Shown here: positions 1 to 64,000 of the stretch, one piece after another | How positions within the stretch are numbered: position 1 is the stretch's first letter | How the letters are laid out: each line of letters begins with the position of its first letter | Origin: Patescibacteria group bacterium | GTDB lineage: Bacteria; Patescibacteriota; Patescibacteriia; UBA9570; JAHJKD01 | Length of the DNA: 64,000 bases | NCBI GenBank assembly: GCA_041660885.1 | Contig: JBAZVM010000005.1 | Location: forward strand, 23,568 to 87,567 | Reading direction: 5' to 3' | Position numbers and translations under genes: made by a program | Notes under the pieces: generated by a model | Told to the model about the DNA's origin: nothing | Databases searched by the model: none | What the model saw: the letters and a program-made list of their open reading frames with translations, nothing else

Positions 1-162
1 GGGCCCTATTGGTTCATCGGGAAGATTAGCATCAACTAATGGACTGCGATGCCCGGCTTCTCCAGGCCTTGGCGGTCTTTTTTTACCACCCTCTATTACT
101 CTTAAACCCGGTTTTGTCGGCACTGGTTTTGGACTGTTGAATCTTCTTTCTGCTTGAGGCAT
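1..162 (-). CDS. hypothetical protein, 5' fragment (gene continues past left edge)
   Basis: Minus-strand ATG at 162..160 opens frame MPQAERRFNSPKPVPTKPGLRVIEGGKKRPPRPGEAGH..., still open at position 1. Truncated, so absent from the ORF track. No domain recognised. Confidence 0.3.
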   Translation of the reverse strand, partial: MPQAERRFNSPKPVPTKPGLRVIEGGKKRPPRPGEAGHRSPLVDANLPDEPIGP

Positions 163-178
163 ATTGATAAATTAATAA

Positions 179-358
179 TTAAGGAATAAATTCTAGTTGC
201 ACATTATATTTCATGTACAAGTAATACGCCAAGAAGGCTAAGCCAGCAAAAATAGCCGCTATAAAAATTAGCTTTGCCATTTTTTTAGCCACAACCAAAG
301 CAAGAATAATTGCCAGAACCGCGATAATGCCAAGAAGTATTAATGTTAAATCGGACAT
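179..358 (-). CDS. small two-helix membrane protein (59 aa)
   Basis: Own translation: ATG at 358, MSDLTLILLGIIAVLAIILALVVAKKMAKLIFIAAIFAGLAFLAYYLYMKYNVQLEFIP, stop at 181..179. One residue under the ORF-track cutoff. Two hydrophobic helices; fills an otherwise empty gap. Confidence 0.35.
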   Translation of the reverse strand: MSDLTLILLGIIAVLAIILALVVAKKMAKLIFIAAIFAGLAFLAYYLYMKYNVQLEFIP

Positions 359-363
359 AATAA

Positions 364-1449
364 TTATTCGCCGGTTATACTATTGGTATCGCCATAGCCG
401 TTGATCACATCAACTACGCGCTGGCTGAAATATGGGGCCACTTCCTCGGCAAATTCCGCGCTGGGATGGGAATCGTAAGGGTCGGCCGCGTGCGCATCGG
501 TTAAATAAAGCGTGCCATCTGTTTCCAAAGAATAAAAATCCCAAACAAAAATATTATCATTAGAAACATCCCACTCGTCTTTCACCCAGTTAAAGAACGT
601 TTGCGCCCGCTCGGCTTGATCTTCATCAGTACTTCCTTGGGTTAAAGCCGCGCCTGTCCAGACTATGAATTTGGTATCAGGAAATTCGAGCATCTTTTCT
701 TTCAGGGCATTATACTGCAATTTATAATTTTCTACGGTTTTAGTGTCCGAAGATATATCCGCGTTGCCAGTGTCCGCTTCTATACCGCTAACCGGAAAAC
801 AATGCTTGAATACCACCACGTCATAAGAGTTGGTTAATATTTCTAAAGTCGGTTCGTTTAAATACTCATTATTGCCGGCATGATTCACCCAGATGTTCCA
901 ATAGTCATAAGGATAATTATTCCAGCCGTATGGATCGCTTTCCGGAAAATTCTGCTGAGTAATTTGGTAATCAGTGCTGTTGGCGCCGTTATAATCGGAG
1001 AACCAAGATTCCACCCCGCCATCCCAGATAACTCCGCCGGTGCTGTGATGCAAAAAAATTATATTGGCATTCATAACAGTCGGATCGTAAATCGTGCCTT
1101 CCATCTTGGTTGTGGTTTGAATTTTATCGGAGTACTGGCCGTAATTATCCCCTTTTCTGGCGCGTACTTTAAAATAATAAGTGGTGTCCGCATCCAGCGA
1201 TTTTACGGTTCTCGTTCTATTTAGCGATCGAACCTTTCTTACGGTGGAATATTGGCCATCGGTTTTAGTGAGCACTTTTACCTGATAATCATCCGCGCCG
1301 GTGATCTTTTTCCAGGCTAAATCTATTTTATGCTTATAACGCTCAACCACATGCAGATTATTAACTTTGCCCACAGCCGCTTGGCTGCAGCCAACGCCAA
1401 CAAAAAATACGCTAACTGCCACAGTAAGCGCTAATAAACTTTTTTTCAT
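364..1449 (-). CDS. secreted/lipoprotein-like protein with fibronectin type III domain
   Basis: Signal peptide MKKSLLALTVAVSVFFVGVGC. FN3-like segment DLAWKKITGADDYQVKV...TTYYFKVRARKG. The C-terminal ~240 aa are unassigned. Confidence 0.7.
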   Translation of the reverse strand: MKKSLLALTVAVSVFFVGVGCSQAAVGKVNNLHVVERYKHKIDLAWKKITGADDYQVKVLTKTDGQYSTVRKVRSLNRTRTVKSLDADTTYYFKVRARKGDNYGQYSDKIQTTTKMEGTIYDPTVMNANIIFLHHSTGGVIWDGGVESWFSDYNGANSTDYQITQQNFPESDPYGWNNYPYDYWNIWVNHAGNNEYLNEPTLEILTNSYDVVVFKHCFPVSGIEADTGNADISSDTKTVENYKLQYNALKEKMLEFPDTKFIVWTGAALTQGSTDEDQAERAQTFFNWVKDEWDVSNDNIFVWDFYSLETDGTLYLTDAHAADPYDSHPSAEFAEEVAPYFSQRVVDVINGYGDTNSITGE

Positions 1450-1470
1450 ATTTATTTATCTTAAATATAA

Positions 1471-2565
<1,095 letters not shown>

Positions 2566-2608
2566 CTATAATCTAACCTGCTGTAAATTTATATTAAAAC
2601 CCGTAAAA

Positions 2609-3220
2609 ATGCAATTTTCCATAAAAAAAAGTTTTAATTGGCCTAATACCATCAGTGTTATTCGAGTTTTATTGGTATTATTAATAATTTCTCTGCTTTT
2701 TATAGACAATTTTAATTTCAAGGTTACTGCCTTTATTTTAGCGATTATTATTATTCCCTTAGATGCTTTAGACGGTTATTTAGCCAGAAAGCTAAAACAA
2801 GAAACTAGAATCGGCGCTTTATTGGATATTTTTAGTGATCGCCTTGTAGAATTCCTATTTTGGGTGGCCTTTGCCAGTTTTGGTCTGGTTGTTATTTGGG
2901 TGCCAATAATTATTATCACGCGCGGCTTGGCCACGGATATCATTCGAAGTTTCGCCATGAAAAAAAATATCGAGCCTTTTAAAATGATGCACGGAAAATT
3001 TACTACTTGGCTGGTGGCATCTAAATTTAATCGCTTTTTTTATGCTTTTTTGAAGGCCGTGGTTTTCCCTTGGCTGATTTTGCAAATGCTTTTATCCACG
3101 GCGCCGGATTGGTTTATTATTACAGGACAAATTTTGGTATGGCTTACGGTAGCATACTGTATATTACGCGGTATCCCTGTGCTTTGGGATGCTTATTATT
3201 TATTTAAACGAAAAAAATAA
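2609..3220 (+). CDS. CDP-alcohol phosphatidyltransferase family protein
   Basis: Motif DALDGYLARKLKQETRIGALLDIFSDRLVE (D-G-x2-A-R...G-x3-D-x3-D) plus multiple TM helices. Start moved to ATG 2609 (MQFSIKK) because the track ORF from 2429 overlaps tgt. Confidence 0.85.
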   Translation: MQFSIKKSFNWPNTISVIRVLLVLLIISLLFIDNFNFKVTAFILAIIIIPLDALDGYLARKLKQETRIGALLDIFSDRLVEFLFWVAFASFGLVVIWVPIIIITRGLATDIIRSFAMKKNIEPFKMMHGKFTTWLVASKFNRFFYAFLKAVVFPWLILQMLLSTAPDWFIITGQILVWLTVAYCILRGIPVLWDAYYLFKRKK

Positions 3221-3867
3221 TGGCTATTGCTTTTTTTGATATCGATCACACCATTGTTTCTTCCATTTCCGCGGAAAAAATATTTTTTTCTTATCTGACC
3301 AAAAAAAGAAGAATTCCGTTAATTAATTATTTTCGCGTGGCAACGTTTTTTTTAGAAAATATTTTATTCAATCCATATAAAGCGACGCTGCAAAACAAAC
3401 AATATTTAGCTAATCAAAATAAAGACGAAGTTATAAAATGGGGCAAAGAATGTTTTTACGCAGAAATAAAAAAGAAAATGCCAAAAAGCGCCCTCCTAGC
3501 CGTTACCGCGCATAAAAAGAAAGGTGATAAAATTATTTTATTAAGCGGCAATTTATTTTTTCTGGCGGAATTAATAAAGGATTATGTTGGCGCCGACGAT
3601 ATCGTTTGCACGCAACTTGAAACCAAAGAAAATTTATTTACCGGGAAAATCATTGGTTTGCATGCTTATAAAGAAGCAAAGAGAACTCTACTTAAAGAGT
3701 ATATTAAAAAGCATCACTTAGAAAAACAAGAAATATATTGTTATGCCAACAGTATAGCGGATCTGCCCTTTTTGGAATGCGCTGATCATCCCATTGCCGT
3801 CAATCCCTCCTGGCATTTAAAAAAAGAAGCGTTAGCGCGTAATTGGCCTGTGGTTTTTTACACTTAA
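3220..3867 (+). CDS. HAD-IB family hydrolase/phosphatase
   Basis: N-terminal FFDIDHTIV (DxDxT nucleophile motif), 215 aa. Start overlaps the upstream stop (TAATG). Confidence 0.8.
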   Translation: MAIAFFDIDHTIVSSISAEKIFFSYLTKKRRIPLINYFRVATFFLENILFNPYKATLQNKQYLANQNKDEVIKWGKECFYAEIKKKMPKSALLAVTAHKKKGDKIILLSGNLFFLAELIKDYVGADDIVCTQLETKENLFTGKIIGLHAYKEAKRTLLKEYIKKHHLEKQEIYCYANSIADLPFLECADHPIAVNPSWHLKKEALARNWPVVFYT

Positions 3868-4392
3868 TAAAGCCACTACGTTCATTAGATATGTAATAAC
3901 AATAAGAACGGGTACTAACCAGGATACTTTTATAATAAAAGCGCCGATGATTAAGGCATCAATTATATAAACTTCTTTGATATATTCCGCTTTTTTTCGT
4001 AAAAAGAAAACAATAAAAATCAGTTGCAAAATAAAATAAAGTCCCAGACTCCAAAGATAAAAATGGTCAAAAGTCGAGGCCTTTATTAAAAGCGCAAATA
4101 TAACTATGCGGTCGGCCATAAAATCGAACCAAATTCCTTTAGGTTCGTACGGTTTTTTTTGGTATCTGGCCAGACTACCGTCGAGACTATCAAATAAAAA
4201 ATGTCCAAAAATTAAACCGATGAATAAATAATCGTTTTTGAATAAAAAATACACCGCGGCTAAACCAAAAATTACCGAAAGCAAAGTGGCGCGATCCGCG
4301 GTAAAACCCATTTTATCCAAGGCGAGGATAATAGGATGAATAAACTGATCCTTTTTATGCTTAAATTTTATTTTAAAATCCTCTTTTTCCAT
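3832..4392 (-). CDS. CDP-alcohol phosphatidyltransferase family protein (second copy)
   Basis: FDSLDGSLARYQKKPYEPKGIWFDFMADRIV matches the D-G-x2-A-R...G-x3-D-x3-D motif. Polytopic membrane protein. Confidence 0.8.
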   Translation of the reverse strand: MEKEDFKIKFKHKKDQFIHPIILALDKMGFTADRATLLSVIFGLAAVYFLFKNDYLFIGLIFGHFLFDSLDGSLARYQKKPYEPKGIWFDFMADRIVIFALLIKASTFDHFYLWSLGLYFILQLIFIVFFLRKKAEYIKEVYIIDALIIGAFIIKVSWLVPVLIVITYLMNVVALLSVKNHRPITR

Positions 4393-6282
4393 TTATTCGT
4401 TCTTTTCCACCACTCCCTGGCCCGAAGCCACGGGATCGTTCGGCAGATCCGAAGTTAGGCGTTCTTGATTTTGCGAAATATTTTCTTTAGTATTGCTGTC
4501 TGTTGCGTTAAGCACTGTTTCTTGAGTAAGCACCAGCACTTTATTCAGCTGATCAGATGTTGGGGTGACAAAAATGGTAAAAGCCACTTTCTTTGTTTCT
4601 TCCGCGGACAGTTTATTGATTGTCCATTTTACTTGGTCGGTATCTTTATCGTATTTTATTGATGAATCGCTTGTTTCCACGCCATCGATATAAGCGGGCA
4701 AAGTAGTTGTTATTTCTACATTGGTGGCTTCACCGCCCAAAGTTGAAACCGTCCACCAAATCACATAGCTGGTGGTTTCACCCACTTGCGGCGGAATCGG
4801 GCCGGTGCCCAATTTTGTCAGGTCGTCGTCGTAGTATCTGGCTTCGCCTTCGAACTTTAGCTCGCCTTTCACTTTACTCTCACATTCGGCCGTGGTATCA
4901 AAGGAAAAAGACTGCCCCTCCACTTTAGCCGCGCGTACGGCCAATACAGCTTTCAAAGACGTGGCTGTAGGAGCTAAATTAGAATTTACCACGGCTTTAT
5001 AACTTATCTCTTTGCTTTCTTTGGATTTTAAATCGGTTATTTTATCCAGGGCCACTTCGTTTTTTTCTAAAAACCCGTCGGTAAATTTTAAATTCAATTC
5101 CAGTTCATCGATAGTCGTGTCCGAAGGATTTTCCACGGTAATTTTATATTCCAAACTGTCTTTGGCTTTTACATACTGCGGCCCCGATATGGTTAAATTT
5201 AATTTCGGATTGACCATTAAAACCAAATTGGTTTTTTCCACTTGCATATTCACGCTGCCATCCGGTTCTTCTAACCCTAAGGAAAATTTGAACTCTTTAT
5301 TTTCTTTGCTTTTTCCTTCTATCGCGCCTTTAATCGTAATGGTTTTTTCCTCGTTGGATTTTAATTCATCAAATTTCCAAATGTTATCGTTGATATCCGC
5401 TTCGGGATCAGCTGTGCTTGGAGTGAATGTTTCCGGATATTTAAGCTCCACTTTGGCATTGGGCAGAGGGAGGGAGGAAGTATTTTTAAAGGTAACTTTA
5501 TACTCAATTTCTTGGCCGGAAAAAGCCAATTCAGGAAGAGAGGTGGTAAGCGTAACAATGGTATCGTTGATTTTTATTTTTTTATTGACTGTGTCTTGAA
5601 ATTCGGAATTAAAATTTGCCGGTTTGTAAGTAAGAATGCCGGTAAATTCTTTATCTTCGTTTAATTCACCCACCAGCTGGCCCGTGATTTTAATTTTACC
5701 CGCGGCACCGGCCGCCACATTGCTGATATTCCATGTATTATCCGAAGACGAAGCTTCGGGTTCGGATTTTTTAAAATAAAAACCTTCCGGATAATGGACT
5801 GTCACCGTGCCTTCGGATATGGCCACGGATTCTTTATTTTCATATTGCACTTCCAAGGTAAGCTGGTCTCCCGAGGCCATGGCATCCACCGAGTTAATGG
5901 TCAATTCGGCTTTGCTTTCGCTTCTGTTATCAAAATCTTTATTGAACACGAAAAACCCAGCTAAGGAAGCGCCGGCTAAAATAAACAAAGCAACAATAAT
6001 GCCGAATACTATCTTGCCTTTGCGTTTAATGGGTTTTCTTTCCAATTTGGTCATGTCGACATCTTTCTTGGAAGCCTCACGGTAAATATCTAAAATCTTT
6101 TCTGATTTTCTTTTCTTATTTCTAGCCGCGGCTTTATCAAAAGCGATTTTGGCCGCGTCATCGGCTTTTAATTCTTCCGGCTCTTCATCTTCTTCCTCTT
6201 GAATTTCTTCAATTTCTTCGTTCTCCTTTTCTTCTTCCTCCTCTATTTTTTTGTGATTTTTTTTCTTTTTACCCATGCCCAT
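4393..6282 (-). CDS. membrane-anchored surface protein with repeated DUF11/CARDB-like beta-sandwich modules
   Basis: Charged K/E N-terminus, single TM (IVFGIIVALFILAGASLAGFFVF), then at least 3 similar ~95-aa repeats (..SGDQLTLEVQYENK.., ..SGQEIEYKVTFKNT.., ..AKDSLEYKITVENP..). Start trimmed to MGMGKKKK (ATG 6282), 1 nt after the recO stop. Confidence 0.75.
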   Translation of the reverse strand: MGMGKKKKNHKKIEEEEEKENEEIEEIQEEEDEEPEELKADDAAKIAFDKAAARNKKRKSEKILDIYREASKKDVDMTKLERKPIKRKGKIVFGIIVALFILAGASLAGFFVFNKDFDNRSESKAELTINSVDAMASGDQLTLEVQYENKESVAISEGTVTVHYPEGFYFKKSEPEASSSDNTWNISNVAAGAAGKIKITGQLVGELNEDKEFTGILTYKPANFNSEFQDTVNKKIKINDTIVTLTTSLPELAFSGQEIEYKVTFKNTSSLPLPNAKVELKYPETFTPSTADPEADINDNIWKFDELKSNEEKTITIKGAIEGKSKENKEFKFSLGLEEPDGSVNMQVEKTNLVLMVNPKLNLTISGPQYVKAKDSLEYKITVENPSDTTIDELELNLKFTDGFLEKNEVALDKITDLKSKESKEISYKAVVNSNLAPTATSLKAVLAVRAAKVEGQSFSFDTTAECESKVKGELKFEGEARYYDDDLTKLGTGPIPPQVGETTSYVIWWTVSTLGGEATNVEITTTLPAYIDGVETSDSSIKYDKDTDQVKWTINKLSAEETKKVAFTIFVTPTSDQLNKVLVLTQETVLNATDSNTKENISQNQERLTSDLPNDPVASGQGVVEKNE

Positions 6283-6283
6283 A

Positions 6284-6913
6284 TTATAATAGAAAATTCC
6301 TCTGCTGTAAACCAATGGATACATTATTCTTTAAAACATTGCTAAAAACCAAGTTAAGCTGAGGCCAGAGCTTAGGGCTTATTCTTAATTTCAGGATTTT
6401 TTCCCAAGTATCGCTTGAGAGAAAGTGCAAAACTTTGGCTAAATCCCCCTGCGCCTGTGAATAATCCGGCTTTAAACCCAGCTCATGCAGTAATTTTAAA
6501 ATGAAAGATTGTAAAATTAAAGCATTGATTTTATTTCTATCGCAAAAACTTAAAAAATCTTTAAGCAAAACGTAAATAGCCGCGTCTTTATTTTGCTCCA
6601 ACACTAAATCGTTAAAAACCAGCAAGCAATAATTCACCCCCTGCAATTTGGCGTAATCTTTTTTTAAACGAGAGTAACTGCATAAAATTTGCGCGCCGCC
6701 GATTTTGGAATAACCGCGCGCTTGAGCGATAAATAAAGAAGAACGAGTTAAAGGTTCCAAATGCCCGGCCAATTTAGAGTTTATTTTTTTAACTCCCATG
6801 GCGCGCAAAACCAATTTACCGTAATCTTTGGTAAAAATAGTATAAAGGCGATCAGCTTCACGATAATCAACAGACTTTAATACAATGCCCTCTGTTTTTA
6901 GAGTAACGGACAT
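6284..6913 (-). CDS. recO: DNA repair protein RecO
   Basis: N-terminus TEGIVLKSVDYREADRLYTIFTKDYGKLVLRAMGVKK...LEPL is the typical RecO OB-fold signature. 209 aa. Confidence 0.85.
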   Translation of the reverse strand: MSVTLKTEGIVLKSVDYREADRLYTIFTKDYGKLVLRAMGVKKINSKLAGHLEPLTRSSLFIAQARGYSKIGGAQILCSYSRLKKDYAKLQGVNYCLLVFNDLVLEQNKDAAIYVLLKDFLSFCDRNKINALILQSFILKLLHELGLKPDYSQAQGDLAKVLHFLSSDTWEKILKLRISPKLWPQLNLVFSNVLKNNVSIGLQQRNFLL

Positions 6914-6918
6914 TAGAA

Positions 6919-9756
6919 CTATATTTTATCTAATGAAACGAATAACGAAATTGAGTTGATCTTTATTTCTTGGTCAGCTTCTTTTTCTTGCCAATCAATG
7001 CTGATAGTATTTTTTTTAATTTCGGCTAAGTTTTTTTCAATGGTCGCTTTCAATCCTTTATCTTCGGTTTGGTAGGAAACTTTTACTTGGTCATTTATGG
7101 TTAATCCTTGCTTTTTGCGCAAGGCGTTAATGCCGCGGATTATTTCGCGCGTTAAACCCGCTTCTTTTAATTCCGGCGTGATATCCGTACTTAACTTATA
7201 AATTTTTCCGCATGATACGCTTAAGACGTTTACTTCTTCGGCTATTAAACTTAAATATTCTTTAGGCAGTTTAAAATCAATTTCTAAGGAGGCGAGAGGC
7301 TGGCGGACTTTAATCTTCGCTTCTTCGCGCAAACTCAAGCCTTTTTCTACGGCTTCGCGCACCTTTTCCATGTTGCTAAGCAATGCTTCGTTTATTAGCT
7401 TTTTATCGGCTTTCGGCCATTCTTCCAAGTGCACGGATTCTTTATTTCCATCAGTTTCTTTATAAATGGCCTCGGCTGTAAAAGGCGTGAAAGGCGCTAA
7501 AATTTTGCTTAAAGTGCTTAGAATATATTTCATGGTAGAAAGAGCTTGCCGCTTATCTTGCTCGTTCTCGCCCTTAAAGCGGTTGCGGCTTCTTCTTAAA
7601 TACCAAGTGGAAAGTTCATTAACGAAGAGGGCAATGGGGCGGGAAGCCAAAACTAAATCATACGCTTTCATGCTGTTTGTCACTTCGGAAAGCAGAACAT
7701 GCAATTTGGCGATGATCCATTGATCGAGAATATTTTTAGAATCAAGTTTAGTCTGATCATTCTTCGTTTCGTACATTTTATAAAAAGAAACCACGTTATC
7801 TAAAATTATTATTACTTTTTTAAATACTTCATCCACGCCTTTTTCGGAAAACAATAGCGTATCCGCTTTCATTACCGGCGAAGTAAGCAAATAATAGCGC
7901 AAAGCATCAGCCCCGTATTTATCTATCACCAAATTGGGATCCGGATAATTTTTTAAGCGCTTGGACATTTTCTGTCCGTCTTCGGCCAGCACTATGCCGT
8001 TGGTAATGACATTTTTAAAAGGGATGTTATCCACAACACCGATGGAGAGCACAAGCAAATAATAAAACCAGCAGCGCGTTTGATCCACGCCCTCGGCAAT
8101 AAATTCCGCGGGAAAAGTATCTTTAAACTTTTTTTCGTTCTCAAATGGGTAATGCATTTGCGCGTAGGGCATGGAGCCGGATTCAAACCAGCAATCAAGA
8201 ACATCGGGAATGCGCCGCATTATGCCTTTATCGCATTCGGAACATTTAAACTCAATAACATCCATATTTTCTTTATGCAGGTCGCTAATTTTTTTATTGG
8301 CATGCTCTTCCAATTCTTTAATGGAGCCAAAAACATGCGTGGCTTTGCATTCATCACATTTCCAAATAGGCATCACGGACCCCCAAAAGCGCTGGCGGGA
8401 AATGGACCAATCCGCGGCGCCTTCGAGCCATTTGCCAAAGCGGCCGTCCTTGATATGTTCCGGCGTCCAATTAATTTTCTTGGCTTTGGAAATCATGCCG
8501 GCTTTTATTTTGGTGACATTAACGAACCAAGAGGAAGTGGCGTAATTTAAAAGCGGGGAGTCGCATCTCCAGCAATGGGGGTAGGTATGCGTGTATTTTT
8601 CTTTGCTAAACAGCTTGCCCTCTTTGGCCAGCCATTTTAATACTTCAATATCCGTCTTTTGCGGATCCTCCGCCGGCTTTACTTGTTCGCCCGCAAAATC
8701 GCTTACCTCTTTGGTAAAGCGGCCTGTTAAATTTACATGCTGGATCCAAGGCAAATTTTCTTTTTTTCCAAGATTTAAATCGTCCTCACCAAAAGCCGGC
8801 GCGATATGCACCACGCCCGTGCCATCTTCCGTGCTTACGAAATCGGCTGCGTAGATTTTAAAACCGCGTCCCCTATTTTCTTTATTATCAAAGTAGGGGA
8901 ATAGCGGTTCGTACGGCTTCCCTACCAGATCTTTCCCTTTAAACTTTTTTAAAACTTTATATTTTTTCTCCGCGAAAACTTTTTCCACTAATTCCTTGGC
9001 TACGATAAATTTCTCATTCCCCTCCTCTACCAAGAGATACTCCATTTTTTCGCCCACGGCCAAAGCGATATTTCCCGGCAAAGTCCACGGCGTGGTGGTC
9101 CAGGCCAATACATAAGTATTTTCATCAACTAATTTAAATTTTGCGATTAAAGAAATATCTTTTACTTCTTTATAGCCTTGCGCCACTTCGGATTGTGAAA
9201 GCGTAGTTTCGCATCTCGGGCAGATGTGCATGGCTTTGTGGCCTTCGTAAATCAGGCCTTTGTCCCAAAGCTGTTTGAATACCCACCAGATGCTTTCCAT
9301 GTACGATAAATCCATGGTGCTGTAGGGATGTTCCATATCCACCCATCGGCCCATTCTGGGGATGAATTTTTTCCAAACATCTTCGTACATTAAAACCTTG
9401 CCGCGGCAAGCTTCGTTGAATTTTTTCACGCCCATTTTTTCTTCAATGTCACGCTTGCTTGAAACTTTCATTTCTTTTTCCACGATATTTTCAATGGGCA
9501 GACCATGGCAATCCCAGCCCCATTTACGTTCTACGCGATAACCGTTCATGGTCCAGAATCGAGGCACCGCGTCTTTCATTAAAGAAGCTACGATATGGCC
9601 GTAATGCGGAGTACCCGTGGCAAACGGCGGGCCATCGTAAAAAACATAATCCCCTTTCGGCGCTTCTTTTTTTACGCTTTTTTCAAATATATTATTATCT
9701 TGCCAAAATTTTAATGTAGTTTCTTCTTGGCTGACCAGCTTGTGTTTTTTTTGCAT
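6919..9756 (-). CDS. ileS: isoleucine--tRNA ligase (type 2, eukaryote-like)
   Basis: 945 aa. FYDGPPFATGTPHYGH (HIGH region), KMSKRLKN (KMSKS), WDCHGLPIE. Confidence 0.97.
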   Translation of the reverse strand: MQKKHKLVSQEETTLKFWQDNNIFEKSVKKEAPKGDYVFYDGPPFATGTPHYGHIVASLMKDAVPRFWTMNGYRVERKWGWDCHGLPIENIVEKEMKVSSKRDIEEKMGVKKFNEACRGKVLMYEDVWKKFIPRMGRWVDMEHPYSTMDLSYMESIWWVFKQLWDKGLIYEGHKAMHICPRCETTLSQSEVAQGYKEVKDISLIAKFKLVDENTYVLAWTTTPWTLPGNIALAVGEKMEYLLVEEGNEKFIVAKELVEKVFAEKKYKVLKKFKGKDLVGKPYEPLFPYFDNKENRGRGFKIYAADFVSTEDGTGVVHIAPAFGEDDLNLGKKENLPWIQHVNLTGRFTKEVSDFAGEQVKPAEDPQKTDIEVLKWLAKEGKLFSKEKYTHTYPHCWRCDSPLLNYATSSWFVNVTKIKAGMISKAKKINWTPEHIKDGRFGKWLEGAADWSISRQRFWGSVMPIWKCDECKATHVFGSIKELEEHANKKISDLHKENMDVIEFKCSECDKGIMRRIPDVLDCWFESGSMPYAQMHYPFENEKKFKDTFPAEFIAEGVDQTRCWFYYLLVLSIGVVDNIPFKNVITNGIVLAEDGQKMSKRLKNYPDPNLVIDKYGADALRYYLLTSPVMKADTLLFSEKGVDEVFKKVIIILDNVVSFYKMYETKNDQTKLDSKNILDQWIIAKLHVLLSEVTNSMKAYDLVLASRPIALFVNELSTWYLRRSRNRFKGENEQDKRQALSTMKYILSTLSKILAPFTPFTAEAIYKETDGNKESVHLEEWPKADKKLINEALLSNMEKVREAVEKGLSLREEAKIKVRQPLASLEIDFKLPKEYLSLIAEEVNVLSVSCGKIYKLSTDITPELKEAGLTREIIRGINALRKKQGLTINDQVKVSYQTEDKGLKATIEKNLAEIKKNTISIDWQEKEADQEIKINSISLFVSLDKI

Positions 9757-9765
9757 ATGCTAAAG

Positions 9766-9794
9766 ATTATAGAAAAAAAATGCTTTTTTGGCAA
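9766..9794 (-). promoter_or_regulatory. putative sigma70-type promoter of ileS
   Basis: Minus strand reads TTGCCA (9794..9789), 17-nt spacer, TATAAT (9771..9766). The ileS ATG is 9 nt downstream, with no SD. Confidence 0.45.
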
Positions 9795-9812
9795 GCCAGA
9801 TTAGCTTGCCAA
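9788..9812. promoter_or_regulatory. perfect 9-bp inverted repeat in the ileS/greA divergent region
   Basis: TTGGCAAGC-cagatta-GCTTGCCAA. Each arm supplies a TTGCCA -35 hexamer for one of the two divergent promoters. Confidence 0.5.
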
Positions 9813-9834
9813 TTAATTATTTAATTTCTATACT
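9806..9834 (+). promoter_or_regulatory. putative promoter of greA (leaderless geometry)
   Basis: TTGCCA (9806..9811), 17-nt spacer, TATACT (9829..9834), 6 nt, then ATG at 9841. No SD. Confidence 0.45.
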
Positions 9835-9840
9835 AAGCCA

Positions 9841-10341
9841 ATGCGTTTACCAAACAGAAAACCCGGAAAATATACTTTTGCTACCTTCGACCCCAATATC
9901 ACCGAGGAAAAATTTGAGGCGCTTAAAAATAAATTAGATCGCTTAAAAAATTATTCGCGCCCGCAAGCGGCCAAGCTGGTAATGGAACACGCAGCCAATG
10001 GCGACTTTTCAGAAAACGCGGAGTATCAAATTTCCAAGGGTCGTTTGCGCGGCATAAATAAAACAATTGAGGAGCTTGAATATCAAATCAATCACGCGCA
10101 GATTATTCAATCTCCGAAAAATATCGACACCGTGCAAATCGGCCATACCGTTACCATTTTAGCCAATGGCAAAGAACAAACCTTTCAAATTTTAGGCCCC
10201 TCGGAAACCAAACCACTGGCTGGCATTATTTCTTATAAATCCCCTCTTGGCGCCGCGCTGCTGGGTAAAAAAGTAAATGATGTAGCCGAGTTGATTATTG
10301 CCGGAAAAAAGACGAATTTCAAAATTATTAATATTAAATAA
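9841..10341 (+). CDS. greA: transcription elongation factor GreA
   Basis: GDFSENAEYQISKGRLRGINKTIEELEYQINHAQII coiled-coil motif plus a C-terminal FKBP-like domain. 166 aa. Confidence 0.9.
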   Translation: MRLPNRKPGKYTFATFDPNITEEKFEALKNKLDRLKNYSRPQAAKLVMEHAANGDFSENAEYQISKGRLRGINKTIEELEYQINHAQIIQSPKNIDTVQIGHTVTILANGKEQTFQILGPSETKPLAGIISYKSPLGAALLGKKVNDVAELIIAGKKTNFKIINIK

Positions 10342-10349
10342 TAATTTTA

Positions 10350-11366
10350 TTATTTAATTGCTTTTATTAATTTCAATTCTTCCAGAGAAAAAAGGCTGGG
10401 ATTATTTAGGATATCCGTAGAATTTATCAAATCTAACGCCACCAAATAAGATAATACGGAATCAGGTACAGCCAGAGCATCTTTAAAATGATCCAAACTC
10501 TCAAATTTGCTTTTATAAGTTTTTTCCAAAAATAGTTTATATCCCAATATTTGTGAAACCAATTCTATGCCTTGGCGCGAGTAACGCGATAAAGCATGAT
10601 GAAAATATAAATTCAACACCACAAGCGGAGTAAATATAAACGCGGCAAAAAGAATATCGCCGAAATTTTCTTCGCCTCCCGCGCCCATGGCAGCGAGCAA
10701 ACCAATGCATAAAATAAAAAAACCGATAACGCTGTTTTTCTTATTTTTTTTCCATATATAGTATGCGGAAACCGTCATGGGAAAACTAATAAAACATAAA
10801 CCCAAAATAAAATAAACAAATTGATCCCCTTCTATGCCGGAGGGATAATATTGCATCCAAGAAAAACCGCCTATAATGAAAGAAATTGCCACGCCAATAG
10901 CTAAAAAAATGGAATTACTAGAAAAATATGGCTTATATTTTCGCCATATTGCGGTATTTAGTAGCGCGCTCATGTCCCAAGCATCGCCGTGGCTTTTTTG
11001 GCTGATCAATAAACTTATTTCCGGCAAAAGCCAAAGCATATCAAAAATTTCATTTTCCGGGCTGCTTAGTTGATCTTTGACAGACTTGTTTTTTAATTTT
11101 ATTTTAAAGCAATATCCCTTATCTTTTAAAAGATCAATGTATCCTTTGTGATATGCTTCTAGAATGGCCGCTTCTAAGCATTTATCATCGTAATATTTAT
11201 TTAATAAAAAACGCATGGCGGCCGGCGGCAAATTCAAAGGAGGTTCGTACAAAGGAATAACTGTTTTTAAATCCGGATCATTTCCTTTAAAATACCAAAC
11301 AATTACATAATAAATAAAGGTAAGTATAATGGCGCTTGCTAATAATAGAAAAATGCTGTATGTCAT
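10350..11366 (-). CDS. DUF2207-like polytopic membrane protein
   Basis: GNDPDLKTVIPLYEPPLNLPPAAMRFLLNKYYDDKCLEAAILEAYHKGYIDL resembles the central DUF2207 segment (recalled from memory). Several TM helices. Confidence 0.6.
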   Translation of the reverse strand: MTYSIFLLLASAIILTFIYYVIVWYFKGNDPDLKTVIPLYEPPLNLPPAAMRFLLNKYYDDKCLEAAILEAYHKGYIDLLKDKGYCFKIKLKNKSVKDQLSSPENEIFDMLWLLPEISLLISQKSHGDAWDMSALLNTAIWRKYKPYFSSNSIFLAIGVAISFIIGGFSWMQYYPSGIEGDQFVYFILGLCFISFPMTVSAYYIWKKNKKNSVIGFFILCIGLLAAMGAGGEENFGDILFAAFIFTPLVVLNLYFHHALSRYSRQGIELVSQILGYKLFLEKTYKSKFESLDHFKDALAVPDSVLSYLVALDLINSTDILNNPSLFSLEELKLIKAIK

Positions 11367-11395
11367 GGTTTCATTATAACTTATTCTAAGTTAAA

Positions 11396-11953
11396 TTAAA
11401 ATTGCATTTTTCGTAATTCTTTTCTTCTTTTTTTATACTCCGGAATAGCCAGACTTACTAAATGCCAAAATTTTTGGGAATGATTAAATTCCCGTAAGTG
11501 GCACAGCTCGTGCACTATAATATAATCGGCCAAATATTCCGGCAACGATAATATTCTATAATTAAAATTCAAGTTACCTTTTCTGGAACAACTGCCCCAG
11601 CGCGATCTTTGGTTTCTGATGCTTATGCGATTATATGAAAAGTTATATATTTTATTAAACTCTTTAAGCTTATTTTCTATAAAATTTAAAGCTACTTCTT
11701 TTTGCGTAAAATATTCCGCTCGGCTGTTTTTAATAATTATAATATCGGCCTTTTTAAAATATTCCAGCTTTTCCAAAATCCAATCGGCTTTCTTTTTAAT
11801 AAATCTTTCCACCGCAAATACCGGCAAGCCCCACGGCTTGGTGACCACAAAATTACCGTCATGATAAATAGCCAAGCGCATGACGCGGGCTTTGTAGCTC
11901 GTCTTTAAAGTGTAATTTATTTCTTTATCCTGAATTTTTATTTGTTTGCGCAT
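11396..11953 (-). CDS. M48/YgjP-like (DUF45) zinc metallopeptidase
   Basis: HELCHLREFNHSQKFW (HExxH...NH), preceded by WGSCS. Confidence 0.8.
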   Translation of the reverse strand: MRKQIKIQDKEINYTLKTSYKARVMRLAIYHDGNFVVTKPWGLPVFAVERFIKKKADWILEKLEYFKKADIIIIKNSRAEYFTQKEVALNFIENKLKEFNKIYNFSYNRISIRNQRSRWGSCSRKGNLNFNYRILSLPEYLADYIIVHELCHLREFNHSQKFWHLVSLAIPEYKKRRKELRKMQF

Positions 11954-11980
11954 TTACGCCGTTTTATTCCCTGCCGAATA

Positions 11981-12664
11981 TTATATTTTATAAATTACGT
12001 CTTTTCGCTCAAGCACTATTTCCCACCCCGCTTTTTTAGCGCGGGTATACAGCTTTTTATTGGGGTTAAAACAAATGGGCTTTGAAACCAAACGCAAGAA
12101 AGGAATGTCGCTTTCCGTGTCCCCCACGCCCACGGATCCGCGTAAAGTTAAATTATTATGGCTGACCGCTCTTTTAAGAATTTTAGCTTTATCGTCTATC
12201 AAATCGGCGTATAGCACTCGCCCGGTAAAAATTCCTTGCTTATTTGTTTCTAAAATTCTGCCGTACGCTTTATCAAAACCAAAAGAATGGGCAAATTCCT
12301 GCACGATTTCTTTAGGAGAATGGGATATGGCTAAAAGATAATAATTCTTTTTCTTAAGCTGTTTCACCAGATCGCGGCTAAATCGATAAACGCGGTTTTT
12401 ATCCCGGCTGATTATCCGGCGCGCCAAATCACTAAAATCTTTCTGTCGCACGCCTTTAATATTTTTGCCAAACGCTTGCACCACGGCATTGATGTATTTT
12501 TCATATGAATCCTGGCGGTTCAGCCATTTTTCCAGCGCTTGATGGTAGAACTTTTTCGTACTTTTGGGAAAATAGCCTTCGTCCACCAAGGCGTTGGTTA
12601 TTTCTATAACCAAGCTGGAACGAAAGATGGAACCGTCGATATCAAAAATGGCTACTTTCTTCAT
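11981..12664 (-). CDS. HAD family hydrolase
   Basis: VAIFDIDGSIF (DxDG nucleophile motif) and C-terminal GVGDTESD. Confidence 0.8.
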   Translation of the reverse strand: MKKVAIFDIDGSIFRSSLVIEITNALVDEGYFPKSTKKFYHQALEKWLNRQDSYEKYINAVVQAFGKNIKGVRQKDFSDLARRIISRDKNRVYRFSRDLVKQLKKKNYYLLAISHSPKEIVQEFAHSFGFDKAYGRILETNKQGIFTGRVLYADLIDDKAKILKRAVSHNNLTLRGSVGVGDTESDIPFLRLVSKPICFNPNKKLYTRAKKAGWEIVLERKDVIYKI

Positions 12665-12669
12665 AAAAA

Positions 12670-13284
12670 TTATTCGCTAATTACTTCCACTTTTTCCATC
12701 ACCACCTCGGTTAAGGGCTTGTCATTGGCGTCCACTTCTAAAGCCGCAATGGCATCAACAACTTCCATACCCGCGGTTACCTGCCCGAAAATGGTGTAGC
12801 TGTGCGGCAAAGCGTAATCTTGATGCATAATAAAAAATTGGCTGCCGTTGGTATTTGGCCCGGCATTGGCCATGGCCACCGTTCCTCTTACATAACCGCG
12901 CTGATAGGAATCCGTGCTTTCTATCAATTCGTCTTCGAATTGGTATCCCGGCCCGCCCGTGCCTGTACCTGTGGGGTCTCCTCCTTGGATCATGAATCCG
13001 CTTATTACGCGATGGAAAATCACGCCATCGTAAAAACCTTTCTTGGCCAAATCCACAAAATTGCGCACAGTATTGGGCGCGTCATCCCCATATAATTCTA
13101 AAGTAATGTCCCCTTTATTGGTAGTAATTTTTACAACTGGCATGTAATTATTTTTAATTGATAAATTGGTATTCATATTTTTTTCATCCGCTTTGCTTTT
13201 ATCGCCCGATACGGAAAAAACAATAAAAATTATAGCCAGAAACACAAGACCGCTGAATAAAATAATAAAATTTTTTTTAGACAT
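12670..13284 (-). CDS. peptidyl-prolyl cis-trans isomerase (cyclophilin type), membrane-anchored or secreted
   Basis: FHRVISGFMIQGGDPTGTGTGGPGYQFEDE and GTVAMANAGPNTNGSQFFI. N-terminal hydrophobic anchor. Confidence 0.93.
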   Translation of the reverse strand: MSKKNFIILFSGLVFLAIIFIVFSVSGDKSKADEKNMNTNLSIKNNYMPVVKITTNKGDITLELYGDDAPNTVRNFVDLAKKGFYDGVIFHRVISGFMIQGGDPTGTGTGGPGYQFEDELIESTDSYQRGYVRGTVAMANAGPNTNGSQFFIMHQDYALPHSYTIFGQVTAGMEVVDAIAALEVDANDKPLTEVVMEKVEVISE

Positions 13285-13286
13285 AT

Positions 13287-13652
13287 TTATCTTATTGGAT
13301 CAATATAATAAGTTATTAATTCGTCATCTTTTTCCACCGTAACATAATAAGCTCGACCTTGTTGTTCTATCTTTTTAACTAATCCCAAATTTTCTTCCCC
13401 CACTCTCATTTCTTGGCCGATTAATATTTGGTCGGAAATAATTCCGCGAATCACCTCGCCTGAGCGTTCCCCATTTTTTATAACTTCCAAAGCCAAAGGC
13501 ACTTCGTCAGTCGCTTCCGTTGATATTTCATCCGCAGCTATAATAGGCTGATTATCCGGTCCTCGTCCGGTTAATCTATCCATATTACCAAATATGGCGC
13601 GATTTAATGCATTCGCAATGCTGCGCCTTAATTTGTCTCTTGTTCTTTCCAT
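13287..13652 (-). CDS. hypothetical protein (121 aa)
   Basis: Intact ORF with native AT-rich codon usage, tightly packed against the cyclophilin gene. No motif recognised. Confidence 0.6.
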   Translation of the reverse strand: MERTRDKLRRSIANALNRAIFGNMDRLTGRGPDNQPIIAADEISTEATDEVPLALEVIKNGERSGEVIRGIISDQILIGQEMRVGEENLGLVKKIEQQGRAYYVTVEKDDELITYYIDPIR

Positions 13653-13705
13653 ATTTTATTAATTTATCATAAACATTTTTATAAATAAAGACAATACTAT
13701 TAATA

Positions 13706-13735
13706 TTTGACCATATTTAATAATCACATTAAGAT
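13706..13735 (+). promoter_or_regulatory. putative promoter reading into GC-rich island 1
   Basis: TTGACC (13706..13711), 18-nt spacer, TAAGAT (13730..13735), all in AT-rich native-looking DNA just upstream of the island. Confidence 0.35.
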
Positions 13736-13759
13736 TGATTCACAACCAGGAGGAATAAC

Positions 13760-14086
13760 GTGGCACCAAGAGCATTTGTGCTAATACCAGGCCTCGGAGA
13801 AGTTCCGCAGAGCCTCGCTCTGTCGGAGCTCGACTTCAAGGCACTCGACGACGGAGAGAAAGCGTTCTCCGGAATCGTCGGATTCGCTCTCGCGGGCGTG
13901 TTCACGAAGTACGATACCGAATTCGTGCTCACCGATACCGGTGTCGCTATCAGAGACAATCAGCTCTTCCGTGGATGGGCAGGGCTCATCATCGCCATCA
14001 AGCAAGGAAATCGTCTCGCCATTAGGCAGCACCCGAACTGCTTGGTGTGCGAGGATAGTCAATGCCCGCTCAACCCAAAAACCTAG
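13760..14086 (+). CDS. hypothetical protein (108 aa) of foreign, GC-rich composition
   Basis: GTG start 5 nt after a perfect AGGAGGA (13748..13754). High-GC codons (CTC, GAC, TTC, GTC). An antisense 93-aa ORF (13781..14062) has equally high third-position GC, so the strand is not fully resolved. The plus strand is preferred because of the SD and upstream promoter. Confidence 0.5.
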   Translation: MAPRAFVLIPGLGEVPQSLALSELDFKALDDGEKAFSGIVGFALAGVFTKYDTEFVLTDTGVAIRDNQLFRGWAGLIIAIKQGNRLAIRQHPNCLVCEDSQCPLNPKT

Positions 14087-14121
14087 GAGGAGGAACGCCG
14101 CGCTCGAACTGAGCCCGGCTC

Positions 14122-14165
14122 AAGACCCACGGCGAAGACCACAAGTCACATTCAACGTGGGTCTT
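14122..14165 (+). terminator. GC-rich hairpin downstream of the island-1 ORF
   Basis: AAGACCCACG (14122..14131) pairs with CGTGGGTCTT (14156..14165) across a 24-nt loop. Only a weak T tract follows (gcATTTat), so terminator function is uncertain. Confidence 0.3.
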
Positions 14166-14183
14166 CGCATTTATAGAGAAAAA

Positions 14184-14531
14184 TTAATGAGGAAATAAAA
14201 ATTCGCCAACCAGCATAAACACCCAAAACGCGGCGCCTAAAACAGCTGGCACCAAGCCCACCCACATGGCCCAAGAGCGTTCCCCTTTTCTGTACGCCAG
14301 AATCGCCACTACCAAAGCCACGATAGTCATGACAAATACCATTATCACGCTGACAATGCCAATAGTTCCGGCGATGTTTTCGTTCATAGAAGATAAAAAA
14401 GGCATAAGAACCGCTGCGGAAATTCCTAAAATCGGCCCGCTGCTAATAGATATTAAACCTAAAATCATAGATATCCAGCAAATTTTAGTTTTAGGCTTCT
14501 CATTAAAATGACTGATAATTTTTTTTGACAT
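14184..14531 (-). CDS. small polytopic membrane protein (115 aa)
   Basis: Three or four hydrophobic helices, AT-rich native codon usage. Confidence 0.65.
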   Translation of the reverse strand: MSKKIISHFNEKPKTKICWISMILGLISISSGPILGISAAVLMPFLSSMNENIAGTIGIVSVIMVFVMTIVALVVAILAYRKGERSWAMWVGLVPAVLGAAFWVFMLVGEFLFPH

Positions 14532-14546
14532 AATTTTTTTTAATTA

Positions 14547-14954
14547 TTATTTATCTTTTAAAAAATACGCTTCATCTATCCATTTCAACAATTCTTTATC
14601 TATTTCTTTTTTTGTTTTTATATCAATACAAATTTTAAAACTTTTTAATGAAACCGGAACGCTCATTTTTACTCTTTTTTTTGTGAGCTTCCTATTCAAG
14701 CCAAACCTAATTTCCAGCCTGTCCTTTTTCGGCAAGGCCGCGAAAAAATCATAGCGGCCGAATAAATGGATACAACAAGGCAGAGAAATAATCTTGCACT
14801 TGCCAATTTTACTATTAATTTTTTTATATAAAAAATCAAACAGCTCTTTGGCCAAAGCTTTATTTTCAAAATGCTCGGCCAAAGCCATCTTATGACAAGA
14901 ATGAGGCTGCTTGGCTTTTTGAAAAATCCTTTGGCACTTGGGGCATGTCCACAT
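14547..14954 (-). CDS. zinc-ribbon protein, DUF5655-like
   Basis: N-terminus MWTCPKCQRIFQKAKQPHSCH (CxxC...HxC). The overall pattern resembles DUF5655 proteins as I recall them; not verified. Confidence 0.65.
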   Translation of the reverse strand: MWTCPKCQRIFQKAKQPHSCHKMALAEHFENKALAKELFDFLYKKINSKIGKCKIISLPCCIHLFGRYDFFAALPKKDRLEIRFGLNRKLTKKRVKMSVPVSLKSFKICIDIKTKKEIDKELLKWIDEAYFLKDK

Positions 14955-14960
14955 GGGAAA

Positions 14961-15230
14961 TTATAAGCCTAAATATTTCAGCAAGCCATGTACCAAAAAA
15001 GCCGGCCACACGCAGGCTTTTAAAAACCCCAGTACGCCATCCCAAAACGAAGTGGCGGTTTGGATATAATACACCGCGGCGCCGATGAACCCAACGCAAT
15101 ATAAACCTCCAGCACCGGCGTTTTTATAAACTGTTTCTTTTTTAGATTTCTTGCATCCTTTTCCCCATTCCTCGCTAAATTTTTTCCTAAACCATTCTTC
15201 TACGTCTTTCTCGGTTATGTCTTTTGCCAT
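14961..15230 (-). CDS. small membrane protein (89 aa)
   Basis: Charged N-terminus followed by two hydrophobic helices (GLYCVGFIGAAVYYI, ACVWPAFLVHGLL). Confidence 0.6.
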   Translation of the reverse strand: MAKDITEKDVEEWFRKKFSEEWGKGCKKSKKETVYKNAGAGGLYCVGFIGAAVYYIQTATSFWDGVLGFLKACVWPAFLVHGLLKYLGL

Positions 15231-15267
15231 AGTTTTGTCTTATTAATAATATACTTATTATAGCATA

Positions 15268-15531
15268 TTAATTCTTGCTTCGATATTTCAGCCAAATTTT
15301 CTTAGCAAAAGATAGCGAAGCGGTTGATAACACAAAACCGATAGTGGGAATAATGGCGGTAACAAAAGGTTGTTCCGCTTTTATAATGTATAAAAATAAA
15401 CACACTACCAAGTAAGTTAAAATGGCTACTAGTATTATTCTGACCCAGCTGGTTTCCCAGGCTTTGTCCCCTTCCACGCGCTTATTGCGGGATTTAATTT
15501 CGTTGATTTCTGTTTGAAGGTCGTTTCTCAC
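15268..15531 (-). CDS. small membrane protein (87 aa)
   Basis: Coiled N-terminus (EINEIKSRNKRVEGDKAWETSW) followed by two TM helices. Confidence 0.6.
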   Translation of the reverse strand: MRNDLQTEINEIKSRNKRVEGDKAWETSWVRIILVAILTYLVVCLFLYIIKAEQPFVTAIIPTIGFVLSTASLSFAKKIWLKYRSKN

Positions 15532-15697
15532 AAGTCAATTTTAAATTTTTCACACCTTTTAATTATACTCCTAAAAAAGACAAAAATCAAGGTCTTGACT
15601 GTTCATATTTAGATTGATAATTCGTGAACTGCACCCATCGAATCCCTCCAGGTACAGTTGTTGGAATTCTGATGGGTATCCCCCTTTTGTTTTCCTC

Positions 15698-16486
15698 CTA
15701 CAGCGGGTACTTGTCGGCGAGAGCCTTCATGGCTCGCAGCGCGATCTCGGACGCCGCTTCCTCGCCGCAGACCGCGAACTCGTTGGTCACGCGGTTCCCG
15801 TAGATGGCGTTGATGGTGCCGCACCGCATGCCACCGTGTGTGGCGCACCACACGAAGATGGCAGCGGACTCCATGGAATAGCACAAGACCCCGCGTTGGA
15901 CCAACTCATCGTGAGTCTGGCGCAGACGCTCGGGGATGTAGCCCATGTCATCGGGGCGCGCTTGCCCTTCGTTGAAGTCATCGGTCGTAGCTTCGATGCC
16001 CACGAAGTGCCTCTTGTTCAGATCCTCGGCCGCTTTTTCCAGTGCGGTCACGATGCGGTAGTCGGCCACGGCCGGATACTGGATGGGCGCCCAGTTGAGG
16101 GATGCGCCATCTAACCGCACGGCCGCGGTTACGATCGCGACATCGCCCGGCTTCGGATTGGCCCACAGGGCGGAACACGATCCTACCCGGATGAAACGCC
16201 GCGCACCGCTGCGCACGGCTTCGGGCAGGACGATGCCCACGCTCGGTCCACCCATGCCCGTGGTGACCACGGAAATGGGCATTCCTTCGTACAATCCGGT
16301 GTAGCTGAGCAGACCCCGGTGATGACCCACCTTGTGAACATCCTCGAAGTAGGTCTCTGCGATCATGGTCGCCCGTTCCGGTGATCCCACGAGCAGGCAG
16401 TGCTCCGCCAGATCCCCTTCACTCGTTTCCAGATGGTACTGTTTGTCGCCGGTCATGGGCCGGTCAGCCTTGGTTTCCTCAGTCAA
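15698..16486 (-). CDS. udp: uridine phosphorylase (PNP/UDP family), foreign GC-rich composition
   Basis: 262 aa, colinear with E. coli Udp as I remember it: VVTTGMGGPSVGIVLPE, RFIRVGSCSAL, GDVAIVTAAVRLDGASLNWAPIQYPAVADY, YSMESAAIF. TTG start 8 nt after AAGGAG (16500..16495). Strongly G/C-ending codons. Confidence 0.9.
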   Translation of the reverse strand: MTEETKADRPMTGDKQYHLETSEGDLAEHCLLVGSPERATMIAETYFEDVHKVGHHRGLLSYTGLYEGMPISVVTTGMGGPSVGIVLPEAVRSGARRFIRVGSCSALWANPKPGDVAIVTAAVRLDGASLNWAPIQYPAVADYRIVTALEKAAEDLNKRHFVGIEATTDDFNEGQARPDDMGYIPERLRQTHDELVQRGVLCYSMESAAIFVWCATHGGMRCGTINAIYGNRVTNEFAVCGEEAASEIALRAMKALADKYPL

Positions 16487-16534
16487 ATTTCACACTCCTT
16501 TGTTGCCAACATCATCTTTCGACGAAGTAACACA

Positions 16535-16563
16535 ATGTTATCAAACGAGTATATTCTAGTCAA
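16535..16563 (-). promoter_or_regulatory. putative promoter of udp in AT-rich DNA
   Basis: Minus strand reads TTGACT (16563..16558), 17-nt spacer, TAACAT (16540..16535), followed by a ~40-nt leader to the SD. Confidence 0.35.
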
Positions 16564-16572
16564 AATAAAAAG

Positions 16573-16589
16573 TCCTCTTATGTGGAGGA
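16573..16589 (-). terminator. weak hairpin plus T-run after the glycosyltransferase gene
   Basis: Minus strand reads TCCTC-cacataa-GAGGA followed by CTTTTTATTTT. The stem is only 5 bp. Confidence 0.3.
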
Positions 16590-16614
16590 GATAATACAAT
16601 CGCAAATAAAAAAC

Positions 16615-17754
16615 TTACAACAAATAATACAAATCTTCTGTTTTTTTAACTATGCGCTCCCAATTGTATTTATCTTTAATAAAATTACGCGCTTGCTCCC
16701 CTGTTTTCTGAACAAGATCTTTATGCTTGATGAGATAAATCATTTTTTCCGTTAAATCGGAAACATTGGAAACTTTAAAAGGAATGCCGAAGTGGCCGAT
16801 GGTTTCCAGATTTTCCGGAATGTTGGAAATCAAAGCGCACCTGGCAAAGCTCATGGCTTCCAGAATGGCAATGGAAAGGCCTTCTGATTCCGAAGGATGA
16901 ACATAGAAATAAGCGTGCGCGTAAAGCTGGTCTAATATTTGACCGCGCTGAAAACCGATAAAAATAATATTTTTATCTTCCTTGGCGATTTCTTTTAAAT
17001 AGGCTTCGTAATCCGGGGTGTAGCTGGAAGCACCCGCGATTAACAACTTCATGCCCCCTCTGATATCTTTGGGAATTTTTTTGAAAGCCTCTATCAGATA
17101 ATGAATGCCCTTATGTCGAACCAGCCGAGCCACGGTAATAATATATTTTTGCGGGGTAAGATGCCATTTTTTTAAGCGGTCTGTACCGGTTATTATTTTT
17201 GTATCCATGCCATTGGGAATGTAAGCGATTTTTTTATTAAAACGCTTTTGGCAGTATTTTTGTATGGCGTGGGAAACCGCGATAGTGGCGTGCGGAAAAT
17301 ACAAAGCCGCCCATTCGCCAAAACTGAGATACAATCGGGCAACGGCTCCCCATTTTTTATGGAAGCGATCAATAGAATGAAAAGTAACCACCACTTTAGC
17401 GCGCGGCTTGAATAATCTGGGTATCCAGCACAAAGTGGCCGGCCCTACGCCATGGTAATGAATGATATCCACGGGCTGAAAAAGCACATGCAAAGAAGAT
17501 AGAAAAACATAAGTCCAGGTATCCAAATGCTTGGTGCGTATAGAAGGTCGGCGGATTAGGCGAATCCCCTGCCAAACATCTTGTTTGGTGGCCATATATT
17601 TCGGCCGCACGTAAACGGTTACTTGATGCCCTTGTTTAGCCAGATGCGTGGATAAATCCTCCACTTGCACATCTACCCCGCCGTCATGATAAAACGGCAC
17701 GGACTTTTGGCCGATCATGGCAATGCGCAATGGCTTGTTTTTTTTGTTATTCAC
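16615..17754 (-). CDS. glycosyltransferase family 4
   Basis: RIAMIGQKSVPFYHDGGVD N-terminus and HPSESEGLSIAILEAM (E-x7-E). Start codon GTG at 17754. Confidence 0.9.
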   Translation of the reverse strand: MNNKKNKPLRIAMIGQKSVPFYHDGGVDVQVEDLSTHLAKQGHQVTVYVRPKYMATKQDVWQGIRLIRRPSIRTKHLDTWTYVFLSSLHVLFQPVDIIHYHGVGPATLCWIPRLFKPRAKVVVTFHSIDRFHKKWGAVARLYLSFGEWAALYFPHATIAVSHAIQKYCQKRFNKKIAYIPNGMDTKIITGTDRLKKWHLTPQKYIITVARLVRHKGIHYLIEAFKKIPKDIRGGMKLLIAGASSYTPDYEAYLKEIAKEDKNIIFIGFQRGQILDQLYAHAYFYVHPSESEGLSIAILEAMSFARCALISNIPENLETIGHFGIPFKVSNVSDLTEKMIYLIKHKDLVQKTGEQARNFIKDKYNWERIVKKTEDLYYLL

Positions 17755-17763
17755 GATGTAATT

Positions 17764-17787
17764 CTAATTCGTCTTGCCTAATTCGTC
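17764..17787. repeat. 10-bp direct repeat in a divergent promoter region
   Basis: CTAATTCGTC (17764..17773), ttgc, CTAATTCGTC (17778..17787). 14-nt periodicity. Confidence 0.5.
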
Positions 17788-17836
17788 AAAATTATATTAG
17801 AATATAGAGAGAAAAAATTAAACATACATAATAAAT

Positions 17837-20056
17837 ATGAAAAAAATTATTTTGTTAAGCAGCTTGCTTTTTATTTTTGGTTTTTCTTCGGTTCAAGCCT
17901 CTACTTATACAGTGACAAGCACCGCGGATGCGGGTGGCTTATGTGATGGCACTACGTGCACGACTTTGCGCGCGGCCATTTCCGCGGCCAATGCTAATGC
18001 CGGAGATGATATTATTACTTTATCGCAAGGCGTATACGAACTTTCCATTCCAGGCTCTGGCGAAAATAGCAATGCCACCGGCGATTTTGATATCACGCAA
18101 TCCGACACCTCTTTAACCATCAACGGCGTAAGCGCGGACACCACCATTATCAGCGTTTCCAGCAATACAGACAGGATTTTTAATGTTACTTCTAACACTT
18201 CCTCCTTATATTTAAATGATATGACTCTCACTGGCGGCTATTCCACTGATGGCGGAGCCATTGATTGCGTTGGCAATTTATATATCGACGATTCCAACAT
18301 TTCTTCCAATTCCGCCATAAACACAGATGCCAGAGGAGGCGGCATATATTTTCAATCCAGGGGCGCTAAAACCGCAGACGCCACCCTACACATTACGGAC
18401 AGCCTTATTTCCAACAATATAGCGAACGGCGATGACTCCAATGCCTGGGGTGGCGGTTTATATATTTGGCTGGAATCCACCACTAATAATATGGATGTGG
18501 TTTTACAAAACGTTACCATCTCGGGAAATGAAGTAGATAGCTCGGGCGATGCCAGAGAATTAGGTGCCGGAGTATTTATGAGCGACACTTCAACCGGCAA
18601 CACGGACCTAACAGCGAATTTCAGAAATGTCACTGTTAGCGACAATACTTTGGATGGTACGGATGCCGCTGGCGGTGGAATTTATATCAGCGATGAAGAT
18701 GCCACTTTAAGCATAAGAAATTCTATTTTAGATAATAACAGCTTGAACAATTGCTTTGAGAACAGCTCGGGCGGTATAAATTCTTACGGCTATAATATTG
18801 ATTCCGCTTCTTCTTGTGGGTTTGGCGGAACTGGAGACTTAAATAGCACTGATCCATTATTAGAAACTTTGGCAGATAACGGCGGCGCCACGAACACTAG
18901 GGCGCTGCAAGTTACGCCCACGCTTTCCCCGGCTATCAATATTATACCGGCAGCCAGTTGCCTGGATTACAACAGCAGCGCGTTAACCGTAGATCAGCGC
19001 GGCTTCACGCGCCCGGATGATAGCTATTGCGATGTTGGCGCATTCGAAGCTGACCAAACCAATCCCGTTATTACCGTCAATAATAATACGGATGCTTATA
19101 ATATTTTAGAATGCGCCTCTTCCGCTTATACGGAATATGGGGCCACGGTTACAGACAATGGAGATAATTTTTTCAGCGCTCTAACAGCTGATGCTTCCGG
19201 ATCGGTTGATACGAATATTGTTGGCAGTTACGCCATTACTTACGCATCAACTGACCATTCCTATAATACGGCCACGGCCAACCGCACCGTGACTGTAACC
19301 GATACAACGGATCCAACCATAACTTTAATTGGCGAGGCCACCCAAACAGTCGACTTTAATTCCGTTTATACCGATCCAGGCGCCACTTTTTCTGATGCTT
19401 GCGATACCGCAACAACCGTGGTGACAGCAACAGGAACGGTCAACACCGGCATTCCAGGCACTTATACCATCACTTATACGGCCGTGGACGCTTCGGGTAA
19501 TCTAGCCGCATCGCAAACAAGAACCGTGGCTGTCGTGGCCGAGGGAAGTTATATTTCTTCGGTGGCAGGCACCACCAACGGGGACATTCTGATTACCTAT
19601 AGCAGCGGCCAAACGGAAATCATAAACGTGTTTGATTACACTACTACGAAAAATACAAAAATTTCTCAACATGAAAACCAGTATTATATTGCTTTGGCAG
19701 CCAATGGAAAAAAAGTAGCTCTAGTGGATATCGTAAATAAATCAGTGCTGTCTACAAAAACTTTGTCGAAAAATGTTAAATATACTAAAAATACTTTAAA
19801 GCTAAAAAACATTAGAAATAAAGATGCCGTCGTTATCGTCTCGAAAAAAAATAGCAAAATTTTATTATCTTTATTAAAAATCAACGCAGGCCATACGGCT
19901 TTAAGTAAAAAAGACCAAGAACAAATCAGCAATAAAAATATCAAACCAAAAAAGACAACTATAAAAAAATCCACTATTTATTTAAAAAATAAAAATAATA
20001 AAGTTCTGCAAAAATATTTAGTAACTAAAAAGTATCAATTGAAAGCCAAATCTTAG
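17837..20056 (+). CDS. secreted beta-helix surface protein (CSLREA-type N-terminus, Ig-like repeats, Lys-rich C-terminal module)
   Basis: Signal peptide. TVTSTADAGGLCDGTTCTTLRAAISAANANAGDDIITL (CSLREA-like). Repeated GGGIY beta-helix rungs. Two DUF5011-like Ig segments (GSYAITYASTD, GTYTITYTAVD). Basic tail from residue ~582. Confidence 0.8.
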   Translation: MKKIILLSSLLFIFGFSSVQASTYTVTSTADAGGLCDGTTCTTLRAAISAANANAGDDIITLSQGVYELSIPGSGENSNATGDFDITQSDTSLTINGVSADTTIISVSSNTDRIFNVTSNTSSLYLNDMTLTGGYSTDGGAIDCVGNLYIDDSNISSNSAINTDARGGGIYFQSRGAKTADATLHITDSLISNNIANGDDSNAWGGGLYIWLESTTNNMDVVLQNVTISGNEVDSSGDARELGAGVFMSDTSTGNTDLTANFRNVTVSDNTLDGTDAAGGGIYISDEDATLSIRNSILDNNSLNNCFENSSGGINSYGYNIDSASSCGFGGTGDLNSTDPLLETLADNGGATNTRALQVTPTLSPAINIIPAASCLDYNSSALTVDQRGFTRPDDSYCDVGAFEADQTNPVITVNNNTDAYNILECASSAYTEYGATVTDNGDNFFSALTADASGSVDTNIVGSYAITYASTDHSYNTATANRTVTVTDTTDPTITLIGEATQTVDFNSVYTDPGATFSDACDTATTVVTATGTVNTGIPGTYTITYTAVDASGNLAASQTRTVAVVAEGSYISSVAGTTNGDILITYSSGQTEIINVFDYTTTKNTKISQHENQYYIALAANGKKVALVDIVNKSVLSTKTLSKNVKYTKNTLKLKNIRNKDAVVIVSKKNSKILLSLLKINAGHTALSKKDQEQISNKNIKPKKTTIKKSTIYLKNKNNKVLQKYLVTKKYQLKAKS

Positions 20057-20073
20057 GCATTATTCACAATTCA

Positions 20074-20547
20074 TTATATATCTTGGCCTGTTAAAAGCAT
20101 GGAACTGAATATAAAGCCCATAAATATTATAGCGTAGTAATACATCCACGATATTTTCATGCGGTAAAAAAAGAAAAAGATTACTAATACGGCAAAGACG
20201 GAAATGAGAAAACCTATTATTGGCTCCTGCCAAAATGAGCCGCCAATTTTAAGAAAAAGCAAAGAGGCCGGCTGGGTTAGGTAAATCGCTTTTATTAACG
20301 GGCGCCATTTAGAGCGAAAAATAAAACAGGAAATAATAACGACAACGCAAAAACCAACAATACCGGGGATTTGAGAAGCGGGTAAACCTTTAGGGCTGAT
20401 CAAAGAAAAAAGGTAATAGGAAAAAAAAGTAACGCCGAATAGCAGAATACCAAAAATACTAATAAGCAAAGCGGAAACGATACTGCGCCAAACGGGATTT
20501 TTAATAATATGCGATTTTTTATTTTCATTTTTTTTTGTTTCTTTCAT
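20074..20547 (-). CDS. polytopic membrane protein, tandem paralog A
   Basis: Shares KKxHIIKNPxWR, KWRPLIKAI, TQPA and FYRMKxSWxYYYA with the neighbouring ORF. Confidence 0.7.
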   Translation of the reverse strand: MKETKKNENKKSHIIKNPVWRSIVSALLISIFGILLFGVTFFSYYLFSLISPKGLPASQIPGIVGFCVVVIISCFIFRSKWRPLIKAIYLTQPASLLFLKIGGSFWQEPIIGFLISVFAVLVIFFFFYRMKISWMYYYAIIFMGFIFSSMLLTGQDI

Positions 20548-20560
20548 ATATTTTATTAAT

Positions 20561-21073
20561 TTATATTTCTCCGCCCATTAAAGTAAATATAGAAAGAGTG
20601 AGCGCCACGAAAATAACCGCGTAGTAATATATCCACGATAATTTCATGCGATAAAAAATAAAAAGGGAGGCAGCCACGATAACCGCACCAACACTATAAA
20701 CAGCAGCCGGCCAGTGGTTAAGTATGATGCCCGTAGTAGCCAGTACAGTTGCTGCTGGCTGGGTAATAAAAATCGCTTTAATTAAAGGCCGCCACTTGGT
20801 TCGGAGAACCAGCCAAGATATTAATAGCAGAATAACTAAGAAAGAACCGTGCATAACTATGGGAAACCAATAAAAATTGCTTTCCGGGCCCATTTGTATA
20901 AATATCATCACAATGCGGCGGACTATGCCTTGATACGCGGCGTCAAAAAGAAAAGTGACATTAAATAGAATAAACCCAAGCACCGTGATCAATAAAACCG
21001 CCACGACATTCCGCCAAATAGGGTTTTTAATGATATGCTTTTTTTGTGTTTCGATTTTTTTTGTGTTTGTCAT
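20561..21073 (-). CDS. polytopic membrane protein, tandem paralog B
   Basis: Same conserved blocks as 20074..20547. 170 aa. Confidence 0.7.
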   Translation of the reverse strand: MTNTKKIETQKKHIIKNPIWRNVVAVLLITVLGFILFNVTFLFDAAYQGIVRRIVMIFIQMGPESNFYWFPIVMHGSFLVILLLISWLVLRTKWRPLIKAIFITQPAATVLATTGIILNHWPAAVYSVGAVIVAASLFIFYRMKLSWIYYYAVIFVALTLSIFTLMGGEI

Positions 21074-21090
21074 ATTTTTAATTATTTTAA

Positions 21091-22476
21091 TTATCTTTCA
21101 AAGTCAGTATAATTAGTTGTGAAGCTCCATGGCCCGCTTCCGCAAGAACCCAATTCCTGCGACTCAATGCGTAAAGTGGTATCCGCCGTTAATTGCATTA
21201 AAATGACTCCGTTGTCAGTATCATAGCAATACACTTGTCCGTCGCTTATTACTTGATCAAAATCCCTATTCACATAGCCGCTATCAACGGGCGTGAACTC
21301 GTATTTACCCGTAGATAATGTGGTAACGGAATCGCCAACGGAGAATAATCCCTGCGTAAAATCCACGGGTTCATGAATCAAAGCCAGCTGATGATCTTCT
21401 TGCCAGCCCGTTAGCGCCGTACCCGTCAAAAACCAGCGGCCTTGCGCTGTTCCGGATACATCTTGATTGATCGTGCCGCAGATCGGCTCTACCGTGCGTC
21501 TTTCATCGTAATAACCGACTAAACTTTTTAAAGAATTTTTTAAAGCATCCGGAAAATAATCCAAGGGGCAAACATTATTTAACATTTGTTCCCACCAGCG
21601 GCTCTGATTGGCCACGCCGGTAATGGCTGTTCTGGTATCATACGCTCCCCAATCCAAAGCGTGCTGGCCCGTATTACCGCCACCCGTGCCCACTATTTCT
21701 CCGGCAACAAATTTATAGCGCACATCTTTTGTGCAGATGCGGAAATTTTCTCCGCCCGCGGAATATTCATTGCAATTATCGCTGGTAGATTCCACGGCGT
21801 TGTAAGCCGCTTCCAAATCAGCCGATAGGCCGGACATGTGCATGAAAAAATTATAAAAATCTTCGCATGGCCGAAAACGCACGGTGTAATCCGTAAATAC
21901 AGGATCCACGCTTAAATGTTCTTGAGCTGTAATGCTTTCCACATACATTGTGCCCGGAGAATAAACGGGGCTAACGGATAAATAATCAGTGTAGTAATAG
22001 TACATGTGATCCGTGGGAAAAGTGTGGCCGCTTGGGTTCACCACGCCCAAAGGCGAAATGCTATGGTACGCCGAGGCATCCAAAATATCTTGCGTAAACC
22101 AAGAATAGTTTTCTCCGCAGGCGGGATACAAATCCACGCTCACCAATTTCTTTTTATTGCCCCATGTCCATTTTTTTCCGATTTTTATTTTCGCGCGATA
22201 ATAGGTGTCTTCTTCCGGGTACGCGTAATATTTATAGCGTCCTTGTTTTTTTGTAGTTTTAGTTGCTATATACTGAAATTCACCGGTGCCGATGGCTTGA
22301 TAAATGCGAACTCTTACGTCTCTTTTTCTGGGTGTGACATAGCCATAAATTTTTACAGAGTCGTCAGTAATAATCTCCGTTTTATTCACGTGCAAATAAA
22401 CTTTTTCCGCAGTCGCGGCCAAGCCCATGCTCGGCAAAAGCAATAAACCAAGCAAACATAAGTATATTTTTTTCAT
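21091..22476 (-). CDS. secreted hypothetical protein (461 aa)
   Basis: Signal peptide MKKIYLCLLGLLLLPSMGLAA, an N-terminal Ig-like segment, and a Cys-containing C-terminal domain. No family recognised. Confidence 0.75.
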   Translation of the reverse strand: MKKIYLCLLGLLLLPSMGLAATAEKVYLHVNKTEIITDDSVKIYGYVTPRKRDVRVRIYQAIGTGEFQYIATKTTKKQGRYKYYAYPEEDTYYRAKIKIGKKWTWGNKKKLVSVDLYPACGENYSWFTQDILDASAYHSISPLGVVNPSGHTFPTDHMYYYYTDYLSVSPVYSPGTMYVESITAQEHLSVDPVFTDYTVRFRPCEDFYNFFMHMSGLSADLEAAYNAVESTSDNCNEYSAGGENFRICTKDVRYKFVAGEIVGTGGGNTGQHALDWGAYDTRTAITGVANQSRWWEQMLNNVCPLDYFPDALKNSLKSLVGYYDERRTVEPICGTINQDVSGTAQGRWFLTGTALTGWQEDHQLALIHEPVDFTQGLFSVGDSVTTLSTGKYEFTPVDSGYVNRDFDQVISDGQVYCYDTDNGVILMQLTADTTLRIESQELGSCGSGPWSFTTNYTDFER

Positions 22477-22565
22477 AATACCTTAAGTATAGCAAAAAAG
22501 GGGCTTAAAGATAAGGAAAGGCATTATATTTAATATTTCTACCAATTATGTTATTCTAAAAAGAT

Positions 22566-23231
22566 ATGATAGATAAAAATCTATACGCCAAATCGGGTTT
22601 TTACAACATTGCCATGAAACTCCTGGGCTGGGATAGAGGCATTTCCGGCTATATAAAAAATCTTTCTTTGCCTTGTCCAAACAACGGCAAAATATTGGAA
22701 GTCGGCTGCGGGTCCGGCATCATTGGTTTGCAATTGTTAAAAATGTTCCCTGAGGCCTCTTTATTAGCCACGGATTATGAAAAGAATTTTCTTGAAGAGA
22801 CTTTGCGTAATGCCAATAGCAAAAAAATTAATATAAGCCGCATTACCGTGGGCGTATCTGATATCAGTAATCCCAAAGAAGTAAAAAAACTTAACAACAC
22901 CCCGATTATTTTCGAACCAAACTCTTTTGATATTGTCTGCGCTGGTGGCGTACTGGGTTATTCCAAAAATCAAGAAAAGACTTTGCGCGATTTAGTCAGC
23001 CTTTTAAAACCGAACGGATATTTTATAGATATAGAAACTAACGACAATTTCGGTGGCAAGTGGGTAACGCGCAAATACGATTATAAAAGATTATCTTTAG
23101 ATAATTATAAAAAAATTCTAGAAAAAGAAAACTGCGTGGTGGAAATTAAACCTTTTTCTTTAAAAAACTTTCCCGCTAATTTTACCAGAACCGGCATCAT
23201 CGCGAAAAATCTTACCATAAATAATATATGA
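22566..23231 (+). CDS. class I SAM-dependent methyltransferase
   Basis: ILEVGCGSGIIG (motif I). 221 aa. Stop overlaps the murJ start (ATGA). Confidence 0.85.
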   Translation: MIDKNLYAKSGFYNIAMKLLGWDRGISGYIKNLSLPCPNNGKILEVGCGSGIIGLQLLKMFPEASLLATDYEKNFLEETLRNANSKKINISRITVGVSDISNPKEVKKLNNTPIIFEPNSFDIVCAGGVLGYSKNQEKTLRDLVSLLKPNGYFIDIETNDNFGGKWVTRKYDYKRLSLDNYKKILEKENCVVEIKPFSLKNFPANFTRTGIIAKNLTINNI

Positions 23232-24769
23232 AGCTCAATAAATCCATTGGCTACGGCGCGTTTATACTGGCCGCTTCCACCATATTAAGTTATGGTTTGG
23301 GCTTGTTGCGCGATCGGGGTTTAACCGGAGCGTTCGGCGCGGGCTACGAGCTGGATATTTATAACGCTTCATTTTTATTGCCGGATTTTATCATGAGCTC
23401 TTTTGGCGCGGCTCTGACCGCGGCTTTTGTGCCCGTGTTTACCACCTTGCGCCAAAAAGAAGGCGATAGAAAATCTTGGGAACTGACCAACTCGGTTTTT
23501 TCTCTTATCAATATGGTTTTGCTGGTAGGTATAATTTTGGCCGCTATTGCAGCACCCATAATCGCCAAAATAGTGGCCCCGGGTTTTGACGCGGAAAAAC
23601 AAAACATCTTAGTGCAAACCACCAGAATAATGCTGATCTCTCCATTTCTTTTCAGCTTCAGCACTTTATTTGGCAATGCTTTGCAAAGCTTAAGGCGCTT
23701 TATCAGTTATGCTTTGTCCCCCATTTTATATAACGCCGGAATTATTATTGGCATTTATTTTTTCGTGCCGCGTTTTGGTTTGTTCGGTGCCATTTACGGC
23801 GTGCTTATCGGAGCATTCTTACACTTGCTGGTGAGGTTGATAGAAATAATTTATACGGGCTGGAATTTACGCTTCCGCAACCAATATTTTTTTAAGCCGT
23901 GGCAGCAGCCGGAAATAAAAAAAATGATCCGCTTGATTATCCCCCGCGCTCTGGATTTACTGATCTGGCAAATAAACTTATGGTCGTACACAGCCATTGC
24001 TTCCTCTATCGCCTACGGCTCAATCGCCATATTCAATCTGGCGCGCAACTTTCAAAGCATGCCCGTGAGCTTTTTCGGCATTGCCTTTGCCACTTCCATG
24101 TTTCCGGCTTTGGCTGCTTCTTTCGCGGAAAAAAACAAGCCAAAATTTATTGAAGATCTCACCAAAACCATTAGGCAGGTTTTATTTTTTACCTTGCCCG
24201 CGGCCGCAGGCATGGCTGTTTTGGGCAAGCCATTGGTAAGTTTCTTCCTGCAAAACGGTAAGTTCACGGATGAAGCTGTGGCTTCAACCGGTTTGGTGCT
24301 GGCGGTTTTCGCCTTATCTATCCCTTTAGAAAGCTTGCAGTATCTATTAACCAGAGGCTTTTACGCGCAGCATAACACCAAAACTCCGGTGTTAGTAACC
24401 ATAATCGCTACTATTATTAATATCAGCGTTAGTTATGTTGCTTCCAAATTTTTAGGAACCACGGGCTTGGCTTTGGGCTTTATATGTTACACTTCTACCC
24501 AAGTAATTTTGCTTTCTATCTTGCTACAAAAGAAAATTAATTTTTTAGGCTTTATCTCTTTCACGAATATTTTAAAAATAATTATCAGTGCCGCGATAAT
24601 GGCTTTGGCGGTTTATTTTATCCTTCCTCTTTTTAGTAGTATTAAAATTGCTTTCGTGGTTTCTGTTATTGCCGGGGCGGGCATTTATTTGCTATTGGCT
24701 TTATTTTTAAAAATTCCGGAAATAAGCAGTATATATTTTATTATTAATAAAAAAATATTAAAAAGATGA
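23228..24769 (+). CDS. murJ: lipid II flippase MurJ
   Basis: 513 aa, ~14 TM. N-terminus ILSYGLGLLRDRGLTGAFGAGYELDIYNASFLLPD is typical of MviN/MurJ. Confidence 0.9.
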   Translation: MKLNKSIGYGAFILAASTILSYGLGLLRDRGLTGAFGAGYELDIYNASFLLPDFIMSSFGAALTAAFVPVFTTLRQKEGDRKSWELTNSVFSLINMVLLVGIILAAIAAPIIAKIVAPGFDAEKQNILVQTTRIMLISPFLFSFSTLFGNALQSLRRFISYALSPILYNAGIIIGIYFFVPRFGLFGAIYGVLIGAFLHLLVRLIEIIYTGWNLRFRNQYFFKPWQQPEIKKMIRLIIPRALDLLIWQINLWSYTAIASSIAYGSIAIFNLARNFQSMPVSFFGIAFATSMFPALAASFAEKNKPKFIEDLTKTIRQVLFFTLPAAAGMAVLGKPLVSFFLQNGKFTDEAVASTGLVLAVFALSIPLESLQYLLTRGFYAQHNTKTPVLVTIIATIINISVSYVASKFLGTTGLALGFICYTSTQVILLSILLQKKINFLGFISFTNILKIIISAAIMALAVYFILPLFSSIKIAFVVSVIAGAGIYLLLALFLKIPEISSIYFIINKKILKR

Positions 24770-25512
24770 GAAAACGCTTATTATATTTATTTTTATTAAC
24801 TGATGTTTTTATTGCCCTGACTTTTAGTTTTGTCTATCGCGTACAAATTAAAGAATGGGTGCTTAATTTTTTTAAAGAACCGGTGCCGCAAGCCGTTGAC
24901 TATAAAAGCGCCAAGACCAATGAAAAAATTGCCATTCCCGAAGAAATCAACCTGCAAGTTCCTTTTCAGCCGCAGGCGCCCACAGCCGATTGGGGCGAAC
25001 CGTATCAAGAAGCGTGCGAAGAAGCCAGCATTATTATGGCCGTGGCTTATTTGGAGGGAGAAAGCATTTTAACAGCCGGGCAAATGGACGAAAAAATATT
25101 AAGCATGGTTGACTGGCAACAAGAAAACTGGGGCGGGCATTACGATTTAAACGCGGAACAAAATAAAAAATTGGTGGAAGAATATTTCACCAATCGATAT
25201 AGCGTGGAAACCACGAAAAATTTTACTTGGGATGATGTTAAAAAAAGCTTGGCTCAAGGATATCCGGTAATCGTGCCGGCCGCGGGCAGACAAATCGGCA
25301 ATCCTTACTATACTCAGCCCGGTCCTTTATACCACATGCTTTTGATAAAAGGATATACCGATAAAAAAATAATCACGAACGATCCGGGCACCAAGCGCGG
25401 AGCGGATTATCAATACAATTACGATTCTTTATATAACGCCATCCATGATTGGAATGAAGGCGACGTGGATAACGGCGGGAAAGTGATGCTGGTTATCAAA
25501 CCGAATAATTAA
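24766..25512 (+). CDS. C39-like (YvpB-type) cysteine peptidase domain protein
   Basis: TM anchor, then PFQPQAPTADWGEPYQEACEEASIIMA and GYPVIVP...HMLLIKGY. Pattern of Peptidase_C39_2 as recalled. Confidence 0.65.
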   Translation: MRKRLLYLFLLTDVFIALTFSFVYRVQIKEWVLNFFKEPVPQAVDYKSAKTNEKIAIPEEINLQVPFQPQAPTADWGEPYQEACEEASIIMAVAYLEGESILTAGQMDEKILSMVDWQQENWGGHYDLNAEQNKKLVEEYFTNRYSVETTKNFTWDDVKKSLAQGYPVIVPAAGRQIGNPYYTQPGPLYHMLLIKGYTDKKIITNDPGTKRGADYQYNYDSLYNAIHDWNEGDVDNGGKVMLVIKPNN

Positions 25513-26075
25513 TAAACTTCAATAACTGCATAGCGGCTGCCAAAAGACCAAGCTCCAGGCGTGGAAGGAAACCAGATATCAACCGTACCACAACCCATTC
25601 TAGGGGCCAGCCTATCTTCTACCGTGAATATCTTATCTCCATATAATGAAGGAATTTTTACTTTAGTGCCAAATGCTAAACAATTGGCCGCTATGGTGCC
25701 GTCGTGCACTCTGGTTCCGGAAGCTGTGATAAACGGGTTGCCGTCGCATTGCGCCACTGTGGAGGAATAAGCGGTCAGCCTTACTTTTTGAGTATATTTG
25801 GGTTGCTTTTCTTTAATAACAGGATAGATAGATTCACTTTCAGTTTCCGCTGCGTTCACCAAAGCTTCTTCTGCTTCCAAGCTTTCACCGGCCCAGCCTA
25901 ATTCCGTAGGCAAAGGAAATAAAGCAATAATGGCAAAAACGGTTATTACGGAATAATAGCCTATTTTCTGCTTGTTTTGACCAATAAAGCTACCTAGAAT
26001 GTGACCAAAAACCATTAAATTGAACCAATAAATCGCCATATTTTGCTTATTTGGATACAAAAAACCCACTATCAT
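25509..26075 (-). CDS. 3D (MltA/RlpA-like double-psi beta-barrel) domain protein
   Basis: RLTAYSSTVAQCDGNPFITASGTRVHDGTIAANCLAFGTKVKIP...FTVEDRLAPRMGCGTVDIWF. The exact start is uncertain. Confidence 0.8.
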   Translation of the reverse strand: MIVGFLYPNKQNMAIYWFNLMVFGHILGSFIGQNKQKIGYYSVITVFAIIALFPLPTELGWAGESLEAEEALVNAAETESESIYPVIKEKQPKYTQKVRLTAYSSTVAQCDGNPFITASGTRVHDGTIAANCLAFGTKVKIPSLYGDKIFTVEDRLAPRMGCGTVDIWFPSTPGAWSFGSRYAVIEVY

Positions 26076-26186
26076 GGGTTGCGCGCTATCTTATAGGTGA
26101 AGCTCTAAAAAGTCAATGCTTCTTGGGGACTTTTCAAAAATATGATAATATATAATTAATTAAAGAACACTTTTAGTATTCTCTCT

Positions 26187-26816
26187 ATGCCCGAGCCAAA
26201 AAAATTCACCTTAGACCCCAATTTCGACCCCAGAGGCAACAACCTGCCTGATATACCCGCGGAAATAGTGGATTATAAAAACAGCCAGCGTTTTAGAAGA
26301 ATGATGGTCATTATCGGTTGCGGAATTTTAGCTTTGTTGCTTATCGGCTTGCTTATCGGCTGGTATTTTAAAACCATTGGCAATGAATACCGCTATATTA
26401 AACTTATGAGCTTATATGTGCCCTCCCCTATGGATGAATCCCCGGGCGCTGATTTAGAATCAATTGTTGTAACAGATAATGGAAATTCTTATTACGCTCA
26501 GAAAGTAGTGAGCACTTCTGACGATTTTAACAAACAGCCTTATAATAAAAATAAAGATTCATATAAAATGATCGGGGCTCCGGGAAATGACGCTGATTAT
26601 GTTTCTTTGGGAGAAAAAGGAAATTATATAGTTATCAAAACTAAAGTAAATTTAAAGGATAAAAATATCGATACTTTAACTATAAACGAAATAACGCCGG
26701 ATAATTTAAAAGAACCTTACGATGTTTTTATGGGCACATCTAAAAACGGCCCATGGGATTACCTGGGCCAGCAAGCTGGTGCCGTGGATATAGATTTAAC
26801 GCAATTCCTTAAATAG
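26187..26816 (+). CDS. membrane-anchored hypothetical protein
   Basis: Single TM (MMVIIGCGILALLLIGLLIGWYF). Its extracytoplasmic domain is homologous to the C-terminus of the 43694..45427 product. Confidence 0.65.
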   Translation: MPEPKKFTLDPNFDPRGNNLPDIPAEIVDYKNSQRFRRMMVIIGCGILALLLIGLLIGWYFKTIGNEYRYIKLMSLYVPSPMDESPGADLESIVVTDNGNSYYAQKVVSTSDDFNKQPYNKNKDSYKMIGAPGNDADYVSLGEKGNYIVIKTKVNLKDKNIDTLTINEITPDNLKEPYDVFMGTSKNGPWDYLGQQAGAVDIDLTQFLK

Positions 26817-27948
26817 CGGCTTCTTTATATATTTTAAAGGTTTCCTTGGCGCATTTCTGCCAGGAAAATTTCTTGGCTTGTTGTTTCGCTTTTTTAGAAT
26901 ATCTTTTCAAGGTGGCTTTATTGGAAAGCAATTTTTTTAAGCCCGCTTTAATGCTTTCGGATTTTTCCGGATTCACTAAAATACCGGCTTTTTCAACCAC
27001 TTCAGGCAAGGAGGAAATATTGGAAGTAATAACGGGTATGCCGAATCCCATGGCTTCCAGCACGGGTAAGCCGAAGCCTTCCCATAAAGTGGGAAATACG
27101 AAACAAGTGGCTTTAGACAGCAAAGCCATCTTTTCCACGATGGAAATATAACCCAGATAGCGTACGCGGGAGTATTTTATTTCCTTGATAGCTTTGATAA
27201 TGGGCTCGTATTTCCAGCCCTTGGCTCCGGCAATGATCAGCTGATAATCTTTATATTTTTTATAATTCTCTTTTACTAAATTATCAAAAGCCTGAATCAA
27301 GGCCGGCACATTTTTTCTAGGCTCCAGGGTTCCTAAAAACAAAATATACTTCTCTCCTGTTTTATATTTTTTAAGCGTTCTTTTTATTACTTTATTGTTG
27401 CACGGCTTTTCTTTGGTAAAACCCTCGTAAACCACTTTGATTTTTCCGTCAGTCAAATTAAATTGGCTGATCAAGCTTTTTTTCGTGGACTCGGAAATGG
27501 CAATGATTTTTTTGGCTTTGCCAATGCTTTTAGGCACGGATATTTTCACGGAAAACTTCTGCTTGGGCGGAAACCATTCGGGATTCTGGTAAATGGCTAG
27601 ATCATGCACTGTTAAAACAGTGGGCTTTTTATATCCCAGTGGCATGATATTGGCTGGCGCGTGAAAGACATCCAAATTGGCTTTGGCAAGCACATTAGCA
27701 ATAATATAATGCGAATATCCCAAGGGCATGTACTTTTTATATTCAGACCAAGGAAATCGCACAATTTCCACATTTTTCTTCTGCAATTCTTTTACATCTT
27801 TAAAGCGATGATCGAAAAACAAAATATATTGATTTTTTTTGTCGATCTTCAATAAATTTTTCACTAAATAATAAGTATAATGCCCCACTCCGGCCTTTTC
27901 CCCGTATTTCGGGTTTAAAATTGTTCTGCAATCAATACCTATTCTCAT
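26809..27948 (-). CDS. glycosyltransferase family 4
   Basis: FPTLWEGFGLPVLEAM (E-x7-E). 379 aa. Confidence 0.9.
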   Translation of the reverse strand: MRIGIDCRTILNPKYGEKAGVGHYTYYLVKNLLKIDKKNQYILFFDHRFKDVKELQKKNVEIVRFPWSEYKKYMPLGYSHYIIANVLAKANLDVFHAPANIMPLGYKKPTVLTVHDLAIYQNPEWFPPKQKFSVKISVPKSIGKAKKIIAISESTKKSLISQFNLTDGKIKVVYEGFTKEKPCNNKVIKRTLKKYKTGEKYILFLGTLEPRKNVPALIQAFDNLVKENYKKYKDYQLIIAGAKGWKYEPIIKAIKEIKYSRVRYLGYISIVEKMALLSKATCFVFPTLWEGFGLPVLEAMGFGIPVITSNISSLPEVVEKAGILVNPEKSESIKAGLKKLLSNKATLKRYSKKAKQQAKKFSWQKCAKETFKIYKEAAI

Positions 27949-27949
27949 A

Positions 27950-29593
27950 TTACATTTTTTCCGGAGCGGAAATGCCCATTAATTTTAAAGCATTGGCCAT
28001 CACTATTTTAGTGGCTTTTACCAAATAAAGCCGCGGCATATTCACCTCGTCATTACTCATTACCCGGCAATCCGCGTAGAATTTATGAAACTTTCTTGCC
28101 AAGTCCATGGCGTATTGCGGCAATTTATGCGTGGCATATGTTTCCCCCACTTCTTTTACCACATCCGGAAATTGCGCGAGCTGTTTTATCAAGGCAAACT
28201 CCGCCGAGTTGCTGTATTCTAATTTATCGGGAGCCGGCGTTTTTGTTTTTGGAATTTTCGCCAAGATGCTGCAGATTCTGGCGTGCGCGTATTGGCAGTA
28301 ATAGACGGGATTCTGCTCGCTTTTCTTTTTCGCCAAGTTCAGATCGAAATCCATGTGCGAATTTATTTCATACATTAAGAAAAACCAGCGCACCACGTCT
28401 ATCCCCACTTCGTCTACCAGTTCTTCCAAGGTTACGAAATTGCCCTTACGCTTAGACATGCGTATTTCCTTCCCGTTCAGCATCAAACGTACCAATTGGT
28501 ACAAAATGATATCCACGCGCCCATCAAAGCCCAAGGCCTTGCTGGCCGCCATTACGCGCGGCACGTCTCCGTGGTGGTCGCAACCCCAAATCATTAACAC
28601 TTTATCGAACTTTCTTAATTTCAAACGATTATGCAAATATAAAATGTCGCTGAAAAAATAAGTGGGATCCCCTTCTTTTTTTACGATGACGCGGTCTTTG
28701 TCGTCTTTATATAAAGTAGAGCGAAACCACCAAGCGTTTTCGTTTTTATAAATTAAATTATTCTCTTCCAAAAACTTCCAGATATTTTCTTTCAATTTTC
28801 CTTCATAAAGAGATTTCTCCGAAAACCATTTATCAAATTTCACTTGGCATTTTTCTTCCACCACTCTCTTGATGTTTTCTATCATTTGGGAAAGCGCCCA
28901 TTCTTTAATTTCTTCCCGCACTTTCTTAATTTCCGAAGCATTGGATAATTTAAAATCTTTCAGCTTTATTTTCTTGGCCAAGTCTTTTATATAATCTCCG
29001 CGGTATAAATCTTCCGGGTAATCTATTTTTACGCCCTGCTCTTGCAGATAGCGGCGGATTACGGATTCTCCCAAAGTGTCTATCTGCTTGCCGCGATCAT
29101 TGATAAGATATTCGCTTTTGGCTTTGTATCCGGAAAAATTAAAAACATTAATCAAGCAATTTCCGGTAAAAGCGCCGCGGCCGTTGCCCACGGTTAAAGG
29201 CCCGGTGGGATTGGCGGAAATAAATTCCACTTGAATTTTCTTGTTCTGCCCGCTATTGTTTTTGCCATAATTATTTTTGGCAAGAATTATTTCGTTTACT
29301 TCTTCGGCTAAAAAATCGGCTTTTACGAAAAAGTTGATAAAACCCGGCGGCACTATTTCTATCTTTTCAAAACAATCATCTTCAATATACATGCGCAGTT
29401 CCGTGGCAATGCTCATGGGGTTTTGTTTCGCGATTGGCGCCAAACGCATGGCAATATTGGAAGAAAAATCCCCAAATTTAACGCTCTTGGGATATTCCAC
29501 GGTAAATTCCAAAGAAGAAATATTACCTAAATGGTTTATTTCTTTATATTTATTCCAAGCTTGTTCTAATAAAAAATATATTTTATCTATCAT
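27950..29593 (-). CDS. argS: arginine--tRNA ligase
   Basis: 547 aa. SANPTGPLTVGNGRG (HIGH-like region), DHHGDVPRV, and the C-terminal DALR anticodon-binding pattern. Confidence 0.95.
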   Translation of the reverse strand: MIDKIYFLLEQAWNKYKEINHLGNISSLEFTVEYPKSVKFGDFSSNIAMRLAPIAKQNPMSIATELRMYIEDDCFEKIEIVPPGFINFFVKADFLAEEVNEIILAKNNYGKNNSGQNKKIQVEFISANPTGPLTVGNGRGAFTGNCLINVFNFSGYKAKSEYLINDRGKQIDTLGESVIRRYLQEQGVKIDYPEDLYRGDYIKDLAKKIKLKDFKLSNASEIKKVREEIKEWALSQMIENIKRVVEEKCQVKFDKWFSEKSLYEGKLKENIWKFLEENNLIYKNENAWWFRSTLYKDDKDRVIVKKEGDPTYFFSDILYLHNRLKLRKFDKVLMIWGCDHHGDVPRVMAASKALGFDGRVDIILYQLVRLMLNGKEIRMSKRKGNFVTLEELVDEVGIDVVRWFFLMYEINSHMDFDLNLAKKKSEQNPVYYCQYAHARICSILAKIPKTKTPAPDKLEYSNSAEFALIKQLAQFPDVVKEVGETYATHKLPQYAMDLARKFHKFYADCRVMSNDEVNMPRLYLVKATKIVMANALKLMGISAPEKM

Positions 29594-29598
29594 AAAAT

Positions 29599-32493
29599 CT
29601 ATTTTGCCGCCATGTCTGCTTCTTCTTCACCTTTTGAGCGATAGCGAGGTATAGAATCCGGATTAATATTTTTTGCTTTTTCTAAAATACGCGCGCTCCA
29701 TTGTTTGGATAAAGATGCCACAGGCGTTTCAGCATCAGGCCGGTCAAAAGTGAATAATCCCAATTCCCCTTTCTCGTTCATTTTAAAAATATAGCTGCCT
29801 AATTTCTCTTTAGGAAGACCTTTTTTGGCATTTTGCGGCATAAGCGGCAATTCAGATAGCAACGCGTTTTTAATTTCTTTATTTCTTATATCCGCGGTTA
29901 ATTCTTCTTCCATGCCCATAACTACGGCCGGTTCAGCTTCAGTACCAATATCATCTTTTCTCTCGGCTCCAGTATTCCGTGCTACCGGCGAAGTAAATCT
30001 TTTAGTCGGTTCTTTGTCAGCCGCTTGTACTTGTTCCGGCGTCATACCCCCGCCATCCGATCCATCATCGTCCAACGATTGATCCTTTTCAGGTTCAGGT
30101 ACGCCAGTATCAACGGTTTCTGTACCAGCTTCAGTAACAGGCTTAACTTCGGCAGATGCTTCCATTACAGGTCTTTCTTGAAGTGCTTCTGGTTTTGTAT
30201 TTTTAGCTTCAGAAAGCGCAAAAGATATATTATGAGTTTCGGCATTAATATTTTTTGCATTTAATGTTTCCACAACTTGGCTGGCAAGTTCATTTTCCCG
30301 CTGTCCATAAGCTTTTAGCTGGTTGTCATCTGGCGTGGCTTTATTTTGTTCAGATACTCTTTGTTTTTTTACATCTTCCATTTTCGCGGCCAGGGGGTAT
30401 ATCTTATTCAATGATACCGTTAAAGCTCGGCCTTCAGCTCGAAACCAATCTGTAAGTTGTTTTTGTGCTTCCAAATAACGAGCATCTTGCACTTCCTGCG
30501 ATTCATTTTCCGGCCGGCCGGCTTGCTCCCACATTTCATAAGCTCTTTTTTTAATTAATTCTCCGCTGTCTAATTCCTTTTTGCCTTCAAGGTGTTTATC
30601 TATTTTCTGATGGAATTGGGCAAAAGAAGCTTCCACTTGAGCACGTAAATCGGCATTGCTTTCATGGATCGAATCCATCAACTCATTTCTGACTCTTACG
30701 CTTTGCAAAATTGTAGTTACTTCAACTGTATTCCTATATTCTTCATATTTTTTATTATTTTCAATTATCCTTAAAGCGTGTTCCCGCTCATTCTTATCAG
30801 TGATAGACTCAATTATCCTTAAAGCTTTTTTTTCATTACCCCTCATGGCACAAAGAACCGCTATAGTACCAATATTTCGTTGAGCTCTTTTTTCGTCTTT
30901 GGTTCGAGCGATTTCTAAAGCTTTATCCACGTCTCCCGAAGCGACGACTTCCTCAATAATATAACGGATGGCGATGTGTCTGTCTGTTTCATCTGTTATC
31001 TCTTGGCTACTTTTCAAGGCTTCATCTAAATTTCCATTCTCTTTGAATTTATCACGAATAGACTGAGCCTGCCATTTTGTTTCTTCTGGCACTTCTTCAT
31101 CCTGCGGCGGGTAAGGAGGAAAATCCGGGTGCCCTTCTGCGAAAGCAGGCTTTGGAGGGGTTGCTTGCTCTACCGCTTCTGAATTACTAGTATTGCGGCC
31201 CTCCTTGATAGCGCCTGTAACAGCGTCCATATCTATATTGCTGAAAAATTTACCAGGATTCCAAGCAGGCTCTTCTGCTTGCACATCTTCTTTTTTTTGG
31301 GATTGTGTGTCAGGTATTTCAAACTGTTGGGCGTTAACGGCCGCATTAAAATCCTCTTTTGGCAAAATACTGGCAATGGGCACTCTATCCTGGCCGTCTA
31401 TCTGCATTGGCTTTCCCTCTTCATCAACAATACTTATAGTGCCATCATCAAACATTTCGCCTATTTTCGCTTTCACTGTTTTACCTTCAACGGAAAGTTT
31501 CAAAGGTTGCCCTTCTCTTATCGTTGGCGCTTGGAAACGCTCGTTTTTAACATTGGCGCGCATACCATCCATAGTTCGTAATTTGGAAAAAAGCTCCATT
31601 TTTCTTTCCATTTTTTTTAATTTATCGCCAGTTCCAAAAGTTAAAGAAGTGGGTTGCGTTTCCATGCTTGTCATTAGTGCCTCGGCTTCCGGTCCACCGG
31701 CATATAAAGTGCGCATATCTTCTCTGGATAATCCTAATTCTTTTTGAATATCTGCCAATACTTGTTCTCTTTCGCTTTCCACGGTTTTTAAATTTTCCTG
31801 CTGGTTACGATAAAAAGCTTCCTCATGAGGAGAGGAAGTTGTGTCCGGACGATTAACAGTATTTCTTCTGCCAATTTCCATGGAAACGTCATCAAACTGC
31901 TTCTTCAACATTTCTAATTTTGCTTGTTCCTCACTATTCAAATTAAGCTCCACTTCATGAGGCAAATTAATGTCTATATCCGGTCTATTCTCTCTTCGCG
32001 CCAAATCATTCATTGCTTGCTTAGCACTTTCATATATATTATTTAAAGATTCTCTATCATATCTGCTATAATCAACAGATTCTCCGGTTTCGGATTGTCC
32101 TGCTTGAAAAAAAGCTTCAGCCGCTTCTTGTGCTGCTTTAGTTTCTTGATATTCTTTTTGTGGTTCCGCGGGAGTTGCCGTTTCTTGACGACTAAAAAAA
32201 CTTTTCAAAGCTGCTCTAACGGATTCTCCGGCTCGTTTTAACATAGCCCTAAAATCTTTTACCTCTTCAACTTCTTCCTCTTGTAAACTTCCATCACCTT
32301 CTATACTTTTGCCAGTTATATCTGCTTGTTCTCCTAAAAGATTTATTTGGCTTTCCGCTGCTGCTGCTTCTTCTCCAGGAGTTAGCGGTTTTGGTGTCTT
32401 CTCTACTGAAGCGCCTTCGCCTTCTTGATTATCTGTTTGTTTATATCCTAATCTATTTTCTGGAGATATTACATTCATATTTTTTGAATTCAA
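29599..32493 (-). CDS. large acidic, low-complexity/coiled-coil protein (964 aa)
   Basis: No signal peptide, very E/D/Q/K rich. Internal segment KRAYEMWEQAGRPENESQEVQDARYLEAQKQL resembles the DUF2934 motif. Helical-repeat stretch DKALEIAR...KKALRIIESI...EHALRIIEN. Confidence 0.75.
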   Translation of the reverse strand: MNSKNMNVISPENRLGYKQTDNQEGEGASVEKTPKPLTPGEEAAAAESQINLLGEQADITGKSIEGDGSLQEEEVEEVKDFRAMLKRAGESVRAALKSFFSRQETATPAEPQKEYQETKAAQEAAEAFFQAGQSETGESVDYSRYDRESLNNIYESAKQAMNDLARRENRPDIDINLPHEVELNLNSEEQAKLEMLKKQFDDVSMEIGRRNTVNRPDTTSSPHEEAFYRNQQENLKTVESEREQVLADIQKELGLSREDMRTLYAGGPEAEALMTSMETQPTSLTFGTGDKLKKMERKMELFSKLRTMDGMRANVKNERFQAPTIREGQPLKLSVEGKTVKAKIGEMFDDGTISIVDEEGKPMQIDGQDRVPIASILPKEDFNAAVNAQQFEIPDTQSQKKEDVQAEEPAWNPGKFFSNIDMDAVTGAIKEGRNTSNSEAVEQATPPKPAFAEGHPDFPPYPPQDEEVPEETKWQAQSIRDKFKENGNLDEALKSSQEITDETDRHIAIRYIIEEVVASGDVDKALEIARTKDEKRAQRNIGTIAVLCAMRGNEKKALRIIESITDKNEREHALRIIENNKKYEEYRNTVEVTTILQSVRVRNELMDSIHESNADLRAQVEASFAQFHQKIDKHLEGKKELDSGELIKKRAYEMWEQAGRPENESQEVQDARYLEAQKQLTDWFRAEGRALTVSLNKIYPLAAKMEDVKKQRVSEQNKATPDDNQLKAYGQRENELASQVVETLNAKNINAETHNISFALSEAKNTKPEALQERPVMEASAEVKPVTEAGTETVDTGVPEPEKDQSLDDDGSDGGGMTPEQVQAADKEPTKRFTSPVARNTGAERKDDIGTEAEPAVVMGMEEELTADIRNKEIKNALLSELPLMPQNAKKGLPKEKLGSYIFKMNEKGELGLFTFDRPDAETPVASLSKQWSARILEKAKNINPDSIPRYRSKGEEEADMAAK

Positions 32494-32497
32494 TTAT

Positions 32498-32737
32498 CTA
32501 AGAATCTTTAATTTGTTTATACAATTTGGCTATTTGTTCATTCTTTGTGCGTTCTAAAGCTTTTTCCAGTATTTGATGTTCTGCCTGCGTAAGTTGAGCC
32601 ACAATATTCTTATATTTAGCCAATAATTCATTGATCAATTTTATTTTATCTTTGTTCCCTAAAGCTGATACTTCGCCGGCGTTTAAATGCTCGATCTCGG
32701 CTATTTCTTCGTTTATTTTTGTTATTATATTATTCAT
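32498..32737 (-). CDS. small coiled-coil protein (79 aa)
   Basis: Heptad-like sequence. First gene of the run that continues into the 964-aa ORF and argS. Confidence 0.55.
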   Translation of the reverse strand: MNNIITKINEEIAEIEHLNAGEVSALGNKDKIKLINELLAKYKNIVAQLTQAEHQILEKALERTKNEQIAKLYKQIKDS

Positions 32738-32799
32738 GTGATTTATTATATAATTATTCCCGCTTTATTTCAACCCATAATTGTGTTATGCTTTTTTCC

Positions 32800-33246
32800 A
32801 TGCCGACTCTAGCCACAAACAAGGAAGCCCGCTTCAACTATGATATCCTCGACGAACACGAGGCCGGCTTGGTATTAACCGGCGCGGAAACGAAATCCGT
32901 GAAGCAAAGTCACATTAGCTTAAGGGGGGCGTATGTAACGCATCAGAATAACGAGCTTTGGTTGAAAAACTGCTATATCGCCAGTTATCAAGAAAAAAAT
33001 CAGCCCCATTATGAAGACAGGCGCTTACGCAAGCTTTTGTTAAAGCGCAAAGAAATCGACTCTTTAATGGGAAAAATGAAACAACAAGGCTTGACATTGC
33101 TCCCCCTAAATGTGTATACTAAAAAAGCTTTAATTAAGGTTAAAGTGGGTTTGGCCAAGGGCCGCAAGAAGTACGATAAGCGCCAAATCATTAAAAAAAG
33201 AGAAGCTGATCGCAAGATCAACAGAGCTTTGCGGCAAAAAACATAG
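32800..33246 (+). CDS. smpB: SsrA-binding protein SmpB
   Basis: NKEARFNYDILDEHEAGLVLTGAETKSVK. Start trimmed to ATG 32800 (MPTLATNK). Confidence 0.93.
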   Translation: MPTLATNKEARFNYDILDEHEAGLVLTGAETKSVKQSHISLRGAYVTHQNNELWLKNCYIASYQEKNQPHYEDRRLRKLLLKRKEIDSLMGKMKQQGLTLLPLNVYTKKALIKVKVGLAKGRKKYDKRQIIKKREADRKINRALRQKT

Positions 33247-33630
33247 GGGGATGTTTATAATCGATAGAAGACGTTCCTTAATAATCTTCCAAGCCAAGCG
33301 CCGGACTTGTAAACTGGCAAATTATAAGTGCAAACTTATTCAATTCAGCTAAGGAAAAAGTGAGAGCTTTCGCTCAAAGCTTTGCTTTAGCTCCTTCTGT
33401 CGCCTAATTCGCGACAGCATCCGATTTTCTTTCGCCTCAAAGGAAAAACCCGGGTGTAAAAATCGAGGCTTATTTCCGGTTTTGCCTAGAATCGGATTGA
33501 AATCATCAGGCTCGGCTTTATAATTTTTCGTTTGTTTTCAAGTTATAAAGCTTAAATATTAAGCAAAATACGCTTGGTAAACGATTATTCTGGTTTCTTC
33601 TAGACGCGGGCGTAATACCCGCCATCTCCA
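33247..33630 (+). ncRNA. ssrA: tmRNA (SsrA)
   Basis: 5' GGGGATG pairs with 3' CATCTCC (33623..33629), including a G3:U wobble. T-arm GCGGG-cgtaata-CCCGC, discriminator A at 33630, CCA not encoded. Internal tag frame GCA AAC ... GCC TAA (33330..33407). Immediately follows smpB. Confidence 0.85.
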
Positions 33631-33678
33631 CACGAACTTATCTAAAAACAAATTTCAAATAATAAAAGCGAGTTAATA

Positions 33679-34206
33679 ATTAACAAAAAAAATATAGCTA
33701 AATTTTTTCGCAAAAATCATCAAATAAAAGTTCCGGAAGTACGCTTGATCGGAGAACAAGGCGAACAATTCGGAGTTGTTTCCACTTCCGAAGCCTTGCA
33801 TCAAGCCAATGAATCGGGGTTGGACCTGGTAGAAGTAAACCCCACTGGCGAGCCGCCGGTTTGCAAGCTAGTAGACTTCGGCAAAATGCAGTACGAGCAA
33901 GAGAAAAAAGAAAGAAAGCAAAAAGCCAAGCAAAAAAGAATTGAAATCAAAGGCATTCGCCTTTCCGTGGCTATAGCCGACAACGACATGCAAATTCGCG
34001 TGAAGCAAGCGGAAAAATTCTTAAGCAAAGGCGATAAAGTGCAAATCATGTTGCAGCTGCGCGGACGGGAAAAAGCCCATCCGGATAAAGCCTACGATGT
34101 TATCAACGAATACATGAAGCTTCTGCCAAAAGATAAGATGAACTTGGAAGCGCCCATCAAAAGGCAAGGCGGAAGATTCACCTGTTTAATCGGACCAAAA
34201 AACTAA
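33679..34206 (+). CDS. infC: translation initiation factor IF-3 (non-AUG start)
   Basis: The frame is open upstream of the track start and encodes NHQIKVPEVRLIGEQGEQ, the conserved IF-3 N-terminal motif. There is no ATG/GTG upstream. Candidate starts are ATT 33679 (chosen), ATA 33676/33694 and ATT 33652. Confidence 0.85.
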   Translation: MNKKNIAKFFRKNHQIKVPEVRLIGEQGEQFGVVSTSEALHQANESGLDLVEVNPTGEPPVCKLVDFGKMQYEQEKKERKQKAKQKRIEIKGIRLSVAIADNDMQIRVKQAEKFLSKGDKVQIMLQLRGREKAHPDKAYDVINEYMKLLPKDKMNLEAPIKRQGGRFTCLIGPKN

Positions 34207-34226
34207 ATAATTCATTATCAAATAAT

Positions 34227-34418
34227 ATGCCGAAATTAAAGACGAAAAAAGTAATCAGCAAAAGAATCAAAAAAAGCAAAAGAAAATATATGCTGGTCGC
34301 CTGCGGACAAGACCATTTCAACGCCCGCCAAAGCGGCAAGAACAGGCGCAACAAAAGAAGAAATAATTCTTTGCATAAAAGTTTGTTGCATAACGTAAAG
34401 AAAGCTTTAGGAGAATAA
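34227..34418 (+). CDS. rpmI: 50S ribosomal protein L35
   Basis: MPKLKTKKVISKRIKKSK..., 63 aa, very basic, in the infC-rpmI-rplT order. Confidence 0.93.
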   Translation: MPKLKTKKVISKRIKKSKRKYMLVACGQDHFNARQSGKNRRNKRRNNSLHKSLLHNVKKALGE

Positions 34419-34443
34419 CTAATAATTATAAATTTAAATTTCT

Positions 34444-34788
34444 ATGTCACGCGTAAAAAGAGGAGTACATCACGTTAAAAGAAGAAAAAATCTGCTCAAG
34501 AGAGCAAAAGGTTTCAGGGGGATTCGGAGAGTTACTATTCGCATGGCCAGAACGGCCGTAACCAAAGCCGGCGCGCACGCCCTAATGGGACGACGCAAAA
34601 AAAAGAGAGATTTTAGAAATCTTTGGACTATCAAATTAAACGCCGCAGCCAGGGAGCACGGCTTAAGCTACAGCCAACTGATACACAAGCTAAAAGTGAA
34701 AAAAATAGACTTAGACCGAAAAGTGCTGGCTGATTTGGCTGTAAACCACCCGCAAATTTTCGCTAAAATTGTCGAAAGCGTTAAATAA
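34444..34788 (+). CDS. rplT: 50S ribosomal protein L20
   Basis: MSRVKRGVHHVKRRKNLLKRAKGFRG. 114 aa. Confidence 0.95.
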   Translation: MSRVKRGVHHVKRRKNLLKRAKGFRGIRRVTIRMARTAVTKAGAHALMGRRKKKRDFRNLWTIKLNAAAREHGLSYSQLIHKLKVKKIDLDRKVLADLAVNHPQIFAKIVESVK

Positions 34789-35771
34789 TGCCCTCTAGGC
34801 TAAAAACATTCGCCTTAAAAATCAACAAGCATCTTTATCCGGAGGAAATCTTTGTTATACTGTTTTTTTTCTTATTTGGCATTTTCTTCTTGCTGCAAAA
34901 TTGGCAAATTATTTTTTGGGATAAAACTTTAACCTTTACCACCATCAACCGTATTATGTTTCCCATGGTGGTATTTTTTGTTCTCACGCTTTTTAAAGAA
35001 GCTTTTTTACCGGGAAAAATACATAAAAAAATCGTCGGCCTCGCATTTAATGCCGCGCGCATCTGGCTGCTTCTATACATGGCCTTGATTGTGCACATGA
35101 ATTTAAAAATCAAAGTGCCTTTTATAAACCCGAATTTGTTTGACGAGTTTTATTATAATTTTGATCTGACTTTCAGTTTTTTGCTTTCCCCTATCTTTTA
35201 TTTCCGCGATTGGGTGCAGCAATATATTGATCTCGGCCCGCTTTATACTTGGGGTTATGAGACGTTATTTTTGGTAACTTTCGTTTTACTTTACCTTACT
35301 AATAAAAAAGCTTTTCGCCGCATGTTTTTCGCCACTATTTTAATTTTACTGGTGGGAGGAGTTAGCTACAGTTTCTTTCCGGCTATCGGTCCATTTTATT
35401 ACAGCCCGAGCCATTCTTTGTACAGCAAAGAAGTGCAGGAAATCATGCTGCAAAAATACGAGCTTTATAAAAATAGCGGAGGTGCCCTTTATTCTCCGGC
35501 TTATCTTATTCAGGGCATCGCGGCCATGCCTTCATTGCATACAGCCAATACTTTCGCTTTTTTGTATTTTATCTTCAGATATTTAAGAAGGTACTCTTTA
35601 ATCTATATCCCCGTTTTCTTATATATTATAATTGATGCCATTTACACTAAATATCATTATTCATTAGATATCGTCTTCGGTATAATACTCGCCGCCATCT
35701 GTATTTATTTCGCTGAAGTGATATATGCCAAAAGGGAAAGGCATCTAGACAAGAGCCCGGTTTTAGTTTAA
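34788..35771 (+). CDS. PAP2-superfamily membrane enzyme (Aur1/IPC-synthase-like PAP2_3 type)
   Basis: Polytopic. MPSLHTANTF and KYHYSLDIVFG match the SxH / HYxxD PAP2 C2-C3 motifs. Its ATG shares one nucleotide with the rplT stop (TAATG). Confidence 0.7.
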   Translation: MPSRLKTFALKINKHLYPEEIFVILFFFLFGIFFLLQNWQIIFWDKTLTFTTINRIMFPMVVFFVLTLFKEAFLPGKIHKKIVGLAFNAARIWLLLYMALIVHMNLKIKVPFINPNLFDEFYYNFDLTFSFLLSPIFYFRDWVQQYIDLGPLYTWGYETLFLVTFVLLYLTNKKAFRRMFFATILILLVGGVSYSFFPAIGPFYYSPSHSLYSKEVQEIMLQKYELYKNSGGALYSPAYLIQGIAAMPSLHTANTFAFLYFIFRYLRRYSLIYIPVFLYIIIDAIYTKYHYSLDIVFGIILAAICIYFAEVIYAKRERHLDKSPVLV

Positions 35772-35791
35772 TATATTTTTGTGTCTAATAA

Positions 35792-35870
35792 GGGGGCGTA
35801 GCTCAGTTTTGGTTAGAGCGTCGCACTGTCACTGCGAAGGTCGCGGGTTCGAGTCCCGTCGCTCCCGCCA
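35792..35870 (+). tRNA. tRNA-Asp (GTC)
   Basis: Manual fold: acceptor GGGGGCG/CGCTCCC, D-arm GCTC..GAGC, anticodon stem TCGCA/TGCGA with loop CTGTCAC, T-arm GCGGG-TTCGAGT-CCCGT, discriminator G. CCA is encoded. Confidence 0.9.
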
Positions 35871-35875
35871 TTTAT

Positions 35876-37408
35876 ATGGCCATAAAAAAAGTTGTTCTAT
35901 TATCCATCTTTGTTCTATTATTTTCATTTAGCGCGCGAGCGGAAACCGCCACCAATTGGCCGGTAGATTTTGCTAATCCCCAAACTTTGTTAAGCTCGGC
36001 TTTTGGCCCGCGCTTAAAAGCATCGGAAGATTACCGCTACGATTATCATCGCGGCATAGACATTCCCGGTGAAACCACGGATGAAGCCATATCCATTAAA
36101 GACGGTACGGTTTACCGCATTTACGCGGAAGGAGACCCGGATTCCACTTACCCCAACAGCGGCAATATCGTTATCGTGAAACACCAATTTGATGAGCCCT
36201 ATTCTTTCCATGGCATATCGCATACTATTTATTATTCTTTATACGCGCATTTATCTAGCTTTGCCGAGGGCTTGGAAGAAGGAGACACGGTTACAGCCGG
36301 CCAAACCGTGGGCTATATCGGTAAAAGCGGAACAACCGATTTTTTGCATCTTCATTTTGAAATACGCGTGGGCACCACTTGCTCCATGGAAATTGAATGC
36401 AACCATGGATACGACCCGCATATTAATCCCTTGAATTTTTTACCTTATACGCAAGAAAACGAAGCCACAGGATCGGCTAGCGTCAGCGGTGCGGATGTTC
36501 TTACTTCCATAACTATTCCATACGATGAGTTAGATTTAAATTCTTTTCGCGTGCGCACTTATAACAGCAATGACACGCTCTTGCAAAACAAACTGCTAAA
36601 TTTCGACACAAGAGAAGGTTCAGACCCCTCCTCTGATGAAACGCTAGACCAGCAAGAATATAATAATATTTATATTGATCCGGAAATTTTTACTTCATCA
36701 AGCGAAGAGGAAACCATGAATGTCACTTTTGAAAATACTATTTTTGATAATGTGCGAAGAGTTAATATACAAATAAAAGATATAAACGGTAATACCTTGT
36801 TCAGTGATGATATATATATTAGTTCCGAAGGGGTAGTAGTGGAAGAACCGGAGCCAGAACCTGATCCGTATGATCCGGAAAACGGAGAAACCGATCCTTT
36901 ATACGGAATTATTACGAATATAGATAAACAAGAAGAAAATCTATTAATCACCTATGAAGACGGCACCGAGCATATTATTACTCCGTTTATCAATAACGCG
37001 GATTTTGCATACCAATTAAGCACGGATAAATATCGTTTGCTGACAACCAACGGTAAATTTATCCGCGTATTTAAAAACAGCGTAAAGGTAGACCAAAAAA
37101 AAATACATAAAAAATATTTGCCAAAACGATCATATAAAATGAAAGTGGCTAATTTTTATTCCGCATACGATAATGTTATTTTCGCTAGCAAAAAACAAAC
37201 AACGGGAAAAATTGCCGTCTTTCGTTTGGATAGCGCAGACCAACTGATAAAAAGACAAATTAGAAACACTTTATTTCATCTGGGAAAGCTGAATCGACTT
37301 AAAATTATTCTGGATAAAAAAAGATTTAAAGTTATCGTGCGAAAAAATCATTTAAATTACAATTACGTTTGGCGTATTCGCGCTAATGGCACGCTAATAA
37401 AAAAATAA
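35876..37408 (+). CDS. secreted M23 (LytM-type) peptidase with Lys-rich C-terminal module
   Basis: Signal peptide. YHRGIDI and FLHLHFEI metal-binding motifs. The C-terminal 156 aa are homologous to the tail of the 17837..20056 product. Confidence 0.85.
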   Translation: MAIKKVVLLSIFVLLFSFSARAETATNWPVDFANPQTLLSSAFGPRLKASEDYRYDYHRGIDIPGETTDEAISIKDGTVYRIYAEGDPDSTYPNSGNIVIVKHQFDEPYSFHGISHTIYYSLYAHLSSFAEGLEEGDTVTAGQTVGYIGKSGTTDFLHLHFEIRVGTTCSMEIECNHGYDPHINPLNFLPYTQENEATGSASVSGADVLTSITIPYDELDLNSFRVRTYNSNDTLLQNKLLNFDTREGSDPSSDETLDQQEYNNIYIDPEIFTSSSEEETMNVTFENTIFDNVRRVNIQIKDINGNTLFSDDIYISSEGVVVEEPEPEPDPYDPENGETDPLYGIITNIDKQEENLLITYEDGTEHIITPFINNADFAYQLSTDKYRLLTTNGKFIRVFKNSVKVDQKKIHKKYLPKRSYKMKVANFYSAYDNVIFASKKQTTGKIAVFRLDSADQLIKRQIRNTLFHLGKLNRLKIILDKKRFKVIVRKNHLNYNYVWRIRANGTLIKK

Positions 37409-37409
37409 T

Positions 37410-38093
37410 ATGTGCGGAAGATACTCGTTAATATCCTCGCTAAACGAATTAAAAGAGCGTTTTAACGTAAAAAAAGTTTCCGGCCAATTAACGCCGAGAT
37501 ATAATGCCGCGCCCAGCCAGCAACTACCTTTAATCGCGGGCGATGCCCCACAAAGAATTGTGCTAGCTGAATGGGGCATTATTCCTGCTTGGATGAAAGA
37601 CGAAAAAAGTATAAAGCGCCTGATCAACGCCAAAGCCGAGACTATAGCGGAAAAACGTACCTTTAAGCAAGCCGCGGAAAAAAGAAGGTGCTTAATAATT
37701 GCTGACGGCTTTTACGAATGGGCTGAAATTCCGGGCACCAAAAAAAAGCAGCCTTTTCGCCTTACCCTGAAAAACAACTCCCCTTTTGCAATGGCCGGAA
37801 TTTATGAATTAAAAAAAGATAAAAATAAACAATATATGGAGTTTGCCATTATTACGGTCTCGGCCAATGCTTTAATGGCTAAAATTCATAATCGCATGCC
37901 CGCTATTCTGCTACCCGAAGATGAAAAACGCTGACTTGATCCAAATACTACCATCAAGCAAGCCCTCACTTCTTTAAAGCCATATCCGGCCAATAAAATG
38001 AAGGCTCTGCCGGTTTCTAATCTGGTAAATTCCCCTGCCAACGAAGGCCCGAGTGTGATAAAAACGCTGGATACTTTGCCTATTTTTAAGTAG
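37410..38093 (+). pseudogene. SOS-response-associated peptidase (SRAP/YedK) interrupted by an in-frame TGA
   Basis: MCGRYSL N-terminus (catalytic Cys2), INAKAET, FYEW. The frame stops at TGA 37932..37934 (..LLPEDEKR*) and continues in the same frame with LDPNTTIKQALTSLKPYPANKMKALPVSNLVNSPANEGP..., the normal SRAP C-terminus, to TAG 38091..38093. Confidence 0.75.
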
Positions 38094-39306
38094 CCTGCCC
38101 CAAACAAGGCAAGCCGATAAACTGTCTTTCTTTTTTTTGTTTTTCCATTACCGGCAAACTGCTTCCCAAAAAAACAATATGCTTGCCGTATTTTTGGCTG
38201 AGGTCATCCACGGCTTCGTAAACCCGCCCTATTTTTTCTATGGTCAACGGTTTTTCAAATAAATTCATTTGCAAGCTAAAACGCGATTGCAAAGAAAAAA
38301 TCACTACTCCCGTGGCGCGGTAAACAAAAGAAGAGGAAAACAATTTTAAAAAAGCTTGCTTAGCCGGGCCCATGGCTTCATTGGGAAAACAAGTGGCGCG
38401 ATTAAAGCGTACTTCCATGGTGCGGTAGCGGAAATCATTCGTTTTTAAAAAAATCATCATTTTTTTGGCTGCCAGATTATGGCGCCGCGCTTTAATAAAG
38501 GCGTTTTCCACGTTCTTGGAAAGCTGGGCAAAAACATATTGAGCCTCGGAAGAAGGCGGAGAAAAAGTTTTGGTTTTGCCAATGCTTTTATATTCGTCTT
38601 TTTCTTGAGTGGAAACCTGATAAACTCTTTCCTCGTTAAGCTCGCGCCATATTTCTTTGTATGGCTTGCTTAATTTTTTATCGATAAAATCTTCCGAAGC
38701 CTGGGCGTATTGCCAGGCGTTGTAAACACGGAACTTATTTAAATAAGCCGCGGTTTGCCGGCCAATGCCCCAAAGATCTTCCAAGCTCGTCTTTTTTAAA
38801 AAGTCCGGACGGTTATAATAAGAAATTTCCGTAAAGCCTGATGGTTTTTTCCACTTGGAAGCTATTTTTGTCAGCACTTTAGTGCTGGCCAAACCAACGG
38901 AAACCGTTATGCCCAGCTCCTTTTCTATGGCGTTTTTAACGCTTATGGCGATTTGAGCGTAGCTTTTGTGCAAAGGACGGCGTAAACCCGTTATATCGGC
39001 AAAAGCTTCGTCTATGGAGTATTCTTCCACTTGCGAAGTATAGCGTCTTAGAATATCAAACATGCGTTTGGAAAATAAGCTGTATGTTTCATAGTGCGAG
39101 GGCAGAATAATGGCCTCGGGGCATATTTTTTTTACATCCCAAAGCGGCACTCCCCTTTTGATGCCTAATTTTTTGGCTTCGTAGCTGGCCGCGGAAACTA
39201 TCTTTCGCTCGAGCCCGGTGACGACGGGTTTACCGCGATACGCCGGATTTATAGCTTGCTCGCAAGAAGCGAAAAAAGCATCGGCATCTACATGGATTAA
39301 AGGCAT
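38086..39306 (-). CDS. Y-family translesion DNA polymerase, UmuC/Pol V-like
   Basis: MPLIHVDADAFFASCEQ and EEYSIDEAFADITG resemble UmuC (FYASCE, YSIDEAFCDLTG). 406 aa. Starts 3 nt after the lexA stop. Confidence 0.88.
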   Translation of the reverse strand: MPLIHVDADAFFASCEQAINPAYRGKPVVTGLERKIVSAASYEAKKLGIKRGVPLWDVKKICPEAIILPSHYETYSLFSKRMFDILRRYTSQVEEYSIDEAFADITGLRRPLHKSYAQIAISVKNAIEKELGITVSVGLASTKVLTKIASKWKKPSGFTEISYYNRPDFLKKTSLEDLWGIGRQTAAYLNKFRVYNAWQYAQASEDFIDKKLSKPYKEIWRELNEERVYQVSTQEKDEYKSIGKTKTFSPPSSEAQYVFAQLSKNVENAFIKARRHNLAAKKMMIFLKTNDFRYRTMEVRFNRATCFPNEAMGPAKQAFLKLFSSSFVYRATGVVIFSLQSRFSLQMNLFEKPLTIEKIGRVYEAVDDLSQKYGKHIVFLGSSLPVMEKQKKERQFIGLPCLGQAT

Positions 39307-39309
39307 AAA

Positions 39310-39882
39310 TTAATATTTTCTTACCACGCCAACCACCACGCCGCCCAATAATAAATTATTTTTGGGGTAAATGGGCTTGAATTTCGGATTCTCGGGCAGA
39401 AGAGCTATTTTCTTTTCGGTTTTATATAATCGTTTAATGGTCCATTCGTTGTCTATGCTGGCGATAATAATATCCCCGTGCTTAGCCTCCTTGCCGCGTT
39501 CCACTATTACCAGATCCCCGGGCCTGATGCCGGCGTTAATCATGGAATTGCCGGATACCTTCAATAAAAAAGAGGCTTGCTTATTTTTAATGAGATAGTC
39601 GTCTAAGCTGATGGCGTCGGCCAATTCTTCTTCCGCGGGCGTGGGAAAGCCGGCTTCTATGTTCCCCAATATTTTTACGCCAAATAAAGAAGCCGCGGGC
39701 ATTAAACGGCCGGCTTCATCTTTATTTATAAATCCCGCTTCTATGATTTTATTTATAAAACGAAAAACAGCGTTTTTAGACTTTACCTTAAACAAAACAA
39801 GCATTTCCGCGTAAGACGGCAAACGCTTGTTTTTTTCGTAAAATTGGCGCAAAACCAAAATTCTTTTATGCAGTTTATCCAT
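39310..39882 (-). CDS. lexA: LexA-family repressor (wHTH plus S24 peptidase)
   Basis: N-terminal wHTH-like region, putative cleavage site EAG/FP, VSGNSMINAGIRPGDLVIVE (Ser) and EWTIKRL (Lys). Start moved to MDKLHKRIL (ATG 39882) because the promoter lies inside the longer track ORF. Confidence 0.85.
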   Translation of the reverse strand: MDKLHKRILVLRQFYEKNKRLPSYAEMLVLFKVKSKNAVFRFINKIIEAGFINKDEAGRLMPAASLFGVKILGNIEAGFPTPAEEELADAISLDDYLIKNKQASFLLKVSGNSMINAGIRPGDLVIVERGKEAKHGDIIIASIDNEWTIKRLYKTEKKIALLPENPKFKPIYPKNNLLLGGVVVGVVRKY

Positions 39883-39888
39883 GGAGAC

Positions 39889-39918
39889 ATTATAAGTGAA
39901 CGAACGTTCACTTGTCAA
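39889..39918 (-). promoter_or_regulatory. lexA promoter with embedded SOS (Cheo-type) box
   Basis: Minus strand reads TTGACA (39918..39913), AGTGAACGTTCGTTCACT (39912..39895), TATAAT (39894..39889), gtctcc, ATG. The spacer holds GAAC-N4-GTTC within a 7+7 perfect inverted repeat. Confidence 0.75.
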
Positions 39919-39940
39919 CCCCGTACCGAATGGTGCGGGG
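39919..39940 (-). terminator. hairpin after the 144-aa gene
   Basis: Minus strand reads CCCCGCACC-attc-GGTACGGGG (9-bp stem, one mismatch). No T-run; abuts the lexA -35 box. Confidence 0.3.
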
Positions 39941-39962
39941 TCAAATGTCCCCTATTTACCTA

Positions 39963-40397
39963 TTAAGCTATAGGATAATTATTTTCTTGCAAACTTTGGG
40001 CAATGGCCTTTTTTTGGAAAAATCCGGCAAAACGGTATACTTCGTTGGTTTTAGTGGTAAACTCAAGGCCTAAAAAATTCTTTTTTACGCCGGTGATATC
40101 TGTTTTATTGATAATGCGATACATAGGATATTTTCTTAATTTATTCTGCGTTTCCGGGCTTAATGAATTAAAATCCGGTTCTTTGGAAATATCTTGCACC
40201 TCTTCTTTTTTCTTCTGCAATCCGGTGATAGCCGCACCGACCGCGGCGCCCACAATGCCGCCAACCGCTCCGCCGACTCTTACGTTCGGGTCATCTTTAA
40301 CTCCGGTAAAATAAATTTTATCGGGATTAATTAGAATCAAACCGTCCATGTAAGTTTTGTTGTTGAAGGCCACCCTTCCTCTTTTTAAAAATTCCAT
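39963..40397 (-). CDS. hypothetical protein with glycine-zipper segment
   Basis: VGGAVGGIVGAAVGAAITG motif. 144 aa. Confidence 0.6.
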   Translation of the reverse strand: MEFLKRGRVAFNNKTYMDGLILINPDKIYFTGVKDDPNVRVGGAVGGIVGAAVGAAITGLQKKKEEVQDISKEPDFNSLSPETQNKLRKYPMYRIINKTDITGVKKNFLGLEFTTKTNEVYRFAGFFQKKAIAQSLQENNYPIA

Positions 40398-40410
40398 AGT
40401 TTTTTGTTGA

Positions 40411-40704
40411 TTAATTATTTAAAAAATAATAAGCCAAATAAACTAACCCGGCTTGTATGAATAATACCAAAAAAAGCCAAAATTGAAAAGAAATCTTCTT
40501 TGTTTTATGGCGAAAAAAATACATGGCGGCTAAGGCTCCCGGGCTTCCGAAAAATAAAGCCAAAAGCAACAAAGCTTTTTCCGAAATCCGCCGAGAATTG
40601 GCTGACGCCGAAGTTTTATCTAAACCATAGACGCAAAAAACCGCGATATTATAAATACCTAGTATAAGCAGAATCCAATGAATATATGTGAGGTCGCTTA
40701 GCAT
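40411..40704 (-). CDS. DUF1294 membrane protein
   Basis: VFCVYGLDKTSASANSRRISEKALLLLALFFGSPGALAAMYFFRHKTKK. Start trimmed to ATG 40704, 4 nt after the efp stop. Confidence 0.75.
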   Translation of the reverse strand: MLSDLTYIHWILLILGIYNIAVFCVYGLDKTSASANSRRISEKALLLLALFFGSPGALAAMYFFRHKTKKISFQFWLFLVLFIQAGLVYLAYYFLNN

Positions 40705-40708
40705 TAAA

Positions 40709-41263
40709 TTAAACGCGGGAAACGTATTCTCCGGATTCCGTATTAATGCGGATGGTATCGCCTTGATTAACAAACAGCGGAACGCTGATTTGCGCGCCTG
40801 TTTCTATGGTGACGGTTTTAAAGGTATTGGCCGCGGTATTGCCTTTCACTCCCGGAGGGGCTTGCGTGATTTTAAAATCCATTTTTGGAGGAAGCTGAAT
40901 GCTGAATAAATTTTCTCCCAAAAATAAGCCATCAACTTGGCATTCTTCTTTCATCCATTTTTCCAAGTCTCCCACCGCATCGTTATTAAGCTGGTATTGC
41001 TCGTATTTTTCATCCATGAAATAAAAATAATTTTCGTCTTTATAAAGATACTGCAAACGCTTATGGATAAGATCGGCCGCTTCGAATTGTTCGCCGGATT
41101 TGAAAGTCATTTCCAACATTTTGGCATTCTTTAAATTCTTTATGCGCGTGCGCGTAAAAGAAGTTCCTTTGCCCGGTTTGACATGCTGAAAACCGACAAT
41201 CAGCCAAGGATCATTTTTAAACATAATAGCCAAGCCATTCTTGAAATCAGAGGTAGAAATCAT
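40709..41263 (-). CDS. efp: elongation factor P
   Basis: MISTSDFKNGLAIMFKNDPWLIVGFQHVKPGKGTSFTRTRIKNL. 184 aa. Confidence 0.95.
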   Translation of the reverse strand: MISTSDFKNGLAIMFKNDPWLIVGFQHVKPGKGTSFTRTRIKNLKNAKMLEMTFKSGEQFEAADLIHKRLQYLYKDENYFYFMDEKYEQYQLNNDAVGDLEKWMKEECQVDGLFLGENLFSIQLPPKMDFKITQAPPGVKGNTAANTFKTVTIETGAQISVPLFVNQGDTIRINTESGEYVSRV

Positions 41264-41314
41264 AAAAATACAATAATAATTTAATTATCTTTTCCGTATT
41301 TTAGTATGTTTTTT

Positions 41315-43681
41315 TTAATCTGTCCAGTAATCGATATTCGGCACCACTCCGGAATAAGCTTGAGCGGAAAATCCGCGTAAAAGCTTGTTTGCTTGGCCAT
41401 CGTTGTTCATTACTTTTACCTCATAATATCCATAGGCCATTTTTCCGATAGGCACGGATACCGCCAATTTCGTGGATGACTGCACGTAAGTCGTCACTTC
41501 ATATGATCCAAAATAAGCTTTGGTGCCATAACGGAAATTACTGCCATAGATGTTAATCATGGCTGATCCAGATGGATAATCGCTGTATTTTAAAGATTGC
41601 GGCGAGCAAGAGGAAATAGTAGGCGCAGGATCGGTATAAGGCGCCTCCCCTTGAATATTCACACGCCTAATCACATCGTTCTGATCATCAGCCACGAATA
41701 AATAATTTTTCTTTACCGCGATGCCATTGGGATTATCAAATTCCGTGGTTGTTCTTGATCCGTCTTTGTATCCCCTGTCTCCGGAACCAGTTACCAATTT
41801 TACCACGCCTAATTTTAAATCGAGCAATCTTATCATTTGACTGCCGACTTCGGTAGTGTATAATTTTCGATTTTTATAAGCGATGTTCAAAGGATAAGAA
41901 AATTTGGCGTCCGCGAATAATCCGTCTTGGTATCCGGCGGAACCATCACCTGCCAAAGTAGTTACATTCCCATCTCTCAGCCTGATCTTTCTGATGGCAT
42001 GGTTATCGCGGTCTGCCACATAAAGCACGGTTCCCCTGTTATTAAGCGTGATAGAAAATGGAGTGCTGAATTTGGCCGCGCTTTTTATGCCGTCCACCAA
42101 ACCGGCATTGCCGGCGGAACCGGCTACTAATCTGGTTTTTCCTTTTCTCTTTCCTTTTAAATATATTTTTCTAATAACTTGGTTATCCGTGTCGGAAACA
42201 TAGAGCACGTTATTATTTTTATCCAAAGCCAAGCCCGTTGGTCGATTAAAATAAGCGCAGCCTTCTACTGCGGCGCCAAATTCATTGGGGCAAGCTTTTC
42301 CTTCTTGATAGCCGTTATCTTCTCCGCCAATAACATTCACTGATCCGGCACCTGTAAAATATCCCACTGATTTGTCTTTTATATTTACAATGCGGATGCG
42401 ATTGTTATTGCGGTCTGCTATGTAAAGCTTTCTTCCATTCTTGGAAAAAGCCATGCCGCGCGGATCGCTGAATCGCCCTTTGTCTCCCGCATAAAATTTT
42501 TCATCGGTTTCCGGATAATTATCCACCACGTTTCCCACGACAAAATAAGCTTTTTGTGTTTGCGCGTTGAACTTGCTTAATTTGTTATTTTCTAAAAAAT
42601 AAATATATCTTTTATAATTTGGATAAATAATCATATTTTTCGGCCGGCCAAGAACCGGGCTTTTGCCGTATTCCTCACCAAAACGGCTCTTTCCCGCGAA
42701 TTTACTGTTGTCGTTGGCGTCATCCAGATTATATTTGTAAATAATGCCAATACCCGTGCTGGCCACATAAACATAGTTTCCGTAAATGTCCATGCCATTG
42801 GGAAAATTTAAAGAAACCATGTTTTCATCATCGGCAAAAACAGTAGTCTGGCAATCCCCATTACTCAAATCGACTTTCACTAAAAATCCGGTGCCGCGGC
42901 CGGTTTCGGAATTATCTAAAACATTACCCGTACCGTCAGAAACGAATATTTCATTTTCATTTCGCGCGACCACGCCCCATATATTTCTAAAAAGCGTGCG
43001 TTCGCATTTTCCCGTTCTATTGCCTTCTTTGCCCATTCCTGCCACCACTTCGACAGCTCCGTTATTTAAATTGACCTTTAATAAATTATAAGAGCCGGAA
43101 TCAGCCACATAGGCGTAATCTCCCACGATCTCTAATTTTTTAGGATCATCCAAGTCGTCGGTGATAGTAGTGGAAGAACCGCCATTTAAAGATATCTTTT
43201 TTAATATATTATTCCCGGTATCCAAATAATAAACATCGTTATTTTTTATGTGCACGCCTTCCGGAGCATTAAGACCTTCAACTAAAGTAGTAACTTTGCC
43301 TTGATAAATTTTTTTTATTTTGTTGTTACCCGTATCTGCCACCACAACCACTCCGTCGCTGTTGCAAGAAACTCCTTTTGGGGTGGCAAATTCCGCCGAA
43401 CTGGCCGTTCCAATGGTATCGCCAAAAGAACCGGTGCCGGCTAAAGTAGAGACGTATTCTTCGCTGTCTATTTTTCTGACAACATGGTTATAAGTATCAG
43501 CAATATAAAAATTACCCAGTCCATCGGCGCACATGTCTTCCGGAAAATCGAAATATGCTTCAGTGGCTTTTTCGCCGTCGCCGGCGTAGACCTCTCCTAT
43601 AAAAGTCGTTGTATCGCCATAAGCTGCCAGGGTGACAGCGGGTAAAAAGAGAAAAAGCGCGCTTAATAAAAATTTTTTCAT
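41315..43681 (-). CDS. secreted NHL-repeat beta-propeller protein with C-terminal IPT/TIG-like domain
   Basis: Signal peptide. Many YVADxxNHxIRKI-type NHL repeats. C-terminal Ig-like segment. Confidence 0.85.
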   Translation of the reverse strand: MKKFLLSALFLFLPAVTLAAYGDTTTFIGEVYAGDGEKATEAYFDFPEDMCADGLGNFYIADTYNHVVRKIDSEEYVSTLAGTGSFGDTIGTASSAEFATPKGVSCNSDGVVVVADTGNNKIKKIYQGKVTTLVEGLNAPEGVHIKNNDVYYLDTGNNILKKISLNGGSSTTITDDLDDPKKLEIVGDYAYVADSGSYNLLKVNLNNGAVEVVAGMGKEGNRTGKCERTLFRNIWGVVARNENEIFVSDGTGNVLDNSETGRGTGFLVKVDLSNGDCQTTVFADDENMVSLNFPNGMDIYGNYVYVASTGIGIIYKYNLDDANDNSKFAGKSRFGEEYGKSPVLGRPKNMIIYPNYKRYIYFLENNKLSKFNAQTQKAYFVVGNVVDNYPETDEKFYAGDKGRFSDPRGMAFSKNGRKLYIADRNNNRIRIVNIKDKSVGYFTGAGSVNVIGGEDNGYQEGKACPNEFGAAVEGCAYFNRPTGLALDKNNNVLYVSDTDNQVIRKIYLKGKRKGKTRLVAGSAGNAGLVDGIKSAAKFSTPFSITLNNRGTVLYVADRDNHAIRKIRLRDGNVTTLAGDGSAGYQDGLFADAKFSYPLNIAYKNRKLYTTEVGSQMIRLLDLKLGVVKLVTGSGDRGYKDGSRTTTEFDNPNGIAVKKNYLFVADDQNDVIRRVNIQGEAPYTDPAPTISSCSPQSLKYSDYPSGSAMINIYGSNFRYGTKAYFGSYEVTTYVQSSTKLAVSVPIGKMAYGYYEVKVMNNDGQANKLLRGFSAQAYSGVVPNIDYWTD

Positions 43682-43693
43682 GTTATTTGAAAA

Positions 43694-45427
43694 TTAAAGA
43701 TTGATCACATATTCTCCGCCGCCTTTGCCAATGGGGCTCCATGGGCCGTGTTCCGAAGGGCCGACAAACACGCGCACAGGCTCGTCGTATCCGCCGGTGC
43801 TGCTGCCCAATTCCAATATCGTGGCGCTGCGCACTTTATAATTCACGGGAGAAGAAAATTTAACCACGGCAAAAGCGCCGTATCCTCCTAAAGAACAGTA
43901 ATTTCCATCGGAAATTCCGATTATTTCATTTACATGATCATGGCCGTTAGAATTGCCCGCGGATCCATTAAGAATTCTAGATTTAACAACTTGTTCGACA
44001 TAATGCGTATCATAATCATCGTCTATAATTTTGATAGAATCAATATCGGCTCCTGGAGTCCCAACATTTAAATTTGTCTTCGTAACATCTTTAATTTTAA
44101 TATAATAACCGATTTCACCGGTGGTGAATTCTTTGGCGCTGGTCCAATTGCTGGAAATGTCTCCGTTAAAAGCTTTTACTTTAGCTTTATATTCCGTATT
44201 AGGCAAAAGAGTTTTTATGGATTTTTGTTCATTGGTTAAAGTATATGATTCAATTACTTTGTTGTTTTTACTGTAAAGTTTTACCATGTATTCGGAAATA
44301 TCACCGCGCGGCTTATCCCACTTTAATAAAATTTGATCCGCTTGCTTGCGATTTACGCGTACATGAGTGGGCTTAGCTGGTAAAGTTTGAAAAGAATAAT
44401 AAGTGGACCATTCTTGCCAAGTACCGCTGATTTTGGCGCGCACGCGGAATTTATATTGATTATTGGAAAGCAAAACGGTTTTATCCACTTTTTGGCTGAG
44501 GGTTTCCGTGTAATAATTCTCTATCGCAGCCCCGCTTTCCAAGCGCAGCTGCACTTGGTATTCCTCGGCTCCGGATACTTCGTTCCAAGTTAAATTGGCC
44601 GAAGTGGATTGCAAGCTGGAAGTATCCAATCCGGACGGCACGTTGATAGCCGTACTATTATCAGAGAAATTATAAGCTAAAACAGGAGTGGAGTCATTTA
44701 ATGTTTCATCTGTTAAAAAAATCACGCCCAAATCCTGATTACTGCTTAATCCGCTTTGCTCCAAAAAATTATTCAAATCCAATTTCATTTCCATTTTTGG
44801 CGAGTAATCGGTTGTATCAATATTCCATTCCAATAAAACATTCTCTTGCAATAATGTTTCATCTACCACGCCGTCTTCTATAGTAAAAACGCCGTCTTGA
44901 TCTTTATCCGAATATAAATATGAAGAAGGGTCGTCTGAAGGAAAACCAACACCGGAAGCATCCCAAGTAATGTGAAAAGCGTAATAATAATCCGGCTCAT
45001 CATCGGCTGTGGCGTCGATTCCGGCGATCAGCCAATGATCGTAAGCCGCGGGCACGCCAAAAGCATCTCGTCCGGTATATACTCCATTACTGCCGTTTAA
45101 AACCGCTCCCAAAGGTTCGGCGGATTGAAAATATAAATAAAAATAATTAGTGCCATTGGCTACTTTATTTTGAATAAAATCCAGCTGCTGTTCTTGATTT
45201 ACCATAAATGATTCGCAAGTGCCATCAAGCGGATCAATTTCCGGGCAAGTGCCTTGCCATACTCCTGAATTATAATAATACCAAGTACCGGTTATATCTT
45301 CGGCATCGGTAACGCTTTCATTAATAGCATCCCAATCGCTGAAATCGCCATCAATATTAATGGCGTCTTCCGCGCGTAAAGCAAAGGGGGCGATTAAAAA
45401 TAAGCAAACCAGCAATAATTTCTTCAT
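43694..45427 (-). CDS. secreted protein with two FN3 domains and a C-terminal unassigned domain
   Basis: Signal peptide. FN3 segments (LTWNEVSGAEEYQVQL...YKFRVRA, LKWDKPRGDISEYMVKL...YKAKVKA). The C-terminal 121 aa are homologous to the 26187..26816 product. Confidence 0.8.
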   Translation of the reverse strand: MKKLLLVCLFLIAPFALRAEDAINIDGDFSDWDAINESVTDAEDITGTWYYYNSGVWQGTCPEIDPLDGTCESFMVNQEQQLDFIQNKVANGTNYFYLYFQSAEPLGAVLNGSNGVYTGRDAFGVPAAYDHWLIAGIDATADDEPDYYYAFHITWDASGVGFPSDDPSSYLYSDKDQDGVFTIEDGVVDETLLQENVLLEWNIDTTDYSPKMEMKLDLNNFLEQSGLSSNQDLGVIFLTDETLNDSTPVLAYNFSDNSTAINVPSGLDTSSLQSTSANLTWNEVSGAEEYQVQLRLESGAAIENYYTETLSQKVDKTVLLSNNQYKFRVRAKISGTWQEWSTYYSFQTLPAKPTHVRVNRKQADQILLKWDKPRGDISEYMVKLYSKNNKVIESYTLTNEQKSIKTLLPNTEYKAKVKAFNGDISSNWTSAKEFTTGEIGYYIKIKDVTKTNLNVGTPGADIDSIKIIDDDYDTHYVEQVVKSRILNGSAGNSNGHDHVNEIIGISDGNYCSLGGYGAFAVVKFSSPVNYKVRSATILELGSSTGGYDEPVRVFVGPSEHGPWSPIGKGGGEYVINL

Positions 45428-46104
45428 ATTATTAGCGTTCCTTTAAATTTATTATTTTTTAAACAATTATCCAATTCGATTAAATTTTCCCCGCCTATAA
45501 TAGCTACTTTTATCCGGCTTTTTTCCGCCAACTCCGCGGCCACGGGATCAAAAGGCGCGTTCAAGCCCGGCTTCCATTTATAGCCGATAATGCGGCGAAA
45601 ATCCGGCCAACATATTTTTTCTATTTTTTTCGCGTCTTTGAATTTCTTCGGATCTTTATTATAAACGTATTTTATATTAGATAAATTTATTACTTTATCA
45701 ATTTTGTTTATTTGCGCCAATTTGACCGCATCAAAATCAGTGGACCATCCCGGTTTCCAGCCCGCGCCGATAATCAAAGGTTTTTCCCATTTAATTTTTT
45801 TCGTGGGCACGGTAATAATTTCCGTGTAGGCTTCATTTTTAAAAATATTCTTAATGAGCTGGGCGTTTAAAATAGAAGCCCAAATGCCCAGCCAATCCAT
45901 CTGCGTTTGAGAAATGCCCCCGACTTCTTTTCCCGCTTTTTGGTATTCTCGCGCAATCTTTCCGCCACCGGTAAAAATCACGAAATTATATTCGCGTAAA
46001 TGCTTTAAAATCAAACTTTTAAATTTCTTTAAAAACCGGATGTCCACGCCATTAGGAACTATTAATGATCCGCCTAAAGAAATAATCGCATTTTTTTTAG
46101 CCAT
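45424..46104 (-). CDS. pyrH: UMP kinase, archaeal type
   Basis: AIISLGGSLIVPNG, FTGGGKIAREY, GAGWKPGWSTDFDAV. 226 aa. Colinear with archaeal PyrH as recalled. Confidence 0.8.
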   Translation of the reverse strand: MAKKNAIISLGGSLIVPNGVDIRFLKKFKSLILKHLREYNFVIFTGGGKIAREYQKAGKEVGGISQTQMDWLGIWASILNAQLIKNIFKNEAYTEIITVPTKKIKWEKPLIIGAGWKPGWSTDFDAVKLAQINKIDKVINLSNIKYVYNKDPKKFKDAKKIEKICWPDFRRIIGYKWKPGLNAPFDPVAAELAEKSRIKVAIIGGENLIELDNCLKNNKFKGTLII

Positions 46105-46106
46105 AA

Positions 46107-47129
46107 TTAATCTGGATAATATTTATTTTTATTGGCAATGTGCTCTTCCCCAGTTTCGCTGTAAATGACATTGCCGCTGGGCGTATTTAAAAAATATATA
46201 TAATTAGTTTGTTCGGGATAAATAACCGCTTCAATGGAATCCAAGCCCGGATTGCAAATGGGGCCGGGCGGCAAGCCGGAATAAATATAAGTATTATATA
46301 AATTATCTTGCGCCAAGTCGGAATAAGTGGGCTGAGTGGTTTGTTTGCCCGTTACGTAATTCACCGTGGCGTCTGATTCCAGTTTCTTGCCCATGCTTAA
46401 GCGATTTAAAAAAACTCCGGCAATTATTTTTTTATCTTGTTTGGTCTGCGCTTCCTTTTCCACGATACTGGCCAGAGTAACAGCCTCGTAAATAGTCAGC
46501 TCTTGGCCGGCTAATTCTTGCTTCATGTCTTCGGTAATTTTCGTGCCGAAATTAACCAGCATTTTGTCGATTATTTCCGCGGCGCTGGCATCTTCGTACA
46601 AACGATAAGTATCTGGAAAAAGATACCCTTCTAAATTAGCCGTGATCGGTTTATCCGCTAAAAATTCGTATTTATTGTCTGGTAAAAAAATGCGCGTATC
46701 CGTGCTGTTTATTAAACTGATAAAATCATCTTTAAAAACCAGCCCATACTCCTCCAAAACAGCGGCCATATCTTCTCCGGTAAAACCTTCCAATAATGTT
46801 ACGGATAACTCGTTCTTCGCCAAACCCGGTTTAGTTAATTCATCGGCGGCTTTTTGCAAATTGGTTTGCTTGAAGCGATATTCTCCGGGCTGAATTTTAT
46901 TCACGCGATTATTAATGAATAAATATACTTTAAAAAGAAAAGCGCTGGGAATGATTTTTTTCTCTTTCAATTGATTCGCGACATTATCCACTCCGTCACC
47001 TTCTTTGATTACTATCAATGATTCTTCCTGATTTTTGCTAGGCATGGCAATGCCGATAAAATATGCAGCCACGCCGACGCCGGCGCATAAAATGATTAAA
47101 AGTACTATGACAATTAAAGCTTTTTTCAT
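46107..47129 (-). CDS. mltG: endolytic murein transglycosylase MltG (YceG-like)
   Basis: N-terminal TM, ASIVEKEA, NTYIYSGLPPGPICNPG. Confidence 0.9.
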   Translation of the reverse strand: MKKALIVIVLLIILCAGVGVAAYFIGIAMPSKNQEESLIVIKEGDGVDNVANQLKEKKIIPSAFLFKVYLFINNRVNKIQPGEYRFKQTNLQKAADELTKPGLAKNELSVTLLEGFTGEDMAAVLEEYGLVFKDDFISLINSTDTRIFLPDNKYEFLADKPITANLEGYLFPDTYRLYEDASAAEIIDKMLVNFGTKITEDMKQELAGQELTIYEAVTLASIVEKEAQTKQDKKIIAGVFLNRLSMGKKLESDATVNYVTGKQTTQPTYSDLAQDNLYNTYIYSGLPPGPICNPGLDSIEAVIYPEQTNYIYFLNTPSGNVIYSETGEEHIANKNKYYPD

Positions 47130-48193
47130 TTATAAATAATTATTTTTCTTTTTCTTTTTTAATTCTTCTATTATTTTCTTAACATCGGCGGAACGGTACT
47201 TATCGCAGATTAATAGCGCGTCTTCGGTTTCCACGATAATTTTATTGCGCAAACCCACCGTGGCTATTAATTTTCCGGTATCGGAATAGATTGCGTGTTT
47301 TTAGTGTCCAACCCAAGATGATTAGCTTTTATAACGTTGTCTTCCTCGCGCATGGAAAGCTCGTCTTTTAATCTGGCCCAATCGCCGATATCACTCCAGC
47401 CGACATCAGCCGGAATAGCCAGAATATCTTGCGTTTTCTCTATAATTGCGTAATCTATCGCGATTTTTTCCATCTTCGGATATACCGCGCTCAGTACTTT
47501 TTTTTCTTGCACCGTACCAATGGCTTTTTCTATTTGCGAAAGCTGCTTGTACATTTTAGGCAAATACTTTTCATACAATTTTAAAACCGTATCCACTCGC
47601 CAAACGAACATATTGGCGTTCCATAAATAATTGCCTTCGGCCACATATTTTTTTGCGGTTTCCAAAATCGGCTTTTCATGAAACGAAGTAACATGATAAA
47701 CTTCAGGACTTAATTGTTTTCCCAGCTGAATGTATCCGTAACCGACATCCGGACAAGTAGGCTTTATACCCAGACAAACGATTCTATGAGGATGATTTTG
47801 CACGGTTTTTTCCGCTAAAGAAAGCAGGCGCGCAAATTCTTTATCGTTTTTAATGGCATGGTCCGAACCTAAGCTGGCCACTATGGCTTTGGGATCGCTT
47901 TTCTTTATGTAAACAGATTCCAAACCAATGGCGGCCGCGGTTTCCCTGCGGCTTGGTTCCAATATCAAATTTTTTTCCAAAACCGCTCCCAGTTCTTTTC
48001 TTAAAATAGTTTCGCAATTTTTATTTCCAGAAATATAAATATCTGAAACCTTAACAGATTTTAAAGAACGCTCCAAAGCTTCTTGCAGCATGGTTTTATT
48101 TGAAAGCAAAGCATGAAGCTGTTTTGGTTTTTTTTCCCTGGATACGGGCCATAATCTGGTGCCGACTCCACCGGCGCGAATTACTATTTTCAT
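47130..48193 (-). pseudogene. mannose-1-phosphate guanylyltransferase-like nucleotidyltransferase with a frameshift near the 3' end
   Basis: MKIVIRAGGVGTRLWPVSREKKPKQL. The track ORF stops at 47267 (..TKNTQSIPIPEN*). A second frame continues ..IYSDTGKLIATVGLRNKIIVETEDALLICDKYRSADVKKIIEELKK to TAA 47132..47130, abutting the mltG ATG. The shift maps to a T5/A5 run at 47298..47302. Confidence 0.75.
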
Positions 48194-48969
48194 GCGGGTT
48201 TTATGAGTAAATAAATAATTAAAACAAAAGCCAAGGCAAAGCGATAATACGCGAACCACTTTAAAGAATATTTATCTAAAAACTTTAATAAATATTTAAT
48301 CACAAAAAAACCGACGACTCCGGAAACAAAAAAACCGATCAAAATAACTGTCCACTCATGCGCCGCCACGCCAACTTGGCTTAAATCCCAAACTTTTTTG
48401 AGAGTGGCTAAACCAAAAATCGGCAAGCCTATTAAAAAAGCGAACTCTGCGGCTTCTCGCCTCTTTAAATTCGTGGCTATTCCTGCTATAATCGTAATAC
48501 CAGAGCGGGAGGTTCCGGGCACCAACGCGAATATCTGCGCTATACCGATGGTTAAAGTCTGCTGCCAAGTTAAATGCTTCAAGGTGAGCAACGGTTTATG
48601 ATATTTTTCCGCCACAATCAATAGCACACCCACGGCTACCAGCATCACAATTATCACATTCAAACTGCGCAAACTGCTATCGATAAAATCCTCCAAAAAA
48701 TACCCAACTACTCCCGCCGGAATCGCACCCATGCAGATCAGCACCAGAGTCCGCGGAGATGTTTTGTAAAACTTTACCAGATCTCTATAAAAATAAATTA
48801 AGATCGCGAAAAACGTTCCGGCATGCAGAGCCACGTCAAAAGCCAAATCCGAAGTCAAATGCATATCGAAAATATCGTGCAGGATAATCAAATGGCCGGA
48901 GGAAGAAACAGGTAAAAATTCAGTAATACCCTGTACTATGGCAAAAATAATTGAATAAAATATATCCAT
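48190..48969 (-). CDS. uppP: undecaprenyl-diphosphate phosphatase
   Basis: MDIFYSIIFAIVQGITEFLPVSSSGHLII. Start trimmed to ATG 48969. Stop overlaps the downstream start (ATGA). Confidence 0.92.
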   Translation of the reverse strand: MDIFYSIIFAIVQGITEFLPVSSSGHLIILHDIFDMHLTSDLAFDVALHAGTFFAILIYFYRDLVKFYKTSPRTLVLICMGAIPAGVVGYFLEDFIDSSLRSLNVIIVMLVAVGVLLIVAEKYHKPLLTLKHLTWQQTLTIGIAQIFALVPGTSRSGITIIAGIATNLKRREAAEFAFLIGLPIFGLATLKKVWDLSQVGVAAHEWTVILIGFFVSGVVGFFVIKYLLKFLDKYSLKWFAYYRFALAFVLIIYLLIKPA

Positions 48970-49432
48970 GAATGAATTATTGAATTTTATTAGGGAAGGG
49001 CAAGCATTTATTATTCCCGCTTTAGTGCTTATTATAACACAAATTGTTAAAGTAGCGCTAGAGTGGCCAAAAACGAAAAGTATAAGGTTTTCCGATTTCA
49101 GCCAATACGGCGGCATGCCTTCTTCGCACACGGCTTTATTCGTTTCTTTAGGCACTATTATTTTTCTCACGGCCGGATGGCATTCGCCGGTTTTTGCGGT
49201 ATCGGTAATTATCTGTATTATTATGGTACGCGATGCTTTGGGCATTCGCCATCATTTGGGCAATCACGGTAAAATTCTAAAACAAGTAATAGAAGAGCAG
49301 GCAAAATTCCATAATTGCCGCATTAAGCACGAAAAACTAGTCACTCGCCTGGGCCACACTCCTTTGCAAGTCATGGTCGGGGCTCTGGTGGGCTTCTTTT
49401 TGACTGTTCTCTTCTATTTAATTTTGAATTAA
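48968..49432 (+). CDS. DUF212 (acid phosphatase/vanadium haloperoxidase-related) membrane protein
   Basis: QYGGMPSSHTALF and VRDALGIRHHLGNHG match the DUF212 pattern as recalled. 154 aa. Confidence 0.8.
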   Translation: MNELLNFIREGQAFIIPALVLIITQIVKVALEWPKTKSIRFSDFSQYGGMPSSHTALFVSLGTIIFLTAGWHSPVFAVSVIICIIMVRDALGIRHHLGNHGKILKQVIEEQAKFHNCRIKHEKLVTRLGHTPLQVMVGALVGFFLTVLFYLILN

Positions 49433-50602
49433 TCGTCCGATATAAAGAAAATGCCCTTTTCTGTTCATAAGGTCATTTAATGGCGTGATAACTACTTTTC
49501 CTTGATCTTTATTAGCTTCAATTACTTGATTCTCATTTAAAACTATAGCTACGTAATCGTTCTCAAAGAATAAAATATCGCCGATAATGATACCTTTTAT
49601 CGGCTGCAACAATTTATGTTTATGCGAAAGCCAAGCTCGCCAGTTTTGCGGGGTTTTTTCAAAATTCTTGTTTTCCGGGCCGGTTAAATAACCCTCAGGA
49701 TTTTCTTTGTAATCTTTTTCCATTTCGGTGCGAAAAAATATTCCCATATTGGCGTAACAACGCTCCACATAATTAGTATTGGTAACAAAACCCATTCTTA
49801 GGGGAATTTCCACTAATCCGGCATTGGTGGGATCATACCAAATTTCTTCAGTTTCTCTTAAAATCGGTTCGAATTGCTTTTTGTTAAAAACGCCATTCTG
49901 ATCAATATCCCAATCGTCAATATTATGAATGCTGTCTCCGTCTATATCAAAATCGTATTTATTGATTGTTTCGTCATGATCATAATCGCTGTAATAGACA
50001 TCGCTTTTTCCGTGAAACAAATGACTATTCATAAATAGTAAAATAATCACTCCTGCCGCATAGCCAAGAACGGCCAGGGCGTAAAGAAGCAATTTAATTT
50101 TTTGCTTATTTATTAATTGCTTAATTATGATTAAAGCCAGAATAAAAAAAATAGTTCCTTCCAAAATATAATTAATGGCAAAATAATTATAGCCAAAGCC
50201 ATGATTATACCAAGCAAAATTATCAAGGCCGAATAAGGCTTGCGAAAACGGATAAAGCCAAACAATTCCGGCGCCGATGGAATCGGCTAACAAATGAGTA
50301 ACGACCCCTGAAAAAAATAAAAAGCCGGCAATTTTGATGAAATGATTTTTTAAAATTAAACCGATAAAAAAAATTACCACGAAAAAAACCAAATAAATAA
50401 AAAAACTATGAGTAAAAACTTCGTGATGAGAAAAAGTGGCCGAAAAAAAATAATAATAAAAAAGATCCACATCGGGAAAAATTCCGCCGATCATGGCAAT
50501 CATGCATAACCAAATCATCTTTCTTACTTTTTCTTTCCCGCGCCAATACCGCCTCGTGAAAAAAGCCAATATAAGACTGGCGGGCGCGTGCGCGAAAATC
50601 AT
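49418..50602 (-). CDS. membrane-bound metal-dependent hydrolase-like (DUF457/YdjM-type) protein with extra C-terminal domain
   Basis: Polytopic His/Asp-rich N-terminal half (FPDVDLFYYYF, HHEVFTHSF, HLLADS). Soluble Asp-rich C-terminal half. Confidence 0.55.
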   Translation of the reverse strand: MIFAHAPASLILAFFTRRYWRGKEKVRKMIWLCMIAMIGGIFPDVDLFYYYFFSATFSHHEVFTHSFFIYLVFFVVIFFIGLILKNHFIKIAGFLFFSGVVTHLLADSIGAGIVWLYPFSQALFGLDNFAWYNHGFGYNYFAINYILEGTIFFILALIIIKQLINKQKIKLLLYALAVLGYAAGVIILLFMNSHLFHGKSDVYYSDYDHDETINKYDFDIDGDSIHNIDDWDIDQNGVFNKKQFEPILRETEEIWYDPTNAGLVEIPLRMGFVTNTNYVERCYANMGIFFRTEMEKDYKENPEGYLTGPENKNFEKTPQNWRAWLSHKHKLLQPIKGIIIGDILFFENDYVAIVLNENQVIEANKDQGKVVITPLNDLMNRKGHFLYIGRLIQN

Positions 50603-50608
50603 ATATCT

Positions 50609-50932
50609 TCAGCCTAAAATATTAGAAGCGTCGAATTTCGACCAAGAATTAACATCGTTGTTCCAAATAAACGCGTCCAAGAAACTTACTTCTTCATTCT
50701 CGGAATAAATTTTTTCTTCGTTGGAGGTGGCGCCAATGCGCTTGCTGGCGTATAATTTGCTGCCGATAAATTTCGGGCGAATTACGCGTTCCAATTTTAT
50801 TCGTCCCACATTGGGCACTTCAAACACATAATATTCCCCATATCCCGGATCAAGCTCTTCTTCGCCATGATCTTCCACCGTGAATTTAGATTCGATCAAA
50901 GCGCTTATTTGCTGCCATTTTTCGTCTGTCAT
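50609..50932 (-). CDS. hypothetical protein (107 aa)
   Basis: Intact ORF whose start overlaps the upstream stop. No motif recognised. Confidence 0.55.
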   Translation of the reverse strand: MTDEKWQQISALIESKFTVEDHGEEELDPGYGEYYVFEVPNVGRIKLERVIRPKFIGSKLYASKRIGATSNEEKIYSENEEVSFLDAFIWNNDVNSWSKFDASNILG

Positions 50933-51747
50933 GATTTGTTTAATTTAGTTTCTAATAAAGCCAAATACCAAAAAGTAGCCGACCAAGATATCATCAAAGG
51001 CATAATTTTTTGGGTCATGGCTTGCTCGATTTTTTTCGTCCACCCGGTTCTGATAAATTCCGGATAAATATCCATTTTAAAAACTTTTTCTATTTCGCCA
51101 ATGCATTTATTCTGGATAAATAAAGGATTTTGACCTTTTTTTTCCAGATATTCTTTAACAAAATCATGAAAAATTTTAACCGGACCGAAAGTTTTCCCCA
51201 CGGTTTTATAAGCTAGTTTAGTTTCGAATTTAAAGTGTTCCCACTCATAGGAAACACCTTCCTTAATATGCGGTATACCCTCTTCTTCCCAATCACTTTT
51301 AATTAACCAAAGAAAATAGCGTATCTGCAAATTGGCATAACGCCCGTAATGATGGCAAGGAGTGAGCGAATCTGCAATCAAGTGAGATAAATAAGCGGCC
51401 CGGCGAGCCACGCGCAAAATATTTATGGGATTTTTCTTTTTCTTTAATAATTTCAACAATATAAAAAAATTATTTTTAATACCCAAAGGGGCTTCGCCCT
51501 GTCCGTTTTTCGGATTATAAAACATTGTTGAAGAGTTCAGTTTTCCTTCGAACCATAAACCATCCAAGCCGTTTAATTCCTCGTAGATGTTAATATCTTG
51601 GATGCCGACAAAATCTTTTTTCAAATCGAAGCGGCTGTCTCCGGCCACGGTTTTTTGAAGTAAAGCATACGCCTCGCGATTAATCACGAAATGCGTGCCC
51701 CAATTATAACGGGGAAAAATCCAGCCAATGTATTTGCCGCCGTGCAT
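50929..51747 (-). CDS. hypothetical protein, possibly zinc phospholipase C / P1-nuclease fold
   Basis: NWGTHFVINREAYALL near the N-terminus and HLIADSLTPCHH. Weak resemblance only. Confidence 0.5.
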   Translation of the reverse strand: MHGGKYIGWIFPRYNWGTHFVINREAYALLQKTVAGDSRFDLKKDFVGIQDINIYEELNGLDGLWFEGKLNSSTMFYNPKNGQGEAPLGIKNNFFILLKLLKKKKNPINILRVARRAAYLSHLIADSLTPCHHYGRYANLQIRYFLWLIKSDWEEEGIPHIKEGVSYEWEHFKFETKLAYKTVGKTFGPVKIFHDFVKEYLEKKGQNPLFIQNKCIGEIEKVFKMDIYPEFIRTGWTKKIEQAMTQKIMPLMISWSATFWYLALLETKLNKS

Positions 51748-51748
51748 A

Positions 51749-53716
51749 TTAAAACTCCAAGCTCTTTACTTCTTCGAAAGTGTTTTCATCAAGCACGACG
51801 ATTTTATTTTGGCCGATAATGTATAAGTAGTCGTTAATATATATGGCTCGGCTGATAGCAAATCCGGCGATAGTCTTTTTCAACTCTAAAGTATTACCGG
51901 CGTAAGAAAAGACATACCCGCCTTCCGCGCCTGGCATGAAGAATATTTCATGCGCGCTATCCTGCAAAAAAGCGTGATGCGTGTTTAGCACATCCGACCA
52001 ATAATCGTTCATGCTGTATTTGGCCAATTCTTCTGGGTTGGCCGCGTCTGAAACGTCGAAGAGGGATAGCTTCACTTTATTTTCTTCTTTACCGACACCC
52101 AGAATTAAATCTTCGTTAAGCGGATGCAGATAAGAGGAGTACCCAGGAATTTTCAATTCTCCCACTTTTTGCGGATTGGCCGCGTCTTTTAAATCTAAAA
52201 CGTAAAATGGATCGGTTTCCTTGAAAGTAACGACATAACCTTTTTCGCCCACGAAACGAGCCGAATAAATGCGTTCGCCTACTCCCAAATCCAGCACCGA
52301 GCCGATTTGTTCCAGATCGTTGTTTAAAACATATAAATCATTGGCGCTGTTGGAATCGAACATCATATCCTCGCCTACGGTTACGGCCATTCTTAAATTA
52401 TCTTCATATTCATCCAAGGAAAATTGATTGAGCGGCTTGCCTGGTATTTCTCCGGTTTTTTCCACGGCCAGATCATCGATGTTCACTTTGGTAATGGCTG
52501 TTCTTTCTATGTCGCGTTTTCTTTTTTCCAAATAAGTTTGTAATTTATTTTCCATATCGTTCTCCAGCTTCAGCCGTTCGTCTTCCGGTAAAGTATTCAG
52601 ATAATTATCCATAATCACGCTTAGTTCCATCATTTTCGGCTCTTGGGAAATATCGTATCCGCGCAGTTTTCTTAAATCATCAATAACGATTTGCGGAAAT
52701 AAATCTTTACCATCTTCGGTTAAAAAGCTATACATCAGCTCCACCATGTCTCCGGGGTAAGTAAAAGTGACATATAAATAATTCGGAGACATATAAACCA
52801 CGGAGTTATTATACGAACCCACGAAAGAGATTTTATCGTTAACCGCGCCCGTTGCCGGATCAACCGCCATGATATTATAAGTAGCATCCGTAGGCACCGA
52901 CGTAAGAGGGTGGTATATCTCCGTGCAAGCAATTTCCACGGCTTTGTCTTCAATAGTTAAAGGCTTGATCGGACACGGATTATAATCATCAATATTAGTT
53001 TTAGTAATCAAATAAATTTTTCCGTTTAAAAGGCGGGCGGTATAATAGCTGCTTCTTTCATCAATTTTCATTTCCCATATTTTTTCCATTTTTGCGGGAT
53101 TTTTAATATCATACCCGAATATTTTATTGGAAGCGAAAATAATCAAATTATCATCGCTTAAAAGCAACTCCCCTCCTTCTTTGATTTCGCTGTTCATGGC
53201 TAATTCTTCAGGCGGCAAAGCATTAAAATTCTTGGTGTAGCTAGTGGGCATGGAGCTATCAACCGATAAAGCGTCGATGGGCATGTCAAAATACCAATTA
53301 TTTTCCATGGTTGATAAAAAAATTTCCTGGCCATTGGTTTTTACCGTGTCCGGCTCATCTATTCCCTGCACTTGCACATTAGTTTCCGAAGATCTTTCCG
53401 AAACAACCGCGGAAGTATCGGTTAAAGACGCTTCTTCGGTAGAGAGCATGGAAACATCTTCGATCATTTTATTGCGCGCAATGCCGCTTAATCCGCTGAT
53501 ACTGCCAAAACTGCTTAATTCGTTGGCTGAAGACAAATAAGTAAGGAATTCGGCTTCAGTATTAAAAGCTTCTACCTGCTTTAAATTTTTATGCGAAGTA
53601 AATAAAGCCAAATTACCCGATTCATTATAAAAATAGCCGATTAAAGCAATACCGCCGACCAATAAACCCAATGCTAAAAGCGCGATTAATAGAAAAAAGC
53701 TTTTTGATTTGAACAT
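51749..53716 (-). CDS. secreted beta-propeller domain protein (Beta_propel family)
   Basis: N-terminal anchor. GYVVTFKETDPFYVLDLKDAANPQKVGELKIPGYSSYLHPLNEDLILGVG is the signature I associate with PF09826. Confidence 0.8.
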   Translation of the reverse strand: MFKSKSFFLLIALLALGLLVGGIALIGYFYNESGNLALFTSHKNLKQVEAFNTEAEFLTYLSSANELSSFGSISGLSGIARNKMIEDVSMLSTEEASLTDTSAVVSERSSETNVQVQGIDEPDTVKTNGQEIFLSTMENNWYFDMPIDALSVDSSMPTSYTKNFNALPPEELAMNSEIKEGGELLLSDDNLIIFASNKIFGYDIKNPAKMEKIWEMKIDERSSYYTARLLNGKIYLITKTNIDDYNPCPIKPLTIEDKAVEIACTEIYHPLTSVPTDATYNIMAVDPATGAVNDKISFVGSYNNSVVYMSPNYLYVTFTYPGDMVELMYSFLTEDGKDLFPQIVIDDLRKLRGYDISQEPKMMELSVIMDNYLNTLPEDERLKLENDMENKLQTYLEKRKRDIERTAITKVNIDDLAVEKTGEIPGKPLNQFSLDEYEDNLRMAVTVGEDMMFDSNSANDLYVLNNDLEQIGSVLDLGVGERIYSARFVGEKGYVVTFKETDPFYVLDLKDAANPQKVGELKIPGYSSYLHPLNEDLILGVGKEENKVKLSLFDVSDAANPEELAKYSMNDYWSDVLNTHHAFLQDSAHEIFFMPGAEGGYVFSYAGNTLELKKTIAGFAISRAIYINDYLYIIGQNKIVVLDENTFEEVKSLEF

Positions 53717-53784
53717 ATATTTTATTAAGTAAATTAAAAAAACTGTCTATATTTTAATAAATTTCAAGGTAATAGTCAATCACA

Positions 53785-54789
53785 TTATTCTCCAGCCAAT
53801 TGTCCGCAAGCCGCGCTGATTTCCCGGCCAAAACGGTATCTTTGCGTGACAGTAATTTTTTCTTTTTCTAATACCGCCTTAAAAGCGGCAATGGCCTCGG
53901 ATGACGAAGGTTTATAATTAATCTGACCGCTAAAATTATAAGCTATCAAGTTTACAAAAAACAATCCCCCTAATTTATTCTTAAGCAACTTAGCCAGTTC
54001 TTTCGCTTGAGCGGGGCTATCGTTAATTTTATCCAGCATGATATATTCAATCATCACGCGGCGCTTGGTTTTCTTTATATAATTCGCTAGCGCGTCCAAT
54101 ACTTTATCCAGGGGGAATCTTTTATTGGCGGGCATGAGTTTGCTGCGCAACTCATTGTTCGGCGCGTGCAAAGACAAAGCCAAATTCACTTGCAAAGGAA
54201 AATTTGCTATTTTTTTTATACCCTCAATAACGCCGCAAGTAGAAATGGAAATATGCCTGCTTCCGATGTTAAATGCTTCTTTATCGTTTAATATTTTTAT
54301 AGCCTCGATAAAATTCATGAAATTTAAAAACGGCTCGCCCATGCCCATGAAGACGACGCCGCTTACCCGATGATCTTCTTTTTTCAGATAACGGCTGAAT
54401 AATAAAACTTGTTTAATGATTTCATCGGTCGTTAAATTTCTTTTCAAGCCTAGTTTTCCCGTGGCGCAAAAGTCGCAATCCATGGGGCAGCCCACTTGTG
54501 TGGAAACGCACACCGTATTGCGGCCGTCTTCGTGGCGCATCAACACGGTTTCAATCTTGCTGTTATCTTTTAAAGTAATAAGCCCTTTTATTGATTGCTT
54601 ATCTTCGGAAAAAAGTAATTTTGCATTAATATCAAGGGGATATTCTTTTTGCAATTGCAGACGCAAAGCCAGAGGCAAAGTAGTGGCTTTTTCCCAAGTA
54701 TCTATAAAATCACCGTAAATTGCTTGTTGCACTTGCTTTTGCCTGTATTTCGGCTGGCCGGATAAAATTGTTTGTAAATTGTTAAACAT
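53785..54789 (-). CDS. rlmN: 23S rRNA (adenine2503-C2)-methyltransferase RlmN (radical SAM)
   Basis: CVSTQVGCPMDCDFCATG, GMGEPFLN, and C-terminal ACGQL. Confidence 0.93.
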   Translation of the reverse strand: MFNNLQTILSGQPKYRQKQVQQAIYGDFIDTWEKATTLPLALRLQLQKEYPLDINAKLLFSEDKQSIKGLITLKDNSKIETVLMRHEDGRNTVCVSTQVGCPMDCDFCATGKLGLKRNLTTDEIIKQVLLFSRYLKKEDHRVSGVVFMGMGEPFLNFMNFIEAIKILNDKEAFNIGSRHISISTCGVIEGIKKIANFPLQVNLALSLHAPNNELRSKLMPANKRFPLDKVLDALANYIKKTKRRVMIEYIMLDKINDSPAQAKELAKLLKNKLGGLFFVNLIAYNFSGQINYKPSSSEAIAAFKAVLEKEKITVTQRYRFGREISAACGQLAGE

Positions 54790-55519
54790 AACTGTGCGGA
54801 TTTCCTTTCCCTTTATTTTTACTGACTACGTCTTTCAATAATTTTTCTCCAATTCTTTGCTTTATTTTATTTCTTTTTTTGATAATTAATATGATAATGA
54901 TTATTAGAATCAATAAAACTCCAATACTAATCCCCAAATATTTTCCAAAAATATTATTCAATGCGCTGAAATATGATTTTCCAAAATAATCATGTTTCAA
55001 AGAGGGCATGATTTTTGTGGTACGCCAAATTTCTGATATGGGGAAAGCTTCCTCCTTGCCAATAGCAATTACATATTTTCCCGTATTATTGGTATTGCTT
55101 ACAATTATTTCATAATCGCCTATACCTGCTTGTGTTTCATATTCCGGACCTTGATAATAATAATCCCCGCCGAATTCTTCATAATAAAGCGGCCAATTAT
55201 TTTCTTGATCGCTTAAATATTTTATCACTACTCCGTTTTTCTTAATAATGGCGTTTAGATTCTGTTTTTCGCCATTTTTATTGTTCTCTTCATCTTTCAA
55301 TATAGGAACCAATAAATTCACATAAAGAGTGAAATCCGCCGGGCTGCTGATTTTATAAATTGCAGAATCACCATTTAATTCTGCGTAATAAGCTTTAGAC
55401 ACTTCGGGATCCGTTACTCTTATTATAGTTTCTTTGTTTACCAACTGCGGCTGGTGAGCAAAAACCGCGCCAGCACTTATAATAAATAATGTCAGAGTTA
55501 TAAAAAATATTTTTTTCAT
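54782..55519 (-). CDS. secreted protein with C-terminal TM anchor
   Basis: Signal peptide ending ..GAVFA/HQP, a beta-rich ectodomain, and the TM segment GISIGVLLILIIIIILII. Confidence 0.65.
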   Translation of the reverse strand: MKKIFFITLTLFIISAGAVFAHQPQLVNKETIIRVTDPEVSKAYYAELNGDSAIYKISSPADFTLYVNLLVPILKDEENNKNGEKQNLNAIIKKNGVVIKYLSDQENNWPLYYEEFGGDYYYQGPEYETQAGIGDYEIIVSNTNNTGKYVIAIGKEEAFPISEIWRTTKIMPSLKHDYFGKSYFSALNNIFGKYLGISIGVLLILIIIIILIIKKRNKIKQRIGEKLLKDVVSKNKGKGNPHSYV

Positions 55520-55523
55520 AAAT

Positions 55524-56309
55524 TTAGTTAAATTTTTCTTTTAAAGCTTCGTTTGGCCTAGAGTAGCGAGTTTTTTTATATTTAGTGGTGTAAATGGCCT
55601 GCTGCGGGCAGAGATTATAGCAGGCCCAGCAATAACTGCACTTAGTTTGGCCGAAAACTGGATACGGGTCAAGCTTGATGTTTTTATACGGACAAGAGCG
55701 CGCGCAAACTCCGCATTTTTTGCATTTATCTTTATTCACTTTCTTTTCCCCGATCATGCCATGAATCATGCTTTGCGGATATCGGGGCAATATTTTATTA
55801 AGGCCGATATCTATTTTTTTCGGAATAATTTCTTTTTCTTGGTCTATATCGTTTGCTGTAATACTTAACCAATTAATAAATTCATTAAATTTTAATAATG
55901 CTTTTTTATTCGGGGCGTTTTTATTACCCAATCCCAAACTGATCATGGGCGGATAATTTTCCGGCATATGCAAAGAATGACCGCCGATAATTTGAAAGCC
56001 TTTTTCCGAAGCCAAACGCGCCAAATTAATTAGAGTTCTCCCGCTGGTAAAGCCGAAAGTATTAAGCACAAACGCGGGGATATTATTCACCTTTTTTAGA
56101 TGCGTGAAATATTCTTTAAAATAAGGGGGCACATCCCAAGCATCGGTATAGCTGGCAAAGCCGCACAGTTGATAGTTATCCGGAATTTTATCATGGCATT
56201 TTTTAATATCGCAAAAATCCCATTGCACGCTGGGAATTTTTCTTGCTAAATAATCGCAAGCTAATTTGGTGTTTCCGGTATTGGAATAAATAAATATTAT
56301 GGCACGCAT
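55524..56309 (-). CDS. flavodoxin-like plus 2x[4Fe-4S] ferredoxin fusion (EFR1-type)
   Basis: IFIYSNTGNTKLACDY (flavodoxin-like), CKKCGVCARSCP and CSYCWACYNLCP clusters. Confidence 0.75.
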   Translation of the reverse strand: MRAIIFIYSNTGNTKLACDYLARKIPSVQWDFCDIKKCHDKIPDNYQLCGFASYTDAWDVPPYFKEYFTHLKKVNNIPAFVLNTFGFTSGRTLINLARLASEKGFQIIGGHSLHMPENYPPMISLGLGNKNAPNKKALLKFNEFINWLSITANDIDQEKEIIPKKIDIGLNKILPRYPQSMIHGMIGEKKVNKDKCKKCGVCARSCPYKNIKLDPYPVFGQTKCSYCWACYNLCPQQAIYTTKYKKTRYSRPNEALKEKFN

Positions 56310-56375
56310 GAATATAAATTATCATATTTGACTCTATTTGACAATAAAAAAATCGCGTGATATATTTTACCTAGT

Positions 56376-56402
56376 TATACCTATACCCCAGGTATAGGTA
56401 TA
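56376..56402. promoter_or_regulatory. perfect palindromic operator upstream of csoR
   Basis: TATACCTATACC-cca-GGTATAGGTATA (12-nt arms, each a TATACC doublet), 24 nt upstream of the csoR ATG. Confidence 0.65.
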
Positions 56403-56425
56403 CAATAATAAATAATTGCTTCATT

Positions 56426-56698
56426 ATGACCACAAAAAAAGAATCAGCCTTATTATGCTTTAAAAAAGCTTCCAGCACCATAAACACGGTAATGAAAATG
56501 CTTGAAGAAAACCGCTATTGCATCGATGTGATGCAGCAAAATTTAGCGGCTATCGGGCTTTTAAAATCCGCTCATCAATTACTAATGGAAAATCATTTAA
56601 GCACCTGTTTCAAAACGGCCATGAGCTCGAAAAACGAAAAAAAGAAAAAAGAAATGATCAAAGAAATTTTATCCGTTTCCAAAATAAGCAATAAATAA
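56426..56698 (+). CDS. csoR: CsoR/RcnR-family metal-sensing repressor
   Basis: EENRYCIDVMQQ...MENHLSTCF gives the C-H-C ligand pattern of copper-sensing CsoR. 90 aa. Confidence 0.85.
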   Translation: MTTKKESALLCFKKASSTINTVMKMLEENRYCIDVMQQNLAAIGLLKSAHQLLMENHLSTCFKTAMSSKNEKKKKEMIKEILSVSKISNK

Positions 56699-56703
56699 AA
56701 AAT

Positions 56704-57807
56704 ATGGATAAAACAGAAACAGAAAAAACAATCCCCTCTTGCTGCACTAATGATGACAATTTAAAACAAAAATTTCAGATAAAAGATTTGTTTATTGCCA
56801 TTGTTTTTGTATTAATGGTTCTGATAATATTTTGGGCTTTATCGGAACTGGGATTGCTTAATATTATTAATGTTTCTGATAAATCGTCTTTGTTTGCTTT
56901 TTTTATTCTGGGCTTAATCGCCGGCGTATCTTCTTGTGCTTCGTTGGTCGGCGGGTTGGTCCTAAGCATGAAGAAAACGCAACCACATATATTATTTAAT
57001 CTCAGCCGCTTGGTATCATTTGTTTTCTTTGGCGCTCTTTTAGGCGGTATCGGCAGCCAACTGCGCCTTTCTGCTTCTTTCACCTCCCTGTTGGTTATTG
57101 CCGTTTCCTTGGTAATGATTATTTTAGCATTTCGCATGCTGAACATTGCTTGGTTCAACCGAATTAAAATCCCCTATTTCAAGAAAATTTTAACACGAAC
57201 GGATTATATGCCATTAACCATGGGCTTTTTAACTTTTTTTCTTCCATGCGGATTTACCATGACCGCGCAAAGTCTGGCATTAATATCCGGAAGTTTCATC
57301 CAAGGAGCGCTAATTATGTTGATGTTTGCTTTAGGCACACTACCCATGTTGATCTTTATTGGCTTTACCTCTGTAAAATTCTCGCAAAAACCAAAATATT
57401 ATAATCAGTTCAATTATTTTGCCGCCATATTAATATTAATATTCGCTTTTTTCAATATTAATAATCAATTTAATATCTTGGGCTGGCCGAGTGTTACTAC
57501 CGTCAACCAAACAAAGGGTCTATCGATCTCTTCGAACAATCAGCAAATTATTAAAATGAATGCTTCATCCCAAGGATATTCTCCGAATTATTTTCAGGTA
57601 AAAGCCGGCGTTCCGGTACGTTGGGAAATTACCGATATGGGCACAAGCGGATGCACGAATGCTATAATCGCCAAAGGTTTATTCAACGACGAAATTAAAT
57701 TAATTCCCGGTAAAACAGTTACTAAAGAATTTACGCCGGAAAAACCGGGTAAATACGCCTTCAGCTGTTGGATGGGCATGATTTCCGGTACAATAGAAGT
57801 AATTTAA
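56704..57807 (+). CDS. TauE/DsbD-like membrane protein fused to a C-terminal cupredoxin-like domain
   Basis: N-terminal CC pair, ~7 TM. C-terminus YFQVKAGVPVRWEITDMGTSGCTNAII...GKYAFSCWMGMISGTIEV (Cys/Met-rich small beta domain). Confidence 0.7.
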   Translation: MDKTETEKTIPSCCTNDDNLKQKFQIKDLFIAIVFVLMVLIIFWALSELGLLNIINVSDKSSLFAFFILGLIAGVSSCASLVGGLVLSMKKTQPHILFNLSRLVSFVFFGALLGGIGSQLRLSASFTSLLVIAVSLVMIILAFRMLNIAWFNRIKIPYFKKILTRTDYMPLTMGFLTFFLPCGFTMTAQSLALISGSFIQGALIMLMFALGTLPMLIFIGFTSVKFSQKPKYYNQFNYFAAILILIFAFFNINNQFNILGWPSVTTVNQTKGLSISSNNQQIIKMNASSQGYSPNYFQVKAGVPVRWEITDMGTSGCTNAIIAKGLFNDEIKLIPGKTVTKEFTPEKPGKYAFSCWMGMISGTIEVI

Positions 57808-57815
57808 ATAAATTT

Positions 57816-60011
57816 ATGGAAAAAAACATTTTCATTATTACGGGGATGCATTGCGCGTCATGCGCTATGAATATTGAAACAGCCTTAAAAAAAGAAGCGG
57901 GCGTTAAATCAGCCAATGTAAATTTTGCTTCGGAAAAATTGCATCTTGAATACGATCCAATGATTATCGATCAAAAAAAAATCATCGCGTTAATCAAGAC
58001 TCTCGGGTACAACGCCATAGAAGCACCCGACCAGAGTATGGGGCACCATGATCACCAGCGTTTGGCTAAAGAGGGTGAAATAAAAAAACTGAAAAACAGG
58101 TTTATTCTGTCATTAATTTTCGGCGTACCTGTTCTTGTTTTTTCAATGATGGGAACGGGAAATTTATACGGTTTTATCCAAGGCGCTTTGGCGACCGCCG
58201 TAATTATTTCTTGCTTCAACATATGGCGCACGGGGTTTAAATCAATCTTACGGCTTTCGCCCGACATGTATTCTTTGATTTTTCTTGGCACGGCCGTAGC
58301 TTATTTTTACAGCTTAATATCTTCCATTTTAATGTTATTCAACATACCGATAGAAACGCATCTTTATTATGAAAGCGCGGCTTTGATTTTAGTGTTTATT
58401 TCTCTGGGAGAATATTTGCAAGCCATAACCAAGGGCCGAGCCGGCGACGCCATAAAAAAATTAATCGGCCTTCAATCTAAAGAGGCATTAATTATTAAGG
58501 ACGGCAAAGAAATAAAAACAGCCATAGAAAATGTAAAAGCGGGAGATATTATTATAGTAAAACCAGGAGAAAAAATTCCGGTAGACGGCATCGTGATCGA
58601 TGGTTATTCCGGCGTGGATGAAAAAGCCATAACCGGAGAAAGCATGCCCGTGGAAAAGAAAAAGGGAGACGGCCTGATTGGCGCCACTATCAATAAATCC
58701 GGGGTGCTGAAATTTAAAGCCACGAAAATCGGCCAAGACACCATGCTGGCTCAAATCATTCATACAGTCGAAGAAGCTATGGGTTCCAAAGCGCCTATTC
58801 AGCTTTTGGCGGATAAATTTTCTTTTTATTTTGTGCCCGCGGTTATTGGCATTGCCATATTATCTTTATTTACCTGGCTATTATTAGGCCAGTCTCTTGC
58901 TTTCTCTTTAACCATTTCCGTGGCCGTATTGATTGTGGCCTGCCCGTGCGCTTTAGGTTTGGCCACCCCCACCGCCGTTATGATGGGCACAGGCTTGGCC
59001 GCTAAAAACGGAATATTGATTAAAAACGGACAAGCATTGGAAAAAGCCAGAAATATTAATACTGTCGTGTTCGATAAAACAGGTACTCTCACCAAGGGAA
59101 ACCCCGTAGTAACAAAAATTATTAATATAACCGATGATCTACTTGATGTTTTGCAAATTGCCGCGTCTGTAGAAAAAAATTCCGAGCATCCTTTGGCTCA
59201 AGCGATTGTCAACAAAGCCACAGAGGAAAAAAAAGAGATATTAACGGTAAATAATTTTTCCGCCATACCAGGATATGGCGTAAGCGCGAGATTAAATAAC
59301 CATGATCAATTATTGGGTACAAAAAAATTAATGGCTGACAATCATATTGATATTTCCGTCTTGGAAGAAAAGATAACGGATCTGGAAAATAACGGCCAAA
59401 CCATTATGCTTTTGGCTCAAGATAAAAAAATAATTGGCTTGCTGGCCGTAGCCGATACGCTAAAAGAGCACGCCAAACAAGCTGTCGCTGAATTGCAATC
59501 TATAGGCAAAAAAGTGGCTATCTTAACCGGCGATAACGAGAGGGTGGGAAAAGCTATGGCCGAACAAGTGGGGGCGGATACGGTTTTGGCTGAAGTGCTT
59601 CCCTCGGAAAAAGCCCACGAAATTAAAAAACTGCAACAACAAGGCAATGTAGTGGCCATGGTAGGAGATGGCATTAACGACGCACCAGCTTTGGCCCAGG
59701 CTGATTTGGGCATAGCGCTTGGCTCTGGCACGGATATCGCCATGGAAACAGGAGAAATAATTTTAATTAAAGACGATCTGAGAGATGTTTTAAAAGCTAT
59801 TAATTTAAGCAACTACACTTTGCGTAAAATAAAACAGAACTTATTTTGGGCATTCTTTTACAATATTATCAGCATACCAATAGCCGCGGGAGTTTTATAT
59901 TCCTCCACGGGCTGGTTGCTAAACCCGTCCATAGCGGCCGCGGCTATGGCTTTCTCCTCTGTTAGCGTGGTTTTAAATTCATTATCCATGAAAAGATACA
60001 AAGGGAGGTAA
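57816..60011 (+). CDS. copA: copper-translocating P1B-type ATPase
   Basis: GMHCASCA metal-binding domain, ACPCALGLATP, DKTGTLT, GDGINDAP. Start trimmed to MEKNIF (ATG 57816). Confidence 0.95.
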   Translation: MEKNIFIITGMHCASCAMNIETALKKEAGVKSANVNFASEKLHLEYDPMIIDQKKIIALIKTLGYNAIEAPDQSMGHHDHQRLAKEGEIKKLKNRFILSLIFGVPVLVFSMMGTGNLYGFIQGALATAVIISCFNIWRTGFKSILRLSPDMYSLIFLGTAVAYFYSLISSILMLFNIPIETHLYYESAALILVFISLGEYLQAITKGRAGDAIKKLIGLQSKEALIIKDGKEIKTAIENVKAGDIIIVKPGEKIPVDGIVIDGYSGVDEKAITGESMPVEKKKGDGLIGATINKSGVLKFKATKIGQDTMLAQIIHTVEEAMGSKAPIQLLADKFSFYFVPAVIGIAILSLFTWLLLGQSLAFSLTISVAVLIVACPCALGLATPTAVMMGTGLAAKNGILIKNGQALEKARNINTVVFDKTGTLTKGNPVVTKIINITDDLLDVLQIAASVEKNSEHPLAQAIVNKATEEKKEILTVNNFSAIPGYGVSARLNNHDQLLGTKKLMADNHIDISVLEEKITDLENNGQTIMLLAQDKKIIGLLAVADTLKEHAKQAVAELQSIGKKVAILTGDNERVGKAMAEQVGADTVLAEVLPSEKAHEIKKLQQQGNVVAMVGDGINDAPALAQADLGIALGSGTDIAMETGEIILIKDDLRDVLKAINLSNYTLRKIKQNLFWAFFYNIISIPIAAGVLYSSTGWLLNPSIAAAAMAFSSVSVVLNSLSMKRYKGR

Positions 60012-60023
60012 ATAAAAGTAAAC

Positions 60024-60413
60024 TCACTTTAATTGTTTAAGAACTTTTTCTATTACATTATCTATTTTCCAATCCGCTTTTATTATATAATCAATAACGC
60101 CTAATTCTCTAGCCGTGCTTTCTTTGGCCGGATCCGATAGATTAGACAAAATAATCACCTTTATATCTTTGCCCCGTTTATCCTGGCGCAATTTTTTCAG
60201 CATTTCCACGCCGTCCATTTTAGGCAAAATGACGTCTAACAAAATTAAATTAGGTTTTTCTTTCAAAGCCATTTTTAAAGCCAGATCGCCGTCCTCGGCA
60301 TATAACACTTTTAAACCCTCCACTAAATTAAACTTTTTAGTTAATGAATATAGAATCGGCTTATCATCTTCCACTATTAATATTTTTTTAATTGGGGTTT
60401 TCATAGGTTGCAT
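60024..60413 (-). CDS. single-domain response regulator (CheY-like receiver)
   Basis: ILIVEDDKP, LILLDVILPKMDG, ILSNL...K. Confidence 0.85.
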   Translation of the reverse strand: MQPMKTPIKKILIVEDDKPILYSLTKKFNLVEGLKVLYAEDGDLALKMALKEKPNLILLDVILPKMDGVEMLKKLRQDKRGKDIKVIILSNLSDPAKESTARELGVIDYIIKADWKIDNVIEKVLKQLK

Positions 60414-60431
60414 ATTATTTTTTTATATTTT

Positions 60432-62747
60432 TTATGATAAATAATTAATCACTTCTAAATTTTTACTGCCTTTTTTTGGTTTCATTCCTCTTAAAGGAAA
60501 AGCCACAAAAAAAGTGGTTCCTTTTCCTAAAATAGAATTAAACCAAATACGGCTGCCGGTGGCATCTAGAATGGATTTGGCAATATAAAGCCCAAGGCCC
60601 GTGCCTTCGGTAGACATTTTCTGCGCATTGCTTGCTCGAAAAAATTTGGTAAAAATTTTCGGCTGATCTTCCGTGGGAATACCCACACCATGATCCTTAA
60701 TGGAAAGTAAAAACTCTTCTTTAGATTTTCTGATTTTTACAGTTATGATAGTTCTGGGTAAAGTGTAATGCACCGCGTTGGTAATAAGATTCTGCAAGAT
60801 GATTTTTAACAGCAAAGGATCGGCGTTAATCACGGATAATTTCGCCGAATAATCTTTTTTTATTATTATATGTTTTGCTTCTATGAAAGAAGCCAAATCC
60901 ACCAGCAATTCGTCTACTGTCCTGCTTAATATTACTTGCTTATTATTTACCGTAAAAGTGCCCAACTCTAATCTGGAAATATTAAGCAAGTTCCTAATGA
61001 GATCAGACATACGCTGAACGGACTTATATATCATTTTTATATTCTCTTTTTGCTTGTGAGTGGTAGCGCCAAAATCCCCCTCAAGCAACATTTCCGTTAA
61101 CCAATTAATACTGGCCAACGGCGTGCGCAACTGATGCGAAGCAAGGGAGACAAATTCGGTTTTCGCTTTGTCTATTTCTCGCTCTTTGGTTACATCGCGG
61201 AACACCACCACGCAGCCTATCACTTTGCCGGCATCATTAAAAAACGGTGAAGCGCTATCCGCAACGGGAATTCTTGTTCCATCTTTTTTTATAATCATCA
61301 TGTGATTGGTTAAAGACGACATTTTCCCCTTTTTCATGGCTTGGTCGATAAAATCTATACCGAATTTTTTCGTATCTTCTCTGATGATGTTAAGAATTTT
61401 TTTATAATGCTGGCCAATGGCTTCTTGGCTGGAAAAACCGGTAAATTGCGAAGCGATTTCATTAAAGACAATTATTTTTCCTTTGGCGTCACAAGCCATA
61501 ACTCCGTCGCCAATAGCCGCCAAAATTGTTTTTTCTTGCGATTTTCTAATATCTTCAATTATTTTTTCCAACCTAATGTGTTCAGTATTGTCATGGAAAA
61601 ATCCCATCAGGTACGTCTTACCATGCATTTTAACGATCGTGGCATTCACATCCGCATAAAAAACGCTACCGTTTTTCCGCAAAACCGGCAAATTGCGAGC
61701 TAAAGTGAAATCTCCTTTGGCCTGCCTTCTAAATTGGCCAAGAACATAAGGAAGATCCTTTTTGGGATGGATATCGTTAACTTTTAAGTTGCTAATTTCT
61801 TTTGCGCTATAGCCGAGCATATTTTGAATCGCATTATTGCCAATAAAAAATTTTTTACTGCCTTTTTCGGCCAGTATAATTCCGTCGCCGGCTTTATCAA
61901 AAATATTTTTAAATCTTTCCTCGGAAGTTTTTAACGCCAGCTCCACGTTTTTTTGTTCGGTTATGTCTCTGACTAACGCGTGCAGGAAAGGCCTGCCGTA
62001 TTGCTCCCCCCGGGATAATAGCACGCTGGCAAAAAATTCTTGCCCGTTTATCCTTTTATGTACCCATTCGAAATAGTTTGATCCTTTGCGCAGGGCAATA
62101 TTGATCATCTCCTTGGCTTTTTTGCTGGAAACTTGACCATCAGGCTGGAATTTGGGAGATAATTTCCATGGATCATAAGATAAAAAAACCGCTTCGCTTT
62201 TTGCTCGGAACATTTTTAAAGTGGCCGGATTACCCGAGGTAAATTTCCAATTCGGAGGATCTATGGTCATAATGGCATCTCGCGACGCAACAAACAAACT
62301 GTAGTATCTATATTCGCTCGCGCGTTTTTCTTGCTCCACTCTTCTCAGGGCGGTAATGTCTTCAATAGCCAAAAGAAGGATGCGCGGTTTTTTCGGCAAC
62401 CTGGGAATGCGCCGAGCATTCAAAAGCATGATTTTTTCCCCGATATCCTCAAACTTGTGTGCGACTTCGAAATTAGTAAAAGAATTATTTTTTGAAATGA
62501 TGCTTGTTAATAATTCTCGCAGTTTGGGAATGTTCCATTGCCGATTTCCTAAATTATAAATGAATTGGCCTTCGGTATGTTTGGGGTCAACTTTAAAAAT
62601 TTTATAAAATGACTTATTGGCGGAAATTACTTTTAAATCGGCGTTAAGCACAATCAAAGGCTCGCGTACTGTTTGCACTATGCCTTCGGCATATTCCAGC
62701 GCTTCTTCCATGGACAATTCTGGCTGATTTTTTTCTCTTATTCTCAT
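60432..62747 (-). CDS. multi-PAS sensor histidine kinase
   Basis: Several PAS-like segments, H-box SLASHQLRTPL, and HATPase N/G boxes (NLITNAVHYT, DHGVGI, GTGLGLYI). Confidence 0.9.
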   Translation of the reverse strand: MRIREKNQPELSMEEALEYAEGIVQTVREPLIVLNADLKVISANKSFYKIFKVDPKHTEGQFIYNLGNRQWNIPKLRELLTSIISKNNSFTNFEVAHKFEDIGEKIMLLNARRIPRLPKKPRILLLAIEDITALRRVEQEKRASEYRYYSLFVASRDAIMTIDPPNWKFTSGNPATLKMFRAKSEAVFLSYDPWKLSPKFQPDGQVSSKKAKEMINIALRKGSNYFEWVHKRINGQEFFASVLLSRGEQYGRPFLHALVRDITEQKNVELALKTSEERFKNIFDKAGDGIILAEKGSKKFFIGNNAIQNMLGYSAKEISNLKVNDIHPKKDLPYVLGQFRRQAKGDFTLARNLPVLRKNGSVFYADVNATIVKMHGKTYLMGFFHDNTEHIRLEKIIEDIRKSQEKTILAAIGDGVMACDAKGKIIVFNEIASQFTGFSSQEAIGQHYKKILNIIREDTKKFGIDFIDQAMKKGKMSSLTNHMMIIKKDGTRIPVADSASPFFNDAGKVIGCVVVFRDVTKEREIDKAKTEFVSLASHQLRTPLASINWLTEMLLEGDFGATTHKQKENIKMIYKSVQRMSDLIRNLLNISRLELGTFTVNNKQVILSRTVDELLVDLASFIEAKHIIIKKDYSAKLSVINADPLLLKIILQNLITNAVHYTLPRTIITVKIRKSKEEFLLSIKDHGVGIPTEDQPKIFTKFFRASNAQKMSTEGTGLGLYIAKSILDATGSRIWFNSILGKGTTFFVAFPLRGMKPKKGSKNLEVINYLS

Positions 62748-62899
62748 ATTTTTTTATTTAAACGCGTCTATCGAAAGCATTAATAAATAAAAGAAAATGA
62801 GCGTAATAATTATGTATTGGAAAAAATCAACTTGAGATGTTTAGTAAGTATACCAAATTATTTATTAACAGGCAAAAGTTTGCCATTTCGCGAAGATAG

Positions 62900-62973
62900 T
62901 CGGGGATCCGAGACTCGAACTCGGAATCTCACGCACCCGAAGCGTGCGCCATAGCCAATTAGGCCAATCCCCG
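62900..62973 (-). tRNA. tRNA-Pro (CGG)
   Basis: Manual fold on the minus strand: acceptor CGGGGAT/ATCCCCG, anticodon stem CACGC/GCGTG with loop TTCGGGT, T-arm CCGAG-TTCGAGT-CTCGG, discriminator A. CCA not encoded. Confidence 0.88.
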
Positions 62974-62999
62974 ACTATATTCACGATGTTAGGATACTA

Positions 63000-64000
63000 C
63001 TACAAACTAACGCCTCCTGTAAAGTTTTGCGCGAATCCCCAGAACCATGAAAGCAGGGACATTGCTCCATTTTCATAATCATATACGCGCACATTCGGGC
63101 TTTCTGCCGTGGGCGCCACTACTAATTCCAAATCCCAATTCTCATCCGTGTCGAATAAGCCGATGTTCATGCCATTATTATAGCCATTGCCGTAAGGAGT
63201 GACTTTATCTAAAAGCGCAATTTTCTTCTGTTTATTGTACTGGTATATTCGCAAATAAGAGCCGCCCTCGTTTGGCGCCAGAATTATTTCATCTCTGAAA
63301 TTACCGGTTAAATCAGCCGAGGCTAAATTATATCCCAAAGCAAAATTTATAATTTTCTTTTTAATTAACTTTAAATTTTCTCCTTTCAGACGATAAACTT
63401 TCAGCTGATTGCCATTGCTCTTTGGCGCCAATAAAATCTCCGCCTTGCCTTTTTTATCTATGTTGCCGATGGCTACGCTGGTTCCGCTATAATCGGTGGA
63501 AAAATAATTGTTAATTTGTCCTAATGGTTTTAGCCGGCTGCTCGCGAATTTAAATATTTTAACCGAAGCTTGCCCGGAATATGGCGCCACAACAATATCC
63601 GGTTTATTATTATCGTTTATATCCCCGATCGCGATATCTATGCCTCCGGTGAAGCTGGATGGATAAACTTTCTTGCTGATAACAAGCTTTAATTCTTCTT
63701 TCGTTTCATTGTATCTGTATATTTTTACTTGGTTATTGCCACTGCCTTGCGGGGCCACGATTATTTCTTGTTTTCCATTATCATCGATATCCCCCGCTTT
63801 TATGGTCAGGCCTTGCTTATGGTCTTCACTGAAAACTTTCTTCTCTGCCAATAAATGTCCGTCGGAATTATACACGGAAATTTTGGGCGTAAGGCCGGCT
63901 TTAGGCGTTACCACGATTTCCGCTGCTCTGTCTCCGTTCACATCGGCCTGCAATATATTGAATCCGCCCTGCCAGCTTTGGCTGAAAGCGTAAAATTGCG
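63000..64000 (-). CDS. FG-GAP/VCBS-repeat surface protein, 3' part (gene continues past right edge)
   Basis: Repeats such as GDIDDNGKQEIIVAP, GDINDNNKPDIVVAP and ADLTGNFRDEIILAP. The frame upstream of the track start (..YAFSQSWQGGFNILQADVNGD) stays open to position 64000. Confidence 0.75.
   Translation of the reverse strand, partial: QFYAFSQSWQGGFNILQADVNGDRAAEIVVTPKAGLTPKISVYNSDGHLLAEKKVFSEDHKQGLTIKAGDIDDNGKQEIIVAPQGSGNNQVKIYRYNETKEELKLVISKKVYPSSFTGGIDIAIGDINDNNKPDIVVAPYSGQASVKIFKFASSRLKPLGQINNYFSTDYSGTSVAIGNIDKKGKAEILLAPKSNGNQLKVYRLKGENLKLIKKKIINFALGYNLASADLTGNFRDEIILAPNEGGSYLRIYQYNKQKKIALLDKVTPYGNGYNNGMNIGLFDTDENWDLELVVAPTAESPNVRVYDYENGAMSLLSWFWGFAQNFTGGVSL

Follow-up and report, generated by a model that had tools for sequence, protein, structure and literature searches.

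Uridine phosphorylase (Udp; EC 2.4.2.3) converts uridine and phosphate to uracil and ribose-1-phosphate for the salvage of pyrimidines and ribose, and the enzymes of E. coli (structure 1k3f) and S. pyogenes (structure 3qpb) are hexameric members of the NP-I superfamily. Patescibacteria are not known to synthesize nucleotides de novo and are dependent on salvage. For horizontally acquired genes of atypical composition, Lawrence and Ochman reportedly put forward the concept of amelioration; passenger genes may also be carried by mobile insertion cassettes and MITE-like elements, in which they are bracketed by terminal inverted repeats. The udp gene considered here lies on the minus strand of a 64,000-nt stretch (the window) of one contig of a Patescibacteria group bacterium, and is probably an old, partly ameliorated horizontal acquisition of an intact Udp-type gene from within or close to Patescibacteria. 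It resembles an ameliorating acquired gene in its atypical GC content and codon usage, its status as a single-gene island that borders a variable region, and the synonymous loss of G and C from udp in two daughter lineages. It differs from a typical acquired gene in that its locus has no integrase, tRNA or repeat signatures, its acquisition appears to be old (dS of approximately 0.6 or more), and the same anomaly is found in many AT-rich Patescibacteria.

The predicted protein scores 111.4 bits against PF01048 (PNP_UDP_1; cut-off 25.1 bits), with residues 29 to 246 aligned to positions 2 to 222 of the 233 in the profile, and this score above the gathering threshold places it in the NP-I superfamily. 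The two top NCBIfam models are both uridine phosphorylase equivalogs, TIGR01718 (220.1 bits) and NF008383 (165.2 bits), with a model of DeoD-type purine phosphorylases behind them at 116 bits, but the protein differs from curated Udp in scoring below the equivalog cut-offs (280.3 bits for TIGR01718 and 262 bits for NF008383). The top solved structures are all uridine phosphorylases aligned from end to end: 3qpb (E = 2.7e-42), then the Udp of E. coli, Salmonella and Vibrio, with E values of approximately 1e-41 to 1e-42 for solved Udp structures. When the protein is compared with the sequence of E. coli Udp and its phosphate-, ribose- and uracil-binding residues, all of these are kept: His8, Arg30, Arg48, Arg91, Phe162, Gln166, Arg168, Met197, Glu198 and Arg223 are identical, Tyr195 is also counted as conserved, and Thr94 is replaced by Ser. 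The Gln166/Arg168 pair sets Udp apart from the DeoD-type purine phosphorylases. The binding residues are near-invariant among 32 homologs, and the HMMER alignment to the solved chains shows the same columns. From its sequence, the window gene is concluded to be intact and to encode a Udp-type phosphorylase of pyrimidine nucleosides that belongs to a divergent subfamily and for which uridine would be the substrate. The protein also differs from curated Udp in its clade, which is distinct, consists largely of Patescibacteria as far as names are available, and has a conserved N-terminal 'ADxP' extension. Because the conserved 'ADRP' motif is encoded 5' of the ATG from which the public 252-aa gene call is read, the 262-aa reading from a TTG codon is preferred, and the public call probably starts 10 codons too late. 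An exact look-up of the public version of the protein (P0001) returned no contig.

The best 120 database matches to the window protein have 59% to 77% sequence identity, and the named sources among them are almost all Patescibacteria (Uhrbacteria, Magasanikbacteria, Vogelbacteria, Parcubacteria SG8_24 and 'Patescibacteria group'), two being called only 'bacterium'. An identical public protein is annotated from a Patescibacteria MAG; the homologs of the neighboring GT4 protein are from Uhrbacteria, Falkowbacteria and Patescibacteria; and the contig of one 59% match among the GTDB loci was binned as Candidatus Binatia. The title 'uncultured Gammaproteobacteria' of many GTDB loci is apparently a placeholder, and such titles were left out of the taxonomy. 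As far as names allow, the clade appears to be largely CPR and not actinobacterial or from other high-GC phyla. The phylogeny of Udp consists of NJ trees only, in which the window protein and its closest homolog form a deeply branching pair (bootstrap 87%) in a clade largely labelled Patescibacteria. The placement that the preliminary description named as contrary to its reading, with relatives of the host instead of high-GC taxa, is half borne out: the relatives are labelled Patescibacteria, but the most frequent sister group of the pair (P0045, P0059, P0075, P0078 and P0118) has a bootstrap of only 28%. Three members of this sister group were retrieved on contigs of 57% to 61% GC, where the gene is similar in composition to its neighbors, and family members on contigs of 63% to 65% GC have a GC3 of 0.90 to 0.97. 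For the ABC permease of the candidate sister contig L033, the only matches were proteins with no source name or with the label 'bacterium'. The sister-group runs SRR22387871, SRR22387914 and SRR22388028 are numerically near the run of the closest homolog (SRR22388163), which suggests that they come from the same study. A high-GC source, as first proposed, is still the simplest explanation of the composition, but a donor outside CPR is not supported, because nearly all of the named homologs at 59% to 77% identity are from Patescibacteria; the most economical guess is that the donor was probably another, GC-richer Patescibacterium. In a metagenome scan, the window protein had a single relative (L032, 67% identity). 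Viral scans with the block of sequence 3' of udp and with the Udp profile returned no matches, and so do not point to a phage vector. No paper that joins uridine phosphorylase and Patescibacteria turned up in a literature search, and a broader search on CPR, horizontal transfer, GC content and nucleosides found nothing specific.

In a scan by sliding 120-nt windows, the GC content had a mean of 39.8% and a standard deviation of 7.6 points, and 55% GC or more was reached over one long segment only, an island of 889 bp (Table 1). The 60-nt bin at 15720-15779 has a G+C fraction of 0.683, in agreement with an earlier hand count of 41 in 60. A second, weaker GC island is present at 13735-14342. The content of the 889-bp island is one ORF, udp, of which the GC fraction is 0.625 overall and 0.63, 0.46 and 0.78 at the three codon positions, compared to 0.48, 0.34 and 0.46 in the adjoining GT4 gene. 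The window has 48 ORFs of 150 aa or longer that do not overlap, and among them udp is the extreme outlier, both its GC and its GC3 being 7.3 standard deviations above the mean; the GC3 of the host is 0.41, and no other ORF of the 48 has a GC3 above 0.53. If the protein is recoded with the codon frequencies of the host, the expected GC is 0.505 and the expected GC3 is 0.465, compared to 0.627 and 0.778 observed; thus about half of the GC excess comes from a protein rich in Gly, Ala and Arg and about half from foreign codon choice. CTG is used for 11 of 19 Leu, ATC for 12 of 13 Ile and CGG for 7 of 17 Arg, where the host fractions are 0.12, 0.23 and 0.07. The foreign composition and mostly G/C-ending codons that had been noted by inspection are therefore borne out, and udp deviates from its host in composition and codon usage as a horizontally acquired island does.

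The island is predicted to be one self-contained transcription unit, made up of a promoter, a short 5' UTR, a Shine-Dalgarno sequence, a TTG start codon, the coding sequence and a 3' tail. Its transcript is predicted to start near 16528 and to end at the hairpin near 15630 or just past it. The full-length Udp-type ORF and its ribosome-binding site were confirmed, its promoter and the GT4 terminator were recovered by a signal scanner, and every descriptive statement of the preliminary description was found to be correct. The -35 box of the udp promoter is inside a 23-nt run that is identical in the closest relative, the contig L001, where the -10 box is TAATAT. By eye, the 5' UTR contains a candidate small hairpin, TCGTC-GAAA-GATGA, which is TCGTC-AAAA-GACGA in L001. 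The suggestion that a captured gene was wired to a host promoter is not supported: udp homologs in unrelated contexts also have their own AT-rich promoter, 70 to 90 nt upstream of a GC-rich coding sequence.

Table 1. Positions of sequence features of the udp locus in the window
Feature	Position	Strand	Remarks
GC-rich compositional island	15623..16511	.	60.7% GC in a 39.5% GC background
udp-like gene, NP-I family nucleoside phosphorylase, 262 aa	15698..16486	-	TTG start, TAG stop, GC3 0.78
Shine-Dalgarno sequence AAGGAG	16495..16500	-	8 nt 5' of the TTG start (16486); kept in L001
udp 5' UTR	16501..16534	-	Approximately 86% identical to L001
Sigma-70-like promoter TTGACT-17-TAACAT with TG extension	16535..16563	-	From signal scanner
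Intrinsic terminator of upstream GT4 gene	16573..16589	-	From signal scanner; upstream limit of the udp unit
Imperfect inverted repeat or hairpin ACCCATC(A)GAAT ... ATTCGATGGGT	15633..15677	-	In udp 3' UTR; no T-run after it
25-nt block GGAGGGATTCGATGGGTGCAGTTCA	15625..15649	-	100% identical in L001; holds SD-like GGAGGG and ATG
Putative 9-codon mini-ORF MGAVHELSI* (MGAVQQLLV* in L001)	15609..15638	-	From sequence
Promoter-like TTGATT-17-TATAAT of next transcription unit	15562..15590	-	Homology to L001 stops just past it

The closest homolog of the window protein (P0002, 77% amino acid identity) is encoded on L001, a contig of an independent Logan assembly of another sample (SRR22388163), where udp (62.7% GC in a 39.9% GC background) comes after a GT4 gene with 88% identity to that of the window. 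The GT4-udp intergenic regions can be aligned, the identical 23-nt run passing through the terminator tail and the -35 box, and the alignment of the 3' regions extends approximately 140 nt past the udp stop codon, crossing the compositional junction and reaching the promoter that follows; elsewhere the window and L001 are rearranged. Between the two, the GT4 genes have a dN of 0.065 and a dS of 0.55 to 0.75, the udp genes have a dN of 0.16 to 0.17 and a dS of 0.8 to 1.4, and the proteins differ by 12% (GT4) and 23% (Udp). The island must have been present in the ancestor of the window and L001, because independent insertions with identical junctions are implausible; on this comparison of sequences, the transfer of udp appears to predate the split of the two organisms. 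The capture had been called recent, which is not supported, the same island with the same junctions being present in L001 at a dS of 0.55 to 1.4. The sharpness of the compositional boundaries is what would be expected of an artifact of assembly or binning that joined a foreign GC-rich fragment into an AT-rich contig, but L001 has the same junctions on both sides, homologous AT-rich flanks and ordinary substitutional divergence throughout; since the junctions are shared by an independent assembly, the window assembly is not chimeric, and an artifact is exceedingly improbable. No empty site was found in the collections searched, in which L001 is the sole close relative and carries the island; the next-nearest relatives of the GT4 gene (62% to 65% identity) have no udp beside it, and synteny is lost at that distance.

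Downstream of udp, the motif GGAGGG (15649..15644), a spacer of 5 nt and the nine codons ATG GGT GCA GTT CAC ... TAA (GGAGGG-5 nt-ATGGGTGCAGTTCA) are present as previously described, when they were interpreted as the cut-off start of a second donor gene that marks the recombination breakpoint. The stub is retained in L001 with the same SD, ATG and length, and its first 25 nt, which are identical at all 25 positions, constitute the longest identical run in the locus apart from GT4 (the longest run in the udp coding sequence is 21 nt), form the 3' arm of the inverted repeat, and overlap a second possible hairpin. Since this block is identical between lineages with coding sequences that are 77% identical, the stub is considered to be under constraint and not decaying, and the segment after udp is best read as a constrained 3' element, not a dead gene fragment. 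A gene start of the MGAVH type, as a donor operon with a matching downstream gene would have, was found in none of 38 related loci, and GC-rich relatives have a canonical terminator directly after the udp stop codon. The 25-nt motif occurs once in the window, and viral contigs do not contain it. By MFE, the 3' region does not fold significantly more stably than shuffled sequences (z = -0.8 and -0.5), the hairpins preferred by the window and by L001 differ and are mutually exclusive, and Rfam has no family for the 5' element of udp, its 3' element or the second GC island. The 75 nt past the stop codon are probably a conserved functional 3' element, in which a hairpin would serve 3'-end formation or stability, or which would be a binding site for a protein or the ribosome; translation of the mini-ORF is another possible role. 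An integron-cassette (attC) reading of the inverted repeat was set aside: by eye there are no RYYYAAC/GTTRRRY cores and no cassette array, and the gene has its own promoter. A tRNA-att origin of the 3' block was dropped, because ARAGORN found no tRNA or tRNA fragment nearby. SD-like motifs and short ORFs are also present after udp in three other loci (L012, L019 and L015).

These observations bear on the proposal that udp was captured recently from a high-GC host or neighbor outside CPR, for example an actinobacterium, and that the start of the donor's next gene was left at the breakpoint. Such a capture would account for the foreign composition and for GGAGGG followed by ATG beyond the stop codon, and the SD-like motifs and short ORFs after udp in three other loci are compatible with it. 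It is nevertheless very unlikely, since the island is common to L001 at a dS of 0.6 to 1.4, the named homologs with at least 59% identity are nearly all from Patescibacteria, the stub is identical in its first 25 nt and has no counterpart of MGAVH type among 38 related loci, and the GC-rich relatives have a terminator immediately after udp. The stub is not suited as a marker of a recombination breakpoint.

The preferred explanation is that udp entered an AT-rich lineage of Patescibacteria horizontally from a much GC-richer organism, likely another Patescibacterium, and that it would since have been drifting toward the composition of its host, by independent synonymous loss of G and C and by replacement of GARP residues with AT-encoded ones. 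At the 114 4-fold sites of udp where the amino acid is conserved, the base is A or T at 20 in the window and at 33 in L001, and at 7 in both copies, compared to 5.8 expected by chance; the corresponding number of shared sites in GT4 is 31, compared to 16.5 expected. Because the A/T sites of udp are not shared beyond chance, the ancestral gene would have had approximately 95% (92% to 100%) G/C at these sites, with independent decay in both lineages, and an ancestral GC3 of approximately 0.9 to 0.95 would imply a donor genome of approximately 60% to 65% GC or more. At positions conserved in the family, changes in which GARP residues were lost or FYMINK residues were gained outnumber the reverse by 9 to 2 in the window and by 14 to 4 in L001. 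Polarization of synonymous changes by parsimony, a method that is biased here by outgroups that are GC-rich and nearly saturated, gave an excess of G/C-to-A/T changes in several lineages with AT-rich hosts, although the support is weak. That synonymous sites change faster in udp than in GT4 is as expected if a GC-rich sequence is exposed to AT-biased mutation; a fast turnover of A/T sites under a force that favors G and C would look similar.

That such a force exists is the main alternative from vertical inheritance: udp would be an inherited gene of Patescibacteria, of which the coding sequence is kept GC-rich by a gene-specific force, candidates being selection on synonymous sites or mRNA and GC-biased gene conversion linked to frequent recombination. 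Much of the pattern across the family is consistent with this. The udp gene exceeds its flanks in GC content in all 33 related loci (by 6 to 27.5 points), in no case falls below its host, and ranks first among the ORFs in GC3 in 20 of the 28 loci with enough ORFs. In approximately 14 AT-rich hosts, the GC-rich stretch matches the coding sequence, from the start codon to about 60 nt past the stop codon, and the gene's own promoter is AT-rich. The syntenic pairs (the window with L001, and L013 with L019) keep the GC3 excess despite 4-fold sites that are near saturation, and A/T at 4-fold sites turns over faster in udp than in GT4. However, a high GC3 is not an intrinsic requirement of the gene, because it is host-like in some hosts, both GC-rich (0.72 in udp versus 0.72 in L017 and 0.83 versus 0.75 in L018; 0.69 to 0.72 versus 0.59 to 0.73 for neighbors in L033, L038 and L039) and AT-rich, where it ranges from host-like (0.37 versus 0.38 in L005), through intermediate values (0.48 versus 0.35 in L021; also L019 and L006), to extreme (0.88 versus 0.31 in L029). 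Further, synonymous sites evolve faster in udp than in GT4, not slower; decay from an ancestor of about 95% G/C explains the 4-fold pattern quantitatively; there are other, unrelated GC-rich islands in the same genomes; and the genomic context of udp differs among loci, even for closely related copies. In L015, the island contains two GC-rich genes, cdd (cytidine deaminase) and udp. The spread of GC3 is better accounted for by a series of transfers, of various ages, from GC-rich into AT-rich lineages than by a universal selective requirement. The one-sidedness of the excess is not fully explained by such transfers and keeps the alternative of a maintained GC content alive, although on balance it seems rather unlikely.

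With regard to the means of transfer, there is no integrase and no tRNA within 19 kb of udp (the closest ones being at 35792 and 62899), no direct or inverted repeats flank udp in the window, and no recombinase domain was found in the adjoining ORFs. The DNA downstream of the udp unit differs between the window and L001, with DUF5655 genes and further GC-rich segments, so that udp borders a variable region. In one subclade (L004, L009 and L011), the promoter, udp and terminator are bracketed by inverted repeats of 55 to 85 nt (consensus GTTATCGGA...TTTTGCCC...TTTTTTATCGCWACAATTTTC) that are found nowhere else in the loci; in having inverted repeats that enclose the whole unit, these copies are similar to cassettes with terminal inverted repeats. 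In contrast, the window (15350-16750) and L001 have no terminal inverted repeats, the core of the repeat is absent from the window, and neither a transposase nor a target-site duplication nor a further copy of the repeat was observed. As a tentative extension, udp of Patescibacteria may be a recurrently mobile, self-contained salvage cassette that passes from GC-rich to AT-rich CPR, the window copy being one old landing of a gene shared across the community; in a variant of this idea, the GC-richness would be kept up by an active process, such as biased gene conversion in the course of frequent recombination.

The locus adds a member to a known family of enzymes and to a known type of horizontally acquired island, and it is the behavior of the family that is modestly interesting. 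The source and retention of salvage enzymes bear on the symbiotic lifestyle of Patescibacteria: in the AT-rich lineage of the window, the Udp-type enzyme would be the product of an acquired gene that was kept across speciation, and the foreign appearance of udp in many CPR genomes that are AT-rich suggests that it has moved repeatedly between members of the radiation instead of being captured from hosts.

The public version of the window's Udp protein (P0001, 252 aa) begins at an internal ATG (16456, minus strand), and an alternative TTG start lies at 16486 on the same strand. The 262-aa product is favoured over P0001 because of the conserved N-terminal ADRP motif and the arrangement of AAGGAG, 8 nt and TTG. 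Two RNA genes elsewhere in the window were each called by one method: a tmRNA gene (33247-33633, plus strand) scores 102 bits with Rfam and is absent from the ARAGORN output, and a tRNA-Pro gene (62899-62973) called by ARAGORN is missing from the Rfam list at the gathering threshold.

L039, a contig of 61% GC from the candidate sister group to the Udp pair of the window and its closest relative, L001, carries two PNP_UDP_1 genes in tandem. The reading frame of the udp homologue at 2161-2948 of L030 is interrupted by a stop at codon 97, and several of its catalytic positions are substituted; these changes mark it as a probable pseudogene.

The 5' UTRs of udp in distant clades and in differing genomic contexts have in common a small hairpin based on CTCGTYG, which hints that the leader moves together with the gene. 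Directly 3' of udp, several clades have an SD-like GGAGG or AAGGAG followed by a start codon and an ORF of 9-18 codons; these short ORFs often overlap the terminator hairpin, and their peptides differ between clades, with no conservation.

In L004, L009 and L011, which form a close udp subclade with AT-rich hosts, the entire promoter-udp-terminator unit of approximately 1 kb is flanked on both sides by inverted repeats of 55-85 nt whose arms are 85-96% complementary. The repeat core, AAAATTGTWGCGATAAAAAA, has no other occurrence in the 37 loci and the window that were searched. The repeat-bracketed unit looks like a mobile cassette that has no transposase of its own.

Coordinates of features in and around udp loci
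Feature	Locus	Position	Strand	Detail
Inverted repeat arms	L004	1291-1343 / 2297-2360		
Inverted repeat arms	L009	298-349 / 1308-1372		
Inverted repeat arms	L011	9890-9912 / 10866-10888		
5' UTR with hairpin	window	16501-16534	-	TCGTC-GAAA-GATGA
5' UTR with hairpin	L001	3370-3400		
5' UTR with hairpin	L025			ATCTC-GTCGT-GAGAT
5' UTR with hairpin	L021, L023			
SD-like motif and short 3' ORF	L012, L019, L015	first ~70 nt past stop		
SD-like motif and short 3' ORF	window	15609-15649		
Tandem PNP_UDP_1 genes	L039	92-919 and 1054-1905		
Isolated GC-rich ORF	L001	4468-5445	-	
Isolated GC-rich ORF	L021	11049-11954	-	
Isolated GC-rich ORFs	L025	1828-3646 and 6749-7159		
Isolated GC-rich ORF	L029	10941-11345		
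Isolated GC-rich ORF	L007	16619-17065		

A second, weaker GC-rich island of the window (13735-14342; 53% GC, peak 62%) lies 1.3 kb from the udp island; its ORFs overlap on both strands, and Pfam and Rfam searches of it gave no match. Immediately upstream of udp (61% GC) in L015 is a cytidine deaminase gene (PF00383, 53% GC), and together they form a two-gene GC-rich island of pyrimidine salvage (2272-3672) in a host of 38% GC, adjoined by another GC-rich ORF (1095-2183, 57% GC). Isolated GC-rich ORFs besides udp are also found close to it in AT-rich Patescibacteria loci; among the five loci tabulated they include a 2OG-Fe(II) oxygenase and a histidine phosphatase, and several have no match in Pfam. 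The presence of these further isolated ORFs near udp suggests that GC-rich genes in general are flowing into AT-rich Patescibacteria.

Follow-up and report, generated by a model that had tools for sequence, protein, structure and literature searches.

A probable young opal allele at an invariant tryptophan codon of an SRAP/YedK-family gene in a Patescibacteria group bacterium

Proteins of the SRAP family form a covalent shield over abasic sites in single-stranded DNA through an N-terminal cysteine. Here, we describe an SRAP/YedK-family gene that carries a single in-frame TGA, found in a 64,000-nucleotide stretch (hereafter, the window) of the genome assembly of a Patescibacteria group bacterium (GenBank GCA_041660885.1, contig JBAZVM010000005.1, positions 23,568 to 87,567 of the forward strand). 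The features of the locus are collected in Table 1. The open reading frame at 37410..37934 (+) encodes 174 amino acids (MCGRYSL...LLPEDEKR) and ends with ..HNRMPAILLPEDEKR, followed by the TGA; past it the same frame stays open as LDPNTTIKQALTSLKPYPANKMKALPVSNLVNSPANEGPSVIKTLDTLPIFK up to a TAG at 38091-38093, for a total of 227 codons plus stop. The overlap between SRAP and the stop end of the convergent DinB-like gene is 8 nt, equal to that in the closest relative found, a locus in Logan accession SRR22388163 (L157; 89% amino-acid and 83% nucleotide identity). At the L157 locus the M23-peptidase-domain gene is missing, and the 3' end of the tRNA lies about 90 nt upstream of SRAP; the 510-aa M23 protein of the window had no exact match in the databases. 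The DinB-like gene matches the NCBIfam Pol IV models at about 1e-66, under their equivalog cut-offs, and its operon partner scores 132.9 against the LexA equivalog TIGR00498 (NCBIfam cut-off 110.95). The lexA ATG lies 7 nt past the -10 hexamer, and GAACNNNNGTTC occurs once in the window, in the lexA promoter, against 0.5 occurrences expected by chance. A lexA-dinB pair beside SRAP is one of the SOS neighbourhoods reported for SRAP genes (PMC3765255).

Table 1. Features of the SRAP locus, with positions in the window
Feature	Position	Strand	Basis and remarks
tRNA-Asp(GTC), conserved left neighbour of the SRAP locus	35792..35870	+	ARAGORN; Rfam tRNA
M23-peptidase-domain gene	35876..37408	+	Pfam Peptidase_M23; TAA end 1 nt ahead of the SRAP ATG
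SRAP/YedK-family gene, codons 1-174	37410..37931	+	ORF list; Pfam SRAP; the part made if the TGA terminates translation
In-frame TGA at the invariant Trp175 codon	37932..37934	+	context CGC TGA CTT; homologous loci, L157, Logan contig L001
SRAP codons 176-227 and ancestral TAG stop	37935..38093	+	intact and conserved; translated only upon read-through
Y-family DNA polymerase gene (Pol IV/DinB-like), convergent with SRAP	38086..39306	-	Pfam IMS, IMS_C, IMS_HHH
lexA, 190 aa with its ATG at 39882, preceding dinB in one operon	39310..39882	-	Pfam Peptidase_S24; TIGR00498
Consensus promoter of lexA-dinB, TTGACA-18-TATAAT	39889..39918	-	promoter scan, 12/12 matches
GAAC-N4-GTTC box (Cheo-type LexA), between the promoter hexamers	39898..39909	-	sequence

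With Trp supplied at codon 175, residues 1-209 of the product cover positions 1-214 of the 214-position Pfam SRAP profile (PF02586) at 233.7 bits (cut-off 27.1; E = 2e-69), and this full-length match holds only when codon 175 is read through. A preliminary description of the locus, made from the letters of the sequence, had proposed that the TGA interrupts an SRAP frame whose read-through would restore a protein of about 227 amino acids, and both the open frame to the TAG and the Pfam match bear this out. By our own estimate, an open extension of 52 codons has a probability of about 3% from base composition alone and is thus mildly unusual; its homology to SRAP C-termini, seen in the alignment, is firm. 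An AlphaFold model of the read-through product (25 aligned sequences) reached a pLDDT of 89.3 and a pTM of 0.88. It is predicted to adopt the SRAP fold of a beta-barrel and a flat sheet carrying Cys2, and its top PDB matches in Foldseek were the HMCES SRAP domain and E. coli YedK (TM 0.80-0.82, E about 1e-18). The protein starts MCGR, and Cys2, Asn73, Glu103 and His160 occupy invariant columns among the 25 sequences, all of them upstream of the TGA, with N73, E103 and H160 aligned to YedK N75, E105 and H160.

The 174-aa product retains the equivalents of YedK Loop45, the beta-thumb and most DNA-contact elements. It is without Trp175, helix 182-187, strand 197-202 and the PVSxxVNxPxN motif (predicted with pLDDT 90-97), as well as the equivalents of YedK Arg206, Asn210 and Val211, which in YedK contact DNA phosphates (PMC6821365). 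In YedK, beta12 is the last strand of the flat sheet (beta1, 2, 7, 8, 12) that positions the N-terminus and Cys2 (PMC6821365). Because the C-terminal helix and the last strand of this Cys2-positioning sheet would be lost, the fragment is probably unstable or inactive. The preliminary description was right that the truncated product keeps the catalytic Cys2 and only partly right that it loses a C-terminal DNA-binding part, since most DNA-contact elements stay; a destabilised fold is more likely to result. The exact 174-aa product is present in NCBI as MFA6027813.1 ('Patescibacteria group bacterium') and in JGI and Logan records, and the NCBI entry is annotated as an ordinary 174-aa protein although it is truncated. 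An internal restart was considered and rejected; the next in-frame ATG, at 37998, would yield a mere 31-aa peptide, and no Shine-Dalgarno-like sequence was seen by inspection before it.

Codon 175 encodes Trp in all 24 of the closest database proteins in the alignment, and in 148 of 150 homologous loci drawn from genome and metagenome collections and aligned by tblastn, the remaining two having Tyr. The equivalent residue is also Trp in the solved structures of YedK (..AREWM..), human HMCES (..SKWLD..) and BT_1218 (..EKWLN..), in keeping with the earlier statement that Trp is conserved at the stop position, and L157 has TGG at codon 175. One G-to-A substitution, from TGG to TGA, suffices to account for the stop, as had been suggested. 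In the ortholog comparison that the preliminary description had called for, no homolog ending naturally at codon 175 was found among the proteins and loci compared. Four loci with matches that end near residue 176 (L053, L068, L148, L103) were examined as candidates for natural truncation and rejected, for they pass through TGG and continue into divergent C-termini. The TGA is a single, probably disabling lesion at a conserved site, and it is absent from the orthologs.

Lesions of a similar kind were found in related SRAP genes. L157 has exactly one in-frame TGA, at the invariant W104 codon (GFYE-TGA-AE); this residue corresponds to YedK Trp106, which is strictly conserved and whose replacement in W106A weakens binding to single-stranded DNA (PMC6821365). 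In the window and in L157, then, TGG became TGA independently, each time at another invariant Trp codon, and both genes are otherwise undamaged. A further relative, L159, whose SRAP is 75% identical, has a TGA at the invariant Gly100; it is 99.86% identical to L002 (two mismatches in 1,415 bases), which has GGA there and an intact 228-aa gene, and the nonsense change lies 10 nt from the sole other mismatch. The L159 TGA is best taken as a nonsense allele at strain level, or else as a local error in the reads, and gives no sign of a Gly code. In L151 (P0151) an in-frame deletion removes residues 67-169 and joins residue 66 to 170, between two ..DEK.. repeats. Lesions beyond the clade are a TAA in L086, in place of the catalytic Glu codon, and a TAG in L158, at the equivalent of W104. 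Disrupted SRAP genes make up 4/21 in the clade versus 2/148 in other lineages (p = 0.002), a comparison that carries ascertainment bias, is inflated because the disrupted members came from fragment-targeted searches, and is not relied on here. From these alignments, single young SRAP lesions appear not to be rare, particularly in this Patescibacteria clade.

To set the kind of lesion against expectation, every single-base nonsense change in the SRAP gene was modelled under three mutation spectra. TGG-to-TGA changes account for 4-12% of them and all TGA outcomes for about 21%, compared with TGA in 3/3 of the nonsense alleles of the clade. Two TGG-to-TGA events in succession have a probability of 0.002-0.015 (post hoc, n = 2). 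TGA occupies 2/8 of the SRAP Trp codons compared with 0 of about 218 Trp codons, all TGG, in the 57 other genes of the window (Fisher p = 0.001).

UGA is a normal stop codon in the window, which shows no recoding of the genome. Among 58 gene-like ORFs, TGA is the stop of 8, TAA of 39-41 and TAG of the remainder. The seven other genes that end in TGA encode a methyltransferase, MurJ, UppP/BacA, an amino-acid-kinase-family protein, a response regulator and two other ORF products; their Pfam domains are complete ahead of the TGA, and in four of the seven the stop overlaps the start of the next gene as ATGA. No back-up stops were seen near the TGA gene ends in the window. The 49 long ORFs contain 221 TGG codons, so that the in-frame TGA takes up 1 of about 222 Trp positions, and when TGA was treated as a sense codon no other coding pieces in the window fused into a second gene split by TGA. 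Since TGA ends seven other genes and the other Trp codons are all TGG, the window gives no sign of genome-wide recoding, and the preliminary description, which had cited the methyltransferase, murJ and uppP stops and the use of TGG for Trp, was correct on both points. Neither a release-factor GGQ motif nor tRNA-Trp was found within the window and its Logan extensions; two Logan contigs lie over the window edges, of which only L160 extends past the window, by about 2.8 kb, with a tRNA in neither.

Several other decodings of this UGA were weighed, namely selenocysteine, UGA = Gly (code 25, as in Gracilibacteria and Absconditabacteria) and full UGA = Trp (code 4). They have in their favour that the Patescibacteria include UGA = Gly lineages and one UGA = Trp family (PMC13092985), and that the L159 TGA falls at a Gly codon. 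Code 4 was rejected on the TGA stops of the window and the lack of further in-frame TGAs, as set out above. Code 25 was rejected because the L159 TGA belongs to a two-mismatch strain variant of a GGA-bearing, code-11 relative. At the position of the window's TGA, every homolog has either Trp or Tyr, and none has Cys, Sec or Gly. For selenocysteine, no SECIS-like hairpin was found downstream of the TGA; the region 37900..38010 folds with an MFE of -17.2 kcal/mol (z = -0.99), a value that 37 of 200 shuffles equal or better, and an Rfam scan of the window returned one tRNA and one tmRNA only, with no hit around the SRAP TGA. Decodings of this kind are thus largely refuted within the window, and we hold them to be exceedingly improbable.

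The TGA is present in two assemblies. Logan contig L001 (SRR18595301_114420, 13.3 kb) is 100% identical to window 35844..40934 (5,091 bases) and runs unbroken through the TGA. It was compared with the 95.6-kb NCBI/JGI MAG contig; the two come from different assemblers and possibly from the same reads. The agreement excludes assembler error and, because the reads may be common to both, leaves room for a population variant. Contigs from two other assemblies with this genome (L155 and L156), IMG 3300014208 (a municipal landfill metagenome) and ENA ERZ27249449, are 100% identical to window 38286..41141 and end at window position 38286, about 190 nt short of SRAP. The window's own SRAP locus was not found in scans of genome and metagenome contigs, and queries with the full-length protein, its C-terminal 83 aa and its N-terminal 103 aa returned no 227-aa version of at least 90% identity from the protein databases. 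That the true gene has TGG, and that the TGA entered the consensus through an error of sequencing or assembly or from a minor variant, would be in line with the single base that separates TGA from a functional codon, with the blindness of a MAG consensus to allele frequencies, and with the spacing of the two mismatches in L159, which can reflect local read error. The identity of two assemblers through the site argues against it, as a substantial TGG allele would usually give a bubble or a break, and this reading is very unlikely, including the assembly or consensus error that the preliminary description had considered.

The gene past the TGA shows no decay. Its 52 codons contain no further stop and no frameshift, and their identity to homologs, divided by that of the upstream part, has a median of 0.80, compared with 0.74 among intact homologs. 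Between the window and L157, dS is about 1.2 and dN/dS is 0.043 overall, 0.037 for codons 105-174 and 0.118 after codon 175. Polarised with 17 outgroups, the derived amino-acid changes downstream of the window stop number 5 in the window lineage and 2 in L157, all conservative and at variable sites, with neither an excess after the TGA nor a lineage-specific acceleration relative to L157 and the outgroups. Signs of relaxed constraint (raised dN/dS, more lesions downstream) are thus lacking in the extension, and SRAP shows strong long-term purifying selection in these comparisons. The lack of decay past the TGA means that the change is best read as young. The intact extension would fit a very young stop and continued translation equally well, and these data do not separate the two.

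Continued translation would follow if UGA were decoded as Trp often enough for SRAP to be still a working gene at reduced dosage, which we think unlikely. The cause could be a tRNA-Trp variant (4-bp anticodon stem, G24A) or a weak RF2, and selection would tolerate, or even favour, TGA alleles as a brake on the expression of a protein that forms covalent crosslinks with DNA. The independent changes at two invariant Trp codons in genes with no other lesion, their low chance probability, the enrichment of TGA at SRAP Trp codons and the purifying selection that persists downstream of both stops all speak for such decoding. The stop in the window also stands in the context UGA-C, regarded in E. coli as the poorest one for termination. 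There is precedent for tRNA-Trp reading UGA, at rates of 0.04-12% depending on species: 0.04-0.08% were measured in Pseudomonas, and reporters in E. coli K-12 gave 2-12% (PMC9481147, PMC10570021); it is raised by a tRNA-Trp(CCA) whose anticodon stem is 4 bp long, and reassignment of UGA to Trp is complete in the family JAKLIH01 (PMC13092985). Set against this, the stop does not lie at the same codon in the two lineages, each having TGG where the other has TGA; the RNA downstream has no significant structure; no other Trp codon in the window is TGA; and TGA ends genes at normal frequency, including ATGA overlaps, with no back-up stops nearby. The L159 TGA, at an invariant Gly, would not be rescued by insertion of Trp, and the outright deletion allele in the clade points to dispensability. 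A variant of the idea, in which UGA at Trp codons is decoded at a meaningful rate and is yet still a stop, as an ambiguous intermediate toward reassignment of the JAKLIH01 type, may depend on the same tRNA-Trp(CCA) variant or weak RF2 and seems to us distinctly unlikely. If it were true, SRAP, needed only in traces, would be the first gene to show TGG-to-TGA drift, at W175 in the window and at W104 in the sister lineage.

We consider the TGA to be probably a real and recent loss-of-function or hypomorphic opal allele of SRAP. It would have arisen by a very young G-to-A change that turned the invariant Trp175 codon from TGG to TGA in a gene with no other damage. As UGA is a normal stop here, translation would mostly end at codon 175, and full-length SRAP would arise only when tRNA-Trp (anticodon CCA) misreads the UGA and restores the original residue. 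UGA is leaky in general, through near-cognate reading by tRNA-Trp. Because that reading restores the residue, we infer from the general leakiness of UGA that the allele would be a strong hypomorph and no clean null. SRAP would be a repair gene that is useful under some conditions and weakly selected at present, with loss-of-function alleles segregating or just fixed, and the recurrence of single young lesions in the SRAP clade fits this picture. Of all nonsense changes, TGA at a Trp codon would do the least harm and would hence be the likeliest to be seen. Against a nonsense allele, random nonsense mutation would not lead one to expect independent Trp-to-TGA changes in two sister lineages, nor TGA in all three nonsense alleles of the clade, and repeated recent loss despite strong purifying selection needs explanation. 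Among the options first proposed for the stop, the evidence favours a recent nonsense change or population variant; low-level read-through by tRNA-Trp may occur and gains some indirect support from L157, and the suggestion that it is regulated is unsupported.

Taken alone, the locus has little weight, as a further recent nonsense allele in a metagenome-assembled genome. Its value comes from recurrence, in that two sister lineages each have a lone TGA at a different invariant Trp codon of a gene that is otherwise strongly constrained, and their phylum has seen at least two reassignments of UGA, one to Gly and one, in JAKLIH01, to Trp. If decoding of UGA as Trp were elevated in these genomes, the locus would show, in a natural setting, codon reassignment at its ambiguous-intermediate stage; otherwise, it is an example of the loss of function that befalls SOS-associated repair genes of conditional use in reduced genomes.

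Compared with known systems, the window's gene is like the SRAP proteins YedK and HMCES (PF02586; PDB 6NUA, 6KBS, 6OE7) in its Pfam match, Met-Cys-Gly-Arg start, active-site columns and predicted fold, and differs from them in a frame broken by TGA at an invariant Trp. It differs further in running convergent to lexA-dinB instead of sharing an operon with the pair, and it has no LexA box of its own, none being found upstream of SRAP in a scan of the window. Programmed read-through sites, such as that of the Q-beta coat/A1 protein, where UGA read by tRNA-Trp gives a C-terminally extended second product, are conserved and extend a complete protein, whereas the stop in the window cuts a single globular domain and is not conserved at its codon, where L157 has TGG and all 150 other loci have Trp or Tyr. 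UGA at a conserved Trp is also found in JAKLIH01 (order UBA6257), of the same phylum, and under code 4 in the Mycoplasmatales (PMC13092985). In JAKLIH01, RF2 is missing, genes do not end in UGA, and a tRNA carries the anticodon UCA (PMC13092985); in the window, by contrast, UGA ends seven other genes and stands at a lone Trp position, in place of many UGAs at Trp columns and none at gene ends. The leaky opal alleles of bacteria share with it UGA at a former UGG, the sole nonsense change whose natural read-through restores the wild-type residue, with read-through figures that come from Pseudomonas and E. coli and not from any Patescibacterium. The feature is thus most probably a young nonsense allele of the leaky opal kind.

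The nearest kin of the window's SRAP gene, at 89% amino acid identity, is found at positions 114-806 of L157 (Logan SRR22388163_24729) and carries one in-frame TGA of its own, at the invariant Trp104 (GFYE-TGA-AE), with TGG at codon 175; gene callers report it as two separate proteins of 103 aa each, P0149 and P0121. Single nonsense codons are likewise present in two distant SRAP genes, as TAA at the catalytic Glu (GFY-TAA-W; L086:647-1306) and as TAG at the W104-equivalent Trp (L158:1501-2100), the latter gene adjoining a divergent S24-peptidase/Y-family polymerase pair. Strains L159 (788-1414) and L002 (4001-4687) are 99.86% identical and differ solely at SRAP codons 97 (CTC/ATC) and 100 (TGA/GGA), so an invariant Gly position carries a nonsense codon in L159, and the 228-aa gene of L002 is intact; the two mismatches are 10 nt apart, and read error could be their source instead. 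An in-frame internal deletion is seen in L151 (Ga0265296_1106254, positions 724-1047; protein P0151, also in an ENA record), where ..WMKDEK is fused to RWLNPN.. and residues 67-169 are removed, including the active-site Asn, Glu and His; its endpoints are apparently two ..DEK.. repeats. Stop codons at the window's gene ends show a strong bias towards TAA with T as the next base (28/58 genes), and TGA followed by C occurs just twice, one case being the internal stop of the SRAP gene.

P0005, P0009, P0010, P0017 and P0151 form a subclade near the window's SRAP, about 80% identical to it upstream of codon 175, and have ..PLNG.SQKRQINELPRL.. in place of the conserved C-terminal PVSxxVNxPxN DNA-contact motif (protein alignment A1, columns 207-225). 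This replacement hints that C-terminal constraint may be relaxed or altered in the subclade.

The M23-peptidase gene (table) is separated by 5 nt from tRNA-Asp and by 1 nt from the SRAP gene. It is missing from L157:1-113, in which about 90 nt separate the 3' end of the tRNA from the start of SRAP, and the difference looks like an insertion or deletion beside the tRNA gene. No tmRNA was reported by ARAGORN on the same window, despite the Rfam match. Two contigs, L155 (Ga0172379_10071113, IMG 3300014208) and L156 (ERZ27249449 k141_505869), are 100% identical to window positions 38286..41141 and both break at nearly the same two points; they show that the window's organism occurs in a data set from a municipal landfill metagenome.

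Coordinates of features in the window
Feature	Position	Strand	Remark
tmRNA, full-length	33247..33633	+	Rfam, 102 bits
510-aa gene with M23-peptidase domain	35876..37408	+	directly flanked by tRNA-Asp and SRAP
Perfect sigma-70 consensus promoter, TTGACA-18-TATAAT	39889..39918	-	
Gram-positive-type LexA box, GAAC-N4-GTTC	39898..39909	-	between promoter hexamers

The LexA box upstream of the lexA-dinB operon is the sole copy in the window. The lexA ATG (39882) is just 7 nt downstream of the -10 hexamer, and therefore the start listed for the lexA ORF, TTG 39918, is probably too far upstream. This arrangement suggests a lexA-dinB transcript that would be leaderless and autoregulated.

Follow-up and report, generated by a model that had tools for sequence, protein, structure and literature searches.

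A LexA with a UmuD-like arm in a self-repressed operon with a Y-family polymerase: a possible second role as polymerase partner

A lexA gene and the gene of a Y-family polymerase, here called polY, adjoin each other on a contig of a Patescibacteria MAG, within the 64-kb stretch of DNA that was analysed as a whole (the window). The pair is strongly supported as a self-repressed two-gene SOS operon. Within this operon, the S24 half of LexA may also act as a UmuD'-like partner of the polymerase, a reading that comparative sequence evidence brings close to, though slightly short of, probable. The extension of this reading to the whole 'AGFPSPAEEEL' subfamily of LexA, whose members would be SOS repressors and, after RecA-triggered cleavage, UmuD'-like subunits docked by the polymerase tail, is put forward more tentatively. 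The concept of a combined repressor and polymerase partner is not unprecedented: UmuD1389 (UmuDAb) of A. baumannii is a repressor that, after cleavage, supports Pol V mutagenesis (PMC13062779).

Layout, promoter and conservation of the lexA-polY pair

The features of the locus are as follows, with the basis of each assignment in brackets.

37410-37934, plus strand: SRAP (YedK-like) gene, convergent, ending at the in-frame TGA 37932-37934 (Pfam SRAP)
37935-38093, plus strand: in-frame continuation of SRAP, 52 codons to the TAG at 38091-38093 (frame reading)
38086-39306, minus strand: polY, Y-family translesion polymerase, 406 aa and stop (Pfam IMS, IMS_C, IMS_HHH)
38089-38160, minus strand: C-terminal tail of polY, aa 383-406 (alignment of 65 orthologues)
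38161-38244, minus strand: RecA-N-terminus-like motif of polY, aa 355-382, IEKIGRVYEAVDDLSQKYGKHIVFLG (family conservation)
38257-38271, minus strand: beta-clamp-binding motif QMNLF of polY, aa 346-350 (consensus match)
39307-39309, minus strand: intergenic 3 nt (TAA TTT ATG; sequence reading)
39310-39882, minus strand: lexA of the distinct 'AGFPSPAEEEL' subfamily, 190 aa and stop (TIGR00498, Peptidase_S24)
39313-39651, minus strand: S24 peptidase and dimerisation domain of LexA, aa 78-190 (NF007621, LexA model)
39433-39435, minus strand: predicted catalytic Lys150 (invariant in 36 homologues)
39544-39546, minus strand: predicted catalytic Ser113 (invariant in 36 homologues)
39649-39654, minus strand: predicted self-cleavage site Ala77/Gly78 (residue conservation)
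39682-39882, minus strand: N-terminal winged helix-turn-helix of LexA, aa 1-67 (AF2, Foldseek)
39889-39918, minus strand: lexA promoter, 12/12 TTGACA-18-TATAAT (sole 12/12 sigma-70 match in 37300-40500)
39894-39889, minus strand: -10 element TATAAT, 18-nt spacer from the -35
39898-39909, unstranded: SOS (LexA) box GAACGTTCGTTC, GAAC-N4-GTTC, within the promoter spacer (exact motif search)
39918-39913, minus strand: -35 element TTGACA

The lexA ORF runs on the minus strand from an ATG at 39882 to a stop codon at 39310-39312, and the 3-nt gap (TTT) leaves lexA and polY in a shared reading frame, an arrangement that may allow translational coupling. A preliminary description of this DNA had reported a 190-aa lexA and, 3 nt behind it, a Y-family polymerase of 406 aa, and this is borne out by the ORFs and by the Pfam IMS and IMS_C matches.

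The operator lies in the promoter of lexA itself: the box GAACGTTCGTTC, the only exact GAAC-N4-GTTC match in the window, falls in the spacer of the 12/12 promoter. The preliminary description mentions neither the promoter nor the box. Because the lexA ATG follows only 6 nt past the -10 element, the lexA-polY mRNA is probably leaderless, to judge from this spacing. Of 80 orthologous loci, 61 carry an exact SOS box in the 160 nt upstream of lexA, and 72 carry a box with one mismatch or none; by our estimate about 0.003 per locus would be expected by chance.

The gene pair is conserved well beyond the window. In 71 of 80 LexA-centred species loci, drawn from many phyla, polY lies downstream of lexA on the same strand, within about 105 nt of it in 45 of these. 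When loci are centred on polY instead, a full-length LexA of the window type precedes it in 44 of 61 informative metagenome loci, and in 5 others an S24 gene stands there whose N-terminus is short or of another kind. The constant neighbour of the polY family is the S24 domain, rather than the DNA-binding domain. The 'AGFPSPAEEEL' subfamily is widespread (Patescibacteria, Nitrospirota, Planctomycetota, Omnitrophota, WOR-3 and other phyla). Neither ImuB-C nor any other small gene was found between lexA and polY in most loci.

A SRAP gene belongs to the locus less regularly, in 7 of 80 LexA-centred and 14 of 80 polY-centred loci. Read in the standard code, SRAP of the window has 174 aa and stops 152 nt short of the polymerase gene; the 8-nt overlap of the two genes (38086-38093) noted earlier exists only if the TGA is read through. 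This TGA stands where five relatives have a conserved Trp, and the continuation can be aligned with the C-terminal region of SRAP relatives. The read-through product, which starts with MCGRYS and whose frame is interrupted by the TGA, scores 225.9 bits over the whole Pfam SRAP model (PF02586). An identical 174-aa call is obtained from an independent Logan assembly.

Family relations of the repressor and the polymerase

On TIGR00498 the window LexA scores 133.1 bits (cut-off 110.95), compared with 289.5 for E. coli LexA and 297.5 for B. subtilis LexA, and it is therefore a divergent member of this family. Pfam Peptidase_S24 matches with 104.6 bits, Pfam LexA_DNA_bind (PF01726) gives no match on this protein, and the sequence is 100% identical to a Patescibacteria 'repressor LexA' at NCBI. 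In the AF2 model, the N-terminus forms three helices (3-18, 24-30 and 36-48) and two strands (52-54 and 60-62) with a pLDDT of about 90. The best Foldseek matches are full-length LexA structures (3jso, 3k2z and 8trg; E 1e-13 to 5e-12), and the model aligns across both domains to LexA-DNA complex structures. These comparisons strongly support a winged-helix DNA-binding domain at the N-terminus, and as modelled the whole protein is LexA-like.

The residues expected for self-cleavage are present. A77, G78, P80, A83, E84 and E85 do not vary among 36 homologues, nor do the two residues of the predicted Ser/Lys dyad. Cleavage at the predicted site would leave GFPTPAEEEL as a UmuD'-like new N-terminus; the LexA segment that had been quoted for its likeness to UmuD is found as given, with A77/G78 as its cleavage site.

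How far the C-terminal half is UmuD-like depends on the comparison. The whole window LexA scores 121.8 bits on the UmuD model NF007621, above the cut-off of 110, and the S24 domain alone scores 120.4 bits, with 110.1 on the LexA model; the controls give 85 bits for E. coli LexA, 71 for B. subtilis LexA and 152-170 for true UmuDs. BLASTP finds 39.7% identity to E. coli UmuD over 116 aa, and the S24 half is 55% identical to the UmuD P0142, whose umuDC operon encodes a UmuC that has DUF4113. The S24 half is, however, 41% identical to E. coli LexA, 39% to B. subtilis LexA and 40% to E. coli UmuD, and of the consensus positions the domain has 8 in common with LexA and 10 with UmuD. The claim of a UmuD-like half thus stands as regards score and identity, while the LexA domains prove equally close (39-41%).

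Phylogeny gives a similar picture. In neighbour-joining (NJ) trees on 115 columns, with sequences sampled by similarity to the query, E. coli/B. subtilis-type LexAs are split from the window clade plus UmuDs in 92.5% of bootstraps, and the domain is not nested among these LexAs; such nesting was one of the outcomes by which the preliminary description would have counted its idea as refuted. The quartet that joins the window protein with UmuD against the E. coli and B. subtilis LexAs receives 84% NJ bootstrap support, and monophyly of the window clade with the UmuDs receives 3%. By these comparisons, the S24 domain of the window appears intermediate rather than UmuD-type. The protein also differs from a stand-alone S24 protein with a short arm in having a winged-helix domain of 75 residues ahead of the cleavage site. 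Searches of the 64 kb by tblastn with E. coli UmuD, LexA, UmuC and DinB revealed no further S24 or Y-family gene, in agreement with the earlier statement that the window holds no umuD-like gene.

PolY is a Y-family polymerase by its Pfam matches (IMS 157.6 bits, IMS_C 44.7 bits, and IMS_HHH) and its catalytic residues D7, D9, D99 and E100, of which D99 is nearly invariant and the others invariant in 47 homologues; its AF2 model has a mean pLDDT of 85.9. FFASCEQ at aa 11-17 and YSIDEAFADITG at aa 96-107, the motifs on which a UmuC-type assignment had been based, are both found, yet the assignment itself does not hold. Pol IV models of NCBIfam score 216-224 bits on polY, whereas the UmuC model NF002955 scores 142.5 (cut-off 431), and the match to DUF4113 is insignificant in polY (E = 0.072 over 21 residues) when the E. 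coli UmuC control reaches 78 bits. The Pol IV equivalogs are also missed (NF002492, the best, 224.1 bits with a cut-off of 399; NF002677, 216.2 bits with a cut-off of 256). BLASTP identity is 31% to DinB and 27% to UmuC, and the closest PDB sequence match is Pol IV. On this evidence polY is closest to Pol IV/DinB, yet outside every curated equivalog.

The C-terminal region of polY carries three elements. QMNLF is assigned as the clamp motif by its fit to the known consensus (PMC6511836); all of 47 homologues keep Q346 and F350, and the motif is kept as Qx(x)LF in 65 loci. The neighbouring RecA-N-terminus-like motif, a concept taken from the same study (PMC6511836), weakly matches positions 1-24 of DUF4113 (E = 0.072), and the AF2 model places helices at 355-389. 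Beyond it lies a tail whose family consensus has about 45 aa and ends in RQRLGLPxLxIKV or (I/L)P(F/Y)LGxxV. At 406 aa the window polY is the shortest of 65 orthologues, with about 25-30 tail residues and the usual terminal motif missing; the tail of its close relative L004 is similarly short. The last 14 residues have a pLDDT below 50 when polY is modelled alone.

A possible second role and its alternatives

In the proposed dual role, RecA filaments on damaged DNA would trigger LexA cleavage at Ala77/Gly78; the cleaved repressor would leave its operator, and lexA and polY would be expressed in fixed proportion, as the LexA paradigm suggests. The freed C-terminal dimer (Gly78-Tyr190), which would start with the same GFPSPA arm as UmuD', may then bind polY as an accessory or regulatory subunit. 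This binding is the uncertain step, and the case for it is comparative. Docking would probably take place via polY's conserved C-terminal tail, and RecA would bind the motif next to it. A single gene would in this way supply the switch as well as the polymerase partner, as experiments have shown for Acinetobacter UmuDAb. Models of Pol V place the key contacts at the C-terminus of UmuC and at the GFPSPA arm of UmuD' (PMC11791011). The last 14 residues of polY, disordered in the model of the polymerase alone, also speak for the proposed role. Against it, the arm may be conserved only for self-cleavage.

The most serious alternative is ordinary regulation, in which LexA represses its own operon and probably a wider SOS regulon, polY works alone like Pol IV, and the UmuD likeness is slowly evolving or ancestral S24 sequence that was also the source of UmuD. 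We regard this as a real possibility, if a somewhat doubtful one. It accords with the full set of LexA hallmarks, with the top scores of polY on Pol IV models and with the names that NCBI gives to the pair, LexA and DNA polymerase IV. LexA+DinB(+SRAP) neighbourhoods and lexA-imuB-C-polY operons have already been described as regulatory units (PMC3765255, PMC6511836). The equidistance of the S24 domain from LexA and UmuD favours ordinary regulation and counts against a partner role. A partner role is further opposed by the 3% support for monophyly of the window clade with the UmuDs, by the non-UmuC character of the polymerase and by the tail of the window polY, the shortest of 65. Pol IV-type enzymes work without an obligatory subunit and fragments of E. 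coli LexA are rapidly degraded, both of which also count against a partner role.

The main evidence on the other side comes from loci in which the DNA-binding domain has been lost. UmuD-sized S24 proteins of the window clade, without the N-terminal domain, are encoded directly upstream of the same polymerase family in the P0171 clade (L090, L091, L092 and the P0390 contig), in P0135 (L093), in P0159 (L094), in L106 and in L165. They have the architecture of UmuD, with an arm of 13-20 aa before the Ala/Gly site, and no coding sequence for an N-terminal domain was found upstream of the short genes. For every short form, a full-length LexA is a nearer relative than the other short forms are, and at least 4-5 independent losses of the N-terminal domain are thereby implied. 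In the one clade with DNA from several members (n=3), an exact SOS box accompanies each of L090, L091 and L092, and dN/dS between pairs of them is 0.04-0.05 at a pS of 0.67-0.76. Since the short S24 genes adjoin polY by descent, their position is no independent evidence. Ordinary regulation nevertheless leaves unexplained why at least five lineages kept S24 genes intact before polY after the loss, with the low dN/dS of that one clade; why L093 has a row of three genes, a LexA with a B. subtilis-type S24 domain, a short S24 gene and polY; and why polY has a conserved tail past the RecA-like motif when most loci hold no other accessory gene. The NF007621 score of the S24 half, its 55% identity to P0142 and the 84% quartet point the same way. 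The comparative evidence, especially the S24 genes that polY keeps after loss of the N-terminal domain, supports the role of polymerase partner rather than proves it.

The S24 domain could also have a second function other than polymerase binding, in which the free C-terminal domain or the short proteins would pair with full-length LexA or compete for RecA filaments and in this way tune SOS induction as feedback. LexA and UmuD dimerise via the S24 domain, short genes under an SOS box would be induced together with the SOS response, and purifying selection shows that the short genes are functional, not which function they have. Such tuning is nonetheless unlikely. The LexA-type S24 domain beside the short gene of L093 belongs to another, B. 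subtilis-like type, so that heterodimers become less likely, and the short protein of L165 is retained despite the loss of its catalytic Ser. To our knowledge, all stand-alone S24 proteins characterised so far that are encoded beside a Y-family polymerase (UmuD, MucA and RumA) serve as polymerase subunits.

A decaying module with nothing special in function, as the TGA in place of the conserved SRAP Trp and the shortened polymerase tail might suggest, is very improbable: both ORFs of the pair are undamaged and keep every catalytic and invariant residue, promoter and SOS box are likewise perfect, the LexA protein is identical on three further contigs from independent sources (as is the polymerase wherever these contigs span polY), and L004 shares the short tail.

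Comparison with known systems

If the S24 half does serve polY as a partner, Pol V-like multi-subunit mutasomes would extend beyond UmuC enzymes and be common in uncultivated phyla, where they are annotated as 'LexA + Pol IV', and one cleavage event would couple destruction of the repressor to activation of the polymerase, a very economical solution for small genomes. Genomes of today, in which the DNA-binding domain has been lost repeatedly, would then reveal how UmuD could have evolved from LexA, and the subfamily would itself be an extant case of the stage that gives rise to stand-alone subunits of the UmuD type. Should LexA act purely as a regulator, the pair would be an ordinary case among the autoregulated lexA-polymerase operons that have already been catalogued.

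Like the canonical LexAs of E. coli and B. subtilis, the window protein combines a winged helix with an S24 domain, an Ala-Gly site, a Ser/Lys dyad and an operator in its own promoter, the operator being of the Gram-positive GAAC-N4-GTTC type. It differs from them in its score on TIGR00498 (133 bits as against about 290), in lacking a Pfam LexA_DNA_bind match and in passing the UmuD cut-off with its S24 domain. The arm after the cleavage site is invariantly GFPSPAEEEL in the subfamily, GEPLLA in E. coli LexA and GSPITA in B. subtilis LexA, and the subfamily, unlike canonical LexA, is almost always co-transcribed with a Y-family polymerase.

UmuD/UmuC (Pol V; MucAB, RumAB) likewise has an S24 gene immediately upstream of a Y-family polymerase gene, and UmuD has GFPSPA after its cleavage site, as the window subfamily does. 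UmuC and polY have in common the clamp motif, the RecA-N-terminus-like motif and a conserved C-terminal tail (PMC6511836, PMC11791011). The window S24 protein, however, has a 75-aa DNA-binding domain, and polY is Pol IV-like, without DUF4113, below the cut-off of the UmuC model and with a tail unrelated in sequence.

In LexA+DinB(+SRAP,+ImuB-C) neighbourhoods and in lexA-imuB-C-polY of Geobacter, lexA likewise shares its transcript with the gene of an active Y-family polymerase, often with SRAP close by (PMC3765255, PMC6511836), although Geobacter LexA uses a different operator from that of the window (PMC8565304). The Gram-positive YolD, found with YqjW/UvrX, has been proposed as a UmuD counterpart and accompanies a non-UmuC Y-family polymerase that has a conserved tail as well as a RecA-like motif (PMC6511836). 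YolD neither belongs to the S24 peptidases nor cleaves itself, and the window locus has no YolD-like gene.

The dual role proposed here is that of Acinetobacter UmuDAb (UmuD1389), a single S24 protein of about 200 aa cleaved near residue 80, the N-terminal part of which represses SOS genes and the cleaved form of which supports mutagenesis with UmuC (PMC13062779, PMC4807011). Membership of the window LexA in the UmuDAb type was considered and rejected. UmuDAb is of the UmuD clade: the UmuDAb-sized protein P0183 scores 164 bits on NF007621 and falls among the UmuDs in the tree, and such long-N-terminus proteins do not group with the window clade. UmuDAb needs the co-repressor DdrR and an atypical operator, whereas the window LexA has a winged helix and a classical box. 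UmuDAb is restricted to the Moraxellaceae, which are without LexA, and is paired with true UmuCs encoded elsewhere; LexAs of the window type, in contrast, occur in many phyla and in an operon with a Pol IV-like enzyme. By analogy, the window LexA may work as UmuDAb does, and if so the UmuDAb result would extend from one family, the Moraxellaceae, to many phyla.

The lexA-polymerase operon and its surroundings

The operon and its control region comprise the following features.

39918-39889, minus strand: lexA promoter TTGACA-18-TATAAT, the sole perfect sigma-70-type promoter of the region
39898-39909, inside the promoter spacer: SOS-box palindrome GAACGTTCGTTC
39882 (ATG) to 39310-39312 (stop), minus strand: lexA, 190 aa, an open reading frame with Peptidase_S24 and TIGR00498 matches
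39306-38086, minus strand: polY, 406 aa, an open reading frame with the domains IMS, IMS_C and IMS_HHH

The order lexA, 3 nt, polymerase given in the preliminary description is borne out by the junction TAA TTT ATG. The Peptidase_S24 domain of LexA scores 104.6 bits, and the protein exceeds the cut-off of the NCBIfam LexA equivalog TIGR00498 (133.1 vs 110.95 bits). It is identical to the NCBI entry 'transcriptional repressor LexA [Patescibacteria group bacterium]', and the same protein is encoded on three more contigs from independent sources. In the AF2 model the N-terminal domain consists of three helices and a beta-hairpin (pLDDT ~90), and Foldseek aligns both domains of the model to LexA-DNA and LexA-RecA structures (E 1e-13 to 5e-12). 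The chance expectation for such a box in 64 kb is 0.5, and the single box alone is not significant. Among 80 orthologous loci from other species, 61 have an exact GAAC-N4-GTTC no more than 160 nt upstream of lexA, and 72 have such a box when one mismatch is allowed. Family scores, a promoter box kept across loci and the LexA fold thus identify the protein as a real, autoregulated LexA that uses a Gram-positive-type SOS box. There is no doubt about the repressor-plus-polymerase operon, which is of an ordinary kind. Since the ATG lies 6 nt past the -10 hexamer (39882-39918), the lexA message is probably leaderless.

Directly upstream of the lexA promoter is a 144-aa open reading frame (39963-40397, minus strand) that lacks Pfam matches and contains a hydrophobic stretch rich in Gly and Ala; between the two falls a GC-rich hairpin (about 39922-39943). 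Genes for tmRNA (33247-33633, 102 bits) and a tRNA (35792-35867) are located a few kb from the operon. Elsewhere, a 964-aa open reading frame (29599-32493) has essentially no Pfam match and lies near genes for large predicted surface proteins: NHL/TIG (788 aa), Ig-like (739 aa), DUF11 (643 aa) and beta-propeller (655 aa).

A convergent SRAP gene overlapping the 3' end of the polymerase gene by 8 nt had also been described. The gene, which is YedK-like, is present, but the overlap exists only if an in-frame TGA (37932-37934, standard code) is read through; Pfam SRAP scores 225.9 bits on the read-through product. The TGA stands where five relatives have a conserved Trp (...KKWLD..., ...LWLDP...; ..R-W-LDP..), the 52 codons beyond it are open and homologous to the relatives, and the same 174-aa SRAP call is found in an independent Logan assembly. 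A change of genetic code (code 4 or 25) was rejected: the other long open reading frames are intact under the standard code (table 11), with 6 of 43 ending in TGA. This leaves a recent nonsense mutation, or a leaky UGA at which Trp is inserted. SRAP genes occur nearby at 7 of 80 LexA-centred loci and 14 of 80 polymerase-centred loci.

Affinities of the polymerase and of the S24 domain

The polymerase had been called UmuC-like, and this label is wrong. The UmuC model gives 142.5 bits against a cut-off of 431, and DUF4113, the marker of the UmuC C-terminus, is absent (E = 0.072 over 21 residues, whereas E. coli UmuC reaches 78 bits). The NCBIfam models for Pol IV give 216-224 bits, BLASTP identity is 31% to E. 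coli DinB and 27% to UmuC, the top PDB match by sequence is a Pol IV of 384 aa, and the database name of the protein is 'DNA polymerase IV'. The motifs quoted as UmuC-type occur nearly unchanged in the 384-aa Pol IV (FFASIEQ, SIDEAY).

Members of this polymerase family are usually 430-440 aa long and carry three C-terminal elements: a conserved clamp motif Qx(x)LF, a motif resembling the RecA N-terminus (IEKMxRIYxAVDxLSxKFGKHTV), and a conserved tail, about 45 residues long, that ends in RQRLGLPxLxIKV, or in Patescibacteria (I/L)P(F/Y)LGxxV. The window polymerase is the shortest among 65 and is missing the middle of the tail; its final 14 residues are disordered when modelled alone. Mimicry by the polymerase C-terminus of the LexA strand just before the cleavage site (R-x-LG...) is no more than a lead, the resemblance being loose, short and one residue out of register.

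The C-terminal half of LexA had been likened to UmuD. The resemblance is real but not exclusive to UmuD, the domain being equally near LexAs. Taken alone, the S24 domain reaches 120.4 bits with the NCBIfam UmuD model, whose cut-off is 110, and 110.1 bits with the LexA model. Control proteins run against the UmuD model gave 85.4 bits for E. coli LexA, 70.7 for B. subtilis LexA (a sequence validated by its 297.5 bits on TIGR00498), 163.3 for E. coli UmuD and 152-170 for four further UmuDs; all five other subfamily members tested behave like the window protein. In an alignment of 115 columns, the domain shows 40% identity to E. coli UmuD, against 41% to the LexA of E. coli and 39% to that of B. 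subtilis; the figure is 55% for P0142, a 165-aa UmuD whose gene overlaps a UmuC gene with DUF4113. The two classical LexAs are themselves merely 37% identical. Ten consensus positions are common to UmuDs only, including F79, S81 and P82 of the GFPSP arm, and eight to classical LexAs only.

In neighbour-joining bootstraps, a simple method applied here to a short domain and a sample picked for its similarity to the query, 92.5% of replicates separate the six classical LexA domains from all others. Nesting within classical LexA was thus not seen; the window family and the UmuDs form one clade in 3% of replicates, and the quartet of window plus UmuD against two LexAs receives 84% support. In sum, the window protein belongs to a distinct LexA subfamily (consensus ...LGTVEA/GFPSPAEEELxDTxSLDDYLI...VVRKY, the slash marking the cleavage site), with an S24 domain intermediate between classical LexA and UmuD. 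The subfamily and UmuD have in common the sequence that would form the new N-terminus after the predicted cleavage. As first reported, there is no umuD-like gene in the window, where no other S24 or Y-family gene was found; a search of the window for recA by its Walker-A signature was also negative.

Gene neighbourhoods and loss of the DNA-binding half

When species-representative genomes were scanned for LexA-centred loci, more than 570 species matched, of which the best 80 were analyzed (Nitrospirota, WOR-3, Planctomycetota, Omnitrophota, Verrucomicrobiota, Patescibacteria and others). Among these best 80, the same polymerase family is encoded downstream of lexA on the same strand in 71, and in 45 it follows within about 105 nt, too close for another gene to fit in between. 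Metagenome contigs, scanned with the polymerase as the centre, yielded 61 informative loci. A full-length LexA of the window type lies directly upstream of the polymerase in 44, an S24 gene whose product has a short or different N-terminus in five, and no S24 gene is found within the available upstream sequence (at most 3 kb) in 12. A polymerase-profile search of viral contigs gave no match and no sign of a phage-borne cassette. Some source labels are at odds with gene content: a bacterial-type lexA-polymerase pair on a 385-kb contig labelled 'Candidatus Bathyarchaeia archaeon' (L071, DATKWK010000017.1) points to mis-binning or transfer into an archaeon, and loci L004 and L005, among the close relatives, are labelled 'uncultured Gammaproteobacteria' with genes nearest Patescibacteria.

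The most informative finding of the analysis is the loss of the DNA-binding half. UmuD-sized proteins of the window's S24 clade, devoid of that domain, are encoded immediately upstream of polymerases of the same family. The P0171 group consists of four protein clusters, 126-139 aa long, with about 85% identity among themselves and 80% to the C-terminal half of full-length LexAs from Patescibacteria. Its genes occur in at least three different upstream contexts, the polymerase starts 1-2 nt past the S24 stop codon, and the TTGACT...TACACT promoter contains an exact SOS box. Pairwise dN/dS values are 0.04-0.05, and synonymous sites are close to saturation. Further cases are P0135 (locus L093), P0159 (L094), L106 and L165; short S24 matches P0133 and P0150, on 0.5-kb contigs, are uninformative. 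With ten N-terminal-domain queries, tblastn detected nothing upstream of the short S24 genes of the P0171 group and the four further cases, while control loci gave E 1e-16 to 1e-28. Identity of the short proteins to the nearest full-length LexA is 80, 64, 64, 78 and 47%, and to another short one at most 62%. Each is thus nearer to a full-length LexA than to the other short ones, which implies that the DNA-binding domain was lost independently at least four or five times.

Four of the five short proteins retain the A/G site and the Ser/Lys dyad behind an arm of 13-20 residues, which is the UmuD architecture. In L165 (229-585) the catalytic Ser is lost (GTNAL instead of GDSM) and the frame is still open; an SRAP gene is divergent from the short S24 gene there. 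L093 (1-1001, Logan SRR21412972; cut at both ends) holds two different S24 genes before one polymerase: the S24 end of a B. subtilis-type LexA (49% identity), 3 nt, a 126-aa short S24 protein, about 170 nt, and the polymerase. This is the gene order of a lexA-umuD-polymerase operon.

The -35/SOS box/-10/ATG spacing of the window lexA recurs in the short-S24 operons of L090 (3965-4003), L091 and L092. Same-clade S24 proteins of about 180-194 aa (L172, about 1750-2290; P0137; P0145) have an N-terminal region (...ENVSAAPALCQV...) unlike the LexA winged helix, which may be a different N-terminal domain. In L148, weak matches to the LexA N-terminal domain (3308-3427, E ~0.01-0.09) lie downstream of the polymerase, and the upstream S24 protein has a non-LexA N-terminus.

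Possible roles of LexA and comparison with known systems

If the protein were nothing but a regulator, what is left after loss of the DNA-binding domain should decay, yet the S24 domain has been kept repeatedly, which argues for a separate function of this domain next to the polymerase. Because the loss recurred, that function probably predates it and was already present in the full-length protein. On this comparative evidence and the precedent discussed below, we tentatively favour a LexA that may act both as repressor and, after cleavage, as a UmuD'-like partner of the polymerase. A LexA that is purely regulatory is ranked just below this, as a plausible and only slightly less probable account. 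Mild caution is called for in the window genome, where the polymerase tail is shortened and the SRAP gene interrupted. A search of a limited literature library returned no paper proposing a LexA C-terminal fragment as a polymerase subunit.

The lexA-polymerase gene order itself is already known and is not new. The RecA-like motif has been described before, and so have conserved tails to which partners bind in polymerases other than UmuC (PMC6511836). Structural models of Pol V have the final residues of UmuC joining UmuD' as an added strand, with the carboxylate at the Ser/Lys site of UmuD', and the conserved N-terminal arm of UmuD' touches the polymerase near the active site (PMC11791011). 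A. baumannii UmuD1389 (UmuDAb, 203 aa, cleaved at A83/G84) is a LexA-like repressor, and when cleaved UmuD1389 was combined with UmuC2015 in E. coli, MMS-induced mutagenesis was highest (PMC13062779). UmuD1389 is an experimental precedent for the dual role. The window protein is not a member of the UmuDAb group, as UmuDAb-sized proteins fall inside the UmuD clade.
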